A program made the translations under genes and the position numbers. This document shows positions 1 through 50,850 of a stretch of 50,850 nt of DNA, one piece after another. The stretch is taken from IMG/VR virus record IMGVR_UViG_2526164600_000002; one strand, given 5' to 3'. Under the pieces are notes generated by a model that saw only the letters and a list, made by a program, of their open reading frames with translations, did no database searches and was not told the origin of the DNA. Position 1 is the first letter of the stretch. The number at the start of each line of letters is the position of its first letter. This stretch comes from a virus. Lineage: Duplodnaviria; Heunggongvirae; Uroviricota; Caudoviricetes.

Positions 1-1284
1 TTACAGACTTCTGGAAGGTTGCGCAGCTCTTACAACACGCGGTTGATCTTCCGCAGCGTCTTCCAGCGCACTTAAATCACGGTCTTTCACCTCTGGCATT
101 TTCAGCGCAGAGATTAAACCAATTACTGAATATGCCATGATCATAATGGCGATCGGATACCAGGATTCCGTCATGGTGCAGAAAATACCCGCCAGGATAG
201 GACCAAAACCGGAAGCGATAAGACCACCAATTTCTTTAGAAATAGCCATCCGGGTAAAGCGGTTTTTACAGCCGAACATTTCTGCCATGGTAATGTTTTC
301 CAGAGCAAATAATCCCAGCACCGCACAGTTATGAATCACAATCAGTGCAACCATAATGGTGCTCGGGGCATAGCTTTTATCTACAATGATAGAAAGCATT
401 GGCCATGCCAGCACAATCGCGGAGGTATTCATAATAATATACGGGATCCGGCGACCAATTTTATCGGATAACCAACCAAGGAACGGAATGGTCATAAAGC
501 CGAGAATCGAACTAATCATCAATGCATCTGTTGGAATTGCTTTGTTAAACAATAACGTCTGCACTAAATAGCCTGCAAGGAAAGTCTGAATTAACCCGGA
601 GTTACCCGCCTGACCAAAACGCAGCCCTGTTGCCAGCCAGAAGGATTTGCTCTGGAACATGCTACCAGCAGGTGCAGGTTTTGCTGTGGGTTGGTTGCTG
701 TCATTAACCTTCTCAAAGACCGGGCTTTCTTTCAGATTCATACGTAACCAGATAGCAAAGACCATCACGACAACGCTCGCCAGGAACGGTATACGCCATC
801 CCCACGCCAGCAGTTCCTCTTTACTGAGAATGAAGAACATAAAGGCCCAGATTGCCGTTGCGCTCAAGGTTCCGCAGTTAGTTCCCATAGCTACAAATGA
901 GGAGATAATTCCGCGCTTACCTTTTGGTGCATATTCCGCCAGCATCGTACCGGCACCGGAAATTTCCGCACCTGCACCCAACCCCTGAATAATACGCAGC
1001 GTCACCAGCAAGATGGGGGCAAAAACACCAATCTGTGCATAGGTCGGTAACACACCAATTAAGGTGGTACAGATCCCCATCATGGTGATGGTAATAAAGA
1101 GCACTTTTTTACGCCCTATTCTGTCGCCCATTTTGCCGAAAATAAATGCTCCGACAATACGCGCCACATAACCTGCACCGTAGGTTCCCATTGCCAAAAT
1201 TAACGCCATTGCCGTTGATGATTCAGGAAAAAATATTTCATGAAACACTAACGCTGCGCCGAGCGAATATAACTGGAAATCCAT
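1..1284 (-). CDS. ydfJ: MFS-family transporter YdfJ (427-aa ORF; window starts at its stop codon); host gene flanking the prophage
   Basis: ORF track 427 aa; hydrophobic multi-helix profile typical of MFS permeases; sequence recognised as E. coli YdfJ, the gene interrupted by Qin in K-12. Confidence 0.8.
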   Translation of the reverse strand: MDFQLYSLGAALVFHEIFFPESSTAMALILAMGTYGAGYVARIVGAFIFGKMGDRIGRKKVLFITITMMGICTTLIGVLPTYAQIGVFAPILLVTLRIIQGLGAGAEISGAGTMLAEYAPKGKRGIISSFVAMGTNCGTLSATAIWAFMFFILSKEELLAWGWRIPFLASVVVMVFAIWLRMNLKESPVFEKVNDSNQPTAKPAPAGSMFQSKSFWLATGLRFGQAGNSGLIQTFLAGYLVQTLLFNKAIPTDALMISSILGFMTIPFLGWLSDKIGRRIPYIIMNTSAIVLAWPMLSIIVDKSYAPSTIMVALIVIHNCAVLGLFALENITMAEMFGCKNRFTRMAISKEIGGLIASGFGPILAGIFCTMTESWYPIAIMIMAYSVIGLISALKMPEVKDRDLSALEDAAEDQPRVVRAAQPSRSL

Positions 1285-2069
1285 AATTCACAGGTGTTTT
1301 TTCCCATCCTGTGGTTTCCTTGGCGTTTTCTAGGTTTTTTCAGATAGTTGCATTTTTTAAAAAGCATCCTAAGTTCGATCTCTGTGTCTATCTGGGGCCT
1401 ATTTCTGTCCCATATATGCCCCAAAAAAACTCCCCAACAGATAAGTAGTTTTTTCATGGATTTATGCGTAAAATCAAGAACGGCTGGAAATCATTCAATA
1501 CTCACACTATCGAAAAATTTACCAGCCAACCGCAGCACCTTCTTGCATAAGGCGTGTCTGCGGTTTTTCAACTATTCAGATACATCACTCCCATCACATT
1601 CATTCCTCCGCATCAAAGGCATATAGGCTATATCACCTTGATATTTTTCTTTTTCAGATAAAAACTGTTATCTATGTATACTTTTAAACCCAATCCGTGT
1701 AGAGTCTCTGCATAAGATAGTTTGCAGTTGCCGCTTCAGCTTGCGCCATAAACCGCCTGATTTTTGCTGCCACCTGTTAGCATTCCTGTATACCTGAAAC
1801 GACAATGTTTATCTACGAACTTTAAGAACACCCAAGATAAAAATTGTCAACTATATCATATATAACACATTACTAATTCGAGGCTATATGAACAGCATAC
1901 TGATAATCACATCTCTCCTTATCATATTCAGCATTTTTAGTCATGCCCTAATAAAATTAGGGATTGGCATATCCAATAACCCAGACAAAACCGATGTATA
2001 AGTCAACATATCCTGAATCAGACATACAATATCGCAATGAAAATCAATAATATTTTAAGGAATATCTTC

Positions 2070-2303
2070 ATGAAATCAAAAGACACCCTAAAGTGGTTCC
2101 CTGCGCAGCTTCCTGAAGTAAGAATTATCCTAGGGGATGCTGTAGTGGAAGTAGCAAAACAGGGAAGACCTATCAATACCAGAACATTGCTTGATTACAT
2201 TGAAGGAAACATAAAGAAAAAATCATGGCTGGATAACAAAGAATTATTACAAACAGCGATATCAGTTCTTAAAGACAACCAAAATTTAAATGGTAAAATG
2301 TAA
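2070..2303 (+). CDS. ydfK: Small cold-shock-inducible prophage protein YdfK/YnaE-like (77 aa from internal ATG of ORF 2037..2303)
   Basis: ORF track; start MKSKDTLKW gives 77 aa; position immediately upstream of pin as in K-12 Qin (ydfK-pinQ). Confidence 0.6.
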   Translation: MKSKDTLKWFPAQLPEVRIILGDAVVEVAKQGRPINTRTLLDYIEGNIKKKSWLDNKELLQTAISVLKDNQNLNGKM

Positions 2304-2619
2304 TATAATAAACTTACTTTTTTATCATTTTTCCACTTTAACAACATTTTGCTCCTCTTTTCCACGACCAAACAACTTGAAATCTGGTTAAAATAACACG
2401 CAACACTATTCTTCTTCCTTGAGTCCGCCCGGAACTCGAAAAACAAACCGAGTTAAAGCCATTTTTCACAAAATCGATTTTGGGTCTCACCAAAATTACG
2501 GGGTTGCATACGCATTCGTTTATTTTCGAACGTGTACATACAAATATGCACAAAAATAATCATAATTATTTTCTGAGATGCATTATGATATGAACACCAA
2601 TTTCGTATAGAGTCTCACT

Positions 2620-3210
2620 ATGTCTCAAATTTTTGCTTACTGTCGGATATCAACGCTGGATCAGACCACCGAAAATCAACGCCGGGAAATCGAAAGTGCA
2701 GGTTTTAAAATCAAACCTCAGCAAATAATCGAAGAACACATTAGCGGCTCAGCAGCAACCAGTGAGCGTCCTGGTTTTAACCGGTTGCTTGCTCGCCTGA
2801 AATGTGGTGATCAATTGATTGTGACAAAACTGGATCGCCTTGGTTGTAATGCAATGGATATCAGGAAAACAGTGGAACAACTGACCGAAACAGGTATCAG
2901 AGTGCATTGCTTAGCATTGGGGGGCATTGACCTGACCAGTCCAACAGGAAAAATGATGATGCAAGTAATTTCAGCAGTCGCTGAATTTGAACGAGACCTT
3001 TTACTTGAACGCACTCATTCCGGGATAGTAAGAGCCCGCGGCGCAGGGAAACGTTTTGGTCGACCACCTGTGTTAAATGAAGAACAGAAACAGGTGGTAT
3101 TCGAACGAATTAAGTCAGGTGTAAGTATAAGTGCCATTGCCCGGGAATTCAAAACCTCGCGGCAAACCATTTTAAGAGCCAAAGCAAAACTTCAGACACC
3201 TGACATATAA
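2620..3210 (+). CDS. pinQ: Serine recombinase, Pin/Gin/Hin-family DNA invertase
   Basis: ORF track 196 aa; N-terminal catalytic motif YCRISTLDQ (active-site Ser), C-terminal HTH; adjacent to tail-fibre genes. Confidence 0.9.
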
Positions 3211-3283
3211 AAAATAATCTCGGTGTGAGATGCTTTACGTCTTCCAAGCCCCCTGATCCTACCCACGTAATATGGACACAGGC

Positions 3284-4148
3284 CTAAGCGAGGTTCTTGT
3301 TTTCAAATTGTTCCGGACTGAGGCCGCCACACCAACTGTGCCGCCGCCACCGATTGTAATCACATTCGATATAATTAAACACCGTTGCCCGCATTATTTC
3401 CCGGCTGATAAAGTGTTCTCCATGGATACATTCCACTTTCAGCGAATGAAAGAAGCTTTCCACGCAGGCATTATCGTAGCAGCAACCTTTTGCGCTCATA
3501 CTTCCACGCAGATTATGCCGCTTCAGTTGCGCCTGATAATCTGCTGAACAGTACTGGCCTCCTCGGTCCGTGTGAACGATAACGTTCCGGGGCCTCTTAC
3601 GCCGCCACAGCGCCATCTGCAGGGCATCGCAGGCCAGTTGCGCCGTCATGCGTGGCGACATTGACCAGCCAATAACGGCACGTGACCACAGGTCAATGAC
3701 CACTGCCAGATACAGCCAGCCTTCATCTGTACGTAAGTACGTGATGTCTCCTGCCCACTTCTGGTTCGGGCCACTGGCGTAAAAATCCTGCTCCAACAGA
3801 TTTTCTGACACAGGCAGGCCGTGTGCGCGGTAGCTGACCGGGCTGAACTTCCGGGAGGCCTTTGCCCTCAGTCCCTGACGGCGCAGGCTTGCCGCCACGG
3901 TTTTACGTTAAGGGGTAACCCTGAGCACGCAGTTCATCCGTCAGGCGTGGGGCACCGTAACGCTGTTTTGACCGGGTAAAAGCCGCGAGGACAACGCTGT
4001 CGCAGTGTTGGCGGAACTGCTGACGCGTGCTTATCCTTGTCCGCCGCTGACACCACGTATACCAGCCGCTGCGGGCCACCCGGAGCACGCGGCACATTGC
4101 TTTGATGCTGAACTCAGCCTGATGTTTTTCAATAAAGACATACTTCAT
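3284..4148 (-). pseudogene. insF: IS3 transposase orfB (InsF), reading frame broken near codon 80 (ORFs 3903..4148 and 3284..3898 in different frames)
   Basis: ORF track shows two adjacent ORFs that together match InsF (DDE motif region DITYL...HTDRGGQY...); break lies in short T and A runs near 3899-3905. Confidence 0.7.
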
Positions 4149-4444
4149 TTCAGGCGCTTCGCGAAGTATGTCGCGGCCTTTTGGAGGATAGCCAGCTCTT
4201 CATCCCGTTCTGCCAGCTGGCGTTTGAGACGTGCAATCTCGGTAGACATCTCCAGTTCACGTTCAGAAGACGTCTGCTGATTTTGCTGTTTACTGCGCCA
4301 GTTGTAGAGCTGTGATTCATACAGGCTGAGTTCACGGGCTGCGGCAGTAACACCGATGCGTTCAGCAAGCTTCAGGGCTTCACTGCGAAATTCAGGCGAA
4401 TGCTGTTTACGGGGTTTTTTACTGGTTGATACTGTTTTTGTCAT
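4145..4444 (-). CDS. insE: IS3 transposase orfA (InsE), HTH protein
   Basis: ORF track 4145..4453; 99-aa protein from ATG at 4444 ([20 protein letters not shown]...). Confidence 0.85.
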
Positions 4445-4566
4445 GTGAGTCACCTCTGACTGAGAGTTTACTCACTTAGCCGCGTGTCCACTATTGCTGG
4501 GTAAGATCACCCTTCCTTGCCGTAAATGGAAAGATACATCTAATTATAGAATTTATATGTTTTACC

Positions 4567-5142
4567 CTACGGCAGTGCTGGCCATTCAATATCCTGTGAA
4601 GTTGACGTATCAACACGGTTCAGCAATACCCGATACTTTTTCCATGCTTCCAGCAACGAGATTTCTTCCTCCGTTGCAATTTCCAGATCTGCAGCATCCT
4701 GAAGCGGCGCAATATGCTCACTGGCTACCTGCATCAGGTTGTTTTTTATTTCTTCCGCCTCCCGGATCCGGAACAGTTTTTCTGCTTCCGTATCCTTCAC
4801 CCAGGCTGTGCCGTTCCACTTCTGAAACTCTCCTTCCGGCGATAACCAGGTAACATTTTCCGGTAACGGACCGAGTTCAGAAATAAATAACGCGTCGCCG
4901 GAAGCCACGTCATAAACCGTTTTACCCCGATGATCTTCAACGAGATGCCACGATGACTCATCACTGTTGAAAACAGCCACGAAGCCTGCCGGAATATCTG
5001 GCGGTGCAATATCGGTACTGTTTGCTGGCAGACCTGTATGAGGCGGAATATATGCATCACCTTCACCAATAAATTCATTAGTTCCGGCCAGCAGATTATA
5101 AATTTTTATGGTCCGTGGTTGTTCACTCATTCTGAATGCCAT
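4567..5142 (-). CDS. tfa: Tail fibre assembly protein (Tfa)
   Basis: ORF track 191 aa; follows stf with overlapping stop/start; lambda-like Tfa family. Confidence 0.85.
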
Positions 5143-8100
5143 TATGCAAGCCTCACAATATAGTTAAATGCGATGTTTTTGACGGTGTTTTCCGCGTTAC
5201 CAGCAGCGTTAACGGTGATGGTGTGTCCATGTGAACCAATCGCAACGGAGTGCGTATGAGCACCAATACCGACAGTATGCGCGTGTGCACCTGCAGATGC
5301 TGCTGTGCCGGACAGTGAGTGGCTATGATTACCATCTGTACTGGTATTAGCTAACCACCCCGTAGACATACCTACTGAGCCTTGTACACCCCAGGTATTT
5401 TGACCTGAGCTTGTATAACCATATTGATAAGTATCTTTAAAAACACTGGGGTTAAATCGACGGCCATCTCTATGGCTGTGATTACCAGCTGCATTCGTGC
5501 TGCCACTTAAACTATGGGTATGCGCACCAGTGTTATTCGTGGATTTAGTGCCGTAATCAAACGACGATGTGGTTTTCGTCCCCAAATCCGTACTGGATGC
5601 GCTGGCGCTGTGGGTATGCGATTTAATGCCGTCCTGTTCCTGAGACAATACGGCCCGACCACTGGCAGGTTTGCCCTTAATCGTCCAGCCACGCATATCA
5701 GGGATCACGCCTGACGGATAAGCCGCTGCAAGTTTCGGGTATGCAGATTTGTCAAAAGCCTGCCCCTGCATCAGGGCATAACCAGACGGAACGGTATCTG
5801 ATGGCCACGGGATTGGTGCGCCGACTGGGTAGCTTTCTGGTGGAAGATTTTTCGAGGTATAAACTTCTGCCCAGTCTTCCTCAAAACCATAGCCATCTCT
5901 TGAGGAACGGTAGAACAGACCTCCATTTCTGTAATGTGCCTTCATCTGCAAGGTCCGGCAACTTCCGACTCCGGTATAGAAGTTAACCAGAATATAGGTG
6001 TCGCCAGAGCGGGTGACATTGTAAGCGCCTGATTCGGCATTCCAGGGAACGCCACCATCCGCATCGGCATATGTATCCGTTGCCCTTCTGGCAAAAGCAG
6101 CCACATGCGCGGCGGTTAAAGTAATATCTTTGGAACCATCAAACTCAACACCAGAAACCCGTCTTGGCGTTTGCAGCTTTGTTGCTGTTAATGCATTACC
6201 GTTCAGACTTGCGGACAGTTTGGTTCCAATAACCAGTTCGCCGGTTGCGTTATCAATAGAAAACGGTCTTAATGTATTCCAGCCACCATAAACATCACCT
6301 TGATTGGTAAGCAGCAGGTGAGTTTTAGCGCCATCATTACGCCATAATGCACCATACTCCCCACCTATCATTCGAATCTGATTACCACCACGCGCTACAA
6401 TTTCGTCTGTGGCAAAAAGTTTTTTGCACGACAAGTTATCGTTAACGATTAACGAATTAGACTCATAAAAACCACGCCCACTCTTAAAATCAAGGATAAC
6501 GTCCGCCGCGATACATTCAGTCGCCGGATTTGTTGCCCCAAACTTATAGGTCGTATCATTAACAACGAGATCAGCACCAGGTGCGGATATTGACAGGCCA
6601 TCTTCGATAAACGCAAAAACAGGGAAAGCTGCGCCATCAACATAGAACACAGAGCGCAAATCATCGCCCTTATTACTCATCATTATTGAGTGGATGGCTC
6701 GTTCATTGTTTTGATATTGCCAGAACATTCCATAAGCATAACGCCCCCTGTCAGTCCAGCCGCCAGGCATAACAAATCCGTTAAACTCGCAGTTATTCAT
6801 CGGATCGCCTGCGGTTCGCGTTGCCGTGGTGATAATGACCCTTGATGCCAGTTCGCTTACTGAGCCAGCAGAACGCATAACAACAACAGGGTAATATTTT
6901 CCAGATGTTGCACCTGCAGGAGCGTTAACCCGCACATAACGCATACCACGCTTATCAGCAAAGTCTGTTTTACTGACCGCGTTAATGTTGTTCAGGAAGC
7001 GTCCCTTATCGGGTATATCAGCGCCGTTCTGGTCTTTCTGCAGACGTTTCTCTGCATTGTCATAGGCTGATTTTACTGCCTTTGGCGTTGCCGCCAGCGT
7101 TTCAGACGTACTGTTGGTCGCACTGCTTAGCTGAACTATCCCTTTCTGTGCTGTCGTTGCATCCTGTGCGGTGTATTTCCCGTTAGCCAGGTCATACGCG
7201 GCCTTAACGGCTTTTGGTGTTGCCGCCAGTGACTCGGAAGTGCTGTTAGTCGCACTACTGAGCTGTACTATCCCCTTTTTCGTCGTGCTCGCATCCTCAA
7301 GCGCCACGGCGGATGCAATATCCTCTGCCCGTTTTGCCGCTGTCTCAGCGCGCGTTGCTGCAGATTCCGCCGTACTTTTGCTCTGAGCTGCTGCCGTCGC
7401 ACTGCCAGCAGCCTCTGTCGCCTTCGTGGATGCCGTCGTGGCGCTGCCCTTCGCTGCTGACGCCTGTCTGGTCGCCTCATCTTTTGAAGCAGACGCCGAT
7501 GATGCCGATGACGCCGCCGAACTGGCGGACGATGCCGCTGCCGTTTTTGAGGATTCTGCACGGGTTTCCGACGCTTTTGCGTTCGTTTCGGATGTCTTCG
7601 CTGCGGAAGCAGACCTCGCTGCTGCCGTGGCCTGCTCAGTGGCTTCGCCAGCCTTCGTTGTGGCTGTTGAAGCAGACGATGCGGCACTTTCTGCCGACTT
7701 TCCGGCAGCGGTGGCACTGGCTGAGGCCTGCCCGGCACTTGTTGACGCGGCGCTGGCAGATGATGCAGCCGCTGTTTTTGAGCCTGCCGCAGCCGAGGCG
7801 CTCTGTCCCGCTGCCGTTTCAGAAGACCTGGCGTTCGTCTCGGACGTTTTTGCCGCCTTCGCGGAATTTCCTGCCGCCGTTGCCGAGGAAGCGGCACTAC
7901 TGGCGCTCGATGATGCGTTCGTTTCTGATGATTTTGCCGCCTCTTTTGAAGCCGACGCATCCCGTGCTGAAGTGGCTGCTTCTGACGCTTTCGTGGTCGC
8001 GGTGGATGCAGAAGTGGCTGCTGATTGTTGTGACGCTGCCGCATTCGTTTCTGACGTTTTCGCCGCACCGGCACTGGTAGCCGCCGCGCTTTTTGAGGAC

Positions 8101-8678
8101 TCTGCAGCGGCAGCACTTTTTAATGCTTCAGTGGCCTTTGTTGATGCCGTTCCTGCGCTGGAAGACGCTGACTGAGCCGACGAAGCAGCCTGTCCGGCTG
8201 ACGTGCTGGCTGCGCGTGCTGAGCCTGCAGCATCAGTCGCATGGGTTGCCGCCTCACGGGCTGATGTGCTGGCATCGCTGGCTGACTTCTTCGCGGCCGC
8301 CGTGTTCTGTGCCACCGCGGACGCGTTACGCGCCACCTCTTCCACCATCAGTTCAAAACGGCGCAGTGCCTCAGGACGGGCATCATCCTCCGTCATGGCA
8401 CCGAGAAAATCATTCAGCGTACCGGGTCGGGAATCTTCATACACGGTGATGGTCCCGGCATGTGACGGCGGGAATCCTTCCACCAACAGAATAACGCTGT
8501 ACTGACCGTACTCAACGTCCATGCTGTAACGCCCGGCTTCATCCGGATTTTCTGAGGCCAGCGTGTTCACCACCACAGTGGTACTGTTACGTTTTGCTTT
8601 CAGCTGGATTGTGCAGTTCTGTACCGGTTTTCCTGTGCCGTCTTTCAGTACACCTGAAATCTTTACTGCCATATTCAC
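5142..8678 (-). CDS. stf: Side tail fibre protein (Stf), 1178 aa, with long Ala/Ser/Thr-rich low-complexity region, tandem tail-fibre repeats and C-terminal His-x-His repeats
   Basis: ORF track; N-terminus [17 protein letters not shown] typical of lambda/Rac Stf; repeated [14 protein letters not shown] motif; HTHS/HSHS/HAHT repeats at C-terminus. Confidence 0.85.
7065..7290. repeat. Two imperfect ~100-bp direct repeats inside stf, encoding the duplicated tail-fibre repeat motif; followed (7300-8300) by GC-rich Ala/Ser/Thr codon low-complexity DNA
   Basis: Repeat units read at about 7069-7160 and 7191-7290; ORF track shows open frames on both strands across 7268-8505, typical of repetitive triplet DNA. 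Confidence 0.6.
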
Positions 8679-8683
8679 CCCAC

Positions 8684-8715
8684 AAAAAAGCCCGCCTGAA
8701 CCGGCGGGCTGTCAT
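8684..8715 (-). terminator. Rho-independent terminator downstream of lom (hairpin GCCCGCC/GGCGGGC followed by T-run on minus strand)
   Basis: Inverted repeat and A-run on plus strand at 8684-8709. Confidence 0.5.
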
Positions 8716-8736
8716 AACACTGTGTTACCTGGCTAA

Positions 8737-9336
8737 TCAGAATTTATAACCGACACCCACGATGAAACCGTCAGTGCGCCAGTCGCCACTGCCGGAACCT
8801 TCATAAGCGACATCAACGGCCACGGATTCGGTCGGGTTAAACTGCACGCCAGCCCCCCACGCCAGAGACGTGTTGCTGTGGCGACCGTCATTACTTCCGA
8901 TCAGCACATCGTGCGTTTTCCCCGTATTGTCGGTCACCTGCAGATAATCCCCGGAGAAAGTCGACACACGGCTGTAAGCCACACCCGCCATCGCATACGC
9001 GCTGAACCATTCATTCACGCGCACAGACGGCCCCGCCATCACGCTGAACCAGCGGTTACGCACGGAATCTTCATGCCAGCGGGTATCGCTGTAATGCGTT
9101 TTTTGCTCATCTTCAGCGTTGGCATAACTGAATGACGTAATCAGCCCCAGCGTGTCCGTAAACTCATAACGGTATTTCACGTTAATCCCGTTCAGATTAT
9201 CGCTGCCGGGAGCGTTCGTACGGGCATGAAGATACCCTGCGCTCAGTGTGGCCTGCTGCTCAGACGCCCATGCAGGCGCACCGGATACGGCCAGACAGAT
9301 GGCTGCGGACAAAATGGCTGCACAAACTTTACGCAT
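8737..9336 (-). CDS. lom: Lom-family outer membrane protein (Ail/Lom/PagC beta-barrel) with signal peptide
   Basis: ORF track 199 aa; N-terminal signal [24 protein letters not shown]; C-terminal GYKF; position after J as in lambda. Confidence 0.85.
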
Positions 9337-9357
9337 AATTACCTCTCGCTTTTCTGC

Positions 9358-9386
9358 AATAAAAAAGGCGCCATTTCTGGCGCCCG
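9358..9386 (-). terminator. Rho-independent terminator downstream of J (hairpin GGCGCCA/TGGCGCC followed by T-run on minus strand)
   Basis: Inverted repeat 9367-9385 preceded by A-run on plus strand. Confidence 0.5.
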
Positions 9387-9403
9387 TATATGGGTTATAA
9401 AAT

Positions 9404-12400
9404 TCAGCTGATGCTGATGCCTGCGGTGGCTTTCTTCATCACCACAACCAGCAAATCGCTGATACTTGCTGTGGGATACCAGTCATTTACCAGCCATGCT
9501 GACACCGAAAACTCCAGCGTCATGTGGCCGTGACCAGCTGGCATATCAATAACACCACTGTAAATCAGCGTATTATCCAGCGCGGTACGGTTATAAATTT
9601 CAGCACCATTTTTCTTCACTATCAGGCGGCATGACGAATAAATATCGTTATTCTCCCGCTCATGTTTAGCGCCGCAGAATGCCACCGCCGGAATAACAAT
9701 TTGCCTGTCAAAAGGCTGATCGTCATAAATCCTGACGGTAATGGTCCCTGATGGCCACCGCTCCGGTGCCCGGGAGTCCCGCGGGAAAGCCTTACCCACT
9801 GTTTTGACAATATCGCCTTCAATCTGGTTGGCTGACAGTTTCCCTTTAATCTGACAGTTCTCATTTATCGTAACGTTGTTGAGCGTCCCGGAGTTCGCAT
9901 TCACACTGCCACTGATATCTGCATTTTTAGCGGTCAACTTTCCGTCCGGTGTCAGGGAAAATGCCGGAGGATTACCGCCGCTGGTAATGGTGGGAGCCGT
10001 CAGATATTTCAGGAACACTTCATTCATGAATATCTGATCACCCTGACCAACAAACATCGGTTTTGTGTTGCCATTTGCAGGATTAATCATCGCAATCCTG
10101 TCTGCCGCCAGCAGCACCTGACTCTGCATGCCGTCGGGGGTGTTCTCAATACCGGCACCGATACCCGCGATATAAAGGCGTCCGTCCTGCATCTGCTGCA
10201 GCTTCACAGCCCACATGCTGTTCAGATTATTATTTGTATCAACCTGAACCTTCTGTATCTGCTGGATCGCTGCACTCTGGTCTTCCAGTTTCTTATTGAC
10301 GGTCTGTGTGATTTCATTGCTGACATCCGTAATGGATGTCCTGATTTCAGCCAGGTCAGGCGCAAGCTGACCGTTATCAATCTGCGTCCACAGCTCCTGA
10401 GCCAGATGGGTTTTCCCTATCTCGCCTTTGAAAAAATCCAGATAGCCGGATGCGTCATCACTCGGCTGACCAACAGCCTCCACGAATGCCGATTTGCCAA
10501 CGGTGTTCACACTGCGAACGTAAAAATAATAATTATGGCCCGGCCTGATATTGATACTGGCGGCTATCCAGTACAGCGCCGTGCCAAGATAGCGTGCTGT
10601 GGTTTCAACCTGCCTGATATCCGCAATCCGCTTTTCCGAGAACCAGAACTCAAACTGTACCGTCGGATCATAAACCGCAAGATGCGGCGTGGCGGTTATC
10701 TGAAAATAGCCCGGCGTCAGCTCAATCCGCGACGGCGCTGCCGGTGCGGCAATCCGGAACGATACCGACGCCGGATCGCCCTGCTGCCCCCACGCATTTA
10801 CTGCCCGGACTGTCAGCCTGTAGTTCCCCAGAGCCAGTTGTGTGAAGCGGTAAGTGGTTTCCGTCGTCCGGGCCGTGCTGACCAGCCGCTCACTGCCGTC
10901 ATCCGCTGCCACGGTCAGGCGAAGCATGAAACTCACGCCCTTCACCACCTTCGGCGTGTCCCAGCGGGCCAGTACCTGATACTCCCCGCTGTCTGCGGTG
11001 ACTTCGGCAGTCAGGTGATGCACTGCTGGCGGCGTGACACCATTCACCGTGCCGCTCTGGTCGCCGTCAAAGTGCGCCCCGTTATCCACGATAGCTTCTT
11101 TTTCCGGTACATGCTGCACGGCGGTGATGGCATACGTGCCGTCGTCGTTCTCACGGATACTCACGCAGCGGAACAGGCGCTGGCGCAGCGTCGGCAGCTT
11201 CAGCCCCCATACGCTGTATCCGGCAACGCCGTCAGGAACACGGCTCACTTTTACCTTCACGCCGTCGGTGACGGACTGGACCTCCACGCTGACCGGATTG
11301 CCACTTCCGTCAACCAGGCTTATCAGCGTGGTACCGGAGGATGGCAGCGTGATTTCACGGTCGAGCGTCAGCGTCCGGGTCTGGCTGTTCACCGCCAGCA
11401 CGCGCCCGCCGGTGCTGATCCCCGCATAGTCATCATCGCAGATTTCAATGACATCGCCCGGCACATGGCGAAGCCCTTCCGCACCCACGCTGAAGTCCAC
11501 GGTCTGCGTTTCCAGCAGTTCTGTTTTAATCAGCCACAGCCCGGCGCGGTGCGCCTGCCCCCGGCTGGTACAGCCAAAGGCATCCATCTTCGTGACGTTA
11601 CGACCGTAACGGAGAATGGCCTGCGTATCTTCAACAAGCTCTGTCGCCGTCTCCCAGCCGTTATCCGGGTCAATCCAGTTCACCTCAACGGCATTATGAC
11701 GGTCCTTCAGGGCACTGAAGCTGTAGCGGAACGGCGCGCCATCATCCGGCATCACCACATTACTGCGGTTATAGGTCCACACCTTATCCGACGGTCGGTC
11801 CTGCACGAACGTCAGCGTCTGCCCGTTCCATACCGGCATACAGCGCATCGCCGAGCAGAAATCACTGAGAACATCCCACGCCTTGCGCTGTGTGGTCAGG
11901 TAGGCATTACAGGTGATGCGCGGCTCCGTGCCACCAAAGCCATCCGGCACCGACTGGTCGCAATTCTGGCCGATGACATACAGCGCCCATTTGTCCACAT
12001 CCGCCGCACCGAGACGCTTCCCCATGCCGTAGCGCGGATGGGTCAGCATATCCCACAGACACCAGGCCATGTTGTTGCTGTATGCTGGCTTAAACGTTCC
12101 GTCCCAGATACCGCTGTATTGCCGCGTCTGCGGGTTATAGTTCGACGGCACCTGCAGAATGCGCCCGCGAAGATGATAATTACGGCTCACCTGCTGGCTG
12201 CCGAACTGTTCCGAGTCCACCTGCACGCCGACCAGTGCCGTGTTCGGGTAGCACTGTTTCACATCGATGATTTCGGTGTATGACGACCAGAGCGTTTTGT
12301 TCTGCAGCTGGTCTGTGGTGCTGTCCGGCGTCATTCTGCGCATCCGGATATTAAACGGGCGCGGCGGCAGGTTATCCACCACCACCGAGGCCAGATACTG

Positions 12401-12883
12401 CGAGGTGGTTTTGCCCTTAATGGTGATGTCTTTTTCCGTCACCCAGCCACCATTACGCTGTATCTGAACCAGCAGGCGAACTTCCGACGGATTCCGGTCC
12501 CCCTTTGAGGTGGTTTCCACCAGTGCCTGCACACCGAAGGTAAAGCGCAGTCGGTCGATGTTTGCCGACGTGATGGCGCGGGTGATCGGCGTGTCGTATT
12601 TCACTTCCGTACCCAACACCGTCTCGGAGCCGGAGGATTCAAATCCCTCCGGCGGAGTCTGCTCCTGCTCACCAGCCCGGAACACCACCGTGACACCGGC
12701 GATGTTGGTATTCCCATCACTGTCCAGCACCGACGTACTGTTCAGCAGCACGCTTTTTAATCCATCCACCGGACCTTCAATCGGCCCTTCACTGATGGCA
12801 TCAATCACACTCAGCAACTGCGTGGACTTCAGGTTGTCCTTCGCTTCGCGCGGGGTATGCCCCTTACTGCTTCCTTTACCCAT
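9404..12883 (-). CDS. J: Tail tip host-specificity protein J (central tail fibre)
   Basis: ORF track 1159 aa; N-terminus [24 protein letters not shown] as lambda gpJ; position. Confidence 0.9.
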
Positions 12884-12943
12884 TCCTCACGCTCCATAAA
12901 CGACAAAACCGCCCGCAGGCGGTTTCACATAAAACATTTTGCA

Positions 12944-13615
12944 TCAGCGACCAATCACCACAACCTGACCACCGTCCCCTTCGTCTGCCGTGCTGATCTC
13001 CTGAGAAACCACGCGTGACCCCACGCGCATTTCCCCGTACAGAACAGGCAGAACATTGCCCTGGGCAACCATGTTATCCAGTGAGGAGAAATAGGTGTTC
13101 TGCTTACCGTTATCCGTTGTCTGTGTACGGGGAGTTCTGGCTTTCGGTGCCAGCATCTGCGCCACACCACCGAGCACCATACTGGCACCGAGAGAAAACA
13201 GGATGCCGGTCATACCACCGGCCCCAATGGCTGCCCCCCATGCTGCAAGGGTGGCTCCGGCGGTAAAGAATGATCCGGCAATGGCGGCAGCCCCCAGGAC
13301 AATCTGGAATACGCCACCTGACTTGGCCCCGGCGACTCTGGGAACAATATGAATCACAGCGCCATCAGGCAGAGTCTCATGTAACTGCGCCGTTAACCCG
13401 GACGTGCTGACGTCCCGCCCGGCAATCCGTACCTGATACCAGCCGTCGCTCAGTTTCTGACGAAACGCCGGGAGCTGTGTGGCCAGTGCCCGGATGGCTT
13501 CAGCCCCCGTTTTCACACGAAGGTCGATGCGGCGACCAAATCGTTGTAAATCCCCGTAAAGGCAGATGCGCGCCATGCCCGGTGACGCCAGAGGGAGTGT
13601 GTGCGTCGCTGCCAT
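12944..13615 (-). CDS. I: Tail tip assembly protein I
   Basis: ORF track 223 aa, same length as lambda gpI; overlaps K by 103 bp as in lambda. Confidence 0.9.
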   Translation of the reverse strand: MAATHTLPLASPGMARICLYGDLQRFGRRIDLRVKTGAEAIRALATQLPAFRQKLSDGWYQVRIAGRDVSTSGLTAQLHETLPDGAVIHIVPRVAGAKSGGVFQIVLGAAAIAGSFFTAGATLAAWGAAIGAGGMTGILFSLGASMVLGGVAQMLAPKARTPRTQTTDNGKQNTYFSSLDNMVAQGNVLPVLYGEMRVGSRVVSQEISTADEGDGGQVVVIGR

Positions 13616-14256
13616 TTGTCGGTGTACCTCTCTCGTTTGCTCAGTTGTTCAGGAATATGGTGCAGCAGCTCGCCGTCGCCGCAGTAAATTGCGGCGTGAT
13701 TCGGCACCGATGAACCAAAACAGCACAGCAGCACATCGCCCGGCTGTGCCGCTGACAACGGCACCTGATACAGCCCTGTGGCCTCCAGATTATCCAGATA
13801 GAGATTCTGGCCGTTACGCCACCAGTCATCCTCACGATGAAAGGCCGGCATCTCAATCCCCGCCAGATGATAAGCATCCCGGAACAGTGTGTAACAGTCC
13901 GTCACACCGTGCTCAAAGCGCCGCCCGGTGAGATGCGGCACACAGCGGAACTTATGAATCGTCCCCCGGCAGACCAGCCACCACGGCAAATCACTCTGCA
14001 CCTGCAGCCGCCGGTCGGCCTCACTCAGCCAGGGCAGACCACCGGGGTGGCTGTGGACCAGCGCCACAATCTCACCCTGCATTTCTGCCTGCAGCCAGTC
14101 TTCCGGCGACATACGGAAATACGCCTCCGGCTCACCGGAGATATTCACGCAGGGGAAATATCTTTCCCCCTCCGGCGTGCTTACCACGAAGCCGCACGAC
14201 TCCGCTGGCGCACATCGCCGGGCGTGCGCCAGAATCGCTGATTCTGTCTGTGTCAT
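13513..14256 (-). CDS. K: Tail tip assembly protein K (JAB/MPN HSHP motif plus NlpC/P60-like region); true start may be internal
   Basis: ORF track 247 aa; JAMM-like motif VHSHPGG...SEAD; lambda K is annotated shorter (about 199 aa), so start is uncertain. Confidence 0.8.
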   Translation of the reverse strand: MTQTESAILAHARRCAPAESCGFVVSTPEGERYFPCVNISGEPEAYFRMSPEDWLQAEMQGEIVALVHSHPGGLPWLSEADRRLQVQSDLPWWLVCRGTIHKFRCVPHLTGRRFEHGVTDCYTLFRDAYHLAGIEMPAFHREDDWWRNGQNLYLDNLEATGLYQVPLSAAQPGDVLLCCFGSSVPNHAAIYCGDGELLHHIPEQLSKRERYTDKWQRRTHSLWRHRAWRASAFTGIYNDLVAASTFV

Positions 14257-14261
14257 GGGAT

Positions 14262-14960
14262 TTACTGCGAAAGTTTGTTAATGGAAAGGAAGCCGCCAAA
14301 GTTGCCGACGTTATTGCGGAACTTACAACCGCTCAGGCATTTGCTGCATTTATCCTTCGTGATATCGGACGTTGGCTGGTCATATTCATCCGCGACAGCC
14401 GGACCGCTATAACCGCACTCGTCACCGCGATAGGTCCAGGTGCAGGTGTTGGCCAGCATGATACGTCCCGGAAAAACAGCGCCATCCGTTTCCGTCGGCG
14501 TGGACAGTACAAAGGAGGCACTCACCGCGCTCAGTTCGCTGCACTGCTCAATGCGCCAGCGGCTGATCACCTCCTGCTCCGGATCGGCGCCACTGTTTCC
14601 GTTGACGAAGTTCACCGCATCCAGAAAACGGGCGTAAACCTTACGCCGGACCACCGTTCCACCGACCAGACTCTGCAGATCTTCCGCCATCCCGGTGACC
14701 ATACCGTACAGGTTAGAAACCGTCAGTGTGGGGCGCGTACTGGTGCCTTTGCCATTCAGTTCAAAACCACTCCCCTGAATGGGATACGGCTGATACTGTC
14801 GCCCCTGCCAGGTGACCGGCTCACCTTTTTCGTTCTGCTCATTACAGAAAAAATAACGTTCTCCACCGACCTCTGTCAGGTCGATTTCCCAGAGCACCAC
14901 GCTGGCCGACTGCTCCGCACGGGTGCATTCATTCAGTGTTTCCTGCCGGATATCCTGCAT
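14262..14960 (-). CDS. L: Tail tip assembly protein L
   Basis: ORF track 232 aa (lambda gpL length); position. Confidence 0.9.
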   Translation of the reverse strand: MQDIRQETLNECTRAEQSASVVLWEIDLTEVGGERYFFCNEQNEKGEPVTWQGRQYQPYPIQGSGFELNGKGTSTRPTLTVSNLYGMVTGMAEDLQSLVGGTVVRRKVYARFLDAVNFVNGNSGADPEQEVISRWRIEQCSELSAVSASFVLSTPTETDGAVFPGRIMLANTCTWTYRGDECGYSGPAVADEYDQPTSDITKDKCSKCLSGCKFRNNVGNFGGFLSINKLSQ

Positions 14961-15289
14961 CAGTTCACCACCTGTTCAAACTCTGCGCTGAACTCAACAC
15001 GCAGCATACTGACCCGCGACGACCATTTTGCGCAGGTCACCTTTATCTGCCGCCACTCATAAGGCGGCGTCCACAGAAAGGCTTTCCAGCCCCCGTGCTC
15101 TTCCAGAAACGACTCCAGTACCGTGGCCTCCTCACGGGGGACAGAAAGCGTCACGCTGTACGTTTTCAGGTTGGCATTCAGCCCGGCAGGCGCTCGCTGG
15201 GAATAGCCATCACCAAAGCGCACCTTTCTTACAGAAGGGGCCGAAGCCACATCCATACCGGGTTTCACTTTCCAGCGGAAGGTTTTCAT
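14960..15289 (-). CDS. M: Tail tip assembly protein M
   Basis: ORF track 109 aa (lambda gpM length); position. Confidence 0.9.
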   Translation of the reverse strand: MKTFRWKVKPGMDVASAPSVRKVRFGDGYSQRAPAGLNANLKTYSVTLSVPREEATVLESFLEEHGGWKAFLWTPPYEWRQIKVTCAKWSSRVSMLRVEFSAEFEQVVN

Positions 15290-17865
15290 CGTCCACCTCC
15301 GGAGAACAGACCACCATCGCGCATCTGTGCCTGGATTTCATCACGGGCACCCTTGCGGGCCATGTCATACACCGCCTTCATCATCTGTGGACCTGGCAGA
15401 CCATTCGTACCGTCGTTCTGAATCACCACGTGATTGTTCTGATTAAAATTAATGCCTTCAGCCCGCCGCATCTGCGCCGGACTTCCGGCACCGCCCACAT
15501 AACCACCTTCCGCATAGCCCCGCATCAGGCGGTACAGGTTGCCGACACCAATCCGGCTGGTTGCCTCCTTCGTGAAGACAAATTCACCACGGTGAACAAT
15601 CCCCGCTGGCTCATATTTGCCGCCGGTTCCCGTAAATCCCCCGGTCGCAAAATGGAATTTCGCCGCAGCGGCCTGAATGGCTGTACCGCCTGACGCGGAT
15701 GCGCCGCCACCAACAGCCCCGCCAATGGCGCTGCCGATACTCCCGACAATCCCCACCATTGCCTGCTTAAGCAGAATTTCTGTCATCATGGACAGCACGG
15801 AGCGGGTGAAGCTGCGCCAGTTCTGTTCACTGCCGGTCAGCATCGCCGCCATATTCTGCGCAATACCATCAAAGGTCTGCGTGGCTGCACTTTTAACCTG
15901 CGACATACTGTCCGTGGCACTCTCTTTCCACTCGCTCCAGCCGGACCTGAGGCCTGCCATCCAGTTCCCGCGAAGCAGGTCTTCAGCCGCCCAGGTCTTT
16001 TTCTGCTCTGACATGACGTTATTCAGCGCCAGAGGATTATCGCCATACTGTTCCTTCAGGCGCTGTTCCGTGGCTTCCCGTTCTGCCTGCCGGTCAGTCA
16101 GCCCCCGGCTTTTCGCATCAATAGCGGCCCGTTTTGCCCGTTGCTGCTGTGCGAATTTATCCGCCTGCTGCGCCAGCGCGTTCAGGCGCTCCTGATACGT
16201 AACCTTGTCGCCAAGTGCAGCCAGCTGGCGTTTGTACTCCAGCGTCTCATCTTTATGCGCCAGCAGGGATTTCTCCTGTGCAGACAGCTGGCGACGTTGC
16301 GCCGCCTCCTCCAGTACCGCGAACTGACTCTCCGCCTTCCACAAATCCCGGCGCTGCTGGCTGATTTTCTCATTTGCTCCGGCATGCTTCTCCAGCGTCC
16401 GGAGTTCTGCCTGAAGCGTCAGCAGGGCAGCATGAGCACTGTCTTCCTGACGATCGCCCGCAGACACCTTCACGCCGGACTGTTTCGGCTTTTTCAGCGT
16501 CGCTTCATAGTCCTTTTTCGCCGCCGCCATCAGCGTGTTGTAATCTGCCTGCAGAATTTTCCCGTCCTTCAGTGACTTGTTCAGTTCTTCCTGACGGGCG
16601 GTATATTTCTCCAGCGGCGTCTGCAGGCGTTCGTAAGCCTTCTGCGCCTCTTCGGTATATTTCAGCCGTGATGCCTCAGACTCGGCCCAGTCCTTTGCTG
16701 CCATCTCTCTGGCCTTTTCAAGATCGGCCTGCAACGTGGCGGCTGAAAGCCCAAGTTGCGCATTCGCTCTCTTCTCCCATGCTCCCCGGAGATTGGCAAG
16801 AAATGCTGAGGTTTTACCGCGCCGGTGGCTCCGGCTCTGATACCACTGCCATTTTTTGTCCGCCTCATCAAAAGCCTTTTCTGCTTTCTCCAGCATTCCC
16901 TGGGCAGTGTCCGGGCGACCAATATCCAGCACCGAATCCCACATGGATTTGAATGCCCGTGCTGTCCTGTCTGCCCAGGTCTCCAGCGTGCCCATGTTCT
17001 CTTTCAGGCGGCGGGTCTGGTCATCAAACCCTTTCGTTGCGGCCTCGTTCGCCGCCTGCAATGCCCCGGCTTCATCTCCGGAACGCTGCAACTGAGCAAC
17101 ATACGCAATCTGCTCCGCCGTCACGTTATGGAACTGACGTGCCATCGCTGTCAGTCCCGACGTCGGGTCTGTGGTCAGCTTCCCGAAGGCTTCAGCGACC
17201 TTGTCCACCTCCACGCCGGATGCAGAGGAGAAACGCGCCACACTCTGGCTGATCGCCTCAAACTGCTCACCACCACGCACACCGGCATTCACCAGCGCCG
17301 TCAGTGACTCGCTGGTCTGGTTAAACGTCAGCCCTGCCGCCTGCCCGGCTCTGGACAGGACCAGCATACGATCTGCCGTCAGTCCCGCCTGATTGCCGGA
17401 AAGGACCAGCGTTTTGTTGAAATCGGACAGGGTTGAGTTGCCCTGATACCAGGCATACGCCAGCGCACCGGTCGCCACCGCCAGCGAGGTGGCCCCCACC
17501 ATCGGCAGGGTGATCGCACCGGCAAGCCCCCTGAACATGGGGATCATCCCGCCGAAGGAGTCCTTAACCTGACCACCCTGTTGCAGCAGGATCAGCCACG
17601 GGCTTTGCCCGCCTGCAAGCTGCGTGGCCACGTCGGTGAACTGTGCAGGCAGCATACGCATGGCGGCTTTATACTGCCCGACGGAAATCCCCGCTTTCTG
17701 TGCAGCCAGCGCCTGTCGGCTCAGCGACTGTTCAACGACTGCCGCTGTTTTTTTCGCATCAGTTTCCGTACCGGAAAAATGACGCCTGACTCTGGCCATC
17801 TGCTCGTCAAATCTGGCCGCATCCAGACTTAAATCAACGACCAGATCGCCTACCGGTTCAGCCAT
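15286..17865 (-). CDS. H: Tail tape measure protein H
   Basis: ORF track 859 aa; coiled-coil rich; position between T and M. Confidence 0.9.
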   Translation of the reverse strand: MAEPVGDLVVDLSLDAARFDEQMARVRRHFSGTETDAKKTAAVVEQSLSRQALAAQKAGISVGQYKAAMRMLPAQFTDVATQLAGGQSPWLILLQQGGQVKDSFGGMIPMFRGLAGAITLPMVGATSLAVATGALAYAWYQGNSTLSDFNKTLVLSGNQAGLTADRMLVLSRAGQAAGLTFNQTSESLTALVNAGVRGGEQFEAISQSVARFSSASGVEVDKVAEAFGKLTTDPTSGLTAMARQFHNVTAEQIAYVAQLQRSGDEAGALQAANEAATKGFDDQTRRLKENMGTLETWADRTARAFKSMWDSVLDIGRPDTAQGMLEKAEKAFDEADKKWQWYQSRSHRRGKTSAFLANLRGAWEKRANAQLGLSAATLQADLEKAREMAAKDWAESEASRLKYTEEAQKAYERLQTPLEKYTARQEELNKSLKDGKILQADYNTLMAAAKKDYEATLKKPKQSGVKVSAGDRQEDSAHAALLTLQAELRTLEKHAGANEKISQQRRDLWKAESQFAVLEEAAQRRQLSAQEKSLLAHKDETLEYKRQLAALGDKVTYQERLNALAQQADKFAQQQRAKRAAIDAKSRGLTDRQAEREATEQRLKEQYGDNPLALNNVMSEQKKTWAAEDLLRGNWMAGLRSGWSEWKESATDSMSQVKSAATQTFDGIAQNMAAMLTGSEQNWRSFTRSVLSMMTEILLKQAMVGIVGSIGSAIGGAVGGGASASGGTAIQAAAAKFHFATGGFTGTGGKYEPAGIVHRGEFVFTKEATSRIGVGNLYRLMRGYAEGGYVGGAGSPAQMRRAEGINFNQNNHVVIQNDGTNGLPGPQMMKAVYDMARKGARDEIQAQMRDGGLFSGGGR

Positions 17866-18292
17866 ACCGGACTCCTCCTGCGATCCCTTCTGATACTGTC
17901 ATCAGCATTACGTCATCCTCCGTCATGTCCGCCACATCCGGGGAAGCGGGGATAACTTCATTCCCGTCCGGGCCAAAACGAACGCCTCCGGCAAGCCCTG
18001 CCGCTTTCTGCATCAGCACATCATCTTCAGGCTCTTCGTCAGCCTCGCGCCGGTTCAGCAGACTGAAATCCAGCGGATGCATCTCCGGATCGCTGAAAAA
18101 CAGGCTGAGCACGGTGTACGTCAGCCCGGAAAAGTGCATATCCAGCAGAACATCATGAAAATAATGGGTACTGTAAAAGCGGTGCCAGTCGGCATACTCC
18201 GTGGATGACATCCCGGCAAGCATGGCGCGCCAGTCGGGTCGCCCCATCTCACGCGCCAGTTTCAGGGCAAAACTCAGCTCACCGTCGAACAC
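17858..18292 (-). CDS. T: Tail assembly chaperone T frame (expressed as G-T fusion by -1 programmed frameshift)
   Basis: ORF track 144 aa beginning VFDGELSFALKLA; overlaps 3' end of G in the -1 frame. Confidence 0.8.
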   Translation of the reverse strand: MFDGELSFALKLAREMGRPDWRAMLAGMSSTEYADWHRFYSTHYFHDVLLDMHFSGLTYTVLSLFFSDPEMHPLDFSLLNRREADEEPEDDVLMQKAAGLAGGVRFGPDGNEVIPASPDVADMTEDDVMLMTVSEGIAGGVRYG

Positions 18293-18696
18293 TTTCCCGC
18301 AGAAACAGGCTCTGCAGGCCCGGCGTCCTCTGCCTGTTCAGGAGCATCATTCACCACAAACTCATACATACCGGACAGCCGGTACACCACGTTTTCAGCA
18401 TGAGAAATTGCCTCTGTGGGCCAGGTGGTAAGCACTTCCTGCTCAATCTGTTTAACGGCTTCATTCATGGAAGGCAGCTTTGTCTTCTTCGGATGGTTAT
18501 GCCACAGGGACATCGCCACCAGAAACGCGCCGGTTCTGATGGCGTCTTCCACAGTAAACTTCCGGTTGCTGTCTGACTCCGCCTGTTCTGCCTGCCGTTT
18601 CATCAGGGCGAGATGCTCAATACGCTGCAGGGCTGACAGTTCAGAAAGCGTGACGGTCACACCGTTATGTTCAAATGATTCGGTTTTCAGGAACAT
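18274..18696 (-). CDS. G: Tail assembly chaperone G
   Basis: ORF track 140 aa (lambda gpG length); ends ...AGKCSTVS after slippery site. Confidence 0.85.
   Translation of the reverse strand: MFLKTESFEHNGVTVTLSELSALQRIEHLALMKRQAEQAESDSNRKFTVEDAIRTGAFLVAMSLWHNHPKKTKLPSMNEAVKQIEQEVLTTWPTEAISHAENVVYRLSGMYEFVVNDAPEQAEDAGPAEPVSAGKCSTVS
18283..18289 (-). other. Slippery heptamer G GGA AAG for -1 programmed ribosomal frameshift (G to G-T)
   Basis: Plus-strand CTTTCCC at 18283-18289 is the reverse complement of GGGAAAG; zero frame gives G C-terminus, -1 frame continues into T. Confidence 0.7.
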
Positions 18697-18711
18697 CGCT
18701 GACTCTCCGGA

Positions 18712-19482
18712 TTAACTGGCGGTGACGTTGATTTCTGCAACCGCAGCAAACTCACCATTACCGGATACGACCGGAATGTTGACCTTGCCTGCAGCAACAC
18801 CTTTCACGGTGATGGTCATACCACTGACCGACACGGTGGCTTTTGTTTTATCCGCAGACACCGCACGGAAGCTCTTGTCGGTTGCGCCATCCGGCTGGAA
18901 TGCCACGGTCAGCGTGGTGCTCTGCCCTTTCACTACGGAAGCACTGGCGGGTGTCACCGTCATGCCGGTTGTCGCCGTCACCGTGCTGCGATCTTCTGCC
19001 ATCGACGGACGTCCCACATTGGTGACCTTCACCGTGCGGGTAATCACTTCCTTCGCCGTCACCGCCTTACCGATACTGCTGACCCAGCCACGGAACACAT
19101 CGACCGTGCCGTTCGGGAAGCGGATTTTATAGGCACGGGTATCGCCTTCATTAAACCACGCCAGCAGCGCCTGCTGCCCCTGCTCTCCGGGCATCCACGC
19201 CAGCGTGAAGCTGGTATCTCCGGCAGATTTCTGCCCCTGCCCGGTCGCAGTCCAGTCTGCATCTTCATCATCGAGATAGCTGTCGTCATAAGACTCAGCG
19301 GTCAGTTCGCCGGGCGTCAGGTCTTTAACTTTTGCCAGACGCGACCAGTCAACGTCTGAAAGCGGATTCGCATAAGGGTCACCACTCCCCTTATAAACCC
19401 ACAGGGTGGTCCCGGCCCCTTTCACCGGCATTACAGGATTTGGTACAGGCATAGCGTCCTCACATTTCATAGGTAATGACAT
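18712..19482 (-). CDS. V: Major tail protein V (with C-terminal Ig-like domain)
   Basis: ORF track 256 aa; position. Confidence 0.9.
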
Positions 19483-19855
19483 AAGTCAGATCGGCTGAAC
19501 TCCACAGGCCCGCATCATCGTCGCGCCGATAGTCATAGCCGCTGGTCACCATACTGGTGATCAAATCTGACAGTGCCGGGATATCACTCATCACCGGATA
19601 AATCCGGGACTCCATCCACGCATCCAGCTCTGAATCCGGCACCTGAGCAGGCAGGAAAACTTCAATATGCAGCTCCGCCTGCCAGGTATCGCTGTCCAGC
19701 TCTTCGCCCGTGTATTCAGCGCCGGTGAGATAAACGGCAATTGCCGGAAAATCTTCCTCATCAAAAACAGCGGGGCGACCATCAAAAAGCGTCGCCCCGG
19801 TGTCATGCTTCTCCAGTGCATCCAGTACGGCTGCTCGGAGTTCAGTATGTTTCAT
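19460..19855 (-). CDS. U: Tail terminator protein U
   Basis: ORF track 131 aa (lambda gpU length). Confidence 0.9.
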
Positions 19856-20430
19856 CGCTTTATTACCATCCTCAGTTGATGCTGCAGCGCATAGCCCAGC
19901 TCTTTCGGAAGACGCTCACGCCGTATCCGCTCAATATTCTGTTTAAACGCCGTGGTCAGCGGCACCGCCATCGGGATTTTCACCACATCAATGGGGTAAC
20001 GATTTTTCCCGGCCACACGCTGCATGACATGCCAGCGGCCATTTTTCAGTTGCTGAATAAACGCGCCGGGAATACGACGGTTTCCCACCACAAGCACGCT
20101 GCCGCCACCTTTCAGGGCTGAACGCTGCCCCTTTTTACGACGCCTGCGTCGGGACAGGACAATCCGCGCGTTACCCAGCTTTATTACGGGCAAATCCCCC
20201 CGGTTAACCTTGATTCTGGCCTGCGGATTTTTGACCGTGGCCCTTTTCAGCCTGGCCCTTTCCTTTACCAGTTTCCGGCGTACCTTTGTCTCACGGGCAA
20301 CCTGTGACGCCGACTGCGATATCGCGGATGAAGCAACGCGGTTAATGGCCATTGCGGCGGCACCGGGCACCGCCGTTCTGCTGATACGGCTGAGGTTTTC
20401 AACGGCCTGCTCAAGACCTTTTATGGCCAT
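19852..20430 (-). CDS. Z: Tail completion protein Z
   Basis: ORF track 192 aa (lambda gpZ length). Confidence 0.9.
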   Translation of the reverse strand: MAIKGLEQAVENLSRISRTAVPGAAAMAINRVASSAISQSASQVARETKVRRKLVKERARLKRATVKNPQARIKVNRGDLPVIKLGNARIVLSRRRRRKKGQRSALKGGGSVLVVGNRRIPGAFIQQLKNGRWHVMQRVAGKNRYPIDVVKIPMAVPLTTAFKQNIERIRRERLPKELGYALQHQLRMVIKR

Positions 20431-20441
20431 ACATCCCCCTT

Positions 20442-20795
20442 TCAGCGGCGACGGTTAACGGCAGGCGGTACGCCCCGCCCAAGCCAGAGATGACAGCTTC
20501 CGCCATCATCTGGCGAAATCCGGTCTATCCAGAAGTTTTCCTCACCGATGGTCAGCGTGTCGCCGCGCCGCAGCTGCCGCACATCATCAGTCCGGACAAA
20601 CAGGGACGGGCTGGAGCCTTCAACGCGCACGCCCTGTCCGGCATAGCTGATATTTTCAGGGTCATCAAAAACACCACGTATCACAGCACCGGACTGCTCA
20701 CCGGATGTCATGGTGGCTGACGTTCCCATGTACCCGCGTATCGTTTCATCGGCGCGGGCAATGGCAGCATCGAACAGGTTATCGAAATCAGCCAC
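20442..20795 (-). CDS. FII: Head-tail joining protein FII
   Basis: ORF track 117 aa (lambda gpFII length). Confidence 0.9.
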   Translation of the reverse strand: MADFDNLFDAAIARADETIRGYMGTSATMTSGEQSGAVIRGVFDDPENISYAGQGVRVEGSSPSLFVRTDDVRQLRRGDTLTIGEENFWIDRISPDDGGSCHLWLGRGVPPAVNRRR

Positions 20796-20806
20796 AGCGC
20801 CTCCCG

Positions 20807-21202
20807 TTATTGCATTCTGGCCAGGCCGCGCTCTGTCATTTCAGCTGCCACACCGGCAGAGACACGGAACGCCGTTCCCGGCAGCACAAATGCCACAGGC
20901 TCATCCCGCGTGGCGTGAAGTGCATCAGTATGCAGCGTCACCAGTGCCACGACCGTGACCAGAGCAGCCGTATCAATCACGGTATCCGGCTGCGCTGATA
21001 CCACCTCATTTTCATGTCCGGTCAGCGCATTTTCCGGGCTGACAGATGTGTCCTGACCGGCAGCGTCATCCGTGTCATCAAGCTCCTCTTCCAGCTCTGC
21101 CACACGGAGCACCAGTTCTTCTTTCGTCCCCGTCAGGCTGACATCACGGTTCAGTTGCTCACCCAGCACCTGAAGACGGGCAATCAGTTCATCTTTCGTC
21201 AT
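20807..21202 (-). CDS. FI: DNA packaging protein FI (start at MTKDEL inside ORF 20807..21241)
   Basis: ORF track; 131 aa from internal Met, matching lambda gpFI. Confidence 0.85.
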   Translation of the reverse strand: MTKDELIARLQVLGEQLNRDVSLTGTKEELVLRVAELEEELDDTDDAAGQDTSVSPENALTGHENEVVSAQPDTVIDTAALVTVVALVTLHTDALHATRDEPVAFVLPGTAFRVSAGVAAEMTERGLARMQ

Positions 21203-21243
21203 GGACTCCTCCACAGAGAGAAAATGGCCCCGAAGGGCCATGA

Positions 21244-22269
21244 TTACGCCAGTTGTACGGACACGAACGCATCAGGGTCAGCCAGCAGCATCAGCGGTGC
21301 TGACTGAATCATGGTGAACTCACGCGCCGGATCGCCGGTGGTCACCCAGTTTTTCGGGTAGCGGGCAGAGGCGTTAATACCTTCGCGCTGTGCGTCCGCA
21401 TCCTGAATGCAGCCATAGGTGCGCAGACCGCGTGCCTGAGTGTTCCCCAGCACCATCGTGTTGTCCGGCAGGAAGTTCTTTTTGACGTCGTTTTCCACGT
21501 ACTGTCCGGAATACACGACGATCGCCGTATCGCCATACATCCCCTTATAGGACACCGCTTCGCCCAGGTCTTTTACCGCTGTCTCCAGCTCGGAATTAGA
21601 GCCGCGACGGGTATCCAGCTTCTCCTTGACGGCTTTGAAGGAACGGAACAGCGCCCAGCCTTTCGGATCAAACACGATGATATTCACCACACCGCTGGCG
21701 TTCAGCGCGTAGGCTTCGATATCGTCGGTCGGGTCATACGTGGACTTGTCACGCTTGCTCCACTCCGTACCGCCGGACTGTGTGATGTTGTTCGCCGCAC
21801 TGCGGCCCATATCCACCTCAACCGGATCGAAGGCTTCACCGGTCATGGTGTATTTGCCCTTAAGCACAGCAGAAACTGCCTGCATCTCTTCGACCTGAGC
21901 AATGGCCAGCTCTTCGTCTCGCATGTTCTGCATGATGATGCGACGGCGGCGGTAAGCCGGGTCCGCCAGATTCTGCGGATCTTCATCCGGCAGGCGACGC
22001 AGGGTCATCTGCGGATTCACCTCATGCTTGGGTTTGACATATCCCGGCGTAAATTCAGAGGTGGAGCCGCCACGGGAACGGATAACCTCACCGGAAACAA
22101 TCGGCGAAACGTACAGCGCCATGTTTACCAGTCCCGGAATTTGTGAGAGATAGACTTTCTCCGTGGTGAAGGGATAGCTCTCACGGAAAAAGAGACGCAG
22201 AAACAGCGGATCAAACTTAAATTTCTGCTCATTTGCCGCCAGCAGCTGGGCGGTTGTGTACATCGACAT
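21244..22269 (-). CDS. E: Major capsid protein E
   Basis: ORF track 341 aa (lambda gpE length). Confidence 0.9.
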   Translation of the reverse strand: MSMYTTAQLLAANEQKFKFDPLFLRLFFRESYPFTTEKVYLSQIPGLVNMALYVSPIVSGEVIRSRGGSTSEFTPGYVKPKHEVNPQMTLRRLPDEDPQNLADPAYRRRRIIMQNMRDEELAIAQVEEMQAVSAVLKGKYTMTGEAFDPVEVDMGRSAANNITQSGGTEWSKRDKSTYDPTDDIEAYALNASGVVNIIVFDPKGWALFRSFKAVKEKLDTRRGSNSELETAVKDLGEAVSYKGMYGDTAIVVYSGQYVENDVKKNFLPDNTMVLGNTQARGLRTYGCIQDADAQREGINASARYPKNWVTTGDPAREFTMIQSAPLMLLADPDAFVSVQLA

Positions 22270-22323
22270 AAAAAAATCCCGTAAAAAAGCCGCACAGGCG
22301 GCCTTTAGTGATGAAGGGTAAGG

Positions 22324-22656
22324 TTAAACGATGCTGATTGCCGTTCCGGCAAACGCGGTCCGTTTTTTCGTCTCGTCGCTGGCAGCCTCCGGCCAGAGCA
22401 CATCCTCATAACGGAACGTGCCGGACTTGTAGAACGTCAGCGTGGTGCTGGTCTGGTCAGCATCAACCGCCAGAATGCCAACGGCAGTACCGTCGGTGGT
22501 GCCATCCCACGCAACCAGCTTACGGGTGGAGGTGTCCAGCATCAGCGGGGTCATTGCAGGCGCTTTCGCACTCAATCCGCCGGGCGCGGTTGCCGTATGT
22601 GCCGGGTCACTGTTGCCCAGCGGCTGGTAATGGGTAAAGGTTTCTTTGCTCGTCAT
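22324..22656 (-). CDS. D: Capsid decoration protein D (start at MTSKETF inside ORF 22324..22662)
   Basis: ORF track; 110 aa from third codon. Confidence 0.9.
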
Positions 22657-22665
22657 AAACATCCC

Positions 22666-23965
22666 TTACACTGGTGTGTTCAGCAAATCGTTAACGGCAT
22701 CAGATGCCGGGTTACCTGCAGCCAGTGGTGCCGGTGCCCCCTGCATCAGACGATCCAGCGCAGTGTCACTGCGCGCCTGTGCACTCTGTGGTGCAGCTGC
22801 CAGAATGCGGCGGGCCGTTTCCACGGTCATACCGGGGGTTTCGGCCAGCACACGTGCCTGTTCTTCGCGTCCGTGAGCTTCCTCACAGTTGAGGATCCCC
22901 ATAATGCGGCTGTTTTCTGCCGCAACCGCAGCGGTGATCTGCGCGTTCACGTCCGGCTGCGCCGCGCTGGCGTTTTCGCCCTCCGTCGCTTGCACCACGT
23001 CAGTAACGTCAGCCTGCGAAGCAGTGGCTGAAACAGTTGTTGATTGAGTCTCTTTGGTCATTCGCCCTCCTGAGAGACGGGATTTACGTGCATCCAGTGC
23101 ATCACGCATAACGGTGATCGCATCGGTGCTGTTGACAAGTTCATCAGCCAGTCCGGCATCAATGGCCTCCTGACCGCTGTACATTGCAGCCTCGGTATCC
23201 AGCACAGCCTGCACGGACAGGCCGGTATATGCCGACACCTTCTGCGCAAACATCCGGCGGGTTGCATCCATCCGGGACTGCAGTGTCTCCCGGACATCAC
23301 CCGGTAGATGGCTGTAGGGGTTGCCATCCACCTTATGGCTGCCGCTGTAAATCAGCGTGATTTCCACGCCCTGTTTCTCCAGCGCAGCGCCGTAATTACT
23401 GTGAGCCATCATGACGCCGATGGAGCCTGTCCGGGCGGTCTGCGTGACCAGACGCCGGGAGGCGGCGCTGGCAAGCAGCTGACCTGCACTGCAGTTCATG
23501 TCGTTGGCCAGCGCCCATACCGGCTTTATGTCACGCACACGGGCGATGATGTCAGCACAGTCAAATGCTCCCGCCACCATCCCGCCCGGTGTGTCCATAT
23601 CGAGCAGAATGCCGTCCACCATCGGATCGCTGGCAGCCTGTTGCAGACGAGCGATAATGCCGTTGTAACCGGTCATTCCCGAATACGGCTGCAGCGCCCG
23701 CGTCCGGCTGACCAGCGTACCGGACACCGGCAGCACGGCGATGCCGTTCATGACCTGATAACTGCGGGCCTGTCGTGGTCCGTCATCATCACCGGATAAC
23801 GCCAGCGCCGCGGGTGCCTCTCCGGCAGTCAGGCTATCGCCGGATACTGCATCCGTCAGGCGACTGATCCCAAGCTGGCCTGCAAGCGCACAAAAGAAAA
23901 CCCGCGCATAGGCGGGTTCAAGCATCAGCGGCTCATTAAAAGCCATGCTGGCAATATGCGGGAGA

Positions 23966-23985
<20 letters not shown>
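22666..23985 (-). CDS. C: Capsid assembly protease/scaffold C (GTG start at VTAELRN; scaffold Nu3 is encoded in-frame within its 3' part)
   Basis: ORF track 22666..24120; 439 aa from the VTAELRNLPHIASMAFNEPL start; 20-bp overlap with B as in lambda. Confidence 0.85.
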
Positions 23986-27665
<3,680 letters not shown>

Positions 27666-27691
<26 letters not shown>

Positions 27692-28211
27692 TCAGCAACC
27701 CCGGTATCAGTTCATCCAGCGCGGCTGCTTTGTTCATGGCTTTGATGATATCCCGTTTCAGGAAATCAACATGTCGGTTTTCCAGTTCCGGAAAACGCCG
27801 CTGCACCGACAGGGGGATCCCGTCGAGAATACTGGCAATTTCACCTGCGATCCGCGACAGCACGAAAGTACAGAATGCGGTTTCCACCACTTCAGCGGAG
27901 TCTCTGGCATTTTTCAGCTCCTGTGCGTCGGCCTGCGCACGCGTAAGTCGATGGCGTTCGTACTCAATAGTCCCTGGCTGGAGATCTGTCTCGCTGGCCT
28001 GCCGCAGTTCTTCAACTTCCCGGCGCAGCTTTTCGTTCTCAATTTCAGCATCCCTTTCGGCATACCATCTTATAACGGCGGCAGAGTCATAAAGCACCTC
28101 ATTACCCTTGCCACCGCCTCGCAGAACGGGCATTCCCTGTTCCTGCCAGTTCTGAATGGTACGGATACTCGCACCGAAAATGTCAGCCAGCTGCTTTTTG
28201 TTGACTTCCAT
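27666..28211 (-). CDS. nu1: Terminase small subunit Nu1
   Basis: ORF track 181 aa; N-terminus MEVNKKQLADIFGASIRTIQNWQEQGMP as lambda Nu1. Confidence 0.9.
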
Positions 28212-28388
28212 TGTTCATTCCACGGCCAAAAACAGAGAAAGGAAACGACAGAGGCCCAAAAGCTCGTTTTCAGCACCTGTCGTTTCCTTTCTTTTCAGGG
28301 GGTATTTTAAATAAAAACATTAAGTTACGACGAAGAAGAACGGAAATGCCTTAAACCGGAAAATTTTCATAAATAGCGAAAACCCGCG

Positions 28389-28400
28389 AGGTCGCCGCCC
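28389..28400 (-). other. cosN cohesive-end site (12-nt GGGCGGCGACCT on minus strand); cosB lies between it and Nu1, cosQ on the other side
   Basis: Plus strand AGGTCGCCGCCC at 28389-28400; flanking sequence matches my recollection of lambda left and right ends. Confidence 0.85.
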
Positions 28401-28599
28401 CGTAACCTGTCGGATCGCCGGAAAGGACCCGCAAAATGATAATAATTATCATCTGCATGTCACAACGTGCATCTACGCCATCAAACCACGTCAAATAATC
28501 AATTATGACGCAGATATCGTATTAATTGATCTGCATCAACTTAACGTAAAAACAACTTCAGACAATACAAATCAGCGACACTGAATACGGGACAACCTC

Positions 28600-28833
28600 A
28601 TGTCAACGAAGAACAGAACCCGCAGAACAACAACCCGCAACATCCGCTTTCCTAACCAAATGATTGAACAAATTAACATCGCTCTTGAGCAAAAAGGGTC
28701 CGGGAATTTCTCAGCCTGGGTCATTGAAGCCTGCCGCCGGAGACTGTGCTCAGAAAAAAGAGTTTCTTCTGAAGCAAACAAAGAAAAGAGTGACATTACT
28801 GAATTGCTCAGAAAACAGGTCAGACCAGATTGA
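28600..28833 (+). CDS. Hypothetical small protein, possible ribbon-helix-helix DNA-binding fold
   Basis: ORF track 77 aa; basic N-terminus then NIRFPNQMIEQINIALEQKGSGNFSAWVIEACRRRL resembling RHH (Arc/CopG-like) proteins. Confidence 0.4.
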   Translation: MSTKNRTRRTTTRNIRFPNQMIEQINIALEQKGSGNFSAWVIEACRRRLCSEKRVSSEANKEKSDITELLRKQVRPD

Positions 28834-28875
28834 AGCAATTTAGATAATCGTGCAGACTACGCCCCCTCATATCAC

Positions 28876-29301
28876 ATGGAAGGTTTATCTATGGATCAGG
28901 TAGTCATTTTTAAACAAATATTTGATAAAGTTCGAAACGATTTAAACTATCAATGGTTTTATTCTGAGCTAAAACGTCACAATGTCTCACATTACATTTA
29001 CTATTTAGCCACAGAGAATGTTCATATTGTATTAAAAAATGATAATACAGTGTTATTAAAGGGCCTAAAAAACATTGTGTCTGTCAAATTTTCAAAGGAT
29101 AGGCATCTTATAGAAACGACCTCTAATAAGCTGAAATCCAGAGAGATCACATTTCAGGAATACAGAAGAAACCTTGCTAAAGCAGGAGTTTTTCGGTGGG
29201 TTACAAATATCCACGAACAAAAAAGATATTACTATACCTTTGATAATTCATTACTATTTACTGAAAGCATCCAGAAAACTACACAGATCTTACCACGCTA
29301 A
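28876..29301 (+). CDS. ydfO: YdfO-like protein (DUF1398 family)
   Basis: ORF track 141 aa; position after the packaging genes as in K-12 Qin; family assignment from recollection. Confidence 0.55.
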
Positions 29302-29452
29302 ACCATAACGTCCGGCTTCTCTCACTCCTGAGCCGGACTGCATTGGTTTAATAAAAACCATCAACAATTGTGATTTAGATATTCGGAACCATTCAAATAT
29401 AACAAAACCCCGTAAAAACGAGGTTTATGGATAAATTTTATTATTGAATACA

Positions 29453-29628
29453 TCAGATTAAATTAATCTTGACATCATAGCTTTCAAGACCCGTCATTTT
29501 TTCCCGTGCGGTAAACTGAATACTGGTAACTTCTTTCCCGGTCTTTTTCTTAAGTTCAATAATTTTTTTGTTATATATTCAGAAATATCTGCTTCTGCTT
29601 TTGTTTTTAAGTTTTCAATATTCATCAT
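29453..29628 (-). pseudogene. gnsB: Gns-family small protein (GnsB-like) with apparent 1-bp frameshift in an A7 run
   Basis: Manual translation: N-terminal frame MMNIENLKTKAEADISEYITKK, then second frame IIELKKKTGKEVTSIQFTAREKMTGLESYDVKINLI; junction at T7 run 29563-29569. Confidence 0.55.
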
Positions 29629-29796
29629 TTCCTCTTTTAGTCTGTTATGACTTTCCAGTTACACAGTAAGTCGATTATATGGTGCAAACGTGTAAAAGAT
29701 AAGATGAAACATCGCAATAATCAACATACGATAGTCTAAATTTTACACAAACAGACAAAGAGAATTTTCCTGAATTATCAATGCAATAGCATCAAA

Positions 29797-30069
29797 TCAA
29801 CTCAAGAGCCTTATTGCTGCTTCCAGAATTTCTTCTGAAGTAACATGTCGATCCGCGGCTACATAAATGACTTTATGATCTCCGGTCAGAGATGGAAACC
29901 CTGCGGCCATTACAGTAAGGTGTGTTTTTTCGCCATTTGGATATTCACGCATGATGGTGTTAACTCCAGTCATCGCTGGCACTACCACTGCTGGTTCAGA
30001 GTTAAAAAAAACTATGATTTTTTTCATGATGTTACCGTAGTATGTGAGTATCCATCGAATAGACACCAA
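29797..30069 (-). CDS. Hypothetical protein (position of ynfN in Qin; a 51-aa version would start at MREYPNGEK, about 29797..29952)
   Basis: ORF track 90 aa; no recognisable motif; start uncertain. Confidence 0.35.
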   Translation of the reverse strand: MVSIRWILTYYGNIMKKIIVFFNSEPAVVVPAMTGVNTIMREYPNGEKTHLTVMAAGFPSLTGDHKVIYVAADRHVTSEEILEAAIRLLS

Positions 30070-30298
30070 GCCAAAAAGCTCCCGAAGGAGCCTTCATTTT
30101 CACTTTTTTAAATCCAACGACAGACGGCTGGCATTTAAGTATTGTGAAATATTATCAAATGTAATCATCATTGATTTACAAAAGATACATTTTGCCCCGA
30201 AAGGATTCATGTCAGAAACATCAAAAGATGATGTTCTATACTGGGAACCATGACAACACGGGCATCTAAAGTGAATATGGTTTGTAATATTGTCTACC

Positions 30299-30511
30299 TC
30301 AAAGCGCCACTACATGAACAGCGGCAGGACCTTTAGGTCCGTTCTCAATACCAAATTCAACTTCCTGATTCTCAGTTAATGTTTTGAAATCGTTGCTCTG
30401 AATTGCTGAGAAATGGACAAACACATCTTTGCTGCCATCTTTCGGCGTGATGAAACCAAAACCTTTTTCAGGGTTAAACCATTTCACTAAACCAGTCATT
30501 TTGTTAGACAT
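30299..30511 (-). CDS. cspI: Cold shock protein CspI (CspA family, 70 aa)
   Basis: ORF track; [27 protein letters not shown] cold-shock domain; long AT-rich 5' leader upstream. Confidence 0.9.
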
Positions 30512-30873
30512 AATTATTACCTTTTGAAGAAATTAGCCCTTGGGCAGAATGGTCCGAAAAAAAATATCAGAGAGAAAAACCAACAAGGAAATCTCAAGAG
30601 GTACAAATAATAAAATTATAACAATGACTGCTTCAGATAAATTTGTAACAAACCAGAACACCATTAACGCATGATTAACCACCCATAGCAAGGATTACTT
30701 TTGTAAAGAAAAACACAGCAATGAAAGAATAGCTTTATTTATTAATAAAACGTGTCATTCTGATTAAGACCTTTTATCTTACCCTTAAGATTTCAGGAAT
30801 TTTGGCTCATGGAAGAGTCCTTTTTATTTAAATTTTACATTCCGCGATGTAAATGTTCCGATTTAATATTACC

Positions 30874-31897
<1,024 letters not shown>

Positions 31898-31901
<4 letters not shown>

Positions 31902-32209
31902 AGATATTTATGATGAGGACGCTCGTGCTTATTGGCAGGATTTTCAATCTTAAAGGAGTACTGATGCTGCAGATAAGACTCAACTTTTTCTGACAATTTT
32001 TCTGCTACTTCCAGGAAGACTTGCCGGACGCTCCTTCTGGCTGCTGCCTCATAAAACTCCAGCGCAGCTCCTTCAACACGGTCCATGGCGACATCCAGGT
32101 CAAAAATTTCACCGTCAAAGCGTTCTTTGTCCTGTAAGGCTACAGTTACCGTAACTTTATTCTCAAAATTACGGACTCCTTTCACAACCAGTTCATAGTC
32201 TTGAGTCAT
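31898..32209 (-). CDS. ydfR: YdfR-like protein (DUF1327), between holin and endolysin
   Basis: ORF track 103 aa; position as in Qin. Confidence 0.6.
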
Positions 32210-32213
32210 TGGA

Positions 32214-32429
32214 TTACTCTCCTCTCGCAGCCTTACGCCTGTCTTCTTTAATCTTGAAATAAAGATTTGTCAGATACGTCAGCAGGCCAAAAACCAGGCT
32301 ACCCAGCACACCGATTGCAGCCCACTGTGACGGAGTTACTTTATCGAGTAACTGCAATGCCCAGAAACCAGCATTACCCGCCGATGTGCCATAGGCAACA
32401 CCTGTTGTTAACTTATCCATTGATTTCAT
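32214..32429 (-). CDS. essQ: Holin S (phage 21 S-type pinholin, dual-start MKSM)
   Basis: ORF 32214..32504; from [18 protein letters not shown]... gives 71 aa with two TM segments and charged C-terminus. Confidence 0.8.
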
Positions 32430-32596
32430 ATCCTCACCCCGATGTACACGGATGGTGCAATATGTTTGAAAAGATCGGAGTCTACGGGGTAGTTTTGACA
32501 GCACACGTTGTTCTCAACGGCGCTAAAAAACATACACATTAAAAATGTGGGTAATTATTTTGAAAGAAAATCATATATAAAATAATAATACGAGAA

Positions 32597-32818
32597 ATGT
32601 TTTCATATTTAGTGTACTGTATACGGCCATTTATACAGGAAATGCCTATGTCAGAACGTAAAGACTCAAAATCACGCCGTAATTATCTCGTTAAATGTTC
32701 CTGCCCAAACTGCACCCAAGAGTCAGAACACAGTTTTTCAAGAGTACAAAAAGGTGCCCTTTTGATCTGCCCTCATTGCAACAAAGTATTCCAGACAAAT
32801 CTTAAAGCTGTAGCCTGA
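32597..32818 (+). CDS. Hypothetical small zinc-ribbon protein (CPNC...CPHC)
   Basis: ORF track 73 aa; two CxxC pairs; probable start at an internal Met. Confidence 0.35.
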   Translation: MFSYLVYCIRPFIQEMPMSERKDSKSRRNYLVKCSCPNCTQESEHSFSRVQKGALLICPHCNKVFQTNLKAVA

Positions 32819-33180
32819 TTGATTTTATTAGTAACAAGTATTTTTATATTTTAATAATATATTTAAAGCAGATAATAAAAAACCCGCCTGAGCGGGTTTG
32901 AGATTGTGGTGCTTTTTGTGGGAGTCATCCACTTACGCACTTTGTTTTGCGATGCCAGCAGTTAGCTTCTGCTGTGAAACTATTCATGCAGCAAACCTGC
33001 ACTTCACCACAATGGTTAGCATACTTTTCCTGATTAAGATTTTGCCAAATATGCTGGCCATTGTTTCATGTATTGGACCTCCTTACTTTTTATTAAAGAG
33101 ATCCAATATTCACTACTCTGTCCGTATCTCTACTCAGGCATCAGCCTTCTTCGTTATCGTATACAGACGAGCGATGAATT

Positions 33181-33396
33181 TTAATCAGTAATGATGACAT
33201 TTACTGCTGCAGGACCTTTAGCACCACTCTCTATAGAGAAGGTAACCTTTTGACCTTCAAATAAGGTTCGATAATTATCATTCTGAATCGCAGAAAAATG
33301 CACAAACACATCTTTACTACCATCAACAGGAGAAATAAAGCCGAAACCTTTATCAGCGTTAAACCATTTTACTAAACCAGTCATTTTATTTGACAT
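33181..33396 (-). CDS. cspB: Cold shock protein CspB (71 aa)
   Basis: ORF track; CspA-family cold-shock domain. Confidence 0.9.
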
Positions 33397-33706
33397 TCTA
33401 CATTCCTTAACTTGAGCCTTTCGGCATAAATGGTTTGCATAACAGAAACGACTTCGTACTTAATTGGAGAGACTCAAAGAAGGAATAAGTGAATAACACC
33501 TGAAATGAGAACTGCTTTAGTAAACTACTTCGTATATCGTCTGTTCTTCAAACCGACGCAGTCATTAACTCATAGTTGAACATATGAAGCAATGTTTATT
33601 TTAGACATCCAGCCACCTTCAATCCTATCAAAAAAGTAGTTTTCTCCAGGAACGTGTGTATGGTGCACCAGGTTATCAGTATTAAGGAGTTTTTCTGTCC
33701 CCTAAA

Positions 33707-33907
33707 ATGACAGGAATTGTCAAAAACTTTGACGGCAAAAGCGGCAAGGGTCTTATCACCCCATCCGATGGTCGTATCGATGTCCAGCTTCATGTTTCAG
33801 CGCTCAATCTCCGCGATGCAGAAGAAATTACCACCGGATTACGCGTGGAATTTTACCGGATAAATGGTCTGCGTGGCCCTTCAGCTGCCAATGTTTACCT
33901 TTCATGA
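33707..33907 (+). CDS. cspF: Cold shock protein CspF-like (start may lie 4 codons upstream at a non-ATG codon)
   Basis: ORF track 66 aa; divergent from cspB as in Qin. Confidence 0.8.
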
Positions 33908-34196
33908 GCTATATTAAAGCTTTAATTTCAGGCCCCATCGGATCACACATGGAGAGTTTTTATGAATAACCCCGTCTGTCTTGATGACTGGTTGATTGGC
34001 TTTAAAATCTTATGCTGTACTTTGGCCGTAATAGCTCTGCTAATAATATAATAAGCAGACTCATTGTGTTTAGGGACATTGTACTGGAAGAAAACATTTT
34101 AAACATCAGGCAAATAACCAAGTCACCAGCTAAATAATAAGTTAACAGACATGAGTCCCGGGATGAGATTCAACATTACCATTGCCCCATTTAAAG

Positions 34197-34228
34197 CACA
34201 AAACCCGCTCATCAGCGGGTTTTCTACT
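34197..34228. terminator. Hairpin AAACCCGC-TCATCA-GCGGGTTT flanked by T-runs on both strands; candidate tR' (late) and cspF terminator
   Basis: Inverted repeat at 34201-34222 with T-rich tracts on each side. Confidence 0.5.
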
Positions 34229-34261
34229 TTTTCTTAACGTCGGGTATACAAAGCCCATCGT

Positions 34262-34297
34262 TGAAAAAATTTTATCCATATTTTTTGAAAAATGCAA
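34262..34297 (-). promoter_or_regulatory. Candidate late promoter PR' (minus strand -35 TTGCAT, 17-bp spacer, -10 TAAAAT) just downstream of Q
   Basis: Plus-strand ATGCAA at 34292-34297 and ATTTTA at 34269-34274; followed about 50 nt later by the hairpin terminator. Confidence 0.45.
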
Positions 34298-34328
34298 ACA
34301 TCATGTCGCCATCTTCAGCAAAAATCAT

Positions 34329-35081
34329 TTATCTCGTCACCTTCCTCAATTGCGCTTCCGCGTATGCTTCTTCCTGCCAGCACTTTGTTACCAGTTTACC
34401 AATGACGTCCGCATACCCCTTATACCACTGATAATCGGTCAGGTCTGGTACCAGCTTCTGGACATGACGTCGTGCCAGCGTGGTCGGTAAACGACTAAAC
34501 CGGTTTCCATTACAACGCCCACAAATCTTATATACCGGTACGCCATGAAACCGGGTTCTTTTTTCATCCAGAACAATCCCTTTACCCTTACACCCTCTGC
34601 ACGCTGTGCTGGCTTCGCCCTTACCATGGCAATGCTGACATAGTTCCTTCACCCATTCTTCCTTGATTACAGATTCCCCGCGTCTGTAGTGTTTCACCAC
34701 TTCGCGCAATACATTATAAAATCCCGTACCTGAACAATGCTCACAGCGAGCCTTACTTGCCGCAGACCTGGAGTAATCAGCAAAGGCAAAACTCACGAGG
34801 TAAGGAATAATCTGTAACCGGATTTCTTCACTCAATTTGTTCAATGTCGGGTTATCCAGTGCCATCGCGTAATTTAGCAGGCCTTCAATCGCAAACTGAG
34901 GGTCCTGAACACCAACTTTTGCCAGAAATAAGGCCAACCCAAGTGGTGCTTTCGACTGCACCATCCCCTGCGCTGCCATTACATCCGTAATTGTTAAACA
35001 ACCGGTGCCTGTCGCTGGAGCGTCATCGCTCAATTTTGGAGATTTTGGGGAGTAATATTTTGGTAAGGCTTCAAGGTTCAT
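34329..35081 (-). CDS. quuQ: Late-gene antiterminator Q (zinc-finger CxxC..CxxC)
   Basis: ORF 34329..35111; 250 aa from MNLEALPK; Cys-rich motifs CEHCSGTG...CQHCHGKG...CRGCKGKG...CGRC. Confidence 0.85.
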   Translation of the reverse strand: MNLEALPKYYSPKSPKLSDDAPATGTGCLTITDVMAAQGMVQSKAPLGLALFLAKVGVQDPQFAIEGLLNYAMALDNPTLNKLSEEIRLQIIPYLVSFAFADYSRSAASKARCEHCSGTGFYNVLREVVKHYRRGESVIKEEWVKELCQHCHGKGEASTACRGCKGKGIVLDEKRTRFHGVPVYKICGRCNGNRFSRLPTTLARRHVQKLVPDLTDYQWYKGYADVIGKLVTKCWQEEAYAEAQLRKVTR

Positions 35082-35094
35082 GCTCGTTCTCCAC

Positions 35095-36144
35095 TTACGC
35101 CAGTACGCCAATTGCCAGCGCGCGATCGATAAAACGAAATATCAGCTCCAGTTGGGAGCCATACTTATCTTCAAATGCCACTGTATCCGTATGCAGCTCG
35201 TTGTGATGCTTTCTGCACAAAGGCAACACAAAGAGATCATGTGCTTTTGTTCCCATTCCGCCCTGCCCGTGACCAATCAGATGATGCGGATCGTCGGCTG
35301 GCATACCGCAGCAAGCACACGGCTGTGTCTTAACCCAACGTGTGTATTTCTCCTTAACCCAGCGGCGACGTTTAGGCAGCTTCATGAAAGATTCCGGAGA
35401 CTCTGGATCAACGGTGATGCTTACCACCGTCTTTTCCTGTGGTGATTTTTGTTGCTGGTGGGCGTAAGGCAACGGTGCAAGATTTTTTGTGCGTTGTTTC
35501 AATATGCTGGTGGCGGTCTGCTCTCCCGGTACGATGTCGCTTTCGCGGTACACCGAGCAGATTTTTTCCGCTGGTAATCCCAGCGAACGACGCGATACAG
35601 CCTCAGGTAGTGCATCCACCACCTGATTGCAGACCGTCCACCAGGATAATTCAGCCAAAGATAATTCCCGCTCCTGCGTACCGCTTATTGCGTGACGGAT
35701 GACGTCAATCACCCATGCTGTCAGATTTTGTTGAGCAAGCAGCTCCAGTGATTCCGATGTCTGGTCACGCAGTTGGTTGTCGCAGTGCCAGCACAACACC
35801 ATTGCGCCGGTACCATAACGGTGAATGACTGTTTCAGTGTGATGGTAATCGCCATTAGGCCACTGGCAGGATGTAACATGACGTAATAGCCAGTCGGACA
35901 ATGCGCCAACGCCGCCAGCAGCACGAATCACCCGTTCGTTACTAAAAAACGGCAGCAATGTTTTGTCTTCCGCCAGCGGCTGGCGAACGGCAGGAACGAC
36001 TCCGGATGGCAGATTACGCATGCTTTTTGGTTCCGGTTCCACCAGCACTCGAGGATTATGAAATATCTGTATGGATTCACGGCCCGGCTTAAGGACCACC
36101 AGCCCAAGCTCAGGCACCAGAACAGGTCTAAGTAATACCCGCAC
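35095..36144 (-). CDS. ydfU: YdfU-like protein (DUF968) with C-terminal HNH-like nuclease motif
   Basis: ORF 35095..36183; GTG start at codon 14 gives 349 aa; CCGMPADDPHHLIGHG...CRKHHNELH motif. Confidence 0.7.
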   Translation of the reverse strand: MRVLLRPVLVPELGLVVLKPGRESIQIFHNPRVLVEPEPKSMRNLPSGVVPAVRQPLAEDKTLLPFFSNERVIRAAGGVGALSDWLLRHVTSCQWPNGDYHHTETVIHRYGTGAMVLCWHCDNQLRDQTSESLELLAQQNLTAWVIDVIRHAISGTQERELSLAELSWWTVCNQVVDALPEAVSRRSLGLPAEKICSVYRESDIVPGEQTATSILKQRTKNLAPLPYAHQQQKSPQEKTVVSITVDPESPESFMKLPKRRRWVKEKYTRWVKTQPCACCGMPADDPHHLIGHGQGGMGTKAHDLFVLPLCRKHHNELHTDTVAFEDKYGSQLELIFRFIDRALAIGVLA

Positions 36145-36145
36145 G

Positions 36146-36424
36146 TTACCTCCAGATCCGTTGCTGGAAAGTGCGGGACGCACGTGGTGGGCGTTCGGAA
36201 TAAGGCAGCCTGACAGAGATTATCCAGTGCCGATAGTCGAGACTGAGAGCTTTCTTAACCTCGAACCCGCGCCTGCGGTAAGAATGAATCAGCCATTCGG
36301 CCTGTTCTGCAGTGCATGGAGGGTGCTGGAACCATTCAGACTTGAATGCGTGAGAATACCGCCCGTGCGTGCAGGCAAGAACGGGCGAATTATCAGAATT
36401 GTAATATTTTGCGTTGCGTGCCAT
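36146..36424 (-). CDS. Hypothetical protein, 92 aa, overlapping the 5' end of ydfU
   Basis: ORF track only. Confidence 0.3.
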   Translation of the reverse strand: MARNAKYYNSDNSPVLACTHGRYSHAFKSEWFQHPPCTAEQAEWLIHSYRRRGFEVKKALSLDYRHWIISVRLPYSERPPRASRTFQQRIWR

Positions 36425-36490
36425 CGGTTTTCTCCGGTGGCACGGTGTTACTCAGCGGGAGTTCAGCCCCGCGCAAGATTGTAGATGAGT

Positions 36491-36742
36491 TTATTCTCCT
36501 GAAAAAGCAGAAAAGCCAGCTTTTATTCCGATCTCTTTCAATGCCTGTAATGAAGTGACAAACTCACCTTCGCGCAAGATAAATCCGTCCGTGACCCGAG
36601 CATCCACAAAATTAATTAACGCAGCCCCATTCTTTCGCAAACACATAATGCGGTAATGACTAACAAGATTTCCATTTTCAACGCACACAGCATAGAGGCC
36701 ATCTTCACAAAAAATTTTACGCAGTTCTTCGATGTTCATCAT
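36491..36742 (-). CDS. rem: Rem-like small protein (83 aa)
   Basis: ORF track; length and position match rem of Qin (between ydfU and hokD). Confidence 0.5.
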   Translation of the reverse strand: MMNIEELRKIFCEDGLYAVCVENGNLVSHYRIMCLRKNGAALINFVDARVTDGFILREGEFVTSLQALKEIGIKAGFSAFSGE

Positions 36743-36857
36743 CAGAATCCTTCCGGATAATTAGCTCTCCCCTTTAAGGGACCATCCCTCTTATCCCTGC
36801 GCGCTACTTAAGTATTTTTGATTCTATTCCGGCACCGTCCAGAACTTCAAACGCGTT

Positions 36858-36890
36858 GAAAATAAAAACAAAAACCCGCCGAAGCGGGTT
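36858..36890 (-). terminator. Rho-independent terminator at 3' end of hokD mRNA (hairpin AACCCGC/GCGGGTT plus T-run on minus strand)
   Basis: Inverted repeat 36873-36890 preceded by A-rich run on plus strand. Confidence 0.5.
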
Positions 36891-36958
36891 AAGTGCGGGT
36901 GCGTTGAGGATGCCTGCCACATCAGAGGTGGCGAGGGATTTCTCCCCCGCCGGGTCTC

Positions 36959-37114
36959 TTACTCCTCAGGTTCGTAAGCTGTGAAGACAGCGACCTCCGT
37001 CTGGCCGGTTCGGATTCGTACCTCGCAGAGGTCTTTCCTCGTTACCAGTGCCGTCACTATGACGGTTAAACAGATGACGATCAGGGCGATTAACATCGCC
37101 TTTTGCTGCTTCAT
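36959..37114 (-). CDS. hokD: Hok-family type I toxin HokD (RelF), 51 aa
   Basis: Manual translation MKQQKAMLIALIVICLTVIVTALVTRKDLCEVRIRTGQTEVAVFTAYEPEE; below the 60-aa ORF-track cutoff. Confidence 0.85.
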   Translation of the reverse strand: MKQQKAMLIALIVICLTVIVTALVTRKDLCEVRIRTGQTEVAVFTAYEPEE

Positions 37115-37185
37115 AGCCTGCTTCTCCTGTCAACGCAAAGCAGAAGTGTCACCTTCGGTGCGAAACAGAGATGTCATGCTTTGGT

Positions 37186-37473
37186 TCAGAGAATGCGTTT
37201 GACCGCCTCGCTATATACTTCCGAGCGTTCTCTTTTCCCAACAGAAATCACGAAAACGACAACTTTCTCGTCTATAACCTGGTATACAAGGCGATAGCCT
37301 GAAGACCGGAGCTTAATCTTGTAACAATCAGGCATACCACGGAGCTTGTTTGCTTCAATCCGGGGTGACTCAAGTACTTCAACCAGCTTCTTTTTCAACT
37401 GTTCACGTACCGTCGAGCCCAGCTTTCGCCATTCCTTTAGTGCCCGCTCGTCAAAATCCAGAAAATACGCCAT
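37186..37473 (-). CDS. relE: RelE mRNA interferase toxin
   Basis: ORF track 95 aa. Confidence 0.9.
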   Translation of the reverse strand: MAYFLDFDERALKEWRKLGSTVREQLKKKLVEVLESPRIEANKLRGMPDCYKIKLRSSGYRLVYQVIDEKVVVFVISVGKRERSEVYSEAVKRIL

Positions 37474-37712
37474 CAGAGTTCATCCAGCGTCACACGTACT
37501 GGCTTAGGATTACGAAGCCGTTCTTTCACTATCTCCACAAGTTCAGCATCTTCATCACTCAGGAGTGTCTGTTTGAACGGCAAGCGTTCATTGTCAGCGA
37601 TATACTCGAGCATGAGACGAAGCGCTTCAGAAGGAGTTACACCCATTTTTTCAAGCGCGGCGTAAGAACGCGCTTTAAGTTCATCGTCAATACGCAGGTT
37701 AATGCTACCCAT
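37473..37712 (-). CDS. relB: RelB antitoxin
   Basis: ORF track 79 aa; overlaps relE start. Confidence 0.9.
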   Translation of the reverse strand: MGSINLRIDDELKARSYAALEKMGVTPSEALRLMLEYIADNERLPFKQTLLSDEDAELVEIVKERLRNPKPVRVTLDEL

Positions 37713-37723
37713 GTCTTACACCT

Positions 37724-37749
37724 CTTGTAATTACAAATGTCATTACAAG
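37724..37749 (-). promoter_or_regulatory. relBE operator region with inverted repeats (TTGTAATTACAA and CTTGTAATGACA)
   Basis: Palindromes read directly upstream of the relB RBS. Confidence 0.55.
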
Positions 37750-38042
37750 TATCGCACTACAACATGCTTAGGGCAAGTCACGAAGGAAGTCAGAAAGTAG
37801 TCGTAAGAACGGTGATCACTGTCCGCTTTGTGCCAGGAGCAGCCATTGCTAAGTCCATCCTGTATTGTGCAGGTCAGCTCGTTTTTAAAGAGTCCGGCCA
37901 TCATCTTACTGGTACAGACACCATATACTTTGTGACGGTCAGGCTACATATGCACAACTCAACTTATTCATCTATTTTTTGCTTTAGCATGTCAGTGTTG
38001 CTTTCTCGTCGGCGGGTGAGCGGTGACCTGACCTGTCGATAA
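37737..38042 (+). CDS. Hypothetical protein, 101 aa (position and length of ydfV in Qin)
   Basis: ORF track; no motif; composition not strongly protein-like. Confidence 0.3.
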   Translation: MSLQVSHYNMLRASHEGSQKVVVRTVITVRFVPGAAIAKSILYCAGQLVFKESGHHLTGTDTIYFVTVRLHMHNSTYSSIFCFSMSVLLSRRRVSGDLTCR

Positions 38043-38244
38043 AGGAACGTAACACGTTTTATGCAACACCCGCATGCGGCAGAAAATTATTGCCGAACGT
38101 TTACCCCTGTCAACAAGCTTTACTTTCTGAGGCGCGCCAGCCCGCGAGGAAAACAATCTGAACATCAAACAATTAATGACACAAGAAATACGATTAAAGA
38201 TTTTTTTGTACATGCCGATAGTGCTTTTTTAAAAGGAGAAATCT

Positions 38245-38577
38245 ATGTCTGTCACAATTCAGGGAAATACCTCAACCGTTATTTCAAACAACTCCGCCCC
38301 GGAAGGAACATCAGAAATAGCCAAAATCACAAGACAAATTCAGGTGCTGACTGAAAAGCTTGGGAAAATCTCATCGGAAGAGGGGATGACGACACAGCAG
38401 AAAAAAGAAATGGCTGCATTGGTACAGAAGCAAATTGAAAGCCTCTGGGCTCAACTGGAGCAGTTGTTAAGGCAGCAGGCAGAGAAAAAGAATGAAGACG
38501 CGACAGTTCAGCCTGATAAAAAAGAAGAGAAAAAAGACGATACAAATACCGCTGGCACCATTGATATTTACGTCTAA
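38245..38577 (+). CDS. flxA: FlxA-like protein (110 aa, Gln/Lys/Glu-rich)
   Basis: ORF track; recognised as FlxA of Qin. Confidence 0.8.
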   Translation: MSVTIQGNTSTVISNNSAPEGTSEIAKITRQIQVLTEKLGKISSEEGMTTQQKKEMAALVQKQIESLWAQLEQLLRQQAEKKNEDATVQPDKKEEKKDDTNTAGTIDIYV

Positions 38578-38591
38578 GTGACAGCCGTATT

Positions 38592-38614
38592 GTGGCCCTC
38601 ATCGGGCCACTTTT
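38592..38614 (+). terminator. Rho-independent terminator after flxA (GTGGCCC-TCATC-GGGCCAC then TTTT)
   Basis: Inverted repeat and T-run read directly. Confidence 0.55.
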
Positions 38615-39013
38615 CGCCATCAGCCTTTTCTTTAAAGACATATTATCTTTGTATCATTTCTGATAGTTAACATTACAAGATATAAGTAATGGACGCACTC
38701 CCAATTAGTCTATTTAAATCGCCACGAGTTTAACTGACAACCCATGATCAATTATGAATTGCAACTATTTCTGTAGTCACTTTTGTGGGGACAGTCCACA
38801 AAACTGCCAACTTCCGCTTCTTGCTCTTAGCGGACATTAGCATAGGCTATTTACCATAACGCCTCATTACGCGCACCGCCCAGACTGACTCAGCGCGTTT
38901 CTGGCATATCCCCGGTAAAACAAGTAACAAACCACCCGAAAATGAACACCAGAAACGCGACTTAAGAATCTACCCTATGAATGGATATGCACTCAACCGA
39001 ATCGATCTTGGTT

Positions 39014-40354
39014 TCAATCTTTTTTATCGGGATCAGGCTTCTTTTTAGGTAACTTCGGGGGCTTAACTTGCTGATGACTTTGCGTTCGGCGCGTAAGCCA
39101 GGGATGGTCAGCTTTAGGTTTAACATAGTATTTTGAGCGTAAATCAATACGGGCATTATCCACTCGTTCATGGACACTCTTTTCATCATCCAGTGGTATA
39201 GGCTCCGGGCCATCAACATACTTTTCCCAGCCCAGCGCTTTCCCGTCATACAGAACGTTAATTTCACCGTCAAAGTTCTCGCATACAGTAACAACCGAAT
39301 GCCTAAGTCGATATCCCCGGCTCTCACTGCGTACCTGAAACGCACTGCTTTTGTACTGGAAAGTGAGATTTTTAGACAGAACGCGCTTCGCCTGTAGGCT
39401 GAAGATATAACCCAGTTCCTCTTCAGAATGGTGCACATCAAGATGAGCATTATCAGTAGTACGAGGCGACGTAGCGAACCGGTTGTTATAGGCTTCAATA
39501 AAGGTCGGCAACCATGCATTTGCTGTTTCAATATCACTGATATTCTGAAGCCGCATTTCTTTGACCAGCCTGTCCTGTAGTGTCTGATTGGCGCGCTCTA
39601 CCCGCCCTTTTGCCTGCGGGCTGTTGGCATGGATTGGCTCGATGCCCAGTGTCTTTATCGCACGAGTGAACTGGGTCAGCTCACCTTCCCGCTCTGGGTT
39701 ATTTACCCTGAATATACTGTGTCTATCAGAGTAGAGAGCGAGCGGTACGCCACGATCATTAAGGTAACCCCGGAGGGTTTCCATGTAAGCCCGGGTTGTT
39801 TCAGCAGGCACAAAACGCAACGCCATCAACGCACTGGTGGCATCATCAATGAAAACGATCAGTGTACATCTGGGGCCTCGATTTTCAAACCAGTCATGAG
39901 GTGAGCCATCAATCTGGATCAGTTCACCGTAAGATGGTCGTCGCATGCGGCGTTGATATATACGGGCAATTTTACGACGGCGTTCACGCCATAACCCCTC
40001 TTCTATCATCCACTTTCTGAGAGTTTCAACGGATAAAGATAAACCGTGTATCTCGCGCAATTTTTCGCACGCAAACGTAGGTCCAAAATCAGCGTAACGG
40101 CCTTTGAGGAGTGAAATTACTGTTGCTCTGAATTCAGTAGAAAAGGAATTATTAGGACGCTTTCCACGTCGGTGGGAAACCAGACCAGAAGGCCCTTCAT
40201 TTCTATACCGTTGCACCAGACGTTTAACCTGCCGAATAGAAATGCCAATGCGTGCCGCAGCTTGTTCCTGAGTAATATGTCGATTAATTGACTCCTGAAT
40301 AATCTGAAGTCGGTGGAGTTCCTTATGACTCATCGTAACAGTCTCTTTGATCAT
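39014..40354 (-). CDS. DDE (integrase-core) transposase, IS481-like family (tentative), N-terminal HTH
   Basis: ORF track 446 aa; HTH region ARIGISIRQVKRLVQRYRNEG; DDE-type motifs IQIDGS...YSDRHSIF...PQAKGRVERANQTL. Confidence 0.8.
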   Translation of the reverse strand: MIKETVTMSHKELHRLQIIQESINRHITQEQAAARIGISIRQVKRLVQRYRNEGPSGLVSHRRGKRPNNSFSTEFRATVISLLKGRYADFGPTFACEKLREIHGLSLSVETLRKWMIEEGLWRERRRKIARIYQRRMRRPSYGELIQIDGSPHDWFENRGPRCTLIVFIDDATSALMALRFVPAETTRAYMETLRGYLNDRGVPLALYSDRHSIFRVNNPEREGELTQFTRAIKTLGIEPIHANSPQAKGRVERANQTLQDRLVKEMRLQNISDIETANAWLPTFIEAYNNRFATSPRTTDNAHLDVHHSEEELGYIFSLQAKRVLSKNLTFQYKSSAFQVRSESRGYRLRHSVVTVCENFDGEINVLYDGKALGWEKYVDGPEPIPLDDEKSVHERVDNARIDLRSKYYVKPKADHPWLTRRTQSHQQVKPPKLPKKKPDPDKKD

Positions 40355-40729
40355 GAAAAATCCCCCAGAGAATTGTCTGGGGACATTTTAGAATGGTTCA
40401 AAGGGGACATTACAGCTTGGTGTTAACAATAGCCTGCTTCTCCGTGCCTTTCGGCACGTAAGAGGCTAACCTACATGTGTCTAGCATGAAATTGGCCTCA
40501 GATTAATGTTAAGCGTCTTGCAGGACGCGTAATGTTAACTGGGGCTTTTCTCTATCTGCCGTTGGTGTCCATGCCCGAGGCAGATAGCCTCAAGCACCCG
40601 CAGTCATTCTACTTAACTAAGATTTCCCCGCAAACCGTTTTTGTCCAGCACAGTAAATATCCAACTAAACCAATGGAGTTCGCTGTATTTACCGCCAGTA
40701 TTCAATGCACATGACCGCCATGAACACCC

Positions 40730-40867
40730 CTAAAAAAGGGCATTTATATATCCAAATATTAATATCAAAACATCAACTTTTTCCATATACCTTGCTGTGA
40801 AGATGATGGGCATACATGATGCGAACAACCAGAACGCAACAAACAAAAACTGCAATGCGTTTTTCAT
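40730..40867 (-). CDS. Candidate small hydrophobic protein (about 45 aa) with strong Shine-Dalgarno AGGAGG
   Basis: Manual translation MKNALQFLFVAFWLFASCMPIIFTARYMEKVDVLILIFGYINALF; below ORF-track cutoff. Confidence 0.3.
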   Translation of the reverse strand: MKNALQFLFVAFWLFASCMPIIFTARYMEKVDVLILIFGYINALF

Positions 40868-42018
40868 TATTCCTCCTACAATCAATGTGCAATTACATTT
40901 AAACACACCTCAATTTGGCCGGACATATAAATATCTAAACCAGAAAAAATCACTTACATAGCGTTACAAACTCTTTAGTCTAAAGGTTCATCGTAAAACA
41001 TTCCCCATACTTATCAGTCCGTTCCGCGCCAGGTAGCTCATTGCCTTATCTGGCAACCTGTAATCAGGTTTCCGCTTTTTCAGTTGGCTGGTCGTTTAAC
41101 CGACATAGTTAATCCATTAATCTAGTTGCCGGATGTTGGTGGATTTTCGCGTTTTAGTTGTTCATAAAAGTGCACAGCTTTAACCAGTTCTTCTGATGTA
41201 ACCGGGACTGGTGAGGCAGTGAATAAGGCCTGAATTTGATAGTTCGGCCTGTCGTTACAATCCTCTTTTTTCGGTACATATTTCCAGTCACCAGACCACT
41301 ACTTCCCCTGAAAGTCCGTAACGCTTTTTTCACGTAGCGATATCGCCATGCCACTGGTTTTGCTTGCCCCGCCGTTTCATGCCCTTCCTGATAATTAATC
41401 TCGCTCATTCATCGCCCCACTCATCACAATATGCTTCGACCGGAGTTTTTCCCGCTTCATAGTCATCACGTTAGGATTCGACATCAGCAGCACTTCCACC
41501 GCGTAATTCACCATAGTCCATTAATAGTTCATCCCGCTCTTCAAAACTGATGTTATATTTAGCTGAACAAAAATCAGCCACTTTGTTCTTCCTCATCGTC
41601 TTTTATTTCGTGGTATGAGTAATTGCAGTAGTTAAAGAAAATTTCTTATGCTCCGTCATGAATTTCATCAGGTGTTGCGTCATCGTCCACTTCGAATACA
41701 TCCTCAAAATCTCCACCAGCTATTTCCGTTTCAATAATAATTTTGAACTTTCGCATTTCACTACCGCCCTTTCGGGCGGCCTCCTGATGTTCTGAGGGTG
41801 CAGAAATCCATCCGGTTAAGGATTAAGTTTTATTTACAGAACTGAATTTAATTATTCAGATATACGTATCTGTAACCTTACGAATCTACTCACTGGATGC
41901 CTCTTTCATAAAAATAATCCAGTGGGTTTTATCGTTTTTTCCCTGTTCGTTGACAGATAACAGGCTTTCTATCTGTCAGTGCCAGAATCTGGCTTACCGG
42001 TATTTGCGTTTCATTCCA

Positions 42019-42375
42019 TTAAAAAATCAGAACGCCGTGCGGCCTCAACACCCGAAAAGCTTCTTTAAATCTCTGTCGCAAATCATCACGCCAGGCATCT
42101 TTATTCAGCCGTCCATATTTCTTTCCCATCCAGGCGTTATCACCAACACGCTCAAGATGCGGAGGGTCTAATACAACCATCGAAAAAGATGCGTCTGCAA
42201 ATGATAATGCACGAAAATCTGCGATAATGTCAGGGCTGATAATCAAGCGTCTCCCATTGCGTAATGTGTATCCTTCTTTTCTGATATCGCTGAATATCGC
42301 CCGTTTGTCAGACTTATCGAACCAGAACATGCGGCTGCCACAGCACATATCAAGAATGGTTGCCGGTGCACTCAC
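42019..42375 (-). CDS. Putative SAM-dependent methyltransferase fragment (motif I-like LDMCCGS and motif IV-like DPPH), probably truncated
   Basis: ORF track 118 aa; motifs read from translation; too short for a complete methyltransferase. Confidence 0.45.
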   Translation of the reverse strand: MSAPATILDMCCGSRMFWFDKSDKRAIFSDIRKEGYTLRNGRRLIISPDIIADFRALSFADASFSMVVLDPPHLERVGDNAWMGKKYGRLNKDAWRDDLRQRFKEAFRVLRPHGVLIF

Positions 42376-42794
42376 TGCGCCACGTCCTGAAAATTACCCT
42401 GATAGAAAGCCAGTATGCGCTGCATAACTTCGCTCTTCCGGCACTCGCGACAGATTATGTTTAGGCGACTGTCGTAGCGACGTATTTCTCCGTCAGGTGA
42501 TGACCAGATAAGGTCCGGATCAACCATAGCAGGTTTCTTCACCTTTGCCCTCGAGAGTTTTTTGCGGGCGTTTTGCCAGTCCTTACGCGCCTGTTCAGAG
42601 GGGAATAACCCGTAGCCGGAGTTGTATACATCGCCACTGGCTACCAGCTCTCTGGCAAGAACGCTCATCAGATATCTAGTCGCACCTGTTTTAGCTTCCA
42701 GTTGCCGTAACGTCTCACGGCCGCTCTGGCGCACGAGTTCCACCACCTGCCATTTAATTTTTTCCCGCTCTTCTTGTGTAAAAACTTTTGCCAC
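42372..42794 (-). CDS. Hypothetical protein, 140 aa, downstream of replication gene
   Basis: ORF track; stop overlaps the start of the methyltransferase-like ORF. Confidence 0.45.
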   Translation of the reverse strand: MAKVFTQEEREKIKWQVVELVRQSGRETLRQLEAKTGATRYLMSVLARELVASGDVYNSGYGLFPSEQARKDWQNARKKLSRAKVKKPAMVDPDLIWSSPDGEIRRYDSRLNIICRECRKSEVMQRILAFYQGNFQDVAQ

Positions 42795-42834
42795 AAGTCC
42801 CCCTTAAAATTACCTCATGACCTGAAATCAACAC

Positions 42835-43854
42835 TTATCCTCTGAAACCAGGCGGAATTTCTGTATCCGGTTCAGAAATATGATTAACACAACGCTGTAC
42901 AGGTGAACGTCCCAGGCGGATGACCAGTTCGTCCCATTTTTCGCGGAGCTTTGACGGGCTCATGATGTTTTTTACCCAGAATGGATCTCGCTGAACCCGA
43001 CCAAACATTTCGCAAATTTGTCTGTGGCTTCTGCCATCCAGCATCCGCATTGTGCGCACGTCATTGGCCCAGGCAGTCCAGTTAGGCTCTTTTGGTCGCA
43101 TGATCTCGCCATCATCACTGGCTGCCTGTTCGTAGAGACCCACGATCCGCCCCCAGATCCACTGCGCACACGCCAAATCCTCCCTGCTACCCCACTGGCG
43201 TTTTTTCGCACTAAACACAACCGCGTCGGAGTTCCGGGTTAAAGAATCCTGTTCAGTCGTCTGCGGGTCCGGTTGCGAAGCTTCCGGACGAAAAGTGTTT
43301 TTATTCTCTGTAGTAATCTCTGTTGTATTCTCTGTAAGATCATCAGGCCATTTTGACCCGATGACATTGGGTCGTTTTGAACCAATGGAGCGTTTCATTT
43401 TGACCTCTTCCATCGTGTCATTTTGACCTGATGGAGCGGCGCATTTTGAACCGATGGATTCGCTCAATTTGCCACCATCTAAAAGCTCGCTCCCATAGTT
43501 GATCGTGTAGAAATTGGTCATATCGCGCTTTGATTTATTGAGCTTTTCACAACGCAAAAGCCCCAGCGTTTTCAGACTTGCAAACGCGCGCTTTAACGTT
43601 GACTCTGACCAGAATGGGAACTGTTCCAGCCATTGTTCCGTTGTGTTATAAATCCAGCGAACACCATCACATTCCATGCCGGAGTTGGTATCTCTCAACC
43701 AGTAGTGCAGTTGTTGCAAAACAATGGCTTCGTTTAAGCCAATTTTCATTGCCAGCTGCGTGTTTATAACCAGTGGGCGTTCAGCAAAAAGAAGGCTCAT
43801 AATTCCATCCAGCTTTTTGTTGGTATTGCTGTCGATACGCAAGCTTGAAAGCAA
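42835..43854 (-). CDS. Phage replication initiation protein (lambda O-like replisome organiser) with internal iterons
   Basis: ORF track 339 aa; N-terminal HTH-like region; repeated SIGSK peptide encoded by DNA iterons; position after cro-like gene. Confidence 0.7.
   Translation of the reverse strand: MLSSLRIDSNTNKKLDGIMSLLFAERPLVINTQLAMKIGLNEAIVLQQLHYWLRDTNSGMECDGVRWIYNTTEQWLEQFPFWSESTLKRAFASLKTLGLLRCEKLNKSKRDMTNFYTINYGSELLDGGKLSESIGSKCAAPSGQNDTMEEVKMKRSIGSKRPNVIGSKWPDDLTENTTEITTENKNTFRPEASQPDPQTTEQDSLTRNSDAVVFSAKKRQWGSREDLACAQWIWGRIVGLYEQAASDDGEIMRPKEPNWTAWANDVRTMRMLDGRSHRQICEMFGRVQRDPFWVKNIMSPSKLREKWDELVIRLGRSPVQRCVNHISEPDTEIPPGFRG
43349..43460. repeat. Five directly repeated iterons (consensus CATTTTGA(C/A)C-GATGGAG, about 23-bp period) inside the replication gene; candidate phage origin
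   Basis: Repeats read at about 43349, 43373, 43396, 43419, 43442; AT-rich tract on the 3' side (43290-43340). Confidence 0.7.
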
Positions 43855-44302
43855 TTGCTTTTTCTATAAGTTCGTCAGTTTCACGATCCACTACGGCAGG
43901 ATCAGCAAAAAGCAGTCCGGACTCCACCACATCGCCATATTCTTTGTTTAACCCGGCGATCATGCACGTGATGCTTTTTCCGTCAGTAATTTCACGATAC
44001 AACCTGAAATCACTAATCCGGATAGCCTCCATAATCGCAGGCACTAGCGCCGTGAACTTTTCACGCTTATCCCTGGTGTCGATAGCCTTCCAGCGTTCGA
44101 ATATCTTCACTCGATTAACACCAAGCGCTCGCTGATCAACCGCGCCACCTTCATCTGTGACACGCTGAACATCGATGTTCGGGCGCTCTTTCAAAGCCCA
44201 GAATGCTTCAGTGATTAATATCGTCGCCTGCTCCTGTGTCATTCCTGGTCGACATATCCAGGCATCCAGAGCCTCACGAGCCTGTTCAGGAGTGATTTTC
44301 AT
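43781..44302 (-). CDS. Hypothetical protein, 173 aa, in the cII position (possibly the full-length form of YdfX)
   Basis: ORF track; position between cro-like dicC and the replication gene. Confidence 0.45.
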   Translation of the reverse strand: MKITPEQAREALDAWICRPGMTQEQATILITEAFWALKERPNIDVQRVTDEGGAVDQRALGVNRVKIFERWKAIDTRDKREKFTALVPAIMEAIRISDFRLYREITDGKSITCMIAGLNKEYGDVVESGLLFADPAVVDRETDELIEKAIAFKLAYRQQYQQKAGWNYEPSFC

Positions 44303-44513
44303 TGTTCAACCGCCCCGCCCGCTTCGTCTTACGATATTCATCATAAACTTTGGGATCATACTGAAGCTCCCCGCCAGATGCCTCCTGTAGACGCATCGCG
44401 CGACCTTCAGGAACCAGTATCCCCCAAGCAGCAACACTTGCCAGCCTCACTCCTGCGGCATTGGCAAGCTTTGTTTTGCTGCCAAAAAAAGTAATTGCGT
44501 CAACTTTAAGCAT
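44286..44513 (-). CDS. dicC: Cro-like regulator DicC (start at MLKVD inside ORF 44286..44546)
   Basis: ORF track; recognised sequence; divergent from dicA. Confidence 0.8.
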   Translation of the reverse strand: MLKVDAITFFGSKTKLANAAGVRLASVAAWGILVPEGRAMRLQEASGGELQYDPKVYDEYRKTKRAGRLNNENHS

Positions 44514-44527
44514 CAAAGCCCCCCTCT

Positions 44528-44545
44528 TGTTAGACTTTTCTAACA
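44528..44545. promoter_or_regulatory. Operator-like palindrome TGTTAGA-CTTT-TCTAACA in the dicC/dicA divergent control region
   Basis: Inverted repeat read directly; same half-sites recur downstream of dicA. Confidence 0.55.
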
Positions 44546-44594
44546 TTATTGTGCGCGGGATACCTAAGTCAAGAAAAATTAGAATTACCTAACT

Positions 44595-45002
44595 ATGGAT
44601 ACAAGAACCCTGGGCCAGCGAGTTCTGGCGCGACGAAAAGAATTACGCTTAACACAACGAGAAGCCGCGCGCCTCGCTGGAGTTGCTCACGTCACAATTT
44701 CACAATGGGAAAGAGACGAAACCCAGCCAGTCGGAAAACGATTGTTTGCTTTAGCGGATGCTCTGAAGTGCTCACCTACATGGCTAATGTTTGGTGACGA
44801 AGACAAGGCACCAGTGCCTGCACAAGAACTTCATGTGGAAACAGAGCTAACTCCCAACCACAAAGAATTGATCGAATTATTCGATGCTCTTCCATCTTCC
44901 GAGCAGGAAGCCTTGCTGTCTGAAATGCGCGCAAGAGTAGAAAACTTCAACAAACTCTTCGAAGAAATGCTTAAAGCGCGTAAAAATAAATCAATAAAAT
45001 AA
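44595..45002 (+). CDS. dicA: Repressor DicA (cI/C2-like HTH)
   Basis: ORF track 135 aa; HTH region LRLTQREAARLAGVAHVTISQWE. Confidence 0.9.
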   Translation: MDTRTLGQRVLARRKELRLTQREAARLAGVAHVTISQWERDETQPVGKRLFALADALKCSPTWLMFGDEDKAPVPAQELHVETELTPNHKELIELFDALPSSEQEALLSEMRARVENFNKLFEEMLKARKNKSIK

Positions 45003-45037
45003 CATTCTTTTCAAGTGATTAGTTGCGCCCACCCTTT

Positions 45038-45093
45038 TTGTTAGATCAATCTAACAAAAAACACTTGCCTCTCATGTTAGGTTATTCTAAATT
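45038..45093. promoter_or_regulatory. Two operator-like palindromes (TTGTTAGATCAATCTAACAA at 45038-45057; TGTTAGGTTATTCTAAAT at 45076-45093) upstream of ydfA; candidate DicA-repressed dicB-operon promoter
   Basis: Inverted repeats read directly; half-site TGTTAG shared with the dicC/dicA palindrome. Confidence 0.55.
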
Positions 45094-45170
45094 ATTTTCC
45101 ATCAAGACACCGCACGGTGTTCTCAGCAAACAGTTCCGCTACCCCGGCGTTAAGGGGAAATGAGGTCAGC

Positions 45171-45326
45171 ATGGATACTATCGATCTTGGCAACAGCGAA
45201 TCTCTGGTATGTGGCGTGTTCCCCAACCAGGACGGTACGTTCACCGCGATGACGTATACCAAAAGCAAAACGTTTAAAACCGAAAATGGTGCCCGTCGCT
45301 GGCTGGAAAGAAACCCAGGTGAGTGA
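45171..45326 (+). CDS. ydfA: YdfA (51 aa)
   Basis: ORF 45117..45326; start at MDTIDLG. Confidence 0.75.
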   Translation: MDTIDLGNSESLVCGVFPNQDGTFTAMTYTKSKTFKTENGARRWLERNPGE

Positions 45327-45327
45327 T

Positions 45328-45456
45328 ATGGATTTCGACACAATCATGGAAAAGGCTTACGAAGAATACTTCGAAGGTCTTGCCGACGGCGAAGAAGCTC
45401 TCAGCTTCAACGAATTTAAACAGGCGCTTTCCAGTTCGGCAAAATCTAACGGCTGA
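45328..45456 (+). CDS. ydfB: YdfB (42 aa)
   Basis: Manual translation MDFDTIMEKAYEEYFEGLADGEEALSFNEFKQALSSSAKSNG; below ORF-track cutoff. Confidence 0.7.
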   Translation: MDFDTIMEKAYEEYFEGLADGEEALSFNEFKQALSSSAKSNG

Positions 45457-45485
45457 TAAGCGAAACAGCACCGCGAGGAATCAGT

Positions 45486-45704
45486 ATGCAGAAACGAGAA
45501 CCCGTCATCATCGCGCCAGACTATACCGATGATGAACTTTATGAGTGGATGCGCCAGAAAATTAATGCAGCGCAGGATTTGAAATGGGCCAATGAAACCA
45601 GGGCTAAGCAGGCTGAAAATCTGTCCGCTCTGGAGCAGGATATCACCAATCTGGAAAAAGCAGCGGCATTAAGCATTGCCAGAATGATTACATACCCGCG
45701 TTAG
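45486..45704 (+). CDS. ydfC: YdfC (72 aa)
   Basis: ORF track. Confidence 0.8.
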   Translation: MQKREPVIIAPDYTDDELYEWMRQKINAAQDLKWANETRAKQAENLSALEQDITNLEKAAALSIARMITYPR

Positions 45705-46044
45705 TAGCTAATCAACAAAGCTAAGGTTAGTAATTAAGGAGTTCTCCACGGGTGAGGTGGAGTGCGTGCGCCGGACACGGGTGAGCATCCGGCACTGACA
45801 GTTTACTGAAAGGATATTTCCCTGAAAAGTCAGACCATAACGCGAAAGCGCACGGCGAGGTAGCTGGTTCATAGATAGCCTGTCGTTAAATTTTCGTCGA
45901 CCGTGCGCTTCCGGTTGTGGCAACCCGCGAAATGGCGCGGCGGTAAGTATGGCGGGGTTATTCCTTCCCCGTTGAGGACACCGGGTTGTCAGGTTGACCA
46001 TACGCTTAAGTGACAACCCCGCTGCAACGCCCTCTGTTATCAAT

Positions 46045-46102
46045 TTTCTGGTGACGTTTGGCGGTATCAGTTTTACTCCGTGACTGCTCTGCCGCCCTTT
46101 TT
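46045..46102 (+). ncRNA. dicF: DicF small regulatory RNA (ftsZ-targeting), ending in intrinsic terminator GCCGCCCTTTTT
   Basis: Sequence TTTCTGGTGACGTTTGGCGGTATCAGTTTTACTCCGTGACTGCTCTGCCGCCCTTTTT recognised; lies between ydfC and dicB. Confidence 0.85.
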
Positions 46103-46271
46103 AAAGTGAATTTTGTGATGTGGTGAATGCGGCTGAGCGCACGCGGAACAGTTAAAACCAAAAACAGTGTTATGGGTGGATTCTCTGTATCCGGCGTTAA
46201 TTGTTAACTGGTTAACGTCACCTGGAGGCACCAGGCACTGCATCACAAAATTCATTGTTGAGGACGCGATA

Positions 46272-46460
46272 ATGAAAACGTTATTACCAAACGTTAATAC
46301 GTCTGAAGGTTGTTTTGAAATTGGTGTCACTATCAGTAACCCAGTATTTACTGAAGATGCCATTAACAAGAGAAAACAAGAACGGGAGCTATTAAATAAA
46401 ATATGCATTGTTTCAATGCTGGCTCGTTTACGTCTGATGCCAAAAGGATGTGCACAATGA
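46272..46460 (+). CDS. dicB: Cell division inhibitor DicB (62 aa)
   Basis: ORF 46167..46460; start at MKTLLPNVNTSEG. Confidence 0.9.
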   Translation: MKTLLPNVNTSEGCFEIGVTISNPVFTEDAINKRKQERELLNKICIVSMLARLRLMPKGCAQ

Positions 46461-46648
46461 ATTCAGCATTTGTGCTTGTTCTGACAGTTTTTCTTGTTTC
46501 CGGAGAGCCAGTTGATATTGCAGTCAGTGTGCACAGGACAATGCAGGAGTGTATGACTGCAGCAACCGAACAGAAAATTCCCGGTAACTGTTACCCGGTC
46601 GATAAAGTTATTCACCAGGATAATATCGAAATCCCGGCAGGTCTTTAA
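46457..46648 (+). CDS. ydfD: YdfD (63 aa, N-terminal TM segment)
   Basis: ORF 46403..46648; start MNSAFVLVLTVFLVSG overlapping dicB stop (ATGA). Confidence 0.8.
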   Translation: MNSAFVLVLTVFLVSGEPVDIAVSVHRTMQECMTAATEQKIPGNCYPVDKVIHQDNIEIPAGL

Positions 46649-46704
46649 AACAGTTCCGTAATAAATATCCGGTTTCATTCTTATATGCCAGCAATGGCAG
46701 GGAT

Positions 46705-49212
46705 TTGTTCATCCTTAAATCTGTCATGAGGTTAAAACAAATGAGTAAAGTCTTTATTTGCGCCGCTATTCCTGACGAACTGGCAACAAGGGAAGAAGGC
46801 GCTGTGGCTGTAGCCACAGCCATTGAAGCTGGCGACGAACGCCGTGCTCGAGCAAAATTTCACTGGCAATTCCTGGAACATTATCCGGCTGCTCAGGACT
46901 GCGCTTATAAATTTATTGTCTGCGAGGATAAACCTGGCATACCCCGCCCTGCCCTCGATTCATGGGATGCTGAATATATGCAGGAAAACCGCTGGGATGA
47001 GGAGTCTGCTTCTTTTGTCCCGGTTGAGACTGAATCCGATCCGATGAACGTCACTTTTGACAAGCTGGCCCCTGAAGTACAGAACGCTGTCATGGTTAAG
47101 TTCGACACATGTGAAAACATCACCGTTGATATGGTTATTAGCGCACAGGAATTGTTGCAGGAAGACATGGCAACATTCGACGGACATATCGTTGAAGCGT
47201 TGATGAAAATGCCAGAAGTTAACGCCATGTATCCGGAGCTTAAGTTGCACGCCATTGGGTGGGTTAAGCATAAATGTATTCCTGGTGCTAAATGGCCCGA
47301 AATTCAGGCAGAGATGCGCATCTGGAAAAAACGTCGCGAAGGTGAACGCAAGGAAACCGGAAAATACACGTCTGTTGTTGATCTCGCCCGCGCCAGAGCC
47401 AATCAACAGTACACTGAAAATTCAACAGGAAAAATCAGCCCGGTCATTGCTGCCATTCATCGCGAATACAAGCAGACATGGAAAACACTGGATGACGAAC
47501 TGGCCTACGCTCTCTGGCCTGGTGATGTGGATGCCGGAAACATTGACGGCAGCATCCATCGCTGGGCAAAAAAAGAAGTTATCGACAACGACCGCGAAGA
47601 CTGGAAGCGTATCTCGGCATCAATGCGCAAACAGCCTGATGCCCTTCGCTACGACCGCCAAACTATTTTTGGCCTTGTCCGTGAGCGTCCGATCGACATT
47701 CACAAAGATCCCGTAGCACTGAACAAATATATCTGCGAATACCTGACGACAAAGGGCGTGTTTGAGAATGAAGAAACAGACCTGGGCACTGTTGATGTTC
47801 TCCAGTCATCAGAAACACAAACTGATGCAGTGGAAACTGAGGTATCTGATATCCCAAAAAATGAAACCGCGCCGGAAGCTGAACCATCTGTAGAGCGTGA
47901 GGGGCCGTTCTATTTCCTCTTCGCAGATAAGGACGGAGAAAAATACGGTCGCGCAAACAAACTCTCTGGTCTGGATAAGGCACTGGCTGCTGGCGCCACT
48001 GAAATCACAAAAGAAGAATATTTTGCCCGAAAAAATGGCACATACACGGGCTTACCGCAAAATGTAGATACCGCTGAAGATTCAGAACAACCAGAGCCGA
48101 TAAAAGTTACCGCTGACGAAGTAAACAAAATTATGCAGGCAGCCAATATCAGCCAGCCTGACGCCGATAAGTTGCTTGCTGCATCACGTGGTGAATTTGT
48201 TGAAGGGATTAGTGACCCGAATGATCCGAAATGGGTTAAGGGGCTCCAGACCCGCGATTCTGTGAACCAGAACCAGCATGAATCGGAACGGAACTACCAA
48301 AAAGCGGAACAAAACAGTCCAAATGCGTTACAAAACGAGCCAGAAACGAAACAGCCTGAACCAGTAGCGCAACAGGAAGTGGAAAAAGTCTGCACCGCCT
48401 GCGGTCAGACCGGCGGCGGCAACTGCCCTGATTGTGGCGCGGTGATGGGCGACGCAACATACCAAGAAACATTCGATGAAGAGTATCAGGTTGAAGTTCA
48501 GGAAGATGATCCGGAGGAAATGGAAGGCGCTGAACATCCACACAAGGAGAACACTGGCGGCAATCAGCATCACAATAGCGATAATGAAACTGGCGAGACG
48601 GCAGATCACCCAATTAAGGTGAACGGTCATCACGAAATCACATCCACCAGCAGGACGTGTGACCATCTAATGATCGACCTTGAAACCATGGGAAAAAATC
48701 CTGATGCCCCGATCATCTCAATAGGTGCAATATTTTTCGATCCGCAAACCGGAGATATGGGACCGGAATTTAGTAAGACTATCGATCTGGAAACTGCTGG
48801 CGGAGTCATTGATCGGGACACCATTAAATGGTGGCTTAAGCAATCACGCGAAGCGCAATCTGCCATTATGACCGATGAAATCCCGTTAGATGATGCACTG
48901 TTACAATTGCGAGAATTTATCGACGAAAACTCCGGTGAATTTTTTGTTCAGGTTTGGGGAAATGGAGCCAACTTCGACAACACGATTTTGCGCCGTTCAT
49001 ACGAACGGCAGGGGATCCCCTGCCCGTGGCGTTACTACAACGATCGCGATGTACGCACAATCGTTGAGCTGGGGAAAGCCATAGACTTCGATGCCAGAAC
49101 GGCTATTCCATTCGAAGGTGAGCGCCATAATGCACTTGATGACGCCCGTTACCAGGCAAAATACGTTTCAGTTATCTGGCAAAAACTGATCCCGAGTCAG
49201 GCTGATTCTTAA
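46705..49212 (+). CDS. ydfE: Large YdfE-like protein (835 aa) with central acidic region, CxxC...CxxC zinc ribbon and C-terminal DEDDh-type 3'-5' exonuclease domain
   Basis: ORF track; exonuclease motifs MIDLETMG (Exo I), VWGNGANFD (Exo II), HNALDDARY (Exo III with His); zinc ribbon CTACGQTGGGNCPDCG. Confidence 0.7.
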   Translation: MFILKSVMRLKQMSKVFICAAIPDELATREEGAVAVATAIEAGDERRARAKFHWQFLEHYPAAQDCAYKFIVCEDKPGIPRPALDSWDAEYMQENRWDEESASFVPVETESDPMNVTFDKLAPEVQNAVMVKFDTCENITVDMVISAQELLQEDMATFDGHIVEALMKMPEVNAMYPELKLHAIGWVKHKCIPGAKWPEIQAEMRIWKKRREGERKETGKYTSVVDLARARANQQYTENSTGKISPVIAAIHREYKQTWKTLDDELAYALWPGDVDAGNIDGSIHRWAKKEVIDNDREDWKRISASMRKQPDALRYDRQTIFGLVRERPIDIHKDPVALNKYICEYLTTKGVFENEETDLGTVDVLQSSETQTDAVETEVSDIPKNETAPEAEPSVEREGPFYFLFADKDGEKYGRANKLSGLDKALAAGATEITKEEYFARKNGTYTGLPQNVDTAEDSEQPEPIKVTADEVNKIMQAANISQPDADKLLAASRGEFVEGISDPNDPKWVKGLQTRDSVNQNQHESERNYQKAEQNSPNALQNEPETKQPEPVAQQEVEKVCTACGQTGGGNCPDCGAVMGDATYQETFDEEYQVEVQEDDPEEMEGAEHPHKENTGGNQHHNSDNETGETADHPIKVNGHHEITSTSRTCDHLMIDLETMGKNPDAPIISIGAIFFDPQTGDMGPEFSKTIDLETAGGVIDRDTIKWWLKQSREAQSAIMTDEIPLDDALLQLREFIDENSGEFFVQVWGNGANFDNTILRRSYERQGIPCPWRYYNDRDVRTIVELGKAIDFDARTAIPFEGERHNALDDARYQAKYVSVIWQKLIPSQADS

Positions 49213-49284
49213 TGTTCAACTGTCGCCGGTTGTGACTGGTATTCTGCAACCGGCGCTCGTCTGATGTAAGAGATAAAGAAATCG

Positions 49285-49536
49285 ATGAGCGAAGTAATCA
49301 TGATTGTCTCTCCCGGCAAATGGGTATCCGAAGAGCAGTTAATTGCGCTGAAAGGAATAAAAAAAGGTACGTTAAAAAAGGCCCGGGAAAAATCGTTTAT
49401 GGAAGGAAGGGAATATAAGCATGTCGCTCATGACGGTATGCCATGGGATAACAGTCCATGCTTTTACAACCTGGAAGAAATTGATCGCTGGATTGAGCGC
49501 CAGGCATCAGCGAGACCAAGACGTCATCTTACTTGA
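49285..49536 (+). CDS. Putative excisionase-like small protein (Xis position, immediately upstream of int)
   Basis: ORF track 83 aa; position only. Confidence 0.45.
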   Translation: MSEVIMIVSPGKWVSEEQLIALKGIKKGTLKKAREKSFMEGREYKHVAHDGMPWDNSPCFYNLEEIDRWIERQASARPRRHLT

Positions 49537-49570
49537 CTAAAAGTCACACTAACTAATGAGAGAAGTTGAA

Positions 49571-50850
49571 ATGAAATATCCGACAGGCGTGGAAAACCAT
49601 GGAGGGAAATTACGTATCTGGTTTGTTTATAAAGACGTAAGAGTCAGGGAAAATCTGGGGGTTCCTGACACAGCAAAAACAGGCGCGTTGCAGGTGAACT
49701 ACGCTCCTCTGTTTGTTACGCAATAAAAACTGGTGTTTTCGACTATGCAAAACAGTTTCCCTCCTCACGCAATCTGGAAAAATTTGGTGAGGCCCGACAA
49801 GATTTAACCATAAAAGAACTGGCTGAAAAATTTCTGGCACTGAAAGAAACTGAAGTCGCCAAAACATCACTCAACACATACCGTGCCGTCATCAAAAATA
49901 TCCTGAGCATAATCGGTGAAAAAAATCTTGCCTCATCGATTAATAAAGAAAAATTACTGGAGGTTCGTAAAGAGTTACTGACTGGATACCAGATCCCCAA
50001 AAGTAACTATATTGTTACACAACCAGGGAGATCGGCTGTAACTGTAAATAATTACATGACAAATCTTAACGCCGTGTTCCAGTTTGGTGTTGATAACGGT
50101 TACCTGGCAGATAATCCGTTTAAGGGGATCTCGCCATTAAAGGAATCAAGAACCATTCCGGATCCTCTTTCGCGGGAAGAATTTATCCGTCTTATCGATG
50201 CGTGCAGAAATCAGCAAGCAAAAAATTTATGGTGTGTTTCTGTTTATACTGGAGTTCGCCCTGGTGAGCTGTGTGCACTTGGATGGGAGGACATAGATCT
50301 GAAAAATGGAACAATGATGATCAGGAGAAATTTAGCAAAAGACCGTTTCACGGTACCAAAAACACAGGCGGGAACCAATCGGGTCATTCATCTTATTAAG
50401 CCAGCAATCGACGCTCTCCGGAGTCAGATGACATTAACGAGACTGAGCAAAGAGCATATCATTGATGTTCACCTCAGAGAGTATGGCAGAACAGAAAAAC
50501 AAAAATGCACCTTTGTTTTTCAACCTGAAGTGTCAGCGAGAGTAAAAAATTATGGTGACCATTTTACCGTTGACTCAATAAGGCAGATGTGGGACGCAGC
50601 GATAAAACGTGCCGGACTCCGCCATCGAAAATCATATCAGTCGAGACATACTTATGCCTGCTGGTCGCTGACAGCTGGTGCTAACCCGGCATTTATAGCA
50701 AACCAGATGGGCCATGCAGATGCGCAAATGGTATTTCAGGTATACGGAAAATGGATGTCTGAAAACAATAATGCACAGGTAGCTTTGTTAAATACACAGT
50801 TAAGCGAGTTTGCCCCAACCATGCCCCATAACGAAGCAATGAAAAATTAA
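49571..50850 (+). pseudogene. intQ: Tyrosine integrase (IntQ-like) with apparent 1-bp frameshift after codon 35; remainder open in the shifted frame from about 49672 to the stop at the window end
   Basis: N-terminal frame MKYPTGVENHGGKLRIWF...GVPDTAK then stop at 49724; shifted frame reads NRRVAGELRSSVCYAIKTGVFDYAKQFP... into ORF 50056..50850 with catalytic R...HxxR...Y region; junction at A5 run 49675-49679. Confidence 0.8.

Follow-up and report, generated by a model that had tools for sequence, protein, structure and literature searches.

The stretch of DNA analysed here (the window; 50,850 nucleotides, positions 1-50850) contains a lambdoid prophage of the Qin type, essentially complete (~49 kb), at the ydfJ site. 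The window starts with a truncated ydfJ gene (1-1284, minus strand), and ynfT, ydfK and pinQ are next. Beyond the short spacer that follows pinQ, the minus strand carries tfaQ, a side tail fibre gene (5142-8678; 1178 amino acids), lom, J and the rest of the lambdoid prophage, up to xis and int at its other end. Its modules comprise tail fibre, lom, J, tail, head, terminase, lysis, cold-shock genes, relBE, hokD, dicB, exo, xis and int, and those for tail, head, lysis, immunity and integration are complete. The Qin prophage of E. coli K-12 (ydfJ'-ynfT-ydfK-pinQ-tfaQ-stfQ...) occupies the same chromosomal site, marked by the truncated ydfJ, and shares the gene order and the 97-bp spacer between pinQ and tfaQ. 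K-12 Qin is, on the other hand, a 20-kb remnant without IS3 at this site, whereas the prophage of the window is full length. The N-terminal half of the side tail fibre protein (1178 amino acids) contains a long low-complexity repeat region rich in Ala, Ser and Thr, and the tail-fibre gene at the same position varies in length among strains (3072 bp in UC4315, 2961 bp in 23-AB02114). The annotation of N1286, a near-identical strain, places a truncated IS1202-like ISEsa1 transposase pseudogene in the early region of the prophage, at approximately 39280-40350 of the window, with two frameshifted pseudogenes after it.

The pinQ gene (2620-3210, plus strand; so named in the annotation of relatives) is intact and encodes a serine DNA invertase with a Resolvase N-terminal domain (2.5e-36) and an HTH_7 domain; the protein differs from K-12 PinQ at one residue, V159A. 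Convergent with pinQ is tfaQ (4567-5142, minus strand), an intact gene for a tail-fibre assembly protein (Caudo_TAP) that differs from its K-12 counterpart at two residues. The 3' part of tfaQ, which is coding, also contains a full-length match to the Rfam family RF02111 'IS009' (4601-4799, minus strand; 219 bits, gathering score 117). An IS3 element lies in the short gap between the two genes, where the initial annotation had placed it, 43 bp past the pinQ stop codon and 57 bp from the tfaQ stop codon (54 bp without the duplicated triplet).

Without the insertion sequence, the pinQ-tfaQ spacer is 97 bp of non-coding DNA and is base-for-base that of K-12 Qin. No reading frame is interrupted by IS3, which sits between the 3' ends of the convergent genes. 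Folding of the 97-bp empty spacer on both strands revealed no significant structure (z-scores +0.41 and -0.10); therefore no structured terminator was split by IS3. A promoter and terminator scan of 2300-5200 gave only weak consensus matches and no terminator-like site split by the element, the sole terminator-like site in this region being on the plus strand inside tfaQ. The insertion was most likely selectively near-neutral.

The IS3 element and its split orfB

The element (3254-4509, transposase genes on the minus strand) is 1256 bp long, compared with 1258 bp for the canonical copies to which it was aligned. It was 99.8% identical over its full length to RefSeq features labelled 'IS3-like element IS3 family transposase' (thousands of features), and both the identification as IS3 and the coordinates given in the initial annotation proved exact. 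Such matches are present in 4,686 of 5,426 complete E. coli genomes, at a median of 3 places per genome. The canonical length was taken from the RefSeq copies and is also that of the ISfinder entry; a search of the available literature found no paper stating that IS3 is 1258 bp long.

The junction at 3253/3254 reads ...CCAAGCCCCC/TGATCCTACC... and that at 4509/4510 reads ...GGTAAGATCA/CCCTTCC... (slash, end of the element), with the terminus TGATCCTACC beginning at 3254 and the terminus GGTAAGATCA finishing at 4509. The right terminal inverted repeat, IRR (3254-3292), lies downstream of the transposase genes and starts TGATCC; the left repeat, IRL (4471-4509), lies upstream of orfA and reads TGATCTTACCCAGC... 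on the minus strand. The repeats are 39 nt long, imperfect (72% complementary) and of the TG...CA type. Both are identical to those of canonical copies, in agreement with the earlier statement that the IS3 ends are complete. A search of the whole window matched IRL once, indicating a single IS3 copy.

Within the element, orfA (4145-4444, minus strand; insE-like, HTH_Tnp_1) is intact, with its ATG at 4444 according to the RefSeq annotation of the identical N1286 copy. The C_CAA_AAG heptamer read at 4178-4184 (minus strand), the -1 programmed ribosomal frameshift site joining orfA to orfB, is likewise intact, and identical copies carry the RefSeq label 'programmed frameshift'. The IS3 shift site has been described as C_CA(A) (PMC5009743). 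orfB, in contrast to orfA, is broken. Its N-terminal part (3903-4148, minus strand; HTH_21) ends at a premature stop codon, and its C-terminal part (3284-3898, minus strand), out of frame with the first, contains the DDE (retroviral-integrase-like) catalytic core (Pfam rve, 3.4e-28; rve_2, 2.9e-22). No Rfam family matched IS3 or the pinQ-tfaQ spacer. In summary, the element shares with E. coli IS3 (insE/insF, the IS3-family type element) the 39-nt imperfect TG...CA repeats, the orfA/orfB layout, the C_CAA_AAG site, the rve (DDE) domain, a 3-bp target duplication and 99.8% full-length nucleotide identity. It differs in being 1256 bp long, in having orfB broken by two single-base deletions and in one synonymous change. 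Every feature of IS3 that was sought is present, with the exception of an unbroken orfB, whose breaks are probably artefactual.

Alignment with canonical copies revealed three differences, one of them a synonymous substitution at 3563. The other two are single-base deletions within 3901-3911: four T residues replace the canonical five (3901-3904), and AA replaces AAA (3910-3911). The missing T creates the stop codon that splits orfB, and to judge from the sequence as written, this IS3 could not make transposase. The initial annotation was right about the ends; the two deletions breaking orfB in the interior had been missed.

Several comparisons bear on whether the deletions are real. By direct measurement, IS3 is 1258 bp long in ZYB62, S51 and S43; in ZYB62, where it occupies the same insertion site, it is identical to canonical 1258-bp IS3, and the copies in ZYB62 and N1286 are annotated as an intact programmed-frameshift transposase. 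Seven genomes match 2600-5200 of the window in one piece and span 2603 bp there, compared with 2601 bp in the window, so that IS3 is 2 bp longer in those genomes. The whole window was also aligned to N1286, its closest complete relative, the alignment showing 5 substitutions and 8 single-base indels. Each of the indels is a base absent from an A/T run in the window, with no gains. The six losses outside IS3 are at 22282, 25966, 29562, 32840, 40731 and 49674, and those at 25966, 29562 and 49674 map, by the N1286 annotation, to the genes of the terminase large subunit, gnsB and the integrase respectively. An unrelated assembly rich in 'frameshifted' genes has the same loss of one T from the run of five, in a copy of IS3 that sits elsewhere. 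One-directional losses confined to homopolymers are the pattern of a systematic sequencing error, and the breaks in orfB were rated as probable artefacts on this basis. The two deletions are thus likely to be assembly errors and not biology.

It is also possible, with a clearly lower probability, that the element is genuinely dead, two real deletions after the insertion having killed orfB and left a fossil, its ends intact, that would be mobile only with transposase supplied in trans by another IS3. The deletions are, after all, present in the sequence as given, and one of them affects a run of just three A residues, a less typical site of homopolymer error. This explanation, however, must accommodate the 2 bp by which all seven other carriers are longer over 2600-5200, the canonical 1258-bp copy in ZYB62, and six further losses from A/T runs, with no gains, relative to N1286; if real, such losses would also disrupt gnsB and the genes for the terminase large subunit and integrase. 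We consider it unlikely. Should the deletions be real, a date after the insertion is compatible with the data but unproven. Given the homopolymer pattern, frameshifts of the window that appear to make pseudogenes are suspect, those in the IS3 transposase, terminase and integrase genes included.

Target duplication, distribution and origin

Uninterrupted sites, K-12 Qin included, read AAGCCCCCTTCC, while the window has five C residues, IS3 and three further C residues. The left copy of the CCC duplication (3251-3253) consists of the last three residues of the C5 run at 3249-3253, and the right copy (4510-4512) was delimited by comparison with empty sites. The empty site reads ...CCAAGCCCCCTTCC... 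in both Ecol_AZ147 and K-12 Qin, each having C5 and confirming the addition of three residues. In Ecol_AZ147 the flanks are 100% identical to those of the window and the locus spans 1,342 bp, compared with 2,601 bp in the window, a gap that corresponds to IS3 (1256 bp) plus 3 bp. The occupied site therefore has exactly three extra C residues, a true 3-bp duplication and no chance match, and because the IS termini are fixed, the length of the duplication is unambiguous despite the C run. Since it lies inside a homopolymer, the duplication carries little sequence information and its length (+3) alone is diagnostic; C runs could in principle be miscounted in an assembly that loses homopolymer bases. 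The C5/C3 count is the same in seven independent assemblies. Duplications of 3-5 bp are reported for the IS3 family (PMC10379815), and 3 bp is the size to be expected of IS3 itself. These comparisons of empty and occupied sites bear out two proposals of the initial annotation, namely that the flanking CCC triplets are a direct repeat made by the insertion and that the transposition was clean, only the IS and 3 bp having been added between flanks that are otherwise 100% identical.

The distribution of the insertion was determined by searching the 5,426 complete E. coli genomes with junction-spanning queries. Of these genomes, 2,648 (about half) have the uninterrupted pin-tfa junction. Another 10 matched the pinQ-side junction of the inserted IS3, and 7 of those 10 also matched the tfaQ-side junction, so that 7 of the 5,426 contain both. 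The insertion is therefore rare, and it is already known, RefSeq annotating it in seven complete genomes. Prophages that share the identical junctions are 99.5-100% identical. Most simply, the few prophage-carrying strains concerned would have inherited the insertion from an ancestor in which it arose a single time, an origin suggested by the identical junctions and not by a strain phylogeny.

Five other genomes with IS3 in comparable positions were excluded from the count. In UC4224, UC4315 and UC4316, IS3 lies inside tfa, at the equivalent of 4813/4814 of the window, with the duplication CCG; in UC4315 this independent insertion, with its 3-bp duplication, occupies positions 4956-6213 of the locus. 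In MB06172 the element is ~200 bp further from pin, and in 23-AB02114 it lies upstream of ynaM in a Rac-like prophage (locus positions 4032-5194). IS3 insertions may cluster locally near pin-tfa.

Three genomes, S51, S43 and MB06022, have kept the pinQ-side junction of the same IS3 copy but not the tfaQ-side one. In S51 a 1258-bp IS3 has its IRL terminus joined to the equivalent of 12712 of the window, inside J (S51 locus position 5912/5913), with 8,202 bp deleted, comprising tfaQ, stf, lom and most of J. In S43, where IS3 is likewise 1258 bp long, the position joined to IRL is 28644, inside ynfO, and the deletion of 24,134 bp extends from tfaQ through nohA and includes the start of ynfO. Over 2600-5200, MB06022 has the same match pattern as S43. 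The prophage has in this way lost structural genes stepwise, in association with the IS. The deletions in S51 and S43 begin exactly at the IS terminus and their flanks do not match, indicating either IS-mediated adjacent deletion or IS-IS recombination after a second insertion. In contrast to this form of prophage decay, the window itself is without a deletion at IS3, and both flanks are intact.

We conclude, with a probability of about 95%, that the locus results from one IS3 transposition into the C5 run within the 97 bp of non-coding DNA that separate pinQ from the convergent tfaQ gene. Members of the IS3 family use copy-out-paste-in transposition, in which OrfAB, made by -1 frameshifting, joins both ends of the element into a circle, and the circle is then inserted by a staggered cut whose repair generates the 3-bp duplication (PMC10379815; PMC3299598). 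A single event of this kind would have placed IS3 in the C5 run, at the end nearest ydfJ of a full-length lambdoid prophage of the Qin type. Arrival by homologous recombination or prophage exchange, with no transposition in this lineage and a coincidental CCC, is very improbable. The prophage is a mosaic common to unrelated strains and the insertion travels with it, so the event need not have occurred in this host. Empty and occupied sites nevertheless differ by the IS plus 3 bp between flanks that are 100% identical, which is the signature of transposition in whichever host it took place, while IS-IS recombination leaves non-matching flanks, as in S51 and S43. The coincidental origin of CCC is, moreover, refuted by the count of 3 extra bp.

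pinQ as an invertase gene

As in the Din-family switches (Pin/P of e14, Gin/G of Mu, Cin/C of P1), a serine invertase gene here adjoins tail-fibre and assembly genes. The pinQ locus differs from those switches in having neither an inverted pair of crossover sites (~26 bp) nor an alternative cassette. It has one tfa and one stf gene only, both on the minus strand, with no second tfa/stf cassette in the opposite orientation, in keeping with the earlier statement that no alternative tail-fibre segment remains here. The repeats of the e14 P segment are TTGGTTTGGGAGAAGG and CCTTCTCCCAAACCAA, and CCTTCTCCCAAACCAA gave 0 matches with up to 3 mismatches in the whole window. The AAACCNNGGTTT core was sought with up to 1 mismatch in the whole window and up to 2 mismatches within 2300-9000, and did not occur near pin, tfa or stf. 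Half-sites of gix, hix, cix and pix (up to 2 mismatches) were matched only by isolated 12-mers at chance level inside stf and IS3. Inverted repeats of at least 14 nt were absent within the pin side (2500-3253) and the tail-fibre side (4510-9000), and in the reconstructed empty site no 11-mer inverted matches (up to 1 mismatch) connected the spacer with stf or tfa. A few 11-mer inverted matches from upstream of pin were scattered, unlike crossover sites. The possibility of a hidden invertible segment in cis was rejected, the search having yielded scattered 11-mers with a mismatch and no crossover sites. Nothing at the locus is invertible in cis, and with two defining features lacking it should not be filed as a DNA-inversion switch.

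The pinQ gene is orphaned in cis only and is not thereby functionless. PinQ of K-12 is reported to invert the 1,797-bp P segment of e14 in trans (Kirigo et al. 2025, PMC12529663), producing a chimeric StfE2 protein that blocks T2 adsorption, and database searches in the same study found inversions in e14 only and none in Qin or Rac (PMC12529663). By analogy with K-12, the PinQ encoded here would act in trans on an e14 P segment, if the host has one. The earlier view of pin as orphaned therefore stands for inversion in cis and does not extend to action in trans, and its orphaned state is unrelated to IS3. Because the spacer is the same as that of K-12 Qin and the uninterrupted junction is present in about half of the genomes surveyed, the pin-tfa layout is independent of IS3; pin facing tfa without an invertible segment predates the insertion and represents the normal layout of Qin and Rac. 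That the insertion itself orphaned pin, by removing or separating an invertible tail-fibre segment, is scarcely credible: IS3 does lie exactly between pin and the tail-fibre genes, and the same copy has caused adjacent deletions in other strains, but the spacer, once the IS is discounted, has the same 97 bp as in K-12 Qin and in thousands of IS-free genomes, only the IS and 3 bp differ at the insertion point, and crossover sites are absent on either side, so that the empty-site comparison already refutes this explanation.

Consequences for Qin-type prophages

IS3 points in the same direction as the stf-tfaQ late operon and is located directly downstream of it, tfaQ running from 5142 to 4567 and being followed by IRL and by orfA (4509 to 4145 for the two together). 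The terminator scan found no terminator-like site on the minus strand of the tfaQ-IS3 gap. As a speculative reading, which we hold to be improbable, either antiterminated late transcription might read into the transposase genes on prophage induction, or the pin-tfa region might be a preferred IS3 target, the latter idea deriving from the several independent IS3 insertions within a few hundred bases in other strains. If the read-through were true, IS3 expression, and deletions like those in S51 and S43, would be coupled to prophage induction.

The event described here, an IS insertion of the textbook kind into a gap without coding sequence, matters little in itself. It does provide a clean lineage marker for the prophage variant of the window. 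The 8-kb and 24-kb deletions in related strains, which strip tail and head genes, document one way in which an intact prophage of the Qin type turns cryptic.

Follow-up and report, generated by a model that had tools for sequence, protein, structure and literature searches.

The cryptic prophage Qin of Escherichia coli K-12 carries, in this order, ynfO (b4533), ydfO (b1549), gnsB (b1550), ynfN (b1551), ynfR (b4749), ynfQ (b4724) and cspI (b1552). The right end of phage lambda holds bor, a DUF1398 gene (lambdap78), a ybcW-like gene (lambdap79), an unannotated ylcI-like ORF at 48142-48303 and cos; the counterparts in prophage DLP12 are ybcV, ybcW and ylcI. On the K-12 chromosome, cspG-ymcF-ymcE-gnsA combines a csp gene with a cspA-type leader, a YmcF-type zinc-ribbon-like protein and a Gns gene. 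Two groups of DNA-binding proteins serve as references at the protein level. The Arc/Mnt/CopG repressors are small, with a core of about 50 aa in which a basic N-terminal arm, a short alternating strand motif, a helix, a turn and another helix follow one another, and type II toxin-antitoxin (TA) systems with ribbon-helix-helix (RHH) antitoxins (ParD-ParE, RHH-type MazE) place a small RHH-like gene directly upstream on the same strand, the DNA-binding part of the antitoxin being conserved and its C-terminal part variable.

The window, by which we mean the whole stretch of viral DNA analysed here (50,850 nt), contains the same gene set as Qin in the same order and orientation. The stretch under study is catalogued cos-end cargo of a Qin-type lambdoid prophage of E. 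coli, and as such the finding is an ordinary one. Its DNA is 99.35% identical to Qin of K-12 MG1655 over 2310 nt, and YnfO, YdfO, YnfQ and CspI are each 100% identical to the K-12 proteins. RefSeq E. coli genomes carry the identical DNA with annotation, and the arrangement was found at ≥80% query coverage in 1043 of 5426 complete E. coli genomes. Judged by sequence identity, the cargo genes here are already known, each being a named gene of K-12 Qin. The window differs from K-12 Qin in that gnsB is frameshifted (A7 here, A8 in K-12), ynfN is full-length at 76 aa (T8 here, T7 in K-12) and the neighbouring Nu1, terminase and portal genes are kept, whereas in K-12 stfQ directly follows nohA. A sequence-only reading had placed here a cargo hotspot near cos of the kind found in lambdoid prophages, and this holds, with a lambda-type cos on the left and cspI (30299-30511, minus strand) on the right. 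The ORFs it listed, of 77 and 141 aa on the plus strand and a Gns-like and a 76-aa ORF on the minus strand, are all real, and we agree that none of the cluster genes has an established role in phage biology. What it called an unknown ORF before cspI, however, is ynfN, annotated in RefSeq, and ynfR and ynfQ also lie between ynfN and cspI. From cos onwards, the plus-strand part of the cluster has the following layout.

28389-28400, no strand: cosN cohesive end AGGTCGCCGCCC, the reverse complement of lambda GGGCGGCGACCT, read directly from the sequence
28424-28430, no strand: putative cosQ heptamer AGGACCC (reverse complement of GGGTCCT), mapping to lambda 48473-48479 through the block of 95% identity
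28498-28530, no strand: inverted repeat ATCAATTATGACG / CGTATTAATTGAT, 70-100 nt upstream of ynfO
28600-28833, plus strand: ynfO, 77 aa, DUF3950 / YlcI-YnfO family
28814-28830, no strand: PdhR-box-like palindrome AACAGGTCAGACCAGAT with a GGTnnnACC core, overlapping the last six ynfO codons and 61-77 nt upstream of the ydfO ATG
28843-28848, plus strand: -10-like hexamer GATAAT, read from the sequence
28891-29301, plus strand: ydfO, 136 aa from the RefSeq start (the longest ORF, 28876-29301, has 141 aa)
29310-29338, plus strand: GC-rich hairpin 9 nt past the ydfO stop codon; it likely ends or stabilises transcripts between the two convergent units

Homology to the right end of lambda begins exactly at 28401, which corresponds to lambda 48502, and the 12-nt cohesive end together with the flanking 95% identity to the last 362 nt of lambda identifies this site as a lambda-type cos. 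We take the heptamer at 28424-28430 to be cosQ. YnfO matches Pfam DUF3950 (PF13132; E=2.7e-21, 75.6 bits with a cut-off of 25) and NCBIfam NF041551 (YlcI_YnfO_N; 36.6 bits, cut-off 30). DUF3950 loci in viral contigs were collected by a degenerate DNA pattern scan, and in this sample 80 of the 110 DUF3950 genes have a lambda-type cosN on their upstream side, always equally far away; at least ten unrelated C-terminal tails follow YnfO residue 50. Codons 1-50 showed a median dN/dS of ~0.06 over 895 pairs, which corresponds to strong purifying selection. As far as these sequence comparisons tell, the N-terminal part of YnfO travels with lambda-type cos and its C-terminal tail is exchanged at mosaic junctions. 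The inverted repeat at 28498-28530, found in a repeat search, is kept among the loci of the lambda-cos type and is a candidate operator or promoter element. Nearer to cos there is also a palindrome, at 28436-28452. A scan with the sigma-70 consensus found no plus-strand promoter upstream of ynfO or ydfO. A tblastn match of YnfO in Pasteurella phage Pmp7 (40% identity) was judged to be due to chance, as it lies antisense to an annotated repressor gene.

The 77-aa protein had been described as RHH-like, a proposal that remains plausible on its motif pattern, its predicted helices and a set of structural and profile leads, although no method used gave a statistically significant sequence-profile or structure match of YnfO to the RHH superfamily. 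Like the Arc/Mnt/CopG repressors in size and layout, YnfO runs from a basic arm through IRFP, a helix and a turn to a helix with NFSAWV. In the AlphaFold monomer, residues 19-32 and 37-72 are helical, and no strand is modelled for residues 14-18. Among the Foldseek matches in the PDB, 21 of 23 were to RHH or RHH-like proteins (Arc, MazE, NikR, VapB, MatP) by our own reading of the entry names, none of them significant, and hhalign set YnfO in register with Arc/Mnt/CopG below significance. A trimmed 54-column DUF3950 profile searched against the PDB was discarded; the weak RHH matches were lost and only spurious pAgo segments were returned. In contrast to the repressors, dimerisation and DNA binding are predictions for YnfO, and in Pfam DUF3950 still counts as a domain of unknown function. 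On balance we lean towards an RHH fold, with residues 1 to about 50 probably forming an RHH-type DNA-binding domain that is followed by a mosaic tail.

The gene that follows on the same strand had been assigned to DUF1398, correctly so: YdfO matches PF07166 over its full length (E=1.7e-46, 157.5 bits with a cut-off of 22, profile positions 1-119 of 119), and the solved structure PDB 2HH8, entitled 'ydfO', is identical to the 141-aa ORF at 140 of 141 positions. Translation most likely starts at 28891, which is the start chosen in RefSeq and has a GGAAGG Shine-Dalgarno sequence ahead of its ATG; the form of 141 aa is no more than the longest ORF. For YdfO, AlphaFold was run with 21 homologues (69-97% identity) and gave a model with a pLDDT of 48, which is too poor for a fold search. 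The ydfO gene is differentially expressed upon DicC induction, and the fold of 29299-29352 downstream of it has an energy of -21.7 kcal/mol (z = -6.0). An increase of the ydfO transcript by 12- to 117-fold has been reported under ionic liquid (PMC4077768), and a passage of the same paper that cites its reference 32 attributes increased oxidative-stress resistance to ydfO overexpression.

Upstream of ydfO, the site at 28814-28830 exactly matches an entry in the gSELEX table of a PdhR study (PMC7660256), listed there for 'ynfO > ydfO < gnsB' in the part of the table for sites that are not upstream of divergently transcribed genes. PdhR bound this site in vitro, with 10 of 14 consensus positions and a modest gSELEX peak, and the mRNA of the ydfO paralogue ybcV was down 10-fold in a pdhR mutant (PMC7660256). 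In our comparison, a homologous box lies at equal distance upstream of the lambda/DLP12 DUF1398 gene, and box, GATAAT and Shine-Dalgarno sequence are all kept upstream of both DUF1398 types, the Qin-type and the lambda-type. GATAAT was missed by the consensus promoter scan because its -35 is poor; possibly, to judge from its sequence and position, it marks a separate ydfO promoter. Between ynfO and ydfO the gap is 42 nt (57 nt to the RefSeq start) and holds no terminator, but the joint contains a conserved protein-binding palindrome, a -10-like hexamer and a Shine-Dalgarno sequence. Read-through into ydfO from ynfO is compatible with such a gap.

Matches to DUF1398 in other phyla, which would have implied a broad host range, were rejected as contamination by lambda control DNA. 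The eight contigs from other phyla that were checked are 99.8-100% identical to lambda between about 45,000 and 48,500, and short contigs of this kind (~3.5 kb) span lambda 45,042-48,488. A "DUF1398 family protein" is mentioned for S. aureus (PMC11206351).

Comparison with lambda shows that the plus-strand part of the cluster is a mosaic. The cos-to-DUF3950 block, window 28401-28762, corresponds to lambda 48502-48141 at 95% identity, and the DUF1398 block with its upstream GGTCAGACC box, window 28817-29320, to lambda 47527-47023 at 84% identity, with nothing common to window and lambda between the two. Lambda and DLP12 resemble the window in the site between the lysis genes and cos and in the orientation against late transcription. 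They differ from it in that their DUF3950 and DUF1398 genes are about 530-613 nt apart with an opposite-strand gene between them; the lambda DUF3950 protein has another tail, of 15 residues, and lambda has bor where the window has gnsB-ynfN-ynfR-ynfQ-cspI. In the viral contig sample, 53 of 94 informative DUF3950 loci carried no DUF1398 gene. GenBank phages have DUF3950 in 155 records and DUF1398 in 43, and DUF1398 was found in none of 68 Stx-phage records. Prophage L210, which has a different TerS and lacks DUF3950, carries ydfO-gnsB-ynfN-cspI and is homologous to the window from 28813 onwards. Where YnfO has the Qin-type tail, a DUF1398 gene is adjacent in 33 of 34 loci. Co-adaptation of the tail to YdfO would lead one to expect this link as well.

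We favour the reading, with a probability of about 0.6, that ynfO and ydfO would be two separately exchanged modules and not a toxin-antitoxin pair; they are probably transcribed separately. The earlier proposal that the RHH-like protein and the DUF1398 protein form a regulator/effector or TA-like module was not supported, given that the genes are separate in lambda and DLP12, that DUF1398 is missing from more than half of the informative DUF3950 loci, that L210 has ydfO without DUF3950 and that ydfO has its own upstream control region. In our working model, module A would comprise cosN and cosQ, a conserved spacer of ~200 nt and the start of ynfO up to codon 50-55. Its product would be a small basic protein, most likely an RHH dimer that binds DNA and probably a self-regulating transcription factor, and it would travel with the packaging end of the phage. 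Module B would consist of the palindrome bound by PdhR in vitro, GATAAT, the Shine-Dalgarno sequence, ydfO and the hairpin, and would be a self-contained moron, probably with its own PdhR- and stress-influenced promoter; YdfO itself, which has been linked to stress tolerance, would be small, cytoplasmic and of the alpha/beta type. In Qin, a joint of 54 nt would replace the 613 nt that separate the modules in lambda and include the ybcW-like gene there, so that the YnfO frame would gain a tail of 27 residues and stop inside the ydfO control region. Since the two genes would meet at a recombination joint, their adjacency would not define a two-gene system.

Several observations would fit a type II TA-like or regulator/effector operon, in which YnfO would be an RHH antitoxin or repressor whose tail binds YdfO and whose N-terminus represses the operon. 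As in systems with RHH antitoxins, ynfO is small and RHH-like and precedes, by 42-57 nt and in the same orientation, a gene of ~136 aa; no terminator intervenes, and a conserved DNA-binding part is combined with a variable C-terminus. In addition, the Qin-type tail nearly always has DUF1398 as its neighbour and inverted repeats occur upstream of ynfO. However, the two genes do not stay together from genome to genome, as lambda, DLP12, L210, the informative loci and the Stx phages described above illustrate, and ydfO has a control region of its own. The tail, moreover, looks accidental because its last codons are the conserved PdhR-box DNA of the ydfO module. YdfO showed no match to a toxin or defence family and no sign of toxicity: it was produced for NMR (2HH8) and a beneficial phenotype is reported for its overexpression, toxicity being unreported. 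We therefore regard such an operon as unlikely. A YnfO-YdfO fusion protein arising from UGA read-through is scarcely credible. It would fit the shared frame of ynfO and the 141-aa ydfO ORF, which are separated by TGA and 14 sense codons, and a 233-aa database protein (P0122) that has W at that codon. This protein comes only from metagenome/Logan gene calls, though, and the simplest account of it is a gene caller that used an alternative genetic code, or a TGG variant. In the lambda-type module, 16 nt separate the upstream ATG from the DUF1398 start, which puts them out of frame, and a Shine-Dalgarno sequence stands before the internal ATG at 28891.

The conserved N-terminal domain of YnfO could instead be a cos- or packaging-associated DNA-binding factor, acting on terminase access, cosQ termination or transcription across cos, and not a regulator of cargo genes. 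This idea draws on the listing of YlcI/YnfO genes in capsid-forming PICIs (PMC13612085), the strong purifying selection and the fixed distance to lambda-type cosN in 80 of 110 loci. In Stx phages the DUF3950 gene directly adjoins the HNH-TerS-TerL genes, it is missing from L210 with its different TerS, and two representative proteins, from satellite-like contigs with integrase and primase, fuse DUF3950 to the N-terminal HTH of Terminase_2 (TerS; E=1.6e-11). Yet in all the phage contexts examined the gene ran antisense to late transcription, which makes it poorly placed for expression at the time of packaging, and in satellites it lies between alpA and primase, away from the packaging genes. 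The linkage to cos may also just reflect the block structure of recombination. For lambda packaging a short cos fragment suffices, although a helper could still supply YlcI in trans. Overall, a packaging role of this kind seems improbable to us. Also doubtful is the conjecture that the ~50-residue DUF3950 domain is a dedicated DNA-binding protein of the lysis/packaging boundary in cos-type lambdoid phages and their satellites, where it might control packaging, cos transcription or competition between helper and satellite; the codon-50 boundary would then be a recurrent cargo insertion point, and the Qin-type tail could contact YdfO. That the cluster is an anti-phage defence or superinfection-exclusion cassette is very unlikely. 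In favour of it, the cluster sits in a known cargo hotspot, its genes point against late transcription as bor does in lambda, and ydfO appears, as a list entry only, among the genes lost in a phage-resistant APEC mutant (PMC8711792). A PADLOC-DB search with YnfO, YdfO, YnfN, YnfQ and the Gns fragment nevertheless gave no match at E≤0.1, neither an enzymatic nor an effector domain came to light, and the same genes are present in phage lambda itself.

Separate exchange of ynfO and ydfO, the reading we prefer, is part of a larger layout in which the region probably forms two convergent moron units with hairpins between them, ynfO and ydfO on one side and cspI-ynfQ-ynfR-ynfN-gnsB on the other. The first block would run from cos towards the lysis genes, antisense to late transcription, as a mosaic of modules A and B. 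The second would be cold-shock cargo headed by cspI with its thermosensing leader, followed by YnfQ, YnfR, YnfN and gnsB. Its features are listed below.

29405-29426, minus strand: intrinsic-terminator-like hairpin with a T run, downstream of gnsB, from a terminator scan and fold
29453-29625, minus strand: gnsB, frameshifted allele with a 43/44-aa product that contains only the first 21 GnsB residues
29797-30027, minus strand: ynfN, 76 aa, full-length by RefSeq annotation of identical DNA; phrog_3425, of unknown function
30032-30097, minus strand: ynfR, 21 aa, translation MKAPSGAFWLGVYSMDTHILR
30044-30253, plus strand: ORF antisense to ynfR and ynfQ
30100-30288, minus strand: ynfQ, 62 aa, YmcF-like, with two CxxC motifs and an ATT start
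30272-30657, minus strand: cspI (30299-30511) with a cspA-type 5' UTR thermoregulator, head of the cold-shock unit

CspI matches the Pfam CSD domain (E=1.6e-31) and its leader matches Rfam RF01766 at 30272-30657 (112.8 bits with a gathering score of 78), which together place cspI among the CspA-family genes with a thermoregulator leader. YnfQ, named 'cold shock small protein YmcF' in RefSeq, weakly matches the zinc-binding NCBIfam family NF047912. YnfR is identical at 20 of 21 positions to the K-12 YnfR listed in a study in which its abundance rose strongly after cold shock (PMC6001520). K-12 ynfN has T7 instead of T8 (window 30004-30011) and is annotated as a 51-aa form. YnfN gave no Pfam, PDB or PADLOC match, and a family search with the plus-strand ORF at 30044-30253 gave none either.

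The gnsB-like gene predicted on the opposite strand is present but not intact. A one-base homopolymer deletion, seen as a T7 run at 29563-29569 (coding-strand A7), throws the frame off after residue 21 and inactivates gnsB; in related loci the tract is A8 in 61, A7 in 5 and A9 in 2. Pfam GnsAB_toxin (PF08178) matches at profile positions 1-32 of 54 only, and the gene does not encode an intact GnsA/GnsB family protein of ~57 aa; a 44-aa PHROG family (phrog_32862) exists for the truncated form. A relA fadR strain that grows poorly at 25 °C was reported to be rescued by GnsB overexpression (bioRxiv 10.1101/2024.03.27.586906), and a passage of that preprint cites Sugai 2001 for an increase in unsaturated fatty acids by GnsA and GnsB. 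The unit resembles cspG-ymcF-ymcE-gnsA in its csp gene with a cspA-type leader, followed by a YmcF-type protein and a Gns gene, but has ynfR and ynfN in the middle instead of ymcE, is prophage-borne and has a broken gnsB.

As found, the region matters little, since all its genes are annotated in K-12 and one of its proteins has a solved structure. The analysis is of modest value in that the adjacency of ynfO and ydfO would be traced to recombination that joined a module linked to cos with a ydfO moron complete in itself, and not to a TA or regulator-effector pair. It also cautions that, in public databases, lambda control DNA from sequencing runs accounts for much of what looks like "diversity" and "host range" in both families. 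Finally, it draws attention to a small, strongly conserved gene that is unannotated in the reference lambda records examined and that may deserve a direct test. If DUF3950 were indeed a protein of the lysis/packaging boundary, lambda would carry an overlooked functional gene at 48142-48303.

The genes that the sequence-only reading placed between cos and cspI are present there, with corrections needed to the gnsB frame, the ydfO start and the open reading frame (ORF) at 30044-30253, and its description of the region as a cargo hotspot is reasonable. The cluster (28401-30253) is already known and common and contains no unannotated gene. The observation was thus correct but all of it is annotated, because RefSeq and the K-12 Qin prophage already name every gene.

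Features of the window
4601-4799, IS009 RNA (Rfam)
27666-28211, minus strand, lambda-type Nu1 (ORF list and sequence)
28389-28400, lambda-type cos, AGGTCGCCGCCC (sequence)
28600-28833, plus strand, ynfO, 77-aa ORF (Pfam DUF3950, E=2.7e-21)
28876-29301, plus strand, ydfO, longest ORF 141 aa (DUF1398, E=1.7e-46)
after ydfO, minus strand, a Gns-like ORF, a 76-aa ORF and two very small ORFs (ORF list and sequence)
29310-29338, strong hairpin 3' of ydfO (-21.7 kcal/mol for 29299-29352, z = -6.0)
29405-29426, terminator-like hairpin 3' of gnsB (promoter/terminator scan)
30299-30511, minus strand, cspI (CSD domain match)
33134-33557, second cspA thermoregulator (Rfam), next to a gene annotated as cspB in strain S51
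40428-40599, sok antitoxin RNA (Rfam), implying a hok/sok-type locus
46046-46097, DicF sRNA (Rfam)

NCBIfam and PHROGs agreed with the Pfam family calls, the GnsAB match being restricted to the N-terminal part of the Gns-like ORF. Identical DNA in RefSeq carries the labels nohA, ynfO, ydfO, gnsB, ynfN, ynfR, ynfQ/ymcF and cspI, and the K-12 MG1655 counterparts are b1548-b1552, b4533, b4749 and b4724 of the cryptic prophage Qin (99.35% identity across 2310 nt, 13 mismatches, 2 gaps). YnfO, YdfO, YnfQ and CspI are identical to the K-12 proteins, and YdfO matches PDB 2HH8 at 140/141 residues. By megablast, 4835 of 5426 complete E. coli genomes match some portion of a 2087-nt query, at least 80% of which is covered in 1043. 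The ydfO start is most likely 28891, as in RefSeq, with GGAAGG lying ahead of its ATG. A 69-aa plus-strand ORF, 30044-30253, whose end coincides with that of the cluster as first delimited, had no family match, lies antisense to ynfR/ynfQ and is probably not a gene.

Both gaps relative to K-12 Qin, the only two indels, fall in homopolymers and have opposite effects. In gnsB, the window has A7 (plus-strand T7, 29563-29569) where K-12 has A8, which shifts the frame after residue 21 and leaves a 43/44-aa product of a gene intact in K-12; in ynfN, the window has T8 (plus strand, 30004-30011) and encodes the full 76-aa protein, whereas K-12 has T7 and an annotated 51 aa. Related loci carry the gnsB tract as A8 (n=61), A7 (n=5) or A9 (n=2), and PHROGs includes a family for the 44-aa truncated form. 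These variants are either slippage alleles or sequencing errors.

The minus-strand block has a chromosomal parallel in the cspG-ymcF-ymcE-gnsA cluster. A cspA-type thermoregulator covers cspI and its leader (30272-30657, 112.8 bits in Rfam), YnfQ is YmcF-like with two CxxC motifs, and YnfR is identical at 20 of 21 residues to the K-12 small protein, the level of which rises strongly after cold shock (PMC6001520). Overexpressed GnsB rescues growth of a relA fadR strain at 25 C, according to a preprint (bioRxiv 10.1101/2024.03.27.586906) that cites Sugai 2001 for an increase in unsaturated fatty acids by GnsA/GnsB. Because hairpins follow both gnsB and ydfO, the convergent ynfO-ydfO and cspI-gnsB units appear mutually insulated. 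DicF and the csp genes are consistent with a Qin-type prophage.

The proposal that YnfO and YdfO form a regulator/effector or toxin-antitoxin-like pair lacks support: six lines of evidence speak against it, and we consider such a module improbable, at roughly one chance in ten. Aligned with lambda, the window falls into two blocks: 28401-28762, from cos to codon 54 of ynfO, shares 95% identity with lambda 48502-48141, and 28817-29320, ydfO plus the 74 nt 5' of it, shares 84% identity with lambda 47527-47023. Between these blocks, 54 nt stand in place of 613 nt of lambda, which hold the ybcW-like lambdap79 on the opposite strand. Lambda thus carries both genes, but apart, and DLP12-type loci share its arrangement. 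The lambda DUF3950 ORF (48142-48303, minus strand, NC_001416), 98% identical to YnfO residues 1-54, has no annotation in J02459 or NC_001416. The DUF1398 gene lambdap78 (47042-47575) is labelled 'head protein' in RefSeq, probably a misnomer with no support in the data examined; the label equals the name of PHROG 413, from which it may derive, and older records have 'putative envelope protein'.

The two genes also occur independently. An IMG/VR scan found 53 DUF3950 loci that lack DUF1398 although at least 2.5 kb follows downstream. Of GenBank phage records, 155 carry DUF3950 and 43 DUF1398, none of the latter being among the 68 Stx-converting ones; in one Stx2a phage, a solitary DUF3950 gene diverges from HNH-TerS-TerL. 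Conversely, locus L210 (ydfO-gnsB-ynfN-cspI-Rz-lysozyme, 96% identity to the window, homologous from 28813 on) has ydfO and a different small terminase but lacks DUF3950. Moreover, YdfO has been produced for NMR and its overexpression is reported as beneficial, raising oxidative-stress resistance according to PMC4077768 citing its reference 32, neither of which points to a toxin; no PADLOC model matched any protein. What may favour a pair is the tail. The 118 DUF3950 genes that a degenerate-pattern scan found in IMG/VR encode 50 nearly invariant residues followed by at least 10 unrelated tails of 4-48 residues; 33 of 34 loci with the Qin tail have a neighbouring DUF1398, and the lambda tail has one at 532-533 nt in 8 loci and none in 11. 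This association fits simple linkage but also co-adaptation, and the pair therefore keeps its small probability. The ynfO gene and the 141-aa ydfO ORF share one frame (28600-29301), separated by TGA and 14 sense codons; the 233-aa protein P0122 (761 member sequences, all of metagenome or Logan origin), with TGA read as W, is probably a gene-caller artefact.

The ydfO block opens with its own palindrome, AACAGGTCAGACCAGAT (28814-28830), an exact match to the PdhR site given for the ynfO>ydfO<gnsB region, and genomic SELEX placed a further PdhR site between ybcV and ybcW, ybcV mRNA being down 10-fold in a pdhR mutant (PMC7660256). Both DUF1398 types have the PdhR box, GATAAT hexamer and Shine-Dalgarno sequence conserved upstream. 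Since the last six YnfO codons lie in this ydfO-module control DNA, the Qin tail looks like a by-product of the recombination joint. Ionic-liquid stress induces ydfO 12- to 117-fold (PMC4077768).

Database counts call for caution. Eight contigs checked from unrelated species (within L213-L243) are 99.8-100% identical to lambda at about 45,000-48,500, the short ones (about 3.5 kb) spanning 45,042-48,488, which we take to be the Oxford Nanopore lambda control amplicon; examples are L218 (CP136411.1, 'Arcanobacterium hippocoleae plasmid unnamed1', 3566 bp) and L217 (Brevibacillus 'plasmid pContig2'). We suspect the same origin for the many ENA contigs, rich in errors and about 3.5 kb long, that inflate the DUF3950/DUF1398 clusters, and suspect that it explains why papers on Arcanobacterium and the fungus Metarhizium mention ynfO/ylcI/DUF1398.

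That YnfO is a ribbon-helix-helix (RHH) protein is plausible (probability about 0.65): the fold matches are dominated by RHH entries but fall short of a demonstration. The family has few members, with 120 representatives at E<=0.001 in 1.84 billion proteins, and its conserved core consists of basic arm, K-x-I-R-F-P, helix, turn, N-F-S-A-W-V and helix. The AlphaFold model (pLDDT 72) has helices at 19-32 and 37-72 and gave 23 Foldseek matches in the PDB, all at E>1, of which 21 are RHH or RHH-like as judged from entry names only (including Arc, MazE-mt1, MazE9, NikR, VapB, MatP and 1Y9B); comparison with BFVD was uninformative. A PDB profile search returned CdbA and a CopG-family RHH protein, each at E about 1, which disappeared with a trimmed, more diverse profile. 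In hhalign comparisons with a hand-made Arc/Mnt/CopG/ParD/NikR/FitA alignment, IRFP and helix A fell in register with Arc (P=0.097 and 0.023).

YnfO is a real, constrained protein: strong purifying selection acts on its first 50 codons (895 pairs compared, median dN/dS 0.06), and dS reaches saturation with no more than 4-7 residue differences. Eighty of 110 informative DUF3950 loci lie at a fixed distance from lambda-type cosN, the others being about 23 of Stx/HNH type and seven divergent copies. We give little weight to the alternative that YnfO acts directly at cos: in each phage context examined, the gene runs antisense to late transcription, which disfavours expression during packaging. 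We prefer to see YnfO as a small putative transcription factor of the packaging-end module that would bind DNA and probably regulate its own gene. An inverted repeat (28498-28530) and, between cosQ and ynfO, a near-perfect palindrome (28436-28452, ATGATAAT-A-ATTATCAT) conserved in lambda as ATGATAATCATTATCAC are candidate operators for ynfO; the promoter scan found no consensus promoter upstream of the gene. Three divergent copies inspected (L090, L100, L172) lie in satellite-like integrase-alpA-primase elements, where they sit between alpA and primase in opposite orientation, downstream of repeated TGTGCGCACA-type palindromes (exact in L090, about 8090-8340) that look like a candidate operator array. 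P0310 (4714-5103 of L006, a 6.8-kb satellite-like contig with integrase and primase) and P0328 fuse DUF3950 to the Terminase_2 small subunit N-terminal HTH (E=1.6e-11), and YlcI/YnfO genes are among those listed for capsid-forming PICIs (PMC13612085).

Follow-up and report, generated by a model that had tools for sequence, protein, structure and literature searches.

In the window (the whole 50,850-nucleotide stretch of DNA analyzed here), the gnsB gene of a Qin-type lambdoid prophage is recorded with a coding-strand run of seven A where intact alleles have eight. Judging from the pattern of deletions across the whole window, the missing base is probably an assembly artefact, a homopolymer under-call that turned A8 into A7. 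The true strain would then carry an intact gnsB.

The sequence-only reading had placed a Gns-family gene on the minus strand at 29453-29628, encoded in two frames that switch at a T7 run, and both the gene and the position of the switch were borne out by the sequence and its translation. The run is the only one of at least seven T in the region. The features of the locus are as follows.

29453..29625, minus strand: gnsB coding region (PF08178) with a 1-nt deletion; the RefSeq start is at the second ATG, and an alternative in-frame ATG lies at 29626-29628.
29563..29569: frameshift site, T7 on the plus strand and A7 on the coding strand; T8 in genomes S51 and N1286, intact alleles having 8 bases; the frame 0 heptamer is A_AAA_AAA.
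29494..29628, minus strand: shortened frame 0 ORF of 44 aa (43 from the second ATG), with 21-22 GnsB residues and then the tail LLNLRKRPGKKLPVFSLPHGKK; the same 43/44-aa products are found in public databases.
29631..29636, minus strand: Shine-Dalgarno-like AAGAGG, read from the sequence, 5 nt upstream of the second ATG (29625) and just 2 nt from the first.

The minus strand reads ATGATGAATATT and later ACA AAA AAA TTA (ATG ATG AAT ATT ... ATA ACA AAA AAA TTA TTG). Frame 0 is translated as MMNIENLKTKAEADISEYITKK, after which it runs out of frame into an unrelated tail and stops, and the -1 frame resumes as IIELKKKTGKEVTSIQFTAREKMTGLESYDVKINLI and ends with a stop at 29453. As recorded, the gene therefore has no uninterrupted ORF of ~57 aa, frame 0 giving 43/44 aa, and the break falls after codon 21 of the 57-aa protein. 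When one A was inserted to restore A8, the DNA from the second ATG to the stop was 100% identical to gnsB of S51, and its product was the 57-aa protein WP_001019606.1 of S51 and N1286. The joined translation of the two frames matched the Pfam family PF08178 (GnsAB_toxin) over profile positions 1-54 of 54 with E = 3.3e-35 and 120.2 bits (the curated cut-off being 27 bits), and was aligned with GnsA of PDB 4XO2 over residues 1-56 with E = 5e-20. Similarity to Gns proteins, on which the earlier claim depended, is thus significant, and by these alignments it is not due to chance.

The gene order cspI-ynfQ-ynfR-ynfN-gnsB, followed by ydfO, is that of a Qin-type lambdoid prophage and is annotated alike in ER1709, 300709, S51, and N1286. 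Given this conserved synteny and the 100% identity after addition of one A, the locus is, by sequence comparison, gnsB itself and not a new gnsB-like gene; the family assignment of the sequence-only reading held and can be made more specific. Nor is the gene unannotated in public records. The same allele is called a "frameshifted" GnsA/GnsB pseudogene by PGAP, and its 43-aa product has been deposited as "protein GnsB"; on these records neither the gene nor the frameshifted form is new. The surrounding features were placed as follows.

28891..29301, plus strand: ydfO (DUF1398), the convergent downstream neighbor.
29405..29426, minus strand: hairpin resembling an intrinsic terminator and then a T-rich tail, just downstream of gnsB.
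29797..30027, minus strand: ynfN, the upstream neighbor, an intact 76-aa T8 allele.
30299..30511, minus strand: cspI, which leads the cold-shock cluster that gnsB closes.
30272-30657: cspA-type thermoregulator RNA, spanning cspI.

No Rfam RNA family overlaps gnsB, and Pfam has no family for YnfN. Elsewhere in the window, four Rfam matches reached the gathering score, all of them ordinary Qin-prophage content.

4601-4799, minus strand: IS009.
33134-33557, minus strand: a second cspA thermoregulator (cspB).
40428-40599, minus strand: sok antitoxin RNA adjoining hokD.
46046-46097, plus strand: DicF.

The evidence for an under-call comes from comparison of the window with its closest genomes, S51 and N1286, over 38-49 kb. 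A few SNPs separate the window from these two genomes, and just two of them (3563 and 39753) were private to the window, together with eight one-base indels. All eight indels were deletions within A/T runs, with no insertions.

3904: T5 to T4, in the IS3 transposase.
3909: A3 to A2, in the IS3 transposase.
22282: A7 to A6, intergenic, between the capsid and decoration genes.
25966: T7 to T6, near the 3' end of the terminase large subunit gene (25724-27691, minus strand), where read-through lengthens the product from 641 to 655 aa.
29562: T8 to T7, in gnsB.
32840: T6 to T5, intergenic.
40731: A7 to A6, intergenic.
49674: A6 to A5, in the integrase gene (~49570-50850, plus strand), broken relative to S51 into ORFs 49556-49726 and 50056-50850.

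The genes for the terminase large subunit, the integrase, and the IS3 transposase are intact in the relatives and broken by these deletions in the window, which confirmed the earlier claim that other genes here are also frameshifted at homopolymers. Between S51 and N1286 there are three SNPs and no indels over 36.6 kb. A 20,001-base query from the window spanned 20,005 bases in four relatives and 20,006 in two. When runs were sorted by length, the shortened share was 0.1% of 3-mers, 0.7% of 5-mers, 1.6% of 6-mers, 27% of 7-mers, and 25% of 8-mers. The two deletions in the IS3 transposase stand 5 nt apart, in the same IS3 copy as the T/A SNP at 3563, and this double deletion was present in none of 12,902 IS3 copies from complete E. 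coli genomes; no other single feature of the window points as strongly to an assembly error.

In some types of sequencing and assembly, wrong homopolymer lengths are the commonest residual error (PMC8812927). The deletion pattern described above bears the signature of systematic under-calling at homopolymers. The number of homopolymer frameshifts in the window argues for an assembly artefact rather than biology. Two stretches of the window, 23494-35625 and 21224-32191, match the draft contig AIHK01000014.1 (GCA_000250415.2) with 100% identity, and the window very likely derives from that contig. Another draft with a similar WGS accession prefix, AIFV01000014.1, has eight A/T-homopolymer deletions in 9.2 kb.

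In order to place the A7 tract among natural alleles, a 73-base probe centered on the run was compared with 5,426 complete E. coli genomes. A7 was found as an exact match in 41 records, and A8 as a one-gap match in about 1,530-1,535 records, including K-12 MG1655; A7 thus makes up ~2.6% of the gene-carrying complete genomes (41 of ~1,576 near-identical copies). An A9 probe had four exact matches and A10 had one. With a phase-variable (contingency) locus in mind, tract lengths were compared between strains: they run from A7 to A10, but 97% are A8. Within a collection of 15 billion proteins, 2,217 index blocks held the 43-aa A7 product and 58,140 held intact GnsB (A7 at ~3.7%). The allele occurs in a K-12-like Qin prophage, in an S51-like background, and in a prophage with a different packaging module (two loci). 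It was also recovered in a short-read contig assembled with SPAdes at 89x, where it was the sole 1-bp difference from the A8 reference 300709 over 3.7 kb. PGAP names A7 copies "GnsA/GnsB family addiction module toxin, frameshifted". A7 is consequently a known, recurrent, and partly genuine natural allele.

An A7 copy at 12025-12150 in strain VE-V11-M (NZ_AP027978.1, L007) was handled differently by PGAP, which gives a 41-aa "GnsA/GnsB family" protein (WP_349812768.1) beginning at an internal start in the second frame, and no pseudogene. In the same strain, the nearby flxA, rzpQ, and pinQ are also frameshifted.

Two of the other shortened tracts likewise have natural counterparts, and the proposal that all eight deletions are unique to the window was rejected, only the IS3 double deletion being so. 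At 22282, A6 is common as a natural polymorphism (279 of 3,021 records). For the terminase tract, T6 and the same 655-aa product were present in a few complete genomes (6 records listed at 100% identity, band count 7, of 3,211), and also in independent short-read contigs with 0.1-4% divergence. Beside gnsB, what looks like a real homopolymer polymorphism affects ynfN, which is T8 in the window and T7 in 417 records, including MG1655. PGAP flags the T7 form as frameshifted in ER1709; a second error in that genome was considered and rejected, T7 being the normal K-12 state. Given such T6, A6, and T7 alleles elsewhere, the homopolymer tracts of these prophages also mutate naturally and are not subject to error alone; they are hotspots of natural mutation as well as of error.

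A further intergenic tract near essD-ynfU (for example L005, position 9078) is T6 in the window, as it is in S51 and N1286, but T7 in 300709, ER1709, RM10042, and AZ155. Many genomes share this length polymorphism, which appears to be real.

It is against this background that a real A7 in the sequenced strain was weighed. Here a replication-slippage deletion in A8 would have inactivated gnsB, a dispensable prophage gene that would now be a recent pseudogene, and the window would only contribute a further example of a null allele that is common for this non-essential gene. The recurrence of A7 in several prophage backgrounds, its presence in short-read (Illumina) assemblies, the natural variation of this tract and of ynfN, and the natural occurrence of A6 at 22282 and of the T6 terminase allele all speak for this explanation. 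However, the closest relatives of the window all have A8, and with two private SNPs well under one real indel would be expected, where eight were observed, all of them deletions. The gnsB site also shares its signature with the seven other deletions, including the IS3 variant seen in no other copy, and a genuine null allele in this strain is therefore judged unlikely. All eight deletions would be real if the strain were a mismatch-repair-deficient mutator, which is very improbable. Loss of mismatch repair strongly increases indels in mononucleotide runs, and mismatch-repair-deficient E. coli accumulated 30,061 substitutions and 5,324 indels, or ~15% indels (PMC8510543). With indels at ~15%, at least 8 indels among 10 changes have P = 9e-6, and 8 deletions out of 8 have P = 0.004 under equal odds; the mutator lineage was rejected on this indel-to-SNP ratio (P ~9e-6) and on the all-deletion direction. 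Mismatch-repair loss favors transitions, and the presence of a T/A transversion among the two private SNPs also counts against a mutator.

The run itself might instead be read as a recoding site, in a regulated two-frame design where A7 yields full-length GnsB through programmed -1 ribosomal frameshifting or through transcriptional insertion of an A. The heptamer A_AAA_AAA (in ACA AAA AAA TTA) is in the correct phase, and the product of a -1 slip would be exactly wild-type GnsB. In the literature, A_AA.A_AA.A is described as frameshifting at >0.1% in E. coli even where no stimulator is present (PMC4066793), the rate for C-AAA-AAA was 25-60% when overexpressed (PMC1851650), and single-base transcriptional insertions cluster in A/T runs and increase with run length (PMC5574713). 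Against a programmed design, the 83 nt after the run fold less stably than shuffled controls and form no stimulatory structure (MFE -9.9 kcal/mol, shuffle mean -12.3 kcal/mol, z = +0.95), and no Shine-Dalgarno-like (GGAGG-like) element was found upstream of the slippery site. The two-frame layout is also not conserved, ~96-97% of alleles being in-frame A8, and AAAAAAA is generally avoided in E. coli genes. Programmed frameshifting or transcriptional slippage as a design was rejected as hardly credible, the heptamer lacking a stimulator and the layout being unconserved. A real A7 allele is nevertheless possibly not fully silent, with slippage at the run restoring the frame at a low level; given the in-phase heptamer, the published slippage rates, and the rise of A insertions with run length, it might leak some GnsB. 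By extension, A8 could be a slippage hotspot that repeatedly yields A7 "nulls" (~3-4%) still making some wild-type GnsB, by -1 slippage on the heptamer or by transcriptional insertion of an A, a "pseudo-pseudogene" for a toxin-like lipid modulator. The tract would then be a crude dose switch rather than a simple on/off lesion, and we regard this as a long shot.

With a homopolymer under-call as the preferred explanation, the value of the locus is mainly one of quality control, as the source assembly would have systematic A/T-homopolymer under-calls. No homopolymer frameshift in the window should hence be interpreted biologically before it has been confirmed at read level; until then all are suspect, those in gnsB, the terminase large subunit, the integrase, and the IS3 transposase included.

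The functions at stake are known from the literature on the K-12 genes. When gnsA or gnsB is overexpressed, the content of unsaturated fatty acids goes up, and both fabA6(Ts) and the cold sensitivity of secG-null strains are suppressed; both genes also rescue the low-temperature growth of relA fadR mutants (PMC10607373; bioRxiv 10.1101/2024.03.27.586906). In the names that Pfam and PGAP give it, the GnsA/GnsB family is the toxin partner in a toxin-antitoxin module.

Among known systems, the nearest is E. coli GnsB itself (ydfY; GNSB_ECOLI, WP_001019606.1) of the Qin prophage, which has the same DNA once the A is restored, the same neighbors, and the same Pfam family; it has A8, whereas the window records A7. 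Its paralogue GnsA (yccL, PDB 4XO1/4XO2) has the same length, aligns over residues 1-56, and has the same overexpression phenotype, and is encoded at a separate chromosomal locus in the parallel cluster cspG-ymcF-ymcE-gnsA. At the site corresponding to TKKIIEL of GnsB, GnsA has AQKIAEL, and on these residues the same A8 run is unlikely to be present in gnsA. The PGAP frameshifted pseudogenes of ER1709, RM10042, and Ecol_AZ155 carry the identical A7 allele over 341 bases. In the complete genomes of RM10042 and Ecol_AZ155, however, A7 is the only homopolymer deletion in ~22.7 kb, as opposed to the eight in the window, and A7 may be real there. The window instead resembles draft and long-read bacterial assemblies, in which homopolymer errors are likewise 1-bp deletions in one direction, confined to A/T runs, steeply dependent on run length, and accompanied by the fragmentation of conserved genes (PMC8812927, PMC12007338).

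Follow-up and report, generated by a model that had tools for sequence, protein, structure and literature searches.

The DNA just downstream of the Q antiterminator gene in this window (the whole 50,850-nt stretch of the IMG/VR record IMGVR_UViG_2526164600_000002) is, with high confidence, the cassette that controls the late genes in a Qin-type lambdoid prophage, comprising the late promoter PR', a promoter-proximal pause element and the terminator tR', and it resembles that of lambda. A Q-dependent cassette is defined by a Q gene, PR', a pause element, a terminator and late genes (PMC9388147). The following features were located in the window around the promoter.

34329..35081, minus strand: Q antiterminator gene of the ydfT/quuQ type, 250 aa (Pfam PF03589, E = 3.6e-54)
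34292..34297, minus strand: PR' -35 hexamer TTGCAT, read from the sequence, starting 32 nt after the Q stop codon
34275..34291, minus strand: 17-bp spacer TTTTCAAAAAATATGGA, candidate Q binding element (comparison with lambda and phi80)
34269..34274, minus strand: PR' -10 hexamer TAAAAT, read from the sequence
34254..34262, minus strand: predicted start A34262 with the pause element AACGAT (+1 to +6) and GGG (+7 to +9), placed by identity to lambda
34236..34262, minus strand: predicted 5'-terminal RNA stem, AACG/CGUU plus UGGG/CCCG (minimum free energy [MFE] fold and family covariation)
34200..34223, minus strand: tR' hairpin AAAA-CCCGC-UGAUGA-GCGGG-UUUU (sequence, scan and fold)
34196..34203, minus strand: U-rich tract UUUUGUGC and mapped RNA 3' end C34196 = +67 (K-12 Term-seq)

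This is an ordinary switch of a known class, close to lambda's own and differing from it in detail. The initial annotation had proposed a PR'/tR' pair placed for Q to act on, a proposal now supported by collinearity with lambda PR', by conservation across many loci and by an RNA 3' end of K-12 that falls at the predicted terminator.

The locus is that of a Qin-type lambdoid prophage. Its gene set comprises ydfU (DUF968), Q, a cspF-like gene on the plus strand, cspB on the minus strand, ynfU on the plus strand, a phage-21-type holin, lysozyme and spanin, and the 190-bp segment 34150-34340 is 100% identical to Qin of Escherichia coli K-12 MG1655. Qin of K-12 is a truncated cryptic prophage with an annotated extent of about 20 kb, whereas the element in the window is full length, with every large ORF of the late region on the minus strand. 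The large ORFs keep to this strand down to about 3 kb, lysis genes among them, and the Pfam search placed holin (PF04971) and lysozyme (PF00959) on the late strand; this downstream ORF content is consistent with a full-length Qin-type late region. The window is also 98% identical across 25 kb to the deposited phage PhiR42_1, and a literature search for a paper on this phage and its viability returned none. The block from Q to cspB occurs at a coverage of at least 80% in 1,601 of 5,426 complete E. coli genomes. In a small set of contigs (L166-L170 and L094), those assigned to Pseudomonas, Psychrobacter, Tardiphaga, Oceanobacillus and a Pseudomonadales MAG carry a lambda-type Q with the exact lambda PR' region, and the cassette of the E. 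coli Qin type is found in one from a Veillonella MAG. Contamination of public assemblies with lambda or E. coli DNA is the most likely origin of all of them.

Judged by its sequence, Q belongs to the Q-lambda family and is a long form of it. The three Q families are defined by PF03589 (Q-lambda), PF06323 (Q82) and PF06530 (Q21) (PMC9388147); the Pfam search matched the window Q to PF03589 and to the DnaJ zinc-finger model DnaJ_CXXCXGXG (E = 1.3e-8), with no match to PF06323 or PF06530, and a phmmer search matched it to the Q-lambda structure PDB 7UBM (E = 4.6e-36). The initial annotation had suggested phages 82 and 21 as comparators for the late promoter, but these belong to the wrong families, and the comparison was rejected because the Q family differs. 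In phage 82, the pause element is also displaced downstream by about 9 bp and the pause occurs at +25 (PMC5001585), whereas the element of the window lies at +1, as in lambda. Compared with lambda Q, the window Q is 43 aa longer, owing to an insertion in the region of the zinc-ribbon arm that adds two CxxCxGxG motifs, for a total of four. This arm of lambda Q contacts the Q site and sigma region 4 (PMC9388147). The long-form insertion is common to phi80, SF6, a Klebsiella phage and the window, and full-length 250-aa relatives of Q are found in many phage records. The Q proteins of phi80 and P22 are only 33-37% identical to the window Q, while those of SfV, mEp460, Ayreon and the Stx2c-converting phages are about 93-94% identical to it.

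The Q gene ends with a TAA stop codon at 34331-34329 (minus strand). Direct reading bore out a minus-strand TTGCAT, 17-bp spacer and TAAAAT 32 bp past this codon, as first annotated. Consensus matching alone gives this promoter no significance; its context does. A consensus promoter scan of 6 kb found 12 promoter-like sites against 8.6 expected, that is, at chance frequency, and reported the PR' site only as TTTGCA-18-TAAAAT (9/12). The composite pattern TTGNNN-N17-TANNNT-N6-AACGATGG, which joins promoter and pause element, has one match in the window and no match in 100 shuffles. Its 9-mer AACGATGGG also has a single occurrence in the window, insignificant by itself at an expectation of 0.59. 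The AACGAT+GGG at +1 to +9, which the initial annotation had missed, is the most diagnostic part of the region and is identical to the lambda pause element. In lambda, a -10-like hexamer with GGG at +7 to +9 forms a sigma-70-dependent pause element, and the pause occurs at +16 (PMC5001585). At the level of sequence, the window has such an element, a -10-like hexamer and a G-rich discriminator in the initial transcribed region. From this identity to lambda, we infer a transcription start at A34262 (MG1655 1642422) and a sigma-70-dependent pause at AACGAT+GGG; the spacer is a probable Q binding element by the same analogy. No primary start at MG1655 1642422 (minus strand) is listed in the RNET-seq supplements of PMC7876045, and the Cappable-seq supplements of PMC4782308 list nothing for this position in either genome coordinate version.

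The two promoters can be set side by side in an ungapped register, TTGACT-TATTGAATAAAATTGGG-TAAATT-TGACTC-AACGATGGGT for lambda and TTGCAT-TTTTCAAAAAATATGGA-TAAAAT-TTTTTC-AACGATGGGC for the window. They share the Q family, the succession of -35, 17 bp, -10 and a further 6 nt, the identical AACGAT+GGG at +1 to +9, 11 of the 17 spacer positions and a GATGGCRACAT upstream of the promoter. They differ in the -35 hexamer (TTGACT in lambda, TTGCAT in the window), in the -10 hexamer (TAAATT and TAAAAT, respectively) and in the distance to the Q stop codon, the window promoter being 10 bp nearer. The lambda terminator lies nearly 200 nt past the start, whereas the leader of the window is about 67 nt, and the window has about 1.8 kb of cold-shock and small genes ahead of its holin. 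Immediately before the pause element, lambda reads TTGACT and the window TTTTTC. In the loading complex of Q-lambda, sigma region 4 moves to this segment (PMC9388147), so the details of Q loading may differ between the two.

The same arrangement extends to other phages. The Q stop codons of lambda, P22, phi80, SF6 and Klebsiella phage 5 LV-2017 are followed, at a distance of 35-46 nt, by a -35/17-bp/-10 promoter and then, 6-7 nt after the -10 hexamer, by (A/T)AACG(A/C)TGG. Downstream of Q, the window has the hexamers and spacing of a PR' and is collinear with the PR' of lambda, P22 and phi80. The phi80 record NC_021190 annotates a PR' -35, a Q site within the spacer, a -10 and a terminator about 50-80 nt downstream. 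The phi80 PR' and the P22 gene 23 late promoter both have short leaders, with a terminator roughly 35-80 nt past the start. Phi80 shares with the window the -35 TTGCAT, a long-form Q and a second terminator just before the holin, and differs in its pause element (AACGCT) and its spacer (TTCGCGGAAAAACTGGA). In SfV, mEp460, Ayreon and the Stx2c-converting phages, the Q-PR'-tR' module has about 84-86% DNA identity to that of the window through the terminator, with a T6-T7 tract where the window has T4 and with other genes past the terminator; the difference in these genes is explained by a site of accessory (moron) gene insertion. The terminator is annotated in the SfV and Ayreon records, the latter of which also has a second terminator.

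Conservation among close relatives is strongest in the promoter and pause elements. We collected 80 viral contigs with a Q 94-100% identical to the window Q, and 79 of these loci (22 unique variants) have the promoter and the pause element. Column variation was counted in the 18 unique variants that align without gaps. Neither the -35 hexamer (0/6 columns) nor the pause element with GGG (0/9) varies, and the spacer varies at 4/17 positions, the six bases before +1 at 4/6 and the positions from +10 to +25 at 10/16. The -10 hexamer is TAAGAT or TAGGAT in relatives. In some relatives the terminator is another GC hairpin, for example CCTCGC-TTCG-GCGGGG or ACCGCC-ACCGA-GCGGT, and the hairpin, original or replaced, is always followed by T4-T7, starting at +58 to +61 (+68 in four loci). 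That unrelated hairpins each carry a T run suggests selection on function and not on sequence. The window/K-12 allele has the shortest T run, T4 followed by GTGCTTT, compared to 5-7 in relatives. For most phages, the similarity breaks off at the final base of the hairpin, suggesting that the Q-PR'-tR' unit is one module with variable cargo behind it. One E. coli locus (L103, strain SCPM-O-B-8794) has a truncated Q match (residues 76-250 only), AAAGAT instead of AACGAT as its pause element and a broken C3:G pair in the 5' stem described below; it looks like a decaying cassette.

The terminator lies a short distance beyond the pause element. The hairpin AAAACCCGC-TGATGA-GCGGGTTTT occupies 34223-34200, that is, +40 to +63 if +1 is A34262, and is followed by GTGCTTT on the late (minus) strand and by CTACTTTTTC on the plus strand; the early description of a strong hairpin with T runs on both strands downstream of the promoter was thus correct on direct reading. 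The leader RNA folds at -30.4 kcal/mol (z = -6.1), and the Rfam search gave no family match at PR'/tR'. A Term-seq study of K-12 by Adams et al. in 2021 lists a curated "orphan" 3' end at MG1655 1642356 (minus strand) in each of its three growth conditions; the average read counts are 103,591 and 55,368 on two sheets, and the flanking sequence is ...GCGGGTTTTGTG[C]TTTAAATGGG (PMC7815308, Supplementary file 1). Transferred through the 100% identical segment, this position maps to 34196 in the window. It lies 8 nt past the GC stem, at +67 counted from the predicted start, which would make the leader RNA roughly 67 nt long. The 3' end itself was mapped in K-12, and the leader that it closes would begin at PR'. 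An abundant minus-strand RNA end in uninduced K-12 indicates that the hairpin is a real end, as expected for a tR' below a constitutive PR'. Hairpin, U tract and K-12 3' end together make up an intrinsic terminator between PR' and the late genes. A further minus-strand 3' end in the same tables, at MG1655 1642188 (one sheet), corresponds to 34028 in the window, 168 nt past tR', and sits after a weak AT-rich hairpin (PMC7815308). It points either to some readthrough of tR' in uninduced cells or to an unrecognised start between 34196 and 34028.

The hairpin could instead be the terminator of the early operon (ydfU and Q) only, with the promoter hexamers as chance matches. Term-seq gives the 3' end only, so the RNA could have come through the Q gene, and promoter-like matches in this AT-rich region do occur at chance frequency. 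Against this, both hexamers, the distance between them and the 9-nt pause element line up with lambda PR', the -35 and the pause element are invariant in relatives while their flanks vary, and the composite promoter-pause pattern was absent from all 100 shuffles. The tR' of lambda also stops unmodified polymerases arriving from upstream, and the roles of early terminator and tR' are compatible. An early-operon terminator therefore agrees with a PR'/tR' cassette, yet it leaves the conservation of promoter and pause element unaccounted for, and as the sole role of the hairpin we consider it very unlikely.

A second alternative makes the hairpin mainly a plus-strand terminator for convergent cspF/ynfS, shielding Q from antisense transcription, with an incidental role on the minus strand. 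T runs do lie on both sides of the hairpin, and our pattern scan called it terminator-like in the plus orientation only, with the tail TTTTCTACTTTTTC; the minus orientation was missed because the minus-strand T run is just 4. But the mapped 3' end is on the minus strand, and the K-12 Term-seq tables list none at the plus-strand positions searched, 164237x-164239x (PMC7815308). The Rho-dependent termination table of the same study gives a plus-strand region antisense to ydfT at MG1655 1643015 (PMC7815308), which is about 34855 (plus strand) in the window. This region indicates that antisense transcription enters the Q gene (ydfT) in K-12 and suggests that plus-strand transcripts pass the hairpin. 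Relatives without cspF, moreover, keep the hairpin or a replacement with a T run on the late strand. A primary role on the plus strand is highly improbable on this evidence; the hairpin may have a secondary bidirectional role. That the region instead codes for a 51-aa ORF (34142-34297, minus strand) can practically be dismissed: the ORF exists and is entered as a hypothetical protein in PhiR42_1 (PV340562), but it starts at the TTG of the -35 hexamer, T runs of 4, 5, 6 or 7 and hairpin replacement in relatives break its frame, and the conservation sits in the promoter and pause elements without a codon-wise spread.

With the late-gene cassette as the preferred reading, the stretch between tR' and the lysis genes would have to be crossed by the late transcript. 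Its features are as follows.

32214..34195, minus strand: stretch to cross before the lysis genes (ORFs, Pfam, Rfam, terminator scan, K-12 and PhiR42_1 annotation)
33707-33907, plus strand: cspF-like ORF (ORF, Pfam)
33181-33396, minus strand: cspB with a cspA-type 5' UTR (ORF, Pfam, Rfam)
32880-32899, both strands: second terminator-like GC hairpin with T runs on both sides (terminator scan)
32597-32818, plus strand: ynfU, zinc-ribbon ORF (ORF, Pfam, K-12 annotation)
next after hairpin 32899-32880, minus strand: holin essQ (Pfam, annotation)

The initial annotation had the late transcript crossing cspF in antisense, cspB and a small zinc-ribbon ORF before the holin, and had called this unusual. 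The crossing stands; cspB would be read in sense, and the zinc-ribbon ORF (ynfU) is on the late path, in antisense orientation on the plus strand. The verdict of unusual does not, since 47 of 76 related viral contigs with PR' have cspF, cspB, ynfU and holin in the same order, with the holin match from about +1837, and PhiR42_1 has the layout of the window as well. Going by gene order, this crossing is the usual layout of the lineage; other relatives have different cargo at the site after tR'. The hairpin at 32880-32899 would give the late path a further terminator, and its plus-strand version is the sequence just before the row for 1641226 in the K-12 Term-seq table (PMC7815308). Rfam matches to isrK and a Trp leader near this hairpin, at 32.9 kb, are below threshold and were rejected as what look like generic terminator matches.

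The only Rfam match above threshold is the cspA thermoregulator RF01766 at 33134-33557 (minus strand; 158.9 bits, E = 8e-43). A full-length 5' UTR of the cspA thermoregulator type gives cspB a cold-inducible control of its own within the late transcription unit. K-12 Term-seq also has a 3' end inside the cspB UTR, at about 33476 in the window (PMC7815308), and the correspondence between K-12 and window coordinates shifts by 2 nt somewhere between 34028 and 33476. The cspF-like ORF of the window starts at ATG 33707 and encodes 66 aa, and the gene in K-12 and PhiR42_1 is 213 nt, about 70 aa; the equivalent of the upstream start would be CTG in the window.

The leader RNA may also have a structure at its very 5' end. 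In the MFE fold, AACG (+1 to +4) pairs with CGUU (+24 to +27) and UGGG pairs with CCCG, and a CGTT downstream of the pause element is also found in lambda, P22, phi80, SF6 and the Klebsiella phage. We surveyed 80 genome loci with a Q 33-100% identical to that of the window, together with seven phage loci, which gave 72 unique leaders in 37 clusters. The automatic anchor was misplaced in about a dozen divergent loci; 12 were re-anchored by eye, and two without a recognisable PR' were dropped. At least 4 Watson-Crick pairs from exactly +1 were found in 26 of the 37 cluster representatives, compared to a mean of 7.6 and a maximum of 16 in 1,000 shuffles (z = 7.9). No excess was seen for a control arm with its start at +6 to +8 (z = 0.1). 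Leaders that start with AACG have CGTT in 16/18 cases and TGTT in 1/18, and those that start with AACA have TGTT in 5/5 and CGTT in 0/5. In a structure-naive MAFFT alignment, 68.6% of cells show pairing between columns 1-5 and columns 21-25, compared to 25-45% for a slid partner, and 15 cells are changed on both sides, against 7.9 ± 2.8, a count reached by 0/500 shuffles. Such double changes separate lambda (AACG...TCGTT) from L116 (AACA...TTGTT), phi80 (AACGCT...ATCGTT) from L121 (AACACT...ATTGTT) and P22 (AACGAT...CTCGTT) from L117 (AATGAT...TTCATT). A pause-element arm complementary to a 4-5-mer at about +19 to +27 was seen in most of the leaders compared (the window, L003, L085-L088 and L091-L165).

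RNAalifold predicted no structure from the plain MAFFT alignment of the 37 leaders, because loop lengths differ between the sequences. Relatedness inflates the stem statistics and some anchoring was done by eye, so the stem is likely real but unproven. Our proposal that Q-lambda-type late leaders begin with a conserved 5' stem, the 3' arm of which tracks changes in the pause element (AACG/CGUU, AACA/UGUU, AAUGA/UCAUU), is accordingly a tentative one, to which we assign slightly less than even chances. A leader stem is not mentioned in the two open-access lambda-Q papers searched, and older literature may describe one. Should the stem exist and have a function, these bases would serve two readings: sigma-70 would read them as non-template DNA, and afterwards they would be read as RNA. 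One possible role of the stem is to protect the 5' ends of the roughly 30-kb late mRNA and of the abundant short leader against 5'-end-dependent decay; another is to act with the Q nozzle.

Taken by analogy with lambda, the cassette would work in the following way. The constitutive sigma-70 promoter TTGCAT-17-TAAAAT would start RNA at about A34262. On the non-template strand, AACGAT and then GGG would mimic a -10 element and discriminator, to which the polymerase-bound sigma-70 would re-bind, producing a promoter-proximal pause near +16. Without Q, the polymerase would leave the pause, stop at the hairpin and U tract and free a leader of about 67 nt. Upon prophage induction, Q would be made and would bind the spacer that separates the two promoter hexamers. 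Docked on the paused complex, it would form, with NusA, the exit-channel nozzle described for Q-lambda. The Q-modified polymerase would then ignore tR' and later terminators, including the hairpin at 32899-32880, and would cross the 1.8-kb cspF/cspB/ynfU insert to reach the lysis genes (holin, lysozyme and spanin) and, on the same strand, some 28 kb of genes for head and tail.

The free leader has a parallel in Shiga-toxin phages, where termination between PR' and tR' yields the small RNA StxS, a constitutive by-product of antitermination control that arises by processing of a 258-nt transcript, is bound by Hfq and acts on known targets (PMC7547250). The predicted RNA of the window would likewise be a short constitutive leader, with an abundant 3' end in uninduced K-12.

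As a late-gene control cassette, the element would be the switch for lysis and virion gene expression in a very common E. coli prophage lineage. Its identification explains an abundant "orphan" 3' end of K-12 Term-seq as the tR' of the Qin prophage and places cspB, cspF and the small gene ynfU within a late transcription unit. It also offers natural variants for the study of Q-lambda: a long-form Q with an enlarged zinc module, another spacer and probable Q site, a short leader and, if the stem is real, a pause element whose bases also make up one of its arms in the RNA. The textbook mechanism is unchanged; what is added to it is the explanation of an orphan RNA end in K-12 and a putative covarying stem at the 5' end of the late leader.

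Follow-up and report, generated by a model that had tools for sequence, protein, structure and literature searches.

A probable IS1202-family unit transposon carrying relBE lies between the hokD and sok halves of a split toxin locus

The closest described relatives of the element reported here belong to the IS1202 family. Insertion sequences of the ISAjo2 group share with it TGT...ACA tips, imperfect inverted repeats (24-30 bp), a second inner repeat and orientation-specific insertion beside a conserved short site (Harmer, Pong and Hall 2023, PMC10132070). They are 1.5 kb long, make duplications of 3-5 bp and are found beside dif-like sites, at a distance of 5 bp from the XerC arm (PMC10132070), whereas our family makes duplications of about 15 bp, prefers hok leaders and carries a cer-like site internally. 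Extra coding capacity between the ends is known from the transporter IS, namely ISKpn21, ISKpn65 and ISRel10, in the form of one additional ORF of unknown function (PMC10132070); our family instead combines a Xer site and a toxin-antitoxin operon with interchangeable cargo of 1-10 kb. Duplications in the IS1202 family are, by subgroup, 3-5 bp, 16-28 bp (>15 in the abstract) or none (PMC10132070), and the 15 bp found here, with 13-16 bp in relatives, is nearest to the long-duplication type.

An IS1202-family transposase has been modelled on TnsB (PMC10132070). Tn7 resembles our element in its TGT/ACA tips, in having several binding repeats per end (putative here) and in inserting in a site- and orientation-specific manner. 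However, its duplication is 5 bp and ours is 15 bp, and no tnsA, tnsC or tnsD-like genes are present here, the only other ORFs being relE, relB, ydfV and flxA. Lima-Mendez et al. reportedly described, in mBio in 2020, Tn3-family transposons with integral toxin-antitoxin pairs. As in those transposons, the type II module of our element is a fixed part of the backbone and not ordinary cargo, but the transposase is of another family, there is no dedicated resolvase, and the module, placed distally, reads out into the target gene. Integration of relBE into hokD was noted earlier (Ramisetty and Santhosh 2016, cited in PMC6379469), and as cited there no vehicle is named for it (PMC6379469).

In the window, i.e., the whole 50,850-nucleotide stretch of virus record IMGVR_UViG_2526164600_000002 that was analysed, positions 37128-40428 very probably form a unit transposon of the IS1202 family (ISEsa1 type) with the structure and mechanism proposed below. 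In the orientation of the transposase the order is A end, leader hairpin, tnp, cer-like site, flxA and ydfV, relB-relE, B end. In the full-text literature searched, no published description of this transposon or of hok targeting was found; the element may already have a name in ISfinder or TnCentral. The features are as follows.

36959..37114, minus strand: hokD coding sequence, the toxin half of the split hok/sok locus (PGAP annotation of the identical strain MEI005; translation)
37113..37127, no strand: target-site duplication, left copy, ATAGCCTGCTTCTCC (15/15 repeat abutting both ends; single in the CP53 empty site)
37128..40428, minus strand: complete transposon, 3,301 bp (plasmid identity block, inverted repeats, duplication, empty site)
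37128..37157, plus strand: terminal inverted repeat of the B end (transposase-distal), TGTCAACGCAAAGCAGAAGTGTCACCTTCG (22/30 against the A end)
37186-37473, minus strand: relE (Pfam ParE_toxin)
37473-37712, minus strand: relB (Pfam RelB)
37737-38042, plus strand: ydfV, variable cargo (annotation)
38245-38577, plus strand: flxA, variable cargo (annotation; Pfam FlxA)
38787..38793, plus strand: third GGGGACA, within the variable cargo, 16 bp beyond the edge of the conserved transposase module
38811..38840, no strand: small inverted repeat, AATGTCCGCT...AGCGGA in transposase orientation (comparison of variants)
38850..38995, minus strand: cer-like Xer site (arm matches; ColRNAI plasmid homology; variant comparison)
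39014..40354, minus strand: transposase gene, 446 aa, intact (ORF listing; domain and family profile searches)
40363..40382, minus strand: leader hairpin, CCCCAGAGAATTGTCTGGGG (terminator-like call, fold, relatives)
40379-40387 and 40403-40411, minus strand: two AATGTCCCC repeats, putative transposase binding sites (conserved in relatives)
40399..40428, minus strand: terminal inverted repeat of the A end (transposase-proximal), TGTTAACACCAAGCTGTAATGTCCCCTTTG on the minus strand (against the B end and relatives)
40428..40599, minus strand: sok and hok-leader half of the split locus (Rfam RF01794 sok)
40429..40443, no strand: target-site duplication, right copy, ATAGCCTGCTTCTCC (perfect 15-bp repeat)

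The tips of the transposon have the form TGT...ACA (TGTCAACGC... / TGTCAAC... from 37128; ...GTTAACA ending at 40428), and the inverted repeats of the two ends match imperfectly, at 22 of 30 positions. A perfect 15-bp duplication abuts both tips, and its left copy takes in the Shine-Dalgarno sequence of hokD and the first two letters of the start codon ATG. At the B end, a further TGTCAT repeat follows about 25 bp inward (TGTCACC and TGTCATG, 25 bp apart); both are degenerate relative to the AATGTCCCC of the A end, and the same B end is present in 15 related elements. Thus TGT/ACA tips, imperfect inverted repeats and a second inner-repeat copy near each end are all found here, as in the IS1202 family. 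Plasmid pEnt261 and an IncI plasmid match window 37108/37110-40430/40499 at 99.0-99.7% identity; complete identity with the two is confined to 37128-40428, and the flanks are divergent hok loci. The first-pass annotation, which placed the element at 38700-40460 with uncertain boundaries, had found no clear terminal inverted repeats and thus, in effect, ends unlike those expected of a simple IS. Both points hold for that interval: neither an inverted-repeat pair nor a duplication is present on either side of 38700-40460. Of the two ends, the right one, at 40428, is the only one to fall within it; the left end, at 37128, is 1.6 kb outside it. The mobile unit is accordingly larger than had been proposed and includes relE, relB, ydfV and flxA, so that flxA is inside the element rather than separated by it from the replication module.

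The interrupted locus is hokD/sok, not the flxA-dicC interval. The transposon directly precedes the hokD start codon, with hokD at its left tip and sok and the leader at its right. hokD retains its Shine-Dalgarno sequence, within the left duplication copy, and its translation begins MKQQKAMLIAL... (read in L019, which has an identical junction). The sok match starts at the right tip and covers the full model (RF01794, 104.1 bits against a gathering score of 59, E = 1e-23). hok leader and coding sequence are 3,301 bp apart in the window, but adjoin each other in other E. coli genomes, at least 1,146 of them, counted as genomes covering at least 80% of the joined-flank query; the joined flanks with one copy of the 15-mer are found there at 98.8% identity. 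In strain CP53 the empty-site junction was read directly and holds the 15-mer in single copy. The empty sites lack relBE, ydfV, flxA and tnp together.

This joint absence bears on a smaller mobile unit, a simple IS of 1.6-1.7 kb between flxA and the prophage regulatory genes, to which relBE, ydfV and flxA would be resident neighbors. The length of ISEsa1 in ISfinder agrees with such a unit (1,609 bp; its inverted repeats are reported to match at 15/22, and no duplication was detected; PMC10132070), as does a Cronobacter sakazakii plasmid whose transposase module matches window 38819-40428 (1,610 bp) at 91.5% DNA identity, and variants keep the module but differ in the DNA to its left. However, the A and B ends recur in this Cronobacter plasmid, where they enclose 6,093 bp and are flanked by a 15-bp duplication, and the 6,093-bp variant L010, which is identical to that plasmid copy, has the IS110-type ISEsa2 inserted at the 1,609-bp point. 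Homology among variants stops at 38809-38820 through a change of cargo or the ISEsa2 insertion, and neither an inverted repeat nor a duplication is found there, including at 38819-38820. A left end at 38809, the boundary of plasmid homology, was rejected: it is without TGT tip, repeat or duplication and corresponds to the border between conserved transposase module and variable cargo. The small inverted repeat at 38811..38840 lies on this border and is the insertion point of ISEsa2 and IS30 in relatives. In addition, an IncI plasmid has all 3,301 bp, at 99.7% identity, in another hok locus and with another duplication. A simple IS has 1.3-1.75 kb and a transposase only, whereas this element has 3,301 bp, four further genes and a cer-like site. 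We therefore regard the smaller unit as very unlikely and favor the 3,301-bp transposon.

The window element shares with ISEsa1 the transposase lineage and the transposase-proximal end. The ISEsa1 entry is 1,609 bp, whereas in the window and the Cronobacter plasmid the ends are 3.3-6.1 kb apart, with a 15-bp duplication, and enclose a cer-like site, cargo and relBE. Since the 1,609-bp point coincides with the ISEsa2 insertion, the entry probably describes part of an element, covering only the transposase module. It had been expected that a known IS with canonical inverted repeats might settle the boundaries; a known name was found, but the repeats reported for it match at 15/22 and come with no detectable duplication. 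The supplement of PMC10132070 contains nothing on ISEsa1.

The earlier reading of an HTH plus integrase-core ORF of 446 aa as the DDE transposase gene of a mobile element is borne out by the ORF at 39014-40354 and its Pfam domains (HTH_28/29/32/23 at residues 10-116, rve_3 at 238-291). Its assignment as IS481-like is not. The HTH plus rve layout is common to both families and the IS481 model NF033577 gives a weak match (129.9 bits, 1.3e-37), but this score is under the cut-off of 224, whereas NF033594 (transpos_ISNCY_2), with a cut-off of 250, reaches 463.8 bits over residues 17-377. The PGAP name is 'IS1202-like element ISEsa1 family transposase', and the end architecture agrees with IS1202-family relatives. 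An IS481-family origin is thus almost certainly wrong, and by its profile matches the protein is an ISNCY/IS1202-family transposase of predicted DDE type. The exact protein occurs on 110 contigs, where it is named ISNCY family transposase. A sequence search of the structure database was uninformative, giving only a marginal match to a retroviral integrase (E = 0.0045). In strains identical to the window, this intact ORF is annotated as "protein YdfW" plus a partial pseudogene.

GGGGACA occurs on the plus strand at 38787, 40379 and 40403. The three same-orientation motifs of the first-pass annotation are therefore present, though 4-10 bp from where it put them. The motif is no more frequent than chance predicts (5 matches in the window, 5.07 expected), and only the copies at 40379 and 40403 are meaningful, because they have a 24-bp spacing inside the terminal 50 bp and are conserved in relatives. 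As the AATGTCCCC pair they persist in relatives down to 44-50% transposase identity, and on this comparison they represent subterminal repeats conserved at the transposase-proximal end. The copy at 38787 was considered as a vestigial end, having the orientation of an A-type end and matching one at 16/26 by eye. However, it lies in variant-specific cargo, is missing from variants with other cargo and occurs in a motif count at chance level; it is probably a chance occurrence.

The imperfect 20-bp palindrome noted earlier just before the transposase gene is CCCCAGAGAATTGTCTGGGG, at 40363-40382. It forms a leader hairpin 8 nt upstream of the start codon, pairing the inner repeat with a Shine-Dalgarno-like GGGGGA, and is followed by a U-run and the ATG. 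The hairpin folds at -22.5 kcal/mol (z = -2.2) and was detected as terminator-like, and an equivalent one exists in 80%-identical relatives despite differing stem sequences. We infer that it limits transposase expression.

Related elements with the same ends range from 3,301 to 12,843 bp and have duplications of 13-16 bp, each copying local sequence. The two-repeat end architecture is conserved across distant relatives. ydfV and flxA are replaced by other genes in related elements, including genes for nickel/chromate, arsenic and cation efflux, and 12 of 14 elements have relBE at the B end, the other two having a TacA/GNAT pair there. Among 16 independent insertions, 10 are at the same position of different hok loci, with at least seven different sequences duplicated, and six are elsewhere. 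An nhmmer profile of the hok site gave no match at these six, which argues that they are true non-hok sites. Specificity for the hok site is, in this set, a strong apparent preference and not an absolute one. At most sites GGCAA, or at least CAA, adjoins the duplication on the A-end side; this motif is short, and it is absent at two or three sites (L021, L026, L078). The rule also holds for a minimal relative of 1,449 bp in Hahella, with duplications of 15-16 bp.

Because homologous hok/sok flanks are present at 10 of the 16 sites, it is conceivable that the segment from relBE to tnp spread among hok loci by homologous recombination or gene conversion, with the 15-bp repeats as a by-product. 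This we consider highly improbable. Each site has its own local 13-16 bp duplicated exactly at the tips, the flanks are only about 75% identical compared with at least 99% for the element, non-hok sites too have duplications of 14-16 bp, and the TGT/ACA tips bear inverted repeats. We therefore prefer transposition.

Just after tnp, at a fixed position, every cargo-carrying member has a cer-like XerC/XerD site. In the window its core is at 38850-38878 on the minus strand, GGTGCGCGTAA-TGAGGCG-TTATGGTAAAT, with the layout of an 11-bp XerC arm, a 6-8-bp spacer and an 11-bp XerD arm. Each arm matches the dif-like arms GGTGCGCATAA and TTATGTTAAAT (PMC10132070 Table 8) at 10 of 11 positions. In all enterobacterial variants the arms are conserved and the spacer is variable. 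About 120 bp of accessory-like sequence adjoins the core on the XerC side, and many small ColRNAI plasmids share with the site a stretch of about 110-150 bp at 75-83% identity, beginning exactly at the XerD arm, as expected of kinship with ColE1-type plasmids.

At relBEF, the relB-relE-hokD operon of its Qin prophage, K-12 matches the window without a difference from hokD past flxA to 39198, a stretch that takes in the final 185 bp of the transposase gene. Beyond this point it has lost window 39199 to about 44022, with 39198 joined to sequence at about 44023. This deletion took most of tnp, the A end and sok; "ydfW" of K-12 is a remnant of the transposase C-terminus, and the transposon is unrecognisable there. 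Comparison of the flxA-dicC interval with supposedly uninterrupted strains, as had been advised, is therefore misleading where K-12 is used, since K-12 is a deletion derivative and was rejected as an empty site. The window sequence suggests that relBE, ydfV, flxA and "ydfW" came together as one transposon splitting hokD from sok. Since relatives have hit the same spot in other hok/sok loci, this would be the origin of the E. coli relBE-hokD arrangement, and because the transposon split hokD from sok, hokD would be left without antisense control and co-transcribed with relBE.

The structure may be as described and the window copy may still be an inactive fossil, left by a single ancient insertion into a Qin-like prophage and passed on together with it. 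The same site with the same duplication is found in Shigella and in E. coli W, and the K-12 deletion junction is present in 360 genomes. The 796 genomes that carry the A end have a median of one copy each; of the 811 places in all, 799 lie on chromosomes. A shorter form of the A end recurs, with a match span of 173 instead of 200 bp; in E. coli W it has an internal 27-bp deletion and hairpin substitutions. In E. coli chromosomes the element is nearly always single-copy at the hokD site and often decayed, and the window copy may for this reason be inherited and not recently active. However, its ORF, both ends and both repeats are intact, and the exact protein is on 110 contigs. The near-identical copies on the IncI plasmid and on an Enterobacter IncF plasmid (99.0%) argue for recent movement of the window variant. 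We consider a fossil copy possible, but it is not the reading that we favor.

Returning to the unit transposon, we propose the following mechanism. The transposase would bind the terminal and subterminal repeats at both ends and join the ACA-3' tips to the target with a stagger of about 15 bp. It would strongly prefer, in one orientation, a site after a GGCAA-like motif, and such a preferred site may be provided by TGCCGAAAGGCA, a conserved hairpin that closely precedes the ribosome-binding site of hok. Insertion there would separate the hok coding sequence from mok, Sok and the native promoter, and would leave hok downstream of the relBE operon of the transposon, a type II toxin-antitoxin operon read out via the B end into hokD. 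This gives the relB-relE-hokD arrangement known from K-12. More speculatively, and with considerable doubt, the cargo-carrying elements may be replicative transposons that use host resolution. If a TnsB-like transposase acting alone makes cointegrates, host XerCD could resolve them at the cer-like site. On the same speculative reading the transposon would also take over addiction loci of plasmids and prophages: it would disable hok/sok control, place hok under the relBE promoter and supply its own multimer-resolution site, swapping the stability functions of a replicon for its own.

For the one IS1202 subgroup that the literature leaves without them (PMC10132070), these findings provide true ends, a target duplication and a favored target, and they suggest that the reference database entry ISEsa1 apparently covers only part of an element. 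They also correct a common annotation, in that the split "protein YdfW" plus pseudogene is an intact transposase ORF. A concrete origin is suggested for the classic relBE-hokD locus of E. coli K-12. The backbone moves nickel, chromate, arsenic and cation-efflux genes among plasmids of Klebsiella, Enterobacter, Citrobacter, Cronobacter and E. coli. That it lands in post-segregational killing loci bears on the tracing of metal-resistance spread and on plasmid stability.

A 3,301-bp transposon carrying relE, relB, ydfV, flxA and the transposase gene (tnp) has split a hok/sok locus, with the break falling after the leader/sok region and ahead of the hok ribosome-binding site. This follows from several lines of evidence. 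Enterobacter pEnt261 and an E. coli IncI plasmid share 99.0-99.7% identity with the window from 37108/37110 to 40430/40499. Complete identity in these alignments is confined to the segment from TGTCAAC... (37128) through ...GTTAACA (40428), and the plasmid flanks outside it are homologous yet clearly different hok loci. The termini are inverted repeats that match at 22 of 30 positions and have TGT/ACA tips, and they are abutted by a perfect 15-bp direct repeat. When both flanks were joined through a single copy of this 15-mer, the resulting empty-site query had an uninterrupted match at 98.8% identity. Coverage of 80% or more of the query is reached in at least 1,146 of 5,426 complete E. coli genomes, and strain CP53 has precisely the predicted junction. 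On the right, the flank matches the Rfam sok model over its full length, starting at the element tip (104 bits, gathering score 59); on the left, it begins with the start codon of hokD. The boundaries are thus not uncertain, as the first-pass annotation had it, and the terminal inverted repeats that it could not clearly find are present; nor does the insertion separate flxA from the replication and immunity module, since flxA is carried inside. Just downstream of hokD (36869-36950, minus strand) there is also a weak match to Rfam isrK (25.1 bits, E = 0.019), which falls below the gathering score of 50 and is probably not meaningful.

Features of the transposon, in window coordinates
37113-37127 and 40429-40443: 15-bp target duplication ATAGCCTGCTTCTCC, directly repeated at both ends
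38787, 40379 and 40403, plus strand: GGGGACA motifs
38850-38878: core of a cer-like site, GGTGCGCGTAA-TGAGGCG-TTATGGTAAAT, just after tnp
38850-38995: the cer-like XerC/XerD site with accessory-like sequence, inside the transposon
39014-40354, minus strand: transposase open reading frame (tnp), 446 aa
40363-40382: palindrome CCCCAGAGAATTGTCTGGGG, 8 nt before the tnp start codon

A comparison with the uninterrupted flxA-dicC interval in other strains had been proposed earlier, but the interrupted locus is hok/sok. K-12, which we considered as an empty site and rejected, is a deletion derivative. K-12 is identical to the window through hokD, relE, relB, ydfV and flxA up to 39198, inside tnp, and then jumps to sequence at about 44023. 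It is without 39199 to about 44022 (4.8 kb), including most of tnp, the transposase-proximal end (A end), sok and several prophage genes, and its gene ydfW consists of the final 49 codons of the window transposase. The deletion junction (position 2359 of the K-12 locus, within ydfX) is found in 360 of the 5,426 genomes. Of the 5,426, 796 carry the A end, nearly always as a single chromosomal copy. In a recurrent class, comprising many of the E. coli matches listed, the match spans 173 instead of 200 bp; the one member read, E. coli W (L090, about 4501-4673), has an internal 27-bp deletion in the 5' part of tnp. Its hairpin carries two substitutions in the left palindrome arm (CCCCCAG to CCACGAG). 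Because of the single-copy A end, the K-12 junction and the E. coli W class, the chromosomal copy has the look of a single old insertion now decaying in many lineages. Plasmid copies that are nearly identical and sit at other hok loci indicate that the window variant has moved recently. In strains identical to the window, RefSeq splits the intact reading frame into 'protein YdfW' (39014-39163) and a partial transposase pseudogene (39284-40333), which looks like an artefact inherited from annotation of the K-12 remnant.

The domain search detected both an N-terminal helix-turn-helix and an integrase core in the 446-aa protein, in agreement with the earlier description. Its assignment as IS481-like is unsupported, since the NCBIfam IS481 model gives 129.9 bits (cut-off 224) and the ISNCY model 463.8 bits (cut-off 250). 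For this region, identical in other strains, RefSeq gives the name "IS1202-like element ISEsa1 family transposase", and 110 contigs encode the exact protein, there named ISNCY family transposase. The IS1202 family was defined by Harmer, Pong and Hall (2023; PMC10132070), with an ISEsa1 subgroup for which neither a detectable duplication nor a target was identified. The last 27 residues of the transposase (39014-39096) form a lysine/proline-rich tail without counterpart in relatives from Hahella, Chlamydiae and Massilia, whose matches end at residue 419. The DNA directly 3' of the stop codon merges into the cer-like accessory homology, and the 3' end of tnp may have been remodelled upon acquisition of the cer-like segment.

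The A end reads TGTTAACACCAAGCTGTAATGTCCCC-N15-AAAATGTCCCC on the minus strand. Its AATGTCC repeat pair, with 24-bp spacing, persists in relatives whose transposase identity is as low as 44-50%, among them Rhabdochlamydiaceae, Massilia and Castellaniella, and in the Hahella element the pair is also found, inverted, at the other end. This arrangement agrees with the extra transposase binding site near each end described for the IS1202 family (PMC10132070). The three same-strand GGGGACA motifs noted previously are present, though without enrichment (5 in the window versus 5.07 expected from shuffles), and they are significant only by position and conservation in relatives. Two of them, at 40379 and 40403, are the AATGTCC repeats. 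The copy at 38787 lies within variant-specific cargo and is missing from other variants; we take it as a probable chance occurrence. The palindrome, also correctly placed upstream of the start codon on first pass, pairs the inner repeat with a GGGGGA Shine-Dalgarno-like sequence, and a U-run and the ATG follow. It is terminator-like by consensus scan and folds at -22.5 kcal/mol (z = -2.2); relatives of 80% identity have an equivalent hairpin with different stem sequences. The hairpin would likely limit transposase expression from transcripts entering via the hok promoter.

Each arm of the cer-like site matches dif-like arms listed in PMC10132070 at 10 of 11 positions. About 120 bp on the XerC side are 75-83% identical to many small ColRNAI plasmids, and this homology begins exactly at the XerD arm. 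The site has a constant element coordinate in almost every enterobacterial variant (displaced in locus L021, lost in L078), with conserved arms and a variable spacer. Since other IS1202-family members insert beside dif-like sites (PMC10132070), the link to an internal cer-like site may not be accidental. A small inverted repeat follows the site, and beyond it, about 40 bp from the site, variable cargo starts. The transposase module of a Cronobacter sakazakii plasmid matches 38819-40428 (1,610 bp); on this plasmid 6,093 bp lie between the same A end and transposase-distal B end, which are flanked by a 15-bp duplication. In this variant (L010/L087), an IS110-type element annotated ISEsa2 (1,493 bp) interrupts the small inverted repeat at about element coordinate 1609 (near window 38820), and in L012 and L025 an IS30-type element lies a few bp away. 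This spot may be a secondary insertion hotspot. The ISEsa2 junction coincides with the length of ISfinder ISEsa1, which is listed at 1,609 bp, with inverted repeats matching 15/22 and without a duplication (PMC10132070). From this published length rather than the ISfinder sequence itself, we infer that the ISEsa1 entry covers only the stretch between the A end and the ISEsa2 junction and so would not be a complete element.

The same two ends enclose other cargo elsewhere. On a Phytobacter plasmid they are 12,843 bp apart and flank ncrABCY, chrBA, other genes and relBE, with the 15-bp duplication GGAGAAGTCAGCTAT directly before another hok ATG. A scan for relatives with one genome per species returned 78 loci, in which the Enterobacteriaceae elements span 3.3-9.1 kb between ends. 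Their cargo includes cytochrome b561 with a cation-diffusion transporter, arsRBC/arsH with a CLC channel, LysR/TauE/thioesterase, a tartrate dehydrogenase/glycerate kinase/MFS set, GrpB with a hexapeptide acetyltransferase, and secondary IS110 and IS30 insertions. Of 14 elements, 12 have relBE adjoining the B end, and the two Scandinavium elements without it have a TacA/GNAT toxin-antitoxin pair in its position. Hahella sp. SMD15-11 has at least 10 copies (L028-L038, L055) of a cargo-less 1,449-bp relative with 62% transposase identity; two of these (L029, L037) directly adjoin the end of another IS-like sequence, GGACAGTTCTATTTGTTGCTAACA.

Among 16 independent insertions examined, ten share one position in different hok loci (the window, L003, L006, L008, L010, L013, L016, L027 and two in tandem in L024), and a hok-site profile search of the other six insertion sites gave no match. 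Duplications of related elements are 13-16 bp, each copying local sequence. On the transposase-proximal side, most sites have GGCAA, or CAA at the minimum, immediately before the duplication, and the Hahella relative has 15-16-bp duplications with the same CAA tendency. In hok leaders the GGCAA-like motif is the 3' arm of a conserved hairpin, TGCCGAAAGGCA. At a hokE-type locus the insertion follows the motif and lies within the coding sequence, which argues that the motif, not the ATG, determines the insertion point. The determinant could be DNA sequence, DNA structure or a bound protein. In Leclercia sp. EMC7 (L024), one hok site is occupied by two related elements in head-to-tail order (6654-11554 and from 11565), with 10 bp between the B end of the first and the A end of the second; there is therefore seemingly no immunity to a second insertion.

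A review (PMC6379469) credits Ramisetty and Santhosh (2016) with the idea that relBE integrated into hokD from plasmids and names no vehicle; nor is one mentioned in a 2026 preprint about Hok diversity. The full-text literature, as far as covered, contains no description of hok targeting, of the window transposon or of its ncr/chr version. Since this coverage is incomplete and ISfinder and TnCentral lie outside it, the novelty of the transposon is provisional.

In the best-supported model, built on sequence comparison, a TnsB-like DDE transposase would bind, at each end, the terminal and the subterminal repeats, join the ACA-3' tips to target DNA at positions staggered by about 15 bp, and select, in one orientation, sites following a GGCAA-like motif, which hok leaders would supply. 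Co-transcription of relB, relE and hokD is established (Gotfredsen and Gerdes 1998, as cited in PMC5120126). The insertion severs the hok coding sequence from its promoter, mok and Sok, leaves it a copy of its ribosome-binding site through the duplication, and places it downstream of relBE.

Follow-up and report, generated by a model that had tools for sequence, protein, structure and literature searches.

What does the gene-poor interval between the replication genes and the hok region of this Caudoviricetes record still encode? The window, by which we mean the whole 50,850-nucleotide stretch of IMG/VR record IMGVR_UViG_2526164600_000002, had been described in a sequence-only reading as holding at 40461-42018 a 1.5-kb stretch without a long ORF, in which protein-like pieces on the minus strand might be either nin-region small genes or the products of decay. 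The absence of a long ORF is borne out, as the longest one overlapping 40461-42018 has 84 aa (41154-41408, minus strand). The description of the segment as gene-poor stands to that extent, but its left end holds a match to Rfam RF01794 and it is therefore not featureless. Our reading, to which we assign a probability of about 0.8, is that the segment is a decayed stretch on the minus strand between the replication genes and the hok-rem-ydfU-Q block, together with a gene for a 59-aa protein and an orphaned hok leader. The features are collected in Table 1.

Table 1. Features in and around the segment (window coordinates; aa, amino acids)
Feature	Position	Strand	Remarks
Transposon of 3301 bp, left border of the segment	37128..40428	-	ISEsa1-type transposase, flxA, ydfV, relB, relE
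Terminal repeats of the transposon, imperfect	right 40403-40428, left 37128-37153		ends match at 19/26 (22/30)
Target-site duplication, 15 bp, GGAGAAGCAGGCTAT (hok strand)	right 40429..40443, left 37113-37127		perfect direct repeat
hokD CDS, toxin ORF of the orphaned leader	36959..37114	-	third gene after relB-relE
5' half of hokD-type hok/sok locus	40428..40727	-	upstream region, promoter, leader, mok start
Orphan Sok antisense RNA gene, approximate ends	40479..40549	+	coordinates transferred from annotated sokW of phage 933W
AGGAGG (40877-40872), ATG (40867) and 45-aa hydrophobic ORF MKNALQFLFVAFWLFASC...	40730..40877	-	ORF 40867-40730
Ea22-like / hypothetical phage gene remnant	40989..41408	-	N-terminus (MSEINYQ...) and last 46 codons in different frames; middle gone
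58-aa phage gene, C-terminal part of phrog_519	41408..41596	-	in-frame TAA 41471-41473
DUF7167 / phrog_1997 gene	41577..41756	-	TAA at codon 37 (41646-41648); remaining 60-codon frame kept
SAM-dependent methyltransferase ORF, 118 aa	42019..42375	-	ends at in-frame TAA; frame open for 29 codons beyond

The segment has near-identical counterparts in 1237 complete E. coli genomes, where the annotations include dicC, phage replication protein O, a DUF977 protein, a methyltransferase pseudogene and DUF7167, as well as an ISEsa1-family transposase, flxA, relBE and hokD. K-12 MG1655 is 99.96% identical to window 34550-39198 and the match resumes at 44023; the intervening 39199-44022, which spans the entire segment, is absent from K-12. 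By its sequence, the window belongs to the Qin type of defective lambdoid E. coli prophages. PhiR42_1, deposited as a 'complete phage genome', includes a nearly identical segment, and so the loss of the genes described below need not mean that the entire element is dead.

Our comparisons show that four known small phage genes are pseudogenes here, three with an in-frame TAA and one with a frameshift and an internal loss. Both protein-like pieces quoted in the sequence-only reading are found on the minus strand where it had placed them, the first peptide, MRKFKIIIETEIAGGDFEDVFEVDDDATPDEIHDGA, being ORF 41756-41646 and the second, MRKNKVADFCSAKYNISFEERDELLMDYGELRGGSAADVES, ORF 41596-41471. When intact phage proteins were compared with the window by tblastn, the first copy matched the intact 60-aa protein of phage vB_EcoS-640R1 at 88% identity over residues 1-60 and the second matched an intact 58-aa protein at 83% identity over residues 1-58 (window 41581-41408), in both cases continuing past the in-frame TAA. 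The 36-aa fragment of the former scores 24.1 bits against PF23768 (cut-off 24.4; profile positions 1-33 of 60) and its intact homolog matches phrog_1997 at 9e-31; read through the TAA, the 60-codon frame is, by this homology, a pseudogene of the DUF7167 family. The intact homolog of the second copy matches phrog_519 at 4.5e-23, and in the window the frame past the TAA is kept to ...CDEWGDE. The N-terminus of the Ea22-like remnant matches phrog_660, residues 159-204 of a 204-aa homolog match 41137-40991 (tblastn; three-frame translation), and the remnant is a pseudogene in the PGAP annotation of relatives. The methyltransferase ORF, which sits just to the right of the segment with its tail reaching into it, gives partial Pfam matches to Methyltransf_11 and N6_N4_Mtase; PGAP labels the homologous locus 'frameshifted; internal stop', reaching approximately window 41887.

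An alternative is that the short minus-strand ORFs of 36, 41 and 84 aa are genuine short genes rather than products of decay. In some genomes PGAP does annotate both the 36-aa product (as a 'DUF7167 family protein') and the 41-aa product (as hypothetical), and identical short-ORF alleles are fixed in many Qin copies. However, in other genomes these loci carry the PGAP labels 'internal stop' or 'frameshifted', the frame past each TAA goes on to match the C-terminal part of the intact 60-aa or 58-aa protein, and only the first residues of the 84-aa ORF are in the phage-family frame (phrog_660, residues 2-40), its conserved C-terminus lying in another; we regard this alternative as very improbable. 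Intact 60-aa and 58-aa genes are found in phage records, and in vB_EcoS-640R1 and Rac 442/2 phages the genes occupy the same position, from the replication genes to hok. The DUF7167 (PF23768 / phrog_1997), phrog_519 and Ea22-like copies thus resemble intact phage proteins in sequence and differ from them in being broken by an in-frame TAA or a frameshift. The choice between nin-region small genes and decay therefore resolves into both, namely lambdoid replication-to-Q small genes that have decayed here and are intact in related phages. The small genes, for which we detected no promoter of their own, would be read within the early rightward operon upon prophage derepression, and we infer that a full-length protein is not likely to be made from any part of the segment in this copy. 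As a decayed prophage segment, this stretch is ordinary.

The hydrophobic ORF is another matter. The AGGAGG-preceded 45-aa ORF that the sequence-only reading had reported at 40730-40867 is present, with AGGAGG 4 nt before the ATG, and is indeed absent from the RefSeq/PGAP annotation in the relatives inspected. Both the ORF and its ribosome-binding site are real, but its length of 45 aa is that of a frameshift-truncated allele of a 59-aa ORF. Where the window has T6 (40732-40737), every relative aligned (seven in all) has T7; the T7 form encodes 59 aa and ends at 40689, whereas T6 brings a stop after codon 45. The 59-aa form is found in 82/82 full-length loci, and a 291-bp query matched no complete E. 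coli genome at 100%, the best match being 99.7% over 292 nt. On this alignment, the 45-aa form is a private truncated allele in which the loss of 1 nt from the T7 run has removed most of the second helix, although T6 could also reflect a misread homopolymer instead of a mutation.

The ORF module (at least 97% identity) is carried by 1567 of 5426 complete E. coli genomes (29%), and the main-subfamily ORF is always directly upstream of, and contiguous with, the phage hok leader. A second subfamily (P0046/P0041), also of 59 aa, shares 41% protein and 58% DNA identity with the main one without indels, and 1045 of the complete genomes (19%) carry it at the ttcA locus, directly upstream of a hok 3' remnant. 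A lack of conservation in related prophages, which the earlier reading had named among the grounds for abandoning the small ORFs, is thus not what we found for this one, with approximately 1570 complete genomes and a diverged 59-aa relative. No homologs were found beyond E. coli and Shigella, searches of Pfam, PHROGs, NCBIfam, PADLOC and PDB sequences gave no family match, a full-text literature search with the 59-aa peptide gave no paper, and a consensus scan detected no promoter-like site upstream. Disrupted alleles exist in the databases as frameshifts and as junctions with unrelated sequence. The 'diverged' matches of a first protein search (74-85% identity) were rejected as such junctions or frameshifted copies; one of the latter, L094, had appeared as a homolog at '53% identity' and is 95% identical in DNA.

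We considered whether the hydrophobic ORF has arisen by chance, the spacer upstream of hok being AT-rich and the frame lying on its T-rich strand; T-rich codons specify Phe, Leu, Ile and Val, and hydrophobicity would then follow from base composition. When the 351-nt spacer, with T7 put back as in the ancestor, was shuffled 5000 times with its dinucleotides preserved, 15% of the shuffles held an ATG ORF of 59 codons or more; with a Shine-Dalgarno-like motif as a further demand the number fell to 14/5000 (0.3%), a rate that is suggestive of a gene for one spacer and less so across all spacers of the 50-kb window. By a log-odds model of codon usage, for which 22 long ORFs of the window were the training set, the ORF scores -0.02 bits/codon, between the means of real chunks (0.215) and non-coding chunks (-0.29), and is not separated from the antisense frame (+0.10 to +0.15). 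Within the main subfamily 5/5 polymorphic sites are nonsynonymous, as a chance frame would allow, though the changes are conservative and the comparison, at 97% DNA identity or above, is uninformative. PGAP makes no call of the ORF in the relatives inspected, and disrupted alleles, including that of the window, would also fit a chance frame. Against this stands the second subfamily, which at 58% DNA identity has exactly 59 codons without an indel or stop, while each of the other five frames has 2-10 stop-containing codons and a pN/pS of 0.64-1.24; the 59-aa frame alone is stop-free and has the lowest pN/pS (pS 0.72 vs pN 0.34, Fisher p = 9e-5, from one lineage pair of 59 codons with synonymous sites near saturation). 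The motifs W..xSCxPII.T and FG..NAL..GVF are conserved across the subfamilies and the C-terminal IE.WR is common to both. Since a second subfamily shows purifying selection in the 59-aa frame only, the comparison indicates that the ORF is probably a real gene, and a chance origin seems unlikely. It is more unlikely still, to the point of being barely credible, that the real gene of the spacer is instead the plus-strand ORF, which is 83 aa in relatives, split in the window at 40705-40800 and 40797-40961, and annotated 'hornerin' or hypothetical in two phage records. That ORF is open in relatives and its codon-usage score is marginally above that of the minus-strand ORF, but its ATG has no preceding Shine-Dalgarno motif, its product is an N/K/T-rich low-complexity sequence with no PHROG match, its strand in the diverged subfamily has no ORF above 33 aa, and the plus-strand frames are among those with stops and the higher pN/pS.

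The 59-aa protein has two hydropathy peaks, and its AlphaFold model is a helical hairpin of residues 3-24 and 31-58 (pLDDT 82.6); on this prediction, it is most likely an inner-membrane helical hairpin. Given that the ORF is small, very hydrophobic and adjoins a bona fide type I toxin locus, and that truncated or disrupted alleles are fairly common, as might fit a costly gene, we asked how well it would serve as a type I-like toxin or toxic membrane peptide silenced by an antisense RNA or by absent transcription. Type I toxins of the Hok kind typically have a single membrane helix, whereas two are predicted here. The opposite strand gives no Rfam match besides sok and no promoter-like site at 40700-41000 (by a consensus scan, which an unknown RNA could escape), the ORF has no PADLOC match, and the related subfamily is intact in the prophage remnant of 1045 genomes where the adjoining hok is destroyed. 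We therefore consider a toxin highly improbable and keep to the predicted inner-membrane hairpin. Small prophage-encoded inner-membrane proteins include superinfection-exclusion proteins, and the 59-aa protein resembles this type in size, two predicted membrane helices, accessory lambdoid position and retention in prophage remnants; it differs in resembling no described family by sequence or profile and in having no promoter of its own that we could detect. As a guess, and a speculative one, it might be a prophage accessory membrane protein, for example for exclusion or modulation of Hok. A 59-residue two-helix ORF, of which 29% of complete E. coli genomes carry one form and 19% the other, has no RefSeq annotation wherever checked, and its fixed place beside phage hok loci is a concrete starting point for its function. 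As the region is deleted in K-12, this copy of the ORF cannot have been studied in that strain.

Beyond the ORF, towards the left border, lies half of a hok/sok locus. Window 40599-40428 scores 104.1 bits against RF01794 (hok leader/sok; gathering score 59; model positions 1-157), and the half-locus is 94% identical to positions 1-300 of an intact phage hok locus, with a -10 of TAGAAT (40611-40606), an mRNA leader from 40599 and the mok start ATG at 40487. Homology to intact hok loci stops at 40429, inside the hok start codon (AU followed by U, giving AUU for AUG), and the mok frame, which extends into the transposon, is closed after 25 codons. The counterpart of positions 285-548 of that intact locus is 37128-36864 (98% identity), and the intact locus is thus split between window 40727-40429 and 37128-36864 with 15-16 nt shared. 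The Sok region aligns with sokW of 933W and the Sok terminator stem is present; the sok promoter has a -10 of TAACCT (40467-40472) and a -35 of GTGCCT (40444-40449) in place of the TTGCCT of intact loci, a variant found in 33/42 transposon-bearing loci. Weak Rfam matches to ceN48, STnc420 and SNORD79 were far below their gathering scores and were set aside. The locus therefore resembles hok/sok loci in its covariance-model match over the full leader, its alignment with mokW/sokW of 933W, and its mok start, sok -10 and Sok terminator stem, and differs from them in the T-to-G change of the sok -35, in a leader that ends inside the hok start codon and in a toxin ORF 3.3 kb away behind relBE. The leader is not contiguous with a Hok ORF overlapped by mok. 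Judged on these features, the window hok/sok is half a locus and no working toxin-antitoxin system as it stands. The hok promoter, leader and sok, and the junction with the transposon, 33 bp left of 40461, had gone unnamed in the earlier description of the segment.

What interrupts the locus is a transposon with an intact 446-aa transposase ORF (40354-39014), which has N-terminal HTH domains and an rve core, scores 463.8 bits against the NCBIfam ISNCY model NF033594 (cut-off 250) and is labelled ISEsa1 family by PGAP. The element ends in 5'-TGT...ACA-3' (TGTCAACGC... at 37128 and ...GTGTTAACA at 40428), and, with both strands of the window compared, its terminal repeats alone reach 18/26 or more. 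The 15-bp target sequence, which spans the hok Shine-Dalgarno sequence and start codon, is a single copy in approximately 45 empty sites, including that of a 99%-identical Qin backbone. The alignments show that the relBE-carrying transposon has cut the hok leader and sok off from hokD at the hok start codon, and it is this insertion that places hokD 3.3 kb off behind relBE and leaves leader and sok orphaned. The hok promoter would still fire a truncated leader into the transposon end, where a hairpin with a T-run (40383-40362) immediately precedes the transposase start; the weakened sok promoter may still yield Sok, for which there is no cis target.

The same or related elements are flanked by different 15-16-bp duplications in at least five other hok-family loci, and related elements insert at the same spot in many hok-family loci; plasmid and metagenome sampling suggests that the transposon family targets hok-type loci in general. 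IS1202-family elements have TGT...ACA ends, imperfect terminal repeats of ~24-26 bp, a long target duplication and target-site specificity (Harmer and Hall, 2023, PMC10132070). The window element shares these traits, with imperfect repeats of ~26 bp, but its target is the Shine-Dalgarno/start region of hok-family genes and not dif/pdif sites. ISEsa1 itself is listed as 1609 bp with 'no TSD detected' (PMC10132070), whereas the duplications here are always paired with the relE-side end and the units that carry them are 3.1-7.7 kb long. We rejected the alternative that the insertion is an IS of 1.6 kb ending on the left near 38809, since that boundary lacks an inverted repeat and no locus has a duplication at such a spacing; no 1.6-kb unit with a duplication was found among the loci compared.

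The Qin prophage of K-12 shares with the window the order relB-relE-hokD and, as noted, near-identity up to 39198, but through its deletion lacks the transposase body, the orphan leader and sok, the 59-aa ORF and the decayed genes; K-12 ydfW consists of no more than the 49 C-terminal codons of the transposase gene. An integration of relBE into hokD had been pointed out before (Ramisetty and Santhosh, 2016, as cited in PMC6379469), and this general statement is all that our literature search for a relBE/ISEsa1/hok transposon returned. We incline, by a narrow balance, to the view that this is an undescribed site-specific relBE transposon family which homes to hok genes and is the source of the K-12 relBEF, with the 59-aa ORF founding a new hok-linked membrane-protein family. 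Its members would carry an ISEsa1-type (IS1202-family) transposase, have their true left end beside the relBE cassette, and target the Shine-Dalgarno/start-codon region of hok-family toxin genes in phages and in IncF, IncI and IncK plasmids, with 15-16-bp duplications. Each insertion would uncouple the Hok toxin from mok/sok control and place it behind relBE, and the relBEF operon of K-12 would originate from one of them. A relBE transposon on the hok start codon gives a mechanistic account of hokD (relF) without sok/mok. If the family is as we propose, one addiction module hitch-hikes on a transposon whose insertion deregulates another, and the ISfinder picture of ISEsa1 is to be corrected in length, ends and target duplication. 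At the insertion site itself, a GCCGNAAGGC hairpin lies just upstream of the hok Shine-Dalgarno sequence and ATG.

We find that the neighbourhood of the 40461-42018 segment is the Qin prophage; as prophage scars go, the segment is ordinary. Many E. coli chromosomes hold matches of 99.9% identity to the 1.7 kb around it, and at least 80% of that length is covered in 1237 of 5426 complete E. coli genomes. The gene order in the E. coli relatives is dicA/dicC, YdaT-like, phage replication protein O, DUF977, a methyltransferase pseudogene, DUF7167, a frameshifted hypothetical gene, an ISEsa1-family transposase, ydfW, flxA, ydfV, relB, relE, hokD and rem. Since K-12 MG1655 matches window 34550-39198 (99.96% identity) and its homology picks up again at 44023, positions 39199-44022, the whole segment included, are absent from K-12. 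The K-12 gene ydfW corresponds exactly to the final 49 codons of the ISEsa1-type transposase (39014-39163), and the start of the K-12 pseudogene ydfX falls at the point of resumed homology. The segment is also present, at 99.2% identity, in Escherichia phage PhiR42_1 (L004, PV340562.1; host ECOR13), which was deposited as a complete 48.7-kb phage genome with the transposon included and whose DUF7167 gene is a 36-aa allele with an in-frame stop identical to that of the window. If PhiR42_1 is viable, the decayed genes of the segment are dispensable.

A sequence-only reading had offered either small nin-region genes or decay, and decay is correct: small phage genes are interrupted by in-frame TAA codons, beyond which the frame is conserved, or by frameshifts, intact versions exist in related phages, and PGAP marks the same loci 'internal stop' or 'frameshifted' in several genomes. 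That reading also rightly saw no long ORF in 40461-42018, the longest being of 84 aa (41154-41408, minus strand), and the two peptides that it quoted lie in minus-strand ORFs at 41756-41646 (36 aa) and 41596-41471 (41 aa). The lesions, located by translating the window frames through stops and by tblastn with intact homologs, are listed in the table. Genes for DUF7167 (60 aa), a 58-aa protein and an Ea22-like protein stand intact, in matching order and strand, in related phages such as vB_EcoS-640R1 (L002), Rac of strain 442/2 (L003) and two further prophages (L007, L008). By tblastn, the DUF7167 gene is 88% identical to its intact homolog across all 60 residues, and the 58-aa gene is 83% identical to its own over 58 residues; phrog_1997 and phrog_519 are matched by the intact homologs of these two genes, and the 36-aa fragment scores 24.1 bits against Pfam DUF7167, just below the threshold of 24.4. 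In three consecutive genes an in-frame TAA breaks the coding sequence but the frame beyond it is kept; the simplest reading is ordinary decay that became fixed in the Qin lineage.

Features of the segment and of the loci compared with it (window positions unless a locus is named)
Feature	Position	Strand	Remarks
Methyltransferase ORF	42375-42019	-	In-frame TAA (42019-42021), then frame open for 29 more codons
DUF7167 gene	TAA at codon 37 (41646-41648)	-	Lys in intact gene; remaining 23 codons conserved
58-aa gene	In-frame TAA 41471-41473	-	Trp in intact gene; frame conserved on to ...CDEWGDE end
Gene after 58-aa gene		-	N-terminus MSEINYQ... (phrog_660) in one frame; last 46 residues of 204-aa homolog in another
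Sok gene	~40479-40549	+	Alignment to annotated sokW of phage 933W
Second-subfamily ORF and hok 3' remnant	L101 (E. coli CP042246.1) 5001-5180 and 5235-5300		Also in L100, L102-L106
Insertion in L010, IncI Salmonella plasmid, Hok/Gef-family (pndA-type) gene			Duplication TGGAGGGGCTATGAT
Insertion in L097, Enterobacter IncF plasmid			Duplication GGAGAAGAAGGCCAT
Insertion in L098, IncK E. coli plasmid			Duplication TGGAGGGGCTGCGATG
Insertion in L099, Citrobacter plasmid, different cargo			Duplication GGAGAAGAAGGCCATG

The small hydrophobic ORF noticed earlier is real (40867-40730, minus strand; AGGAGG at 40877-40872, 4 nt ahead of the ATG), but its 45-aa form is a truncated version of a 59-aa ORF. 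When the spacer was aligned between the window and seven relatives, the one difference that matters was a T run, T6 in the window (40732-40737) versus T7 in all seven relatives, and restoring T7 gives a 59-aa ORF ending at window 40689, MKNALQFLFVAFWLFASCMPIIFTARYMEKVDVLILIFGYINALFLGVFMAVMCIEYWR. The 291-bp module is carried by 1567 complete E. coli genomes, at 97% identity or more everywhere; none of these matches the window's module at 100%, and the 45-aa form is therefore either an allele private to the window or a sequencing error in the homopolymer. Two stretches of the 59-aa protein are hydrophobic, and AlphaFold (single sequence) predicts a helical hairpin of residues 3-24 and 31-58 (mean pLDDT 82.6), in which truncation to 45 aa would take away most of the second predicted helix. 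The hok leader is contiguous with the ORF in 83 of 83 loci examined.

We believe, with a probability of about 0.75, that the 59-aa ORF represents a real protein-coding family, the selection test being a comparison of one lineage pair. In 5000 dinucleotide-preserving shuffles of the spacer, an ORF that starts with ATG and has 59 codons or more arose in 15%, and one with a preceding Shine-Dalgarno-like motif in only 0.3%. Within the main subfamily the evidence for coding is weak: 82 loci hold six alleles with five variable sites, all nonsynonymous though conservative, and codon usage did not separate the ORF from its own antisense frame. All sequences recovered by the first protein search came from E. 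coli and Shigella, and its 'diverged' matches were rejected as homologs, being junctions or frameshifts. Stronger evidence is provided by a second subfamily (proteins P0041/P0046), recovered by searching exhaustively with HMMER and also with a profile, which is exactly 59 aa long, 41% identical, and shares the motifs W..xSCxPII.T and FG..NAL..GVF and a C-terminal IE.WR. Its locus is a prophage remnant between ttcA and genes for a Usp-family protein and a porin. Of the 5426 complete E. coli genomes, 1045 have this locus, and the records listed annotate no feature there; directly 3' of the ORF lies the 3' half of a hok gene with an in-frame stop. At the DNA level the subfamilies are 58% identical with zero indels, with pS 0.72 and pN 0.34 (Fisher p = 9e-5); only the ORF's frame is stop-free, the other five having 2-10 stop-containing codons and pN/pS of 0.64-1.24. 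A plus-strand 83-aa ORF, annotated in two phage records, is not kept in the second subfamily. The 59-aa ORF had no match in Pfam, PHROGs, NCBIfam, PADLOC or PDB, no promoter-like site was found upstream of it, and there was no sign of an antisense RNA to it. The earlier suggestion of a toxin is unsupported, with nothing specific in its favour; the unannotated family itself is worth following up.

Though right on decay, the sequence-only reading overlooked a hok/sok half-locus. The full length of the Rfam RF01794 model is matched by 40599-40428 (minus strand), with a score of 104 bits (gathering score 59), and the final AUG of the model, the hok start, is AUU in the window. A complete phage hok locus splits in two, positions 1-300 aligning to 40727-40429 (94%) and positions 285-548 to 37128-36864 (98%), and the 15 nt shared by both pieces form a perfect direct repeat (37113-37127 and 40429-40443). 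Together with the sokW alignment, the Rfam match and the split locus indicate that the left 270 bp comprise the promoter and leader of hok, the start of mok and a probable sok gene, parted from hokD. The sok -10 (TAACCT) is intact; the -35 (40444-40449) is GTGCCT in the window versus TTGCCT in intact loci, the same base change turning AAGGAG into ACGGAG on the hok strand. This variant does not occur at empty sites; its presence at 33 of the 42 loci that bear the transposon means that it arose after insertion.

The left border of the segment is made by a transposon, outside it, of 3301 bp between the repeats (37128-40428), which carries relE, relB, ydfV, flxA and a 446-aa transposase (464 bits against the ISNCY model). 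Its ends, TGTCAACGC... and ...GTGTTAACA (TGT...ACA), agree at 19 of 26 positions (22 of 30) exactly at the termini, with no other such match in the window, and the 15-bp target duplication spans the hok Shine-Dalgarno sequence and start codon. Some 45 viral loci are empty sites, with an uninterrupted hok and a single copy of the 15-mer, among them L044, whose Qin backbone shares 99% identity with the window. In many near-identical relatives the transposase gene aligns as two blocks overlapping by ~14 nt at 40279-40293, which implies a short duplication or indel there. PGAP marks the transposase of those relatives incomplete, whereas the window's ORF is intact at 446 aa, which suggests that this copy may be mobile.

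As it stands, the segment has broken genes, a truncated small ORF and a hok leader without its toxin ORF. The hok promoter (-10 TAGAAT, 40611-40606) would still yield leader RNA entering the transposon end. A terminator-like T-run hairpin of 8 pairs (40362-40383, minus strand) lies just within the right end, overlapping the transposase start, and could shield the transposase from transcription arriving from the hok promoter. Sok is possibly made at a reduced level, with no target in cis, and could pair with the leaders of co-resident hokD-type loci (94% identical). Expression of hokD itself would come from relBEF alone, of which it is the third cistron.

Integration of relBE into hokD was already stated in a passage of PMC6379469, citing Ramisetty and Santhosh 2016; in our literature search, which met the latter work through this citation, we came across no account of the transposon or its preference for hok loci. 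ISEsa1 is described as 1609 bp with no detectable target duplication, and the IS1202 family as including target-specific relatives with TGT/ACA ends (PMC10132070). Other hok-family loci carry this transposon, or relatives of it with different cargo, at the corresponding spot and with differing duplications (see table). On plasmids and in metagenomes, related elements hold this spot in many hok-family loci, pndA-type ones among them; they measure 3.1-7.7 kb, their left end invariably bears relBE, and each has its own 15-16-bp duplication. A right-end scan of metagenomes gave 87 loci, and in about 30 of 39 distinct flanks a hok-family leader ends at the Shine-Dalgarno/ATG, the break falling just past a conserved GCCGNAAGGC hairpin. 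The relE-side end precedes every downstream flank repeat in these loci, at 3.1-7.7 kb, and none of them has a repeat at 1.6 kb; ISfinder's 1.6-kb ISEsa1, listed there as 'no TSD', seems to represent just the right-hand part of a larger transposon. We consider this hok-seeking relBE transposon worth following up. On an Enterobacter hormaechei plasmid (L011, NZ_CP085771.1, 3087-3098), the relE-side left end abuts the right end of a 91%-identical element with just 15 bp between them, GGAGAAGAAGGCCTG, an arrangement that resembles either a circle junction or an insertion in tandem at the duplicated target.

Follow-up and report, generated by a model that had tools for sequence, protein, structure and literature searches.

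Does a short reading frame with two methyltransferase motifs, found in a prophage of Escherichia coli, encode a working enzyme or the front part of a lost one, and is the gene that it overlaps its partner? The question arose from two ORFs in the window, i.e. the whole stretch of viral DNA of 50,850 nucleotides that was analysed. An earlier note had left two readings of the shorter ORF side by side, a truncated phage DNA methyltransferase or a small unusual enzyme, and had regarded the longer ORF as an unknown partner gene.

Reading frames and conserved motifs

Both ORFs lie on the minus strand and start with GTG. The 118-aa ORF occupies 42019..42375 and the 140-aa ORF 42372..42794. The GTG start of the former (42375-42373) and the TGA stop of the latter (42374-42372) form a 4-nt GTGA overlap, and an AGGA sequence, a plausible Shine-Dalgarno element, was read 9 nt 5' of the GTG. 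The motif I region ILDMCCGS comprises residues 7-14 of the 118-aa ORF (42334..42357, minus strand), corresponds to the SAM-binding loop after strand 1 and aligns with the start of Pfam Methyltransf_25. Motif IV, DPPH, comprises residues 70-73 (42157..42168, minus strand), directly after strand 4, and lies 56 residues past the end of ILDMCCGS. The ORF list thus placed both ORFs, both motifs and the overlap where the earlier note had put them.

In an alignment of 118 sequences of the family, D9, D30, C12, D70, P71, P72 and H73 were invariant, and C11 and G13 nearly invariant. D30 stands at the end of the strand formed by residues 26-30 in the structure model described below. In the class I methyltransferase fold, the acidic residue at the end of strand 2 binds the ribose of SAM; from this general knowledge of the fold, D30 is presumably the ribose-binding residue of the present family. 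The paired cysteines C11 and C12, which were called invariant in the intact family, adjoin the SAM loop; the same was noted for C39 in many members.

The 118-aa ORF scored 203 bits against phrog_954 and 157 bits against the PADLOC profile MTase_II PDLC03288 (profile positions 3-122 of 169). By sequence comparison, its motifs are not a chance resemblance, since the residues are invariant in 118 relatives and since the phrog_954 and PADLOC scores agree with them. Pfam is nearly blind to this family: Methyltransf_11 reached 22.7 bits at a cutoff of 21.2, and N6_N4_Mtase was not significant for the window ORF (E 0.12). No NCBIfam model for the family was found.

A methyltransferase gene with two lesions

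A protein search with the 118-aa ORF returned 1,909 relatives. The intact ones have 157-167 aa, carry the name 'class I SAM-dependent methyltransferase' and align without gaps to residues 1-118; they then continue as KWNETQIPVSQIL.LTD.KP.I.QRTGK.DKTHWIIF.K, with KWNETQIP...KTHWIIF(M/V)K past residue 118. The comparison with full-length homologues bore out the suspicion that the ORF ends too early. Intact methyltransferases of E. coli/Salmonella prophages (P0008, P0011 and P0016; WP_000145667.1, strain 95_0274) have 160-162 aa and the same motifs, and are 84-89% identical to the window ORF over residues 1-118. In P0008 and P0011, the GTG start overlaps the DUF977 stop as in the window. Relative to these intact genes, the window allele carries 11 replacements specific to its lineage, besides the TAA at codon 119 and the +1 insertion.

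The lesions were called by aligning the window DNA with five intact E. coli homologue genes. On this alignment, the whole pseudogene of a class I SAM-dependent (DPPH-type) phage methyltransferase of ~162 aa spans 41886..42375 on the minus strand, i.e. 489 nt plus one inserted nucleotide. The first lesion is a nonsense substitution at codon 119 (42019..42021, minus strand; DNA alignment column 360), where a single A->T change has turned AAA (Lys119), present in all intact homologues, into TAA. The second is an A6 run (41935..41940, minus strand) with one A more than the intact genes, which was recognized as an alignment gap and by reading the sequence and which causes a +1 frameshift. In-frame translation across the first lesion yields ...GVLIF*WNETQIPVSQILALTDRKPVICQRTGKKR*..., and deletion of one A from the A6 run brings back ...QRTGKNDKTHWIIFMKEASSE*. 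The remnant past the lesions is otherwise colinear with the intact genes up to the normal stop near 41886.

We therefore consider it very probable that the 118-aa ORF does not encode a working enzyme but is what remains, about the first three-quarters, of an inactivated phage methyltransferase gene of roughly 161 codons. Of the two readings left by the earlier note, the truncated phage methyltransferase is retained, with ~43 C-terminal residues missing relative to full-length homologues; the small unusual enzyme is abandoned, as the missing part persists downstream behind the TAA and the +1 frameshift, which makes the gene a pseudogene. This status is already flagged in reference annotation, where PGAP describes identical DNA as 'SAM-dependent methyltransferase; frameshifted; internal stop', and the case is an ordinary one. 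An entry that counts against the pseudogene reading is WP_001310834.1, a protein record for the 118-aa product in some RefSeq genomes.

The 118-aa ORF keeps its start codon, the Shine-Dalgarno sequence, the coupling overlap and the invariant N-terminal motif residues, and contains no further stops; the fragment is therefore probably still translated, which also speaks against the pseudogene reading. Restoration of the full-length enzyme by recoding, i.e. readthrough at TAA-119 together with a programmed frameshift in the A6 run, was considered as a rescue of the pseudogene, since the TAA follows a T6 run and both homopolymers are slippery. It was rejected as almost certainly wrong: it would take two independent events, slippage by -1 or +1 at the T-run leads into stops within 3-9 codons (readthrough alone keeps the frame), the intact homologues need no such event, and the sequence carries signs of decay.

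Distribution of the lesioned allele

Both lesions are identical in EH53 and in Escherichia phage PhiR42_1, which holds a 99%-identical copy of the locus in a record deposited as a complete genome. Identical DNA was also found in several complete chromosomes of E. coli. Of the 5,426 complete E. coli genomes, 485 matched a 96-nt stretch that covers the two lesions. The match was identical in 90 genomes and fell into the 95-99% band in 385 (listed rows 97.9% and 96.9%), giving about 475 of the 5,426 genomes at an identity of at least 95%. The remaining 10 matches lay at 90-95%, and the one that was inspected was an intact gene in another prophage. Sequencing error was ruled out as the origin of the lesions by their occurrence in both EH53 and PhiR42_1 and by the presence of the stretch in about 475 genomes. 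The lesions are old and not an error.

Fold of the intact protein and loss by truncation

A first AF2 run with a shallow enterobacterial alignment gave a pLDDT of 67; this model was unusable and was replaced after homologues from Firmicutes and Campylobacterota had been added. The resulting AlphaFold model of the intact homologue P0016, based on 118 diverse homologues, had a pLDDT of 92 and a pTM of 0.88. It represents a minimal Rossmann methyltransferase with a single domain of ~160 aa. In the model, strand 1 (residues 7-9) is followed by the CCGS loop, strand 2 (26-30) ends in the invariant D30, a short hairpin (34-46) is the sole insertion, and strand 4 (64-69) is followed by DPPH. Helices 82-87 and 95-109, strand 5 (110-121), a helix (127-131) and strands 6 and 7 (138-143 and 150-156) complete the domain. 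A helix normally follows strand 1 in class I methyltransferases; the P0016 model was without it.

Mapped on this model, the 118-aa fragment retains strands 1-4, two helices and most of strand 5. Truncation at residue 118 takes away strands 6-7 of the seven-stranded sheet, together with the helix before them and the end of strand 5, and the complete sheet with its strand 6-7 hairpin is not found in the window fragment. Seven positions with a conservation of at least 90% are lost at the same time (K119, W120, E122, P138, H151, F155 and K157). Most full-length matches in an all-library HMMER search span query residues 6-158, and the C-terminal third is therefore part of the conserved unit.

Signs of relaxed constraint

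The fragment itself carries the replacements P58S, F69L and G102R at positions that are 95-99% conserved, and the replacing residues are absent among the 118 relatives. The dN of the window allele versus intact alleles was 0.06-0.09; between intact or nearly intact alleles, it was 0.007-0.047. Within the lesioned lineage, four substitutions were counted in the 357 nt of the fragment, three of them non-synonymous (including R76S, L99S and K24E), versus one in 423 nt and one in 966 nt in the two upstream genes. The dN/dS of the window allele against intact alleles was 0.16-0.26, well below 1, which counts against decay; most of the divergence between window and intact alleles probably predates the inactivation, and this ratio therefore does not show selection on the fragment. 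The figures of wear are small, all point in one direction and suggest relaxed constraint on the fragment. Judged by model and alignment, the 118-aa fragment is very unlikely to be an enzyme, because strands and a helix of the core are lost, three near-invariant positions are replaced and dN is raised.

The methyltransferase gene was also lost independently in other prophages. An O157-type copy carries W95* (L005 3146-3619), the gene of P0012 is inactivated by a C-terminal frameshift, and 5' stubs of ~62-68 codons are left in phage HannyBb and in strain CFIAFB20120266 (L002 2934-3140; L006 2982-3167). These different routes of loss indicate that the methyltransferase is dispensable. Next to the 5' stubs (L006 2215-2880, L002 2215-2901), a gene annotated as epoxyqueuosine reductase QueH was observed; such a gene is unusual among lambdoid replication genes and hints that one nucleic-acid-modification module was exchanged for another at this position.

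These data also bear on the proposal that the truncated protein is produced and has a function, either retained or newly acquired, be it by binding or sequestering SAM, as a dominant-negative partner of intact paralogues, or by acting with DUF977. If true, a retained function would explain the 118-aa fragment in about 9% of complete E. coli genomes. It would agree with the intact start, Shine-Dalgarno sequence and coupling overlap, with the preserved motif I, D30 and DPPH, and with an ORF that is unbroken in about 475 genomes and in PhiR42_1. We regard it as quite improbable, however: common descent within one prophage lineage accounts for the spread, with the same lesions in the three alleles checked; three near-invariant positions are filled by residues never seen in the family; substitutions within the lineage are denser and for the most part non-synonymous; the core sheet has lost two strands when mapped on the model; and the different losses elsewhere mark the gene as dispensable. 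A more specific form, in which a widespread Qin-like prophage lineage would retain the fragment as a translated half-methyltransferase that binds SAM or interferes, for instance by poisoning intact paralogues of incoming phages or by working with DUF977, is considered very improbable.

The overlapping DUF977 gene

The 140-aa ORF matched PF06163 with 101.4 bits (cutoff 22.1; E 5.5e-29), with residues 1-136 aligned to profile positions 1-134 of 134, and it also matched phrog_142, which is labelled 'Ren-like exclusion protein'. RefSeq lists the 140-aa DUF977 product in identical DNA as WP_001151260.1. The ORF is an intact gene of the YdaW/LygF type. It follows an O-like replication gene as in Rac-like phages, in whose records DUF977 is annotated as LygF; the counterpart in the Rac prophage of E. 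coli K-12 is YdaW. The supposed unknown partner is a full-length DUF977/YdaW/LygF protein and not a dedicated partner of the methyltransferase. Overexpressed ydaW of K-12 has been reported to block the retron-Sen2 toxin RcaT (bioRxiv 10.1101/2020.06.22.160242).

Intact DUF977->methyltransferase pairs with the identical 4-nt overlap occur at three other loci (L013, L014 and L016), and the window therefore holds a decayed copy of this arrangement. The recurrence of intact overlapping pairs, the winged-helix fold reported for the N-terminus of DUF977 (PMC2686095) and a methyltransferase of ~160 residues without target-recognition domain would all suit a two-component enzyme, broken here, in which DUF977 supplies DNA recognition. 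The distribution of the two genes speaks against this and leaves it extremely improbable. The methyltransferase occurs without DUF977 in six P22/lambda-like prophage contexts, in Listeria phage A118 (after a DnaD-like loader), in Vibrio phage X29 (after the integrase) and in Helicobacter and Porphyromonas phages. E. coli carries DUF977 without the methyltransferase far more often: a DUF977 search matched part of the query in 4,197 genomes and covered at least 80% of it in 484. Because the methyltransferase adjoins unrelated genes in many phages, DUF977 is not an obligate partner; by gene order, it is a frequent but non-obligatory neighbour.

Prophage setting

The locus lies in a lambdoid E. 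coli prophage of the Qin/Rac type, within the early-right (replication) operon. The gene order there is DicA-like repressor, DicC/Cro-like gene, YdaT-like gene, O-like replication protein, DUF977 and methyltransferase ORF. The O-like replication initiation protein is encoded just upstream in the same operon (42835..43854, minus strand; phrog_391, 6e-91). Its start in the ORF list is TTG (339 aa), while PGAP and the phage record place it 18 codons downstream (~43800, 321 aa); the gene overlaps the YdaT/CII-like gene.

Downstream of the pseudogene lie DUF7167 and a frameshifted hypothetical gene, both decayed, and an ISEsa1-family transposase, followed by ydfW, flxA, relBE and hokD. On the other side of the operon are ydfABC, dicB, exonuclease, excisionase and integrase. 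Within window positions 41400-41890 (minus strand), the DUF7167 ORF is annotated as intact in some genomes and with an internal stop in others, and the hypothetical gene is described by PGAP as 'frameshifted; internal stop' on identical DNA. This fits a segment between DUF977 and the IS that is under no selection. The IS-family transposase and the neighbouring pseudogenes mark a decaying prophage, which supports the reading as an inactivated gene.

The Rfam model of the sok antitoxin RNA (RF01794) was matched over its full length (104 bits, E 1e-23) at window positions 40428-40599 on the minus strand, between the ISEsa1-family transposase ORF (39014-40354) and the decayed ORFs. No intact hok-like ORF was seen downstream of this RNA, and the RefSeq annotation of identical DNA lists nothing there. 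Probably the IS insertion has interrupted a hok/sok locus here; it is distinct from the annotated hokD farther left (about 36960-37115). The Rfam scan and the promoter/terminator scan of the locus gave no match overlapping either the 118-aa or the 140-aa ORF.

The intact methyltransferase family

The intact protein P0016 scored 295 bits against phrog_954 ('DNA methyltransferase'), 245 bits against PADLOC MTase_II PDLC03288 and 166 bits against oMTase PDLC03730. Its DPPH at residues 70-73 is invariant in the 118 sequences and is preceded by strand 64-69 in the model, as expected of motif IV. Neither a target-recognition nor any other DNA-binding module was found in the model of the intact protein, and no extra Pfam domain was detected. 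The all-library HMMER search yielded 2,008 clusters at 50% identity (E<=0.001); by these sequence matches, the family has very many members and is characteristic of temperate phages across phyla.

A distant example is gp50 of Listeria phage A118 (ORF50, 154 aa), which belongs to the same single-domain family, has the invariant DPPH and lies in the early/replication region. Homologues of gp50 occur in phages of Streptococcus, Enterococcus, Staphylococcus, Vibrio, Acinetobacter, Gordonia, Porphyromonas and Helicobacter. Such homologues across phyla are 50-65% identical to the intact E. coli protein, and their genes are intact. The labels of A118-type proteins ('methylates cytosine residues', 'DNA N-4 cytosine methyltransferase', 'DNA methyltransferase') are record annotations and putative. 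A knockout has been described for Listeria lmo2316, a methylase of an A118-like prophage with a putative relation to gp50 (PMC4627465), and was not used as evidence here.

Searches of the PDB by single sequence and by profile gave marginal matches to generic methyltransferases only and no detectably related entry. The intact family appears to be without a solved structure in the PDB. Foldseek with the P0016 model returned generic class I matches such as Bud23, Trm11, M.TaqI and m4,2C synthase at TM 0.45-0.6. Trm11 (tRNA m2G10), M.TaqI (DNA m6A), the archaeal m4,2C synthase, PrmC and TrmM were among the best PDB matches (E about 1e-6 to 1e-4) and share with the family the class I Rossmann fold and the position of the motif after strand 4. 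All five have solved structures and a motif IV of the form (D/N)PP(Y/F/H). A motif IV of the DPPH type after strand 4 is the signature of methylation of exocyclic amino groups.

For the ancestral enzyme, we infer exocyclic-amino methylation of nucleic acid, most likely of phage DNA, by which restriction would be evaded. A DNA m6A or m4C modification for this purpose is plausible as the most likely ancestral role because of the invariant DPPH after strand 4 and the early-gene position; the names of the matched PHROG and PADLOC profiles point the same way. A literature search covering LygF, DUF977, ydaW, the DPPH motif, A118 gp50, minimal phage methyltransferases and lmo2316 retrieved no functional study tied to the methyltransferase family, and no reported substrate was found for the family.

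Origin of the fragment and significance

The history of the locus is reconstructed as follows. The ancestor was a single-domain class I SAM-dependent methyltransferase of 160-162 aa with the DxCCGS loop, D30 and DPPH as motif IV. It was expressed as part of the early replication operon in a lambdoid prophage of the Qin/Rac type, and its translation was probably coupled to that of the DUF977 gene upstream via the GTGA overlap. In the lineage of the window, Lys119 (AAA) became TAA, and the A-run further down gained one base. The possible product ends within strand 5 and so should neither fold nor catalyse.

The assignment as a pseudogene settles an ambiguity of annotation, as the same gene is treated as a protein in some RefSeq genomes and as a pseudogene in others. 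For the biology of the Qin/Rac-like cryptic prophage, one more step of decay has been recorded, which matters little. As a by-product, the locus is a pointer to the intact family of very small phage methyltransferases, of which the window contains a dead copy only. This family is very abundant, consists of proteins of ~155-160 aa without a target-recognition domain, and retains ~50% identity from E. coli to Listeria phages.
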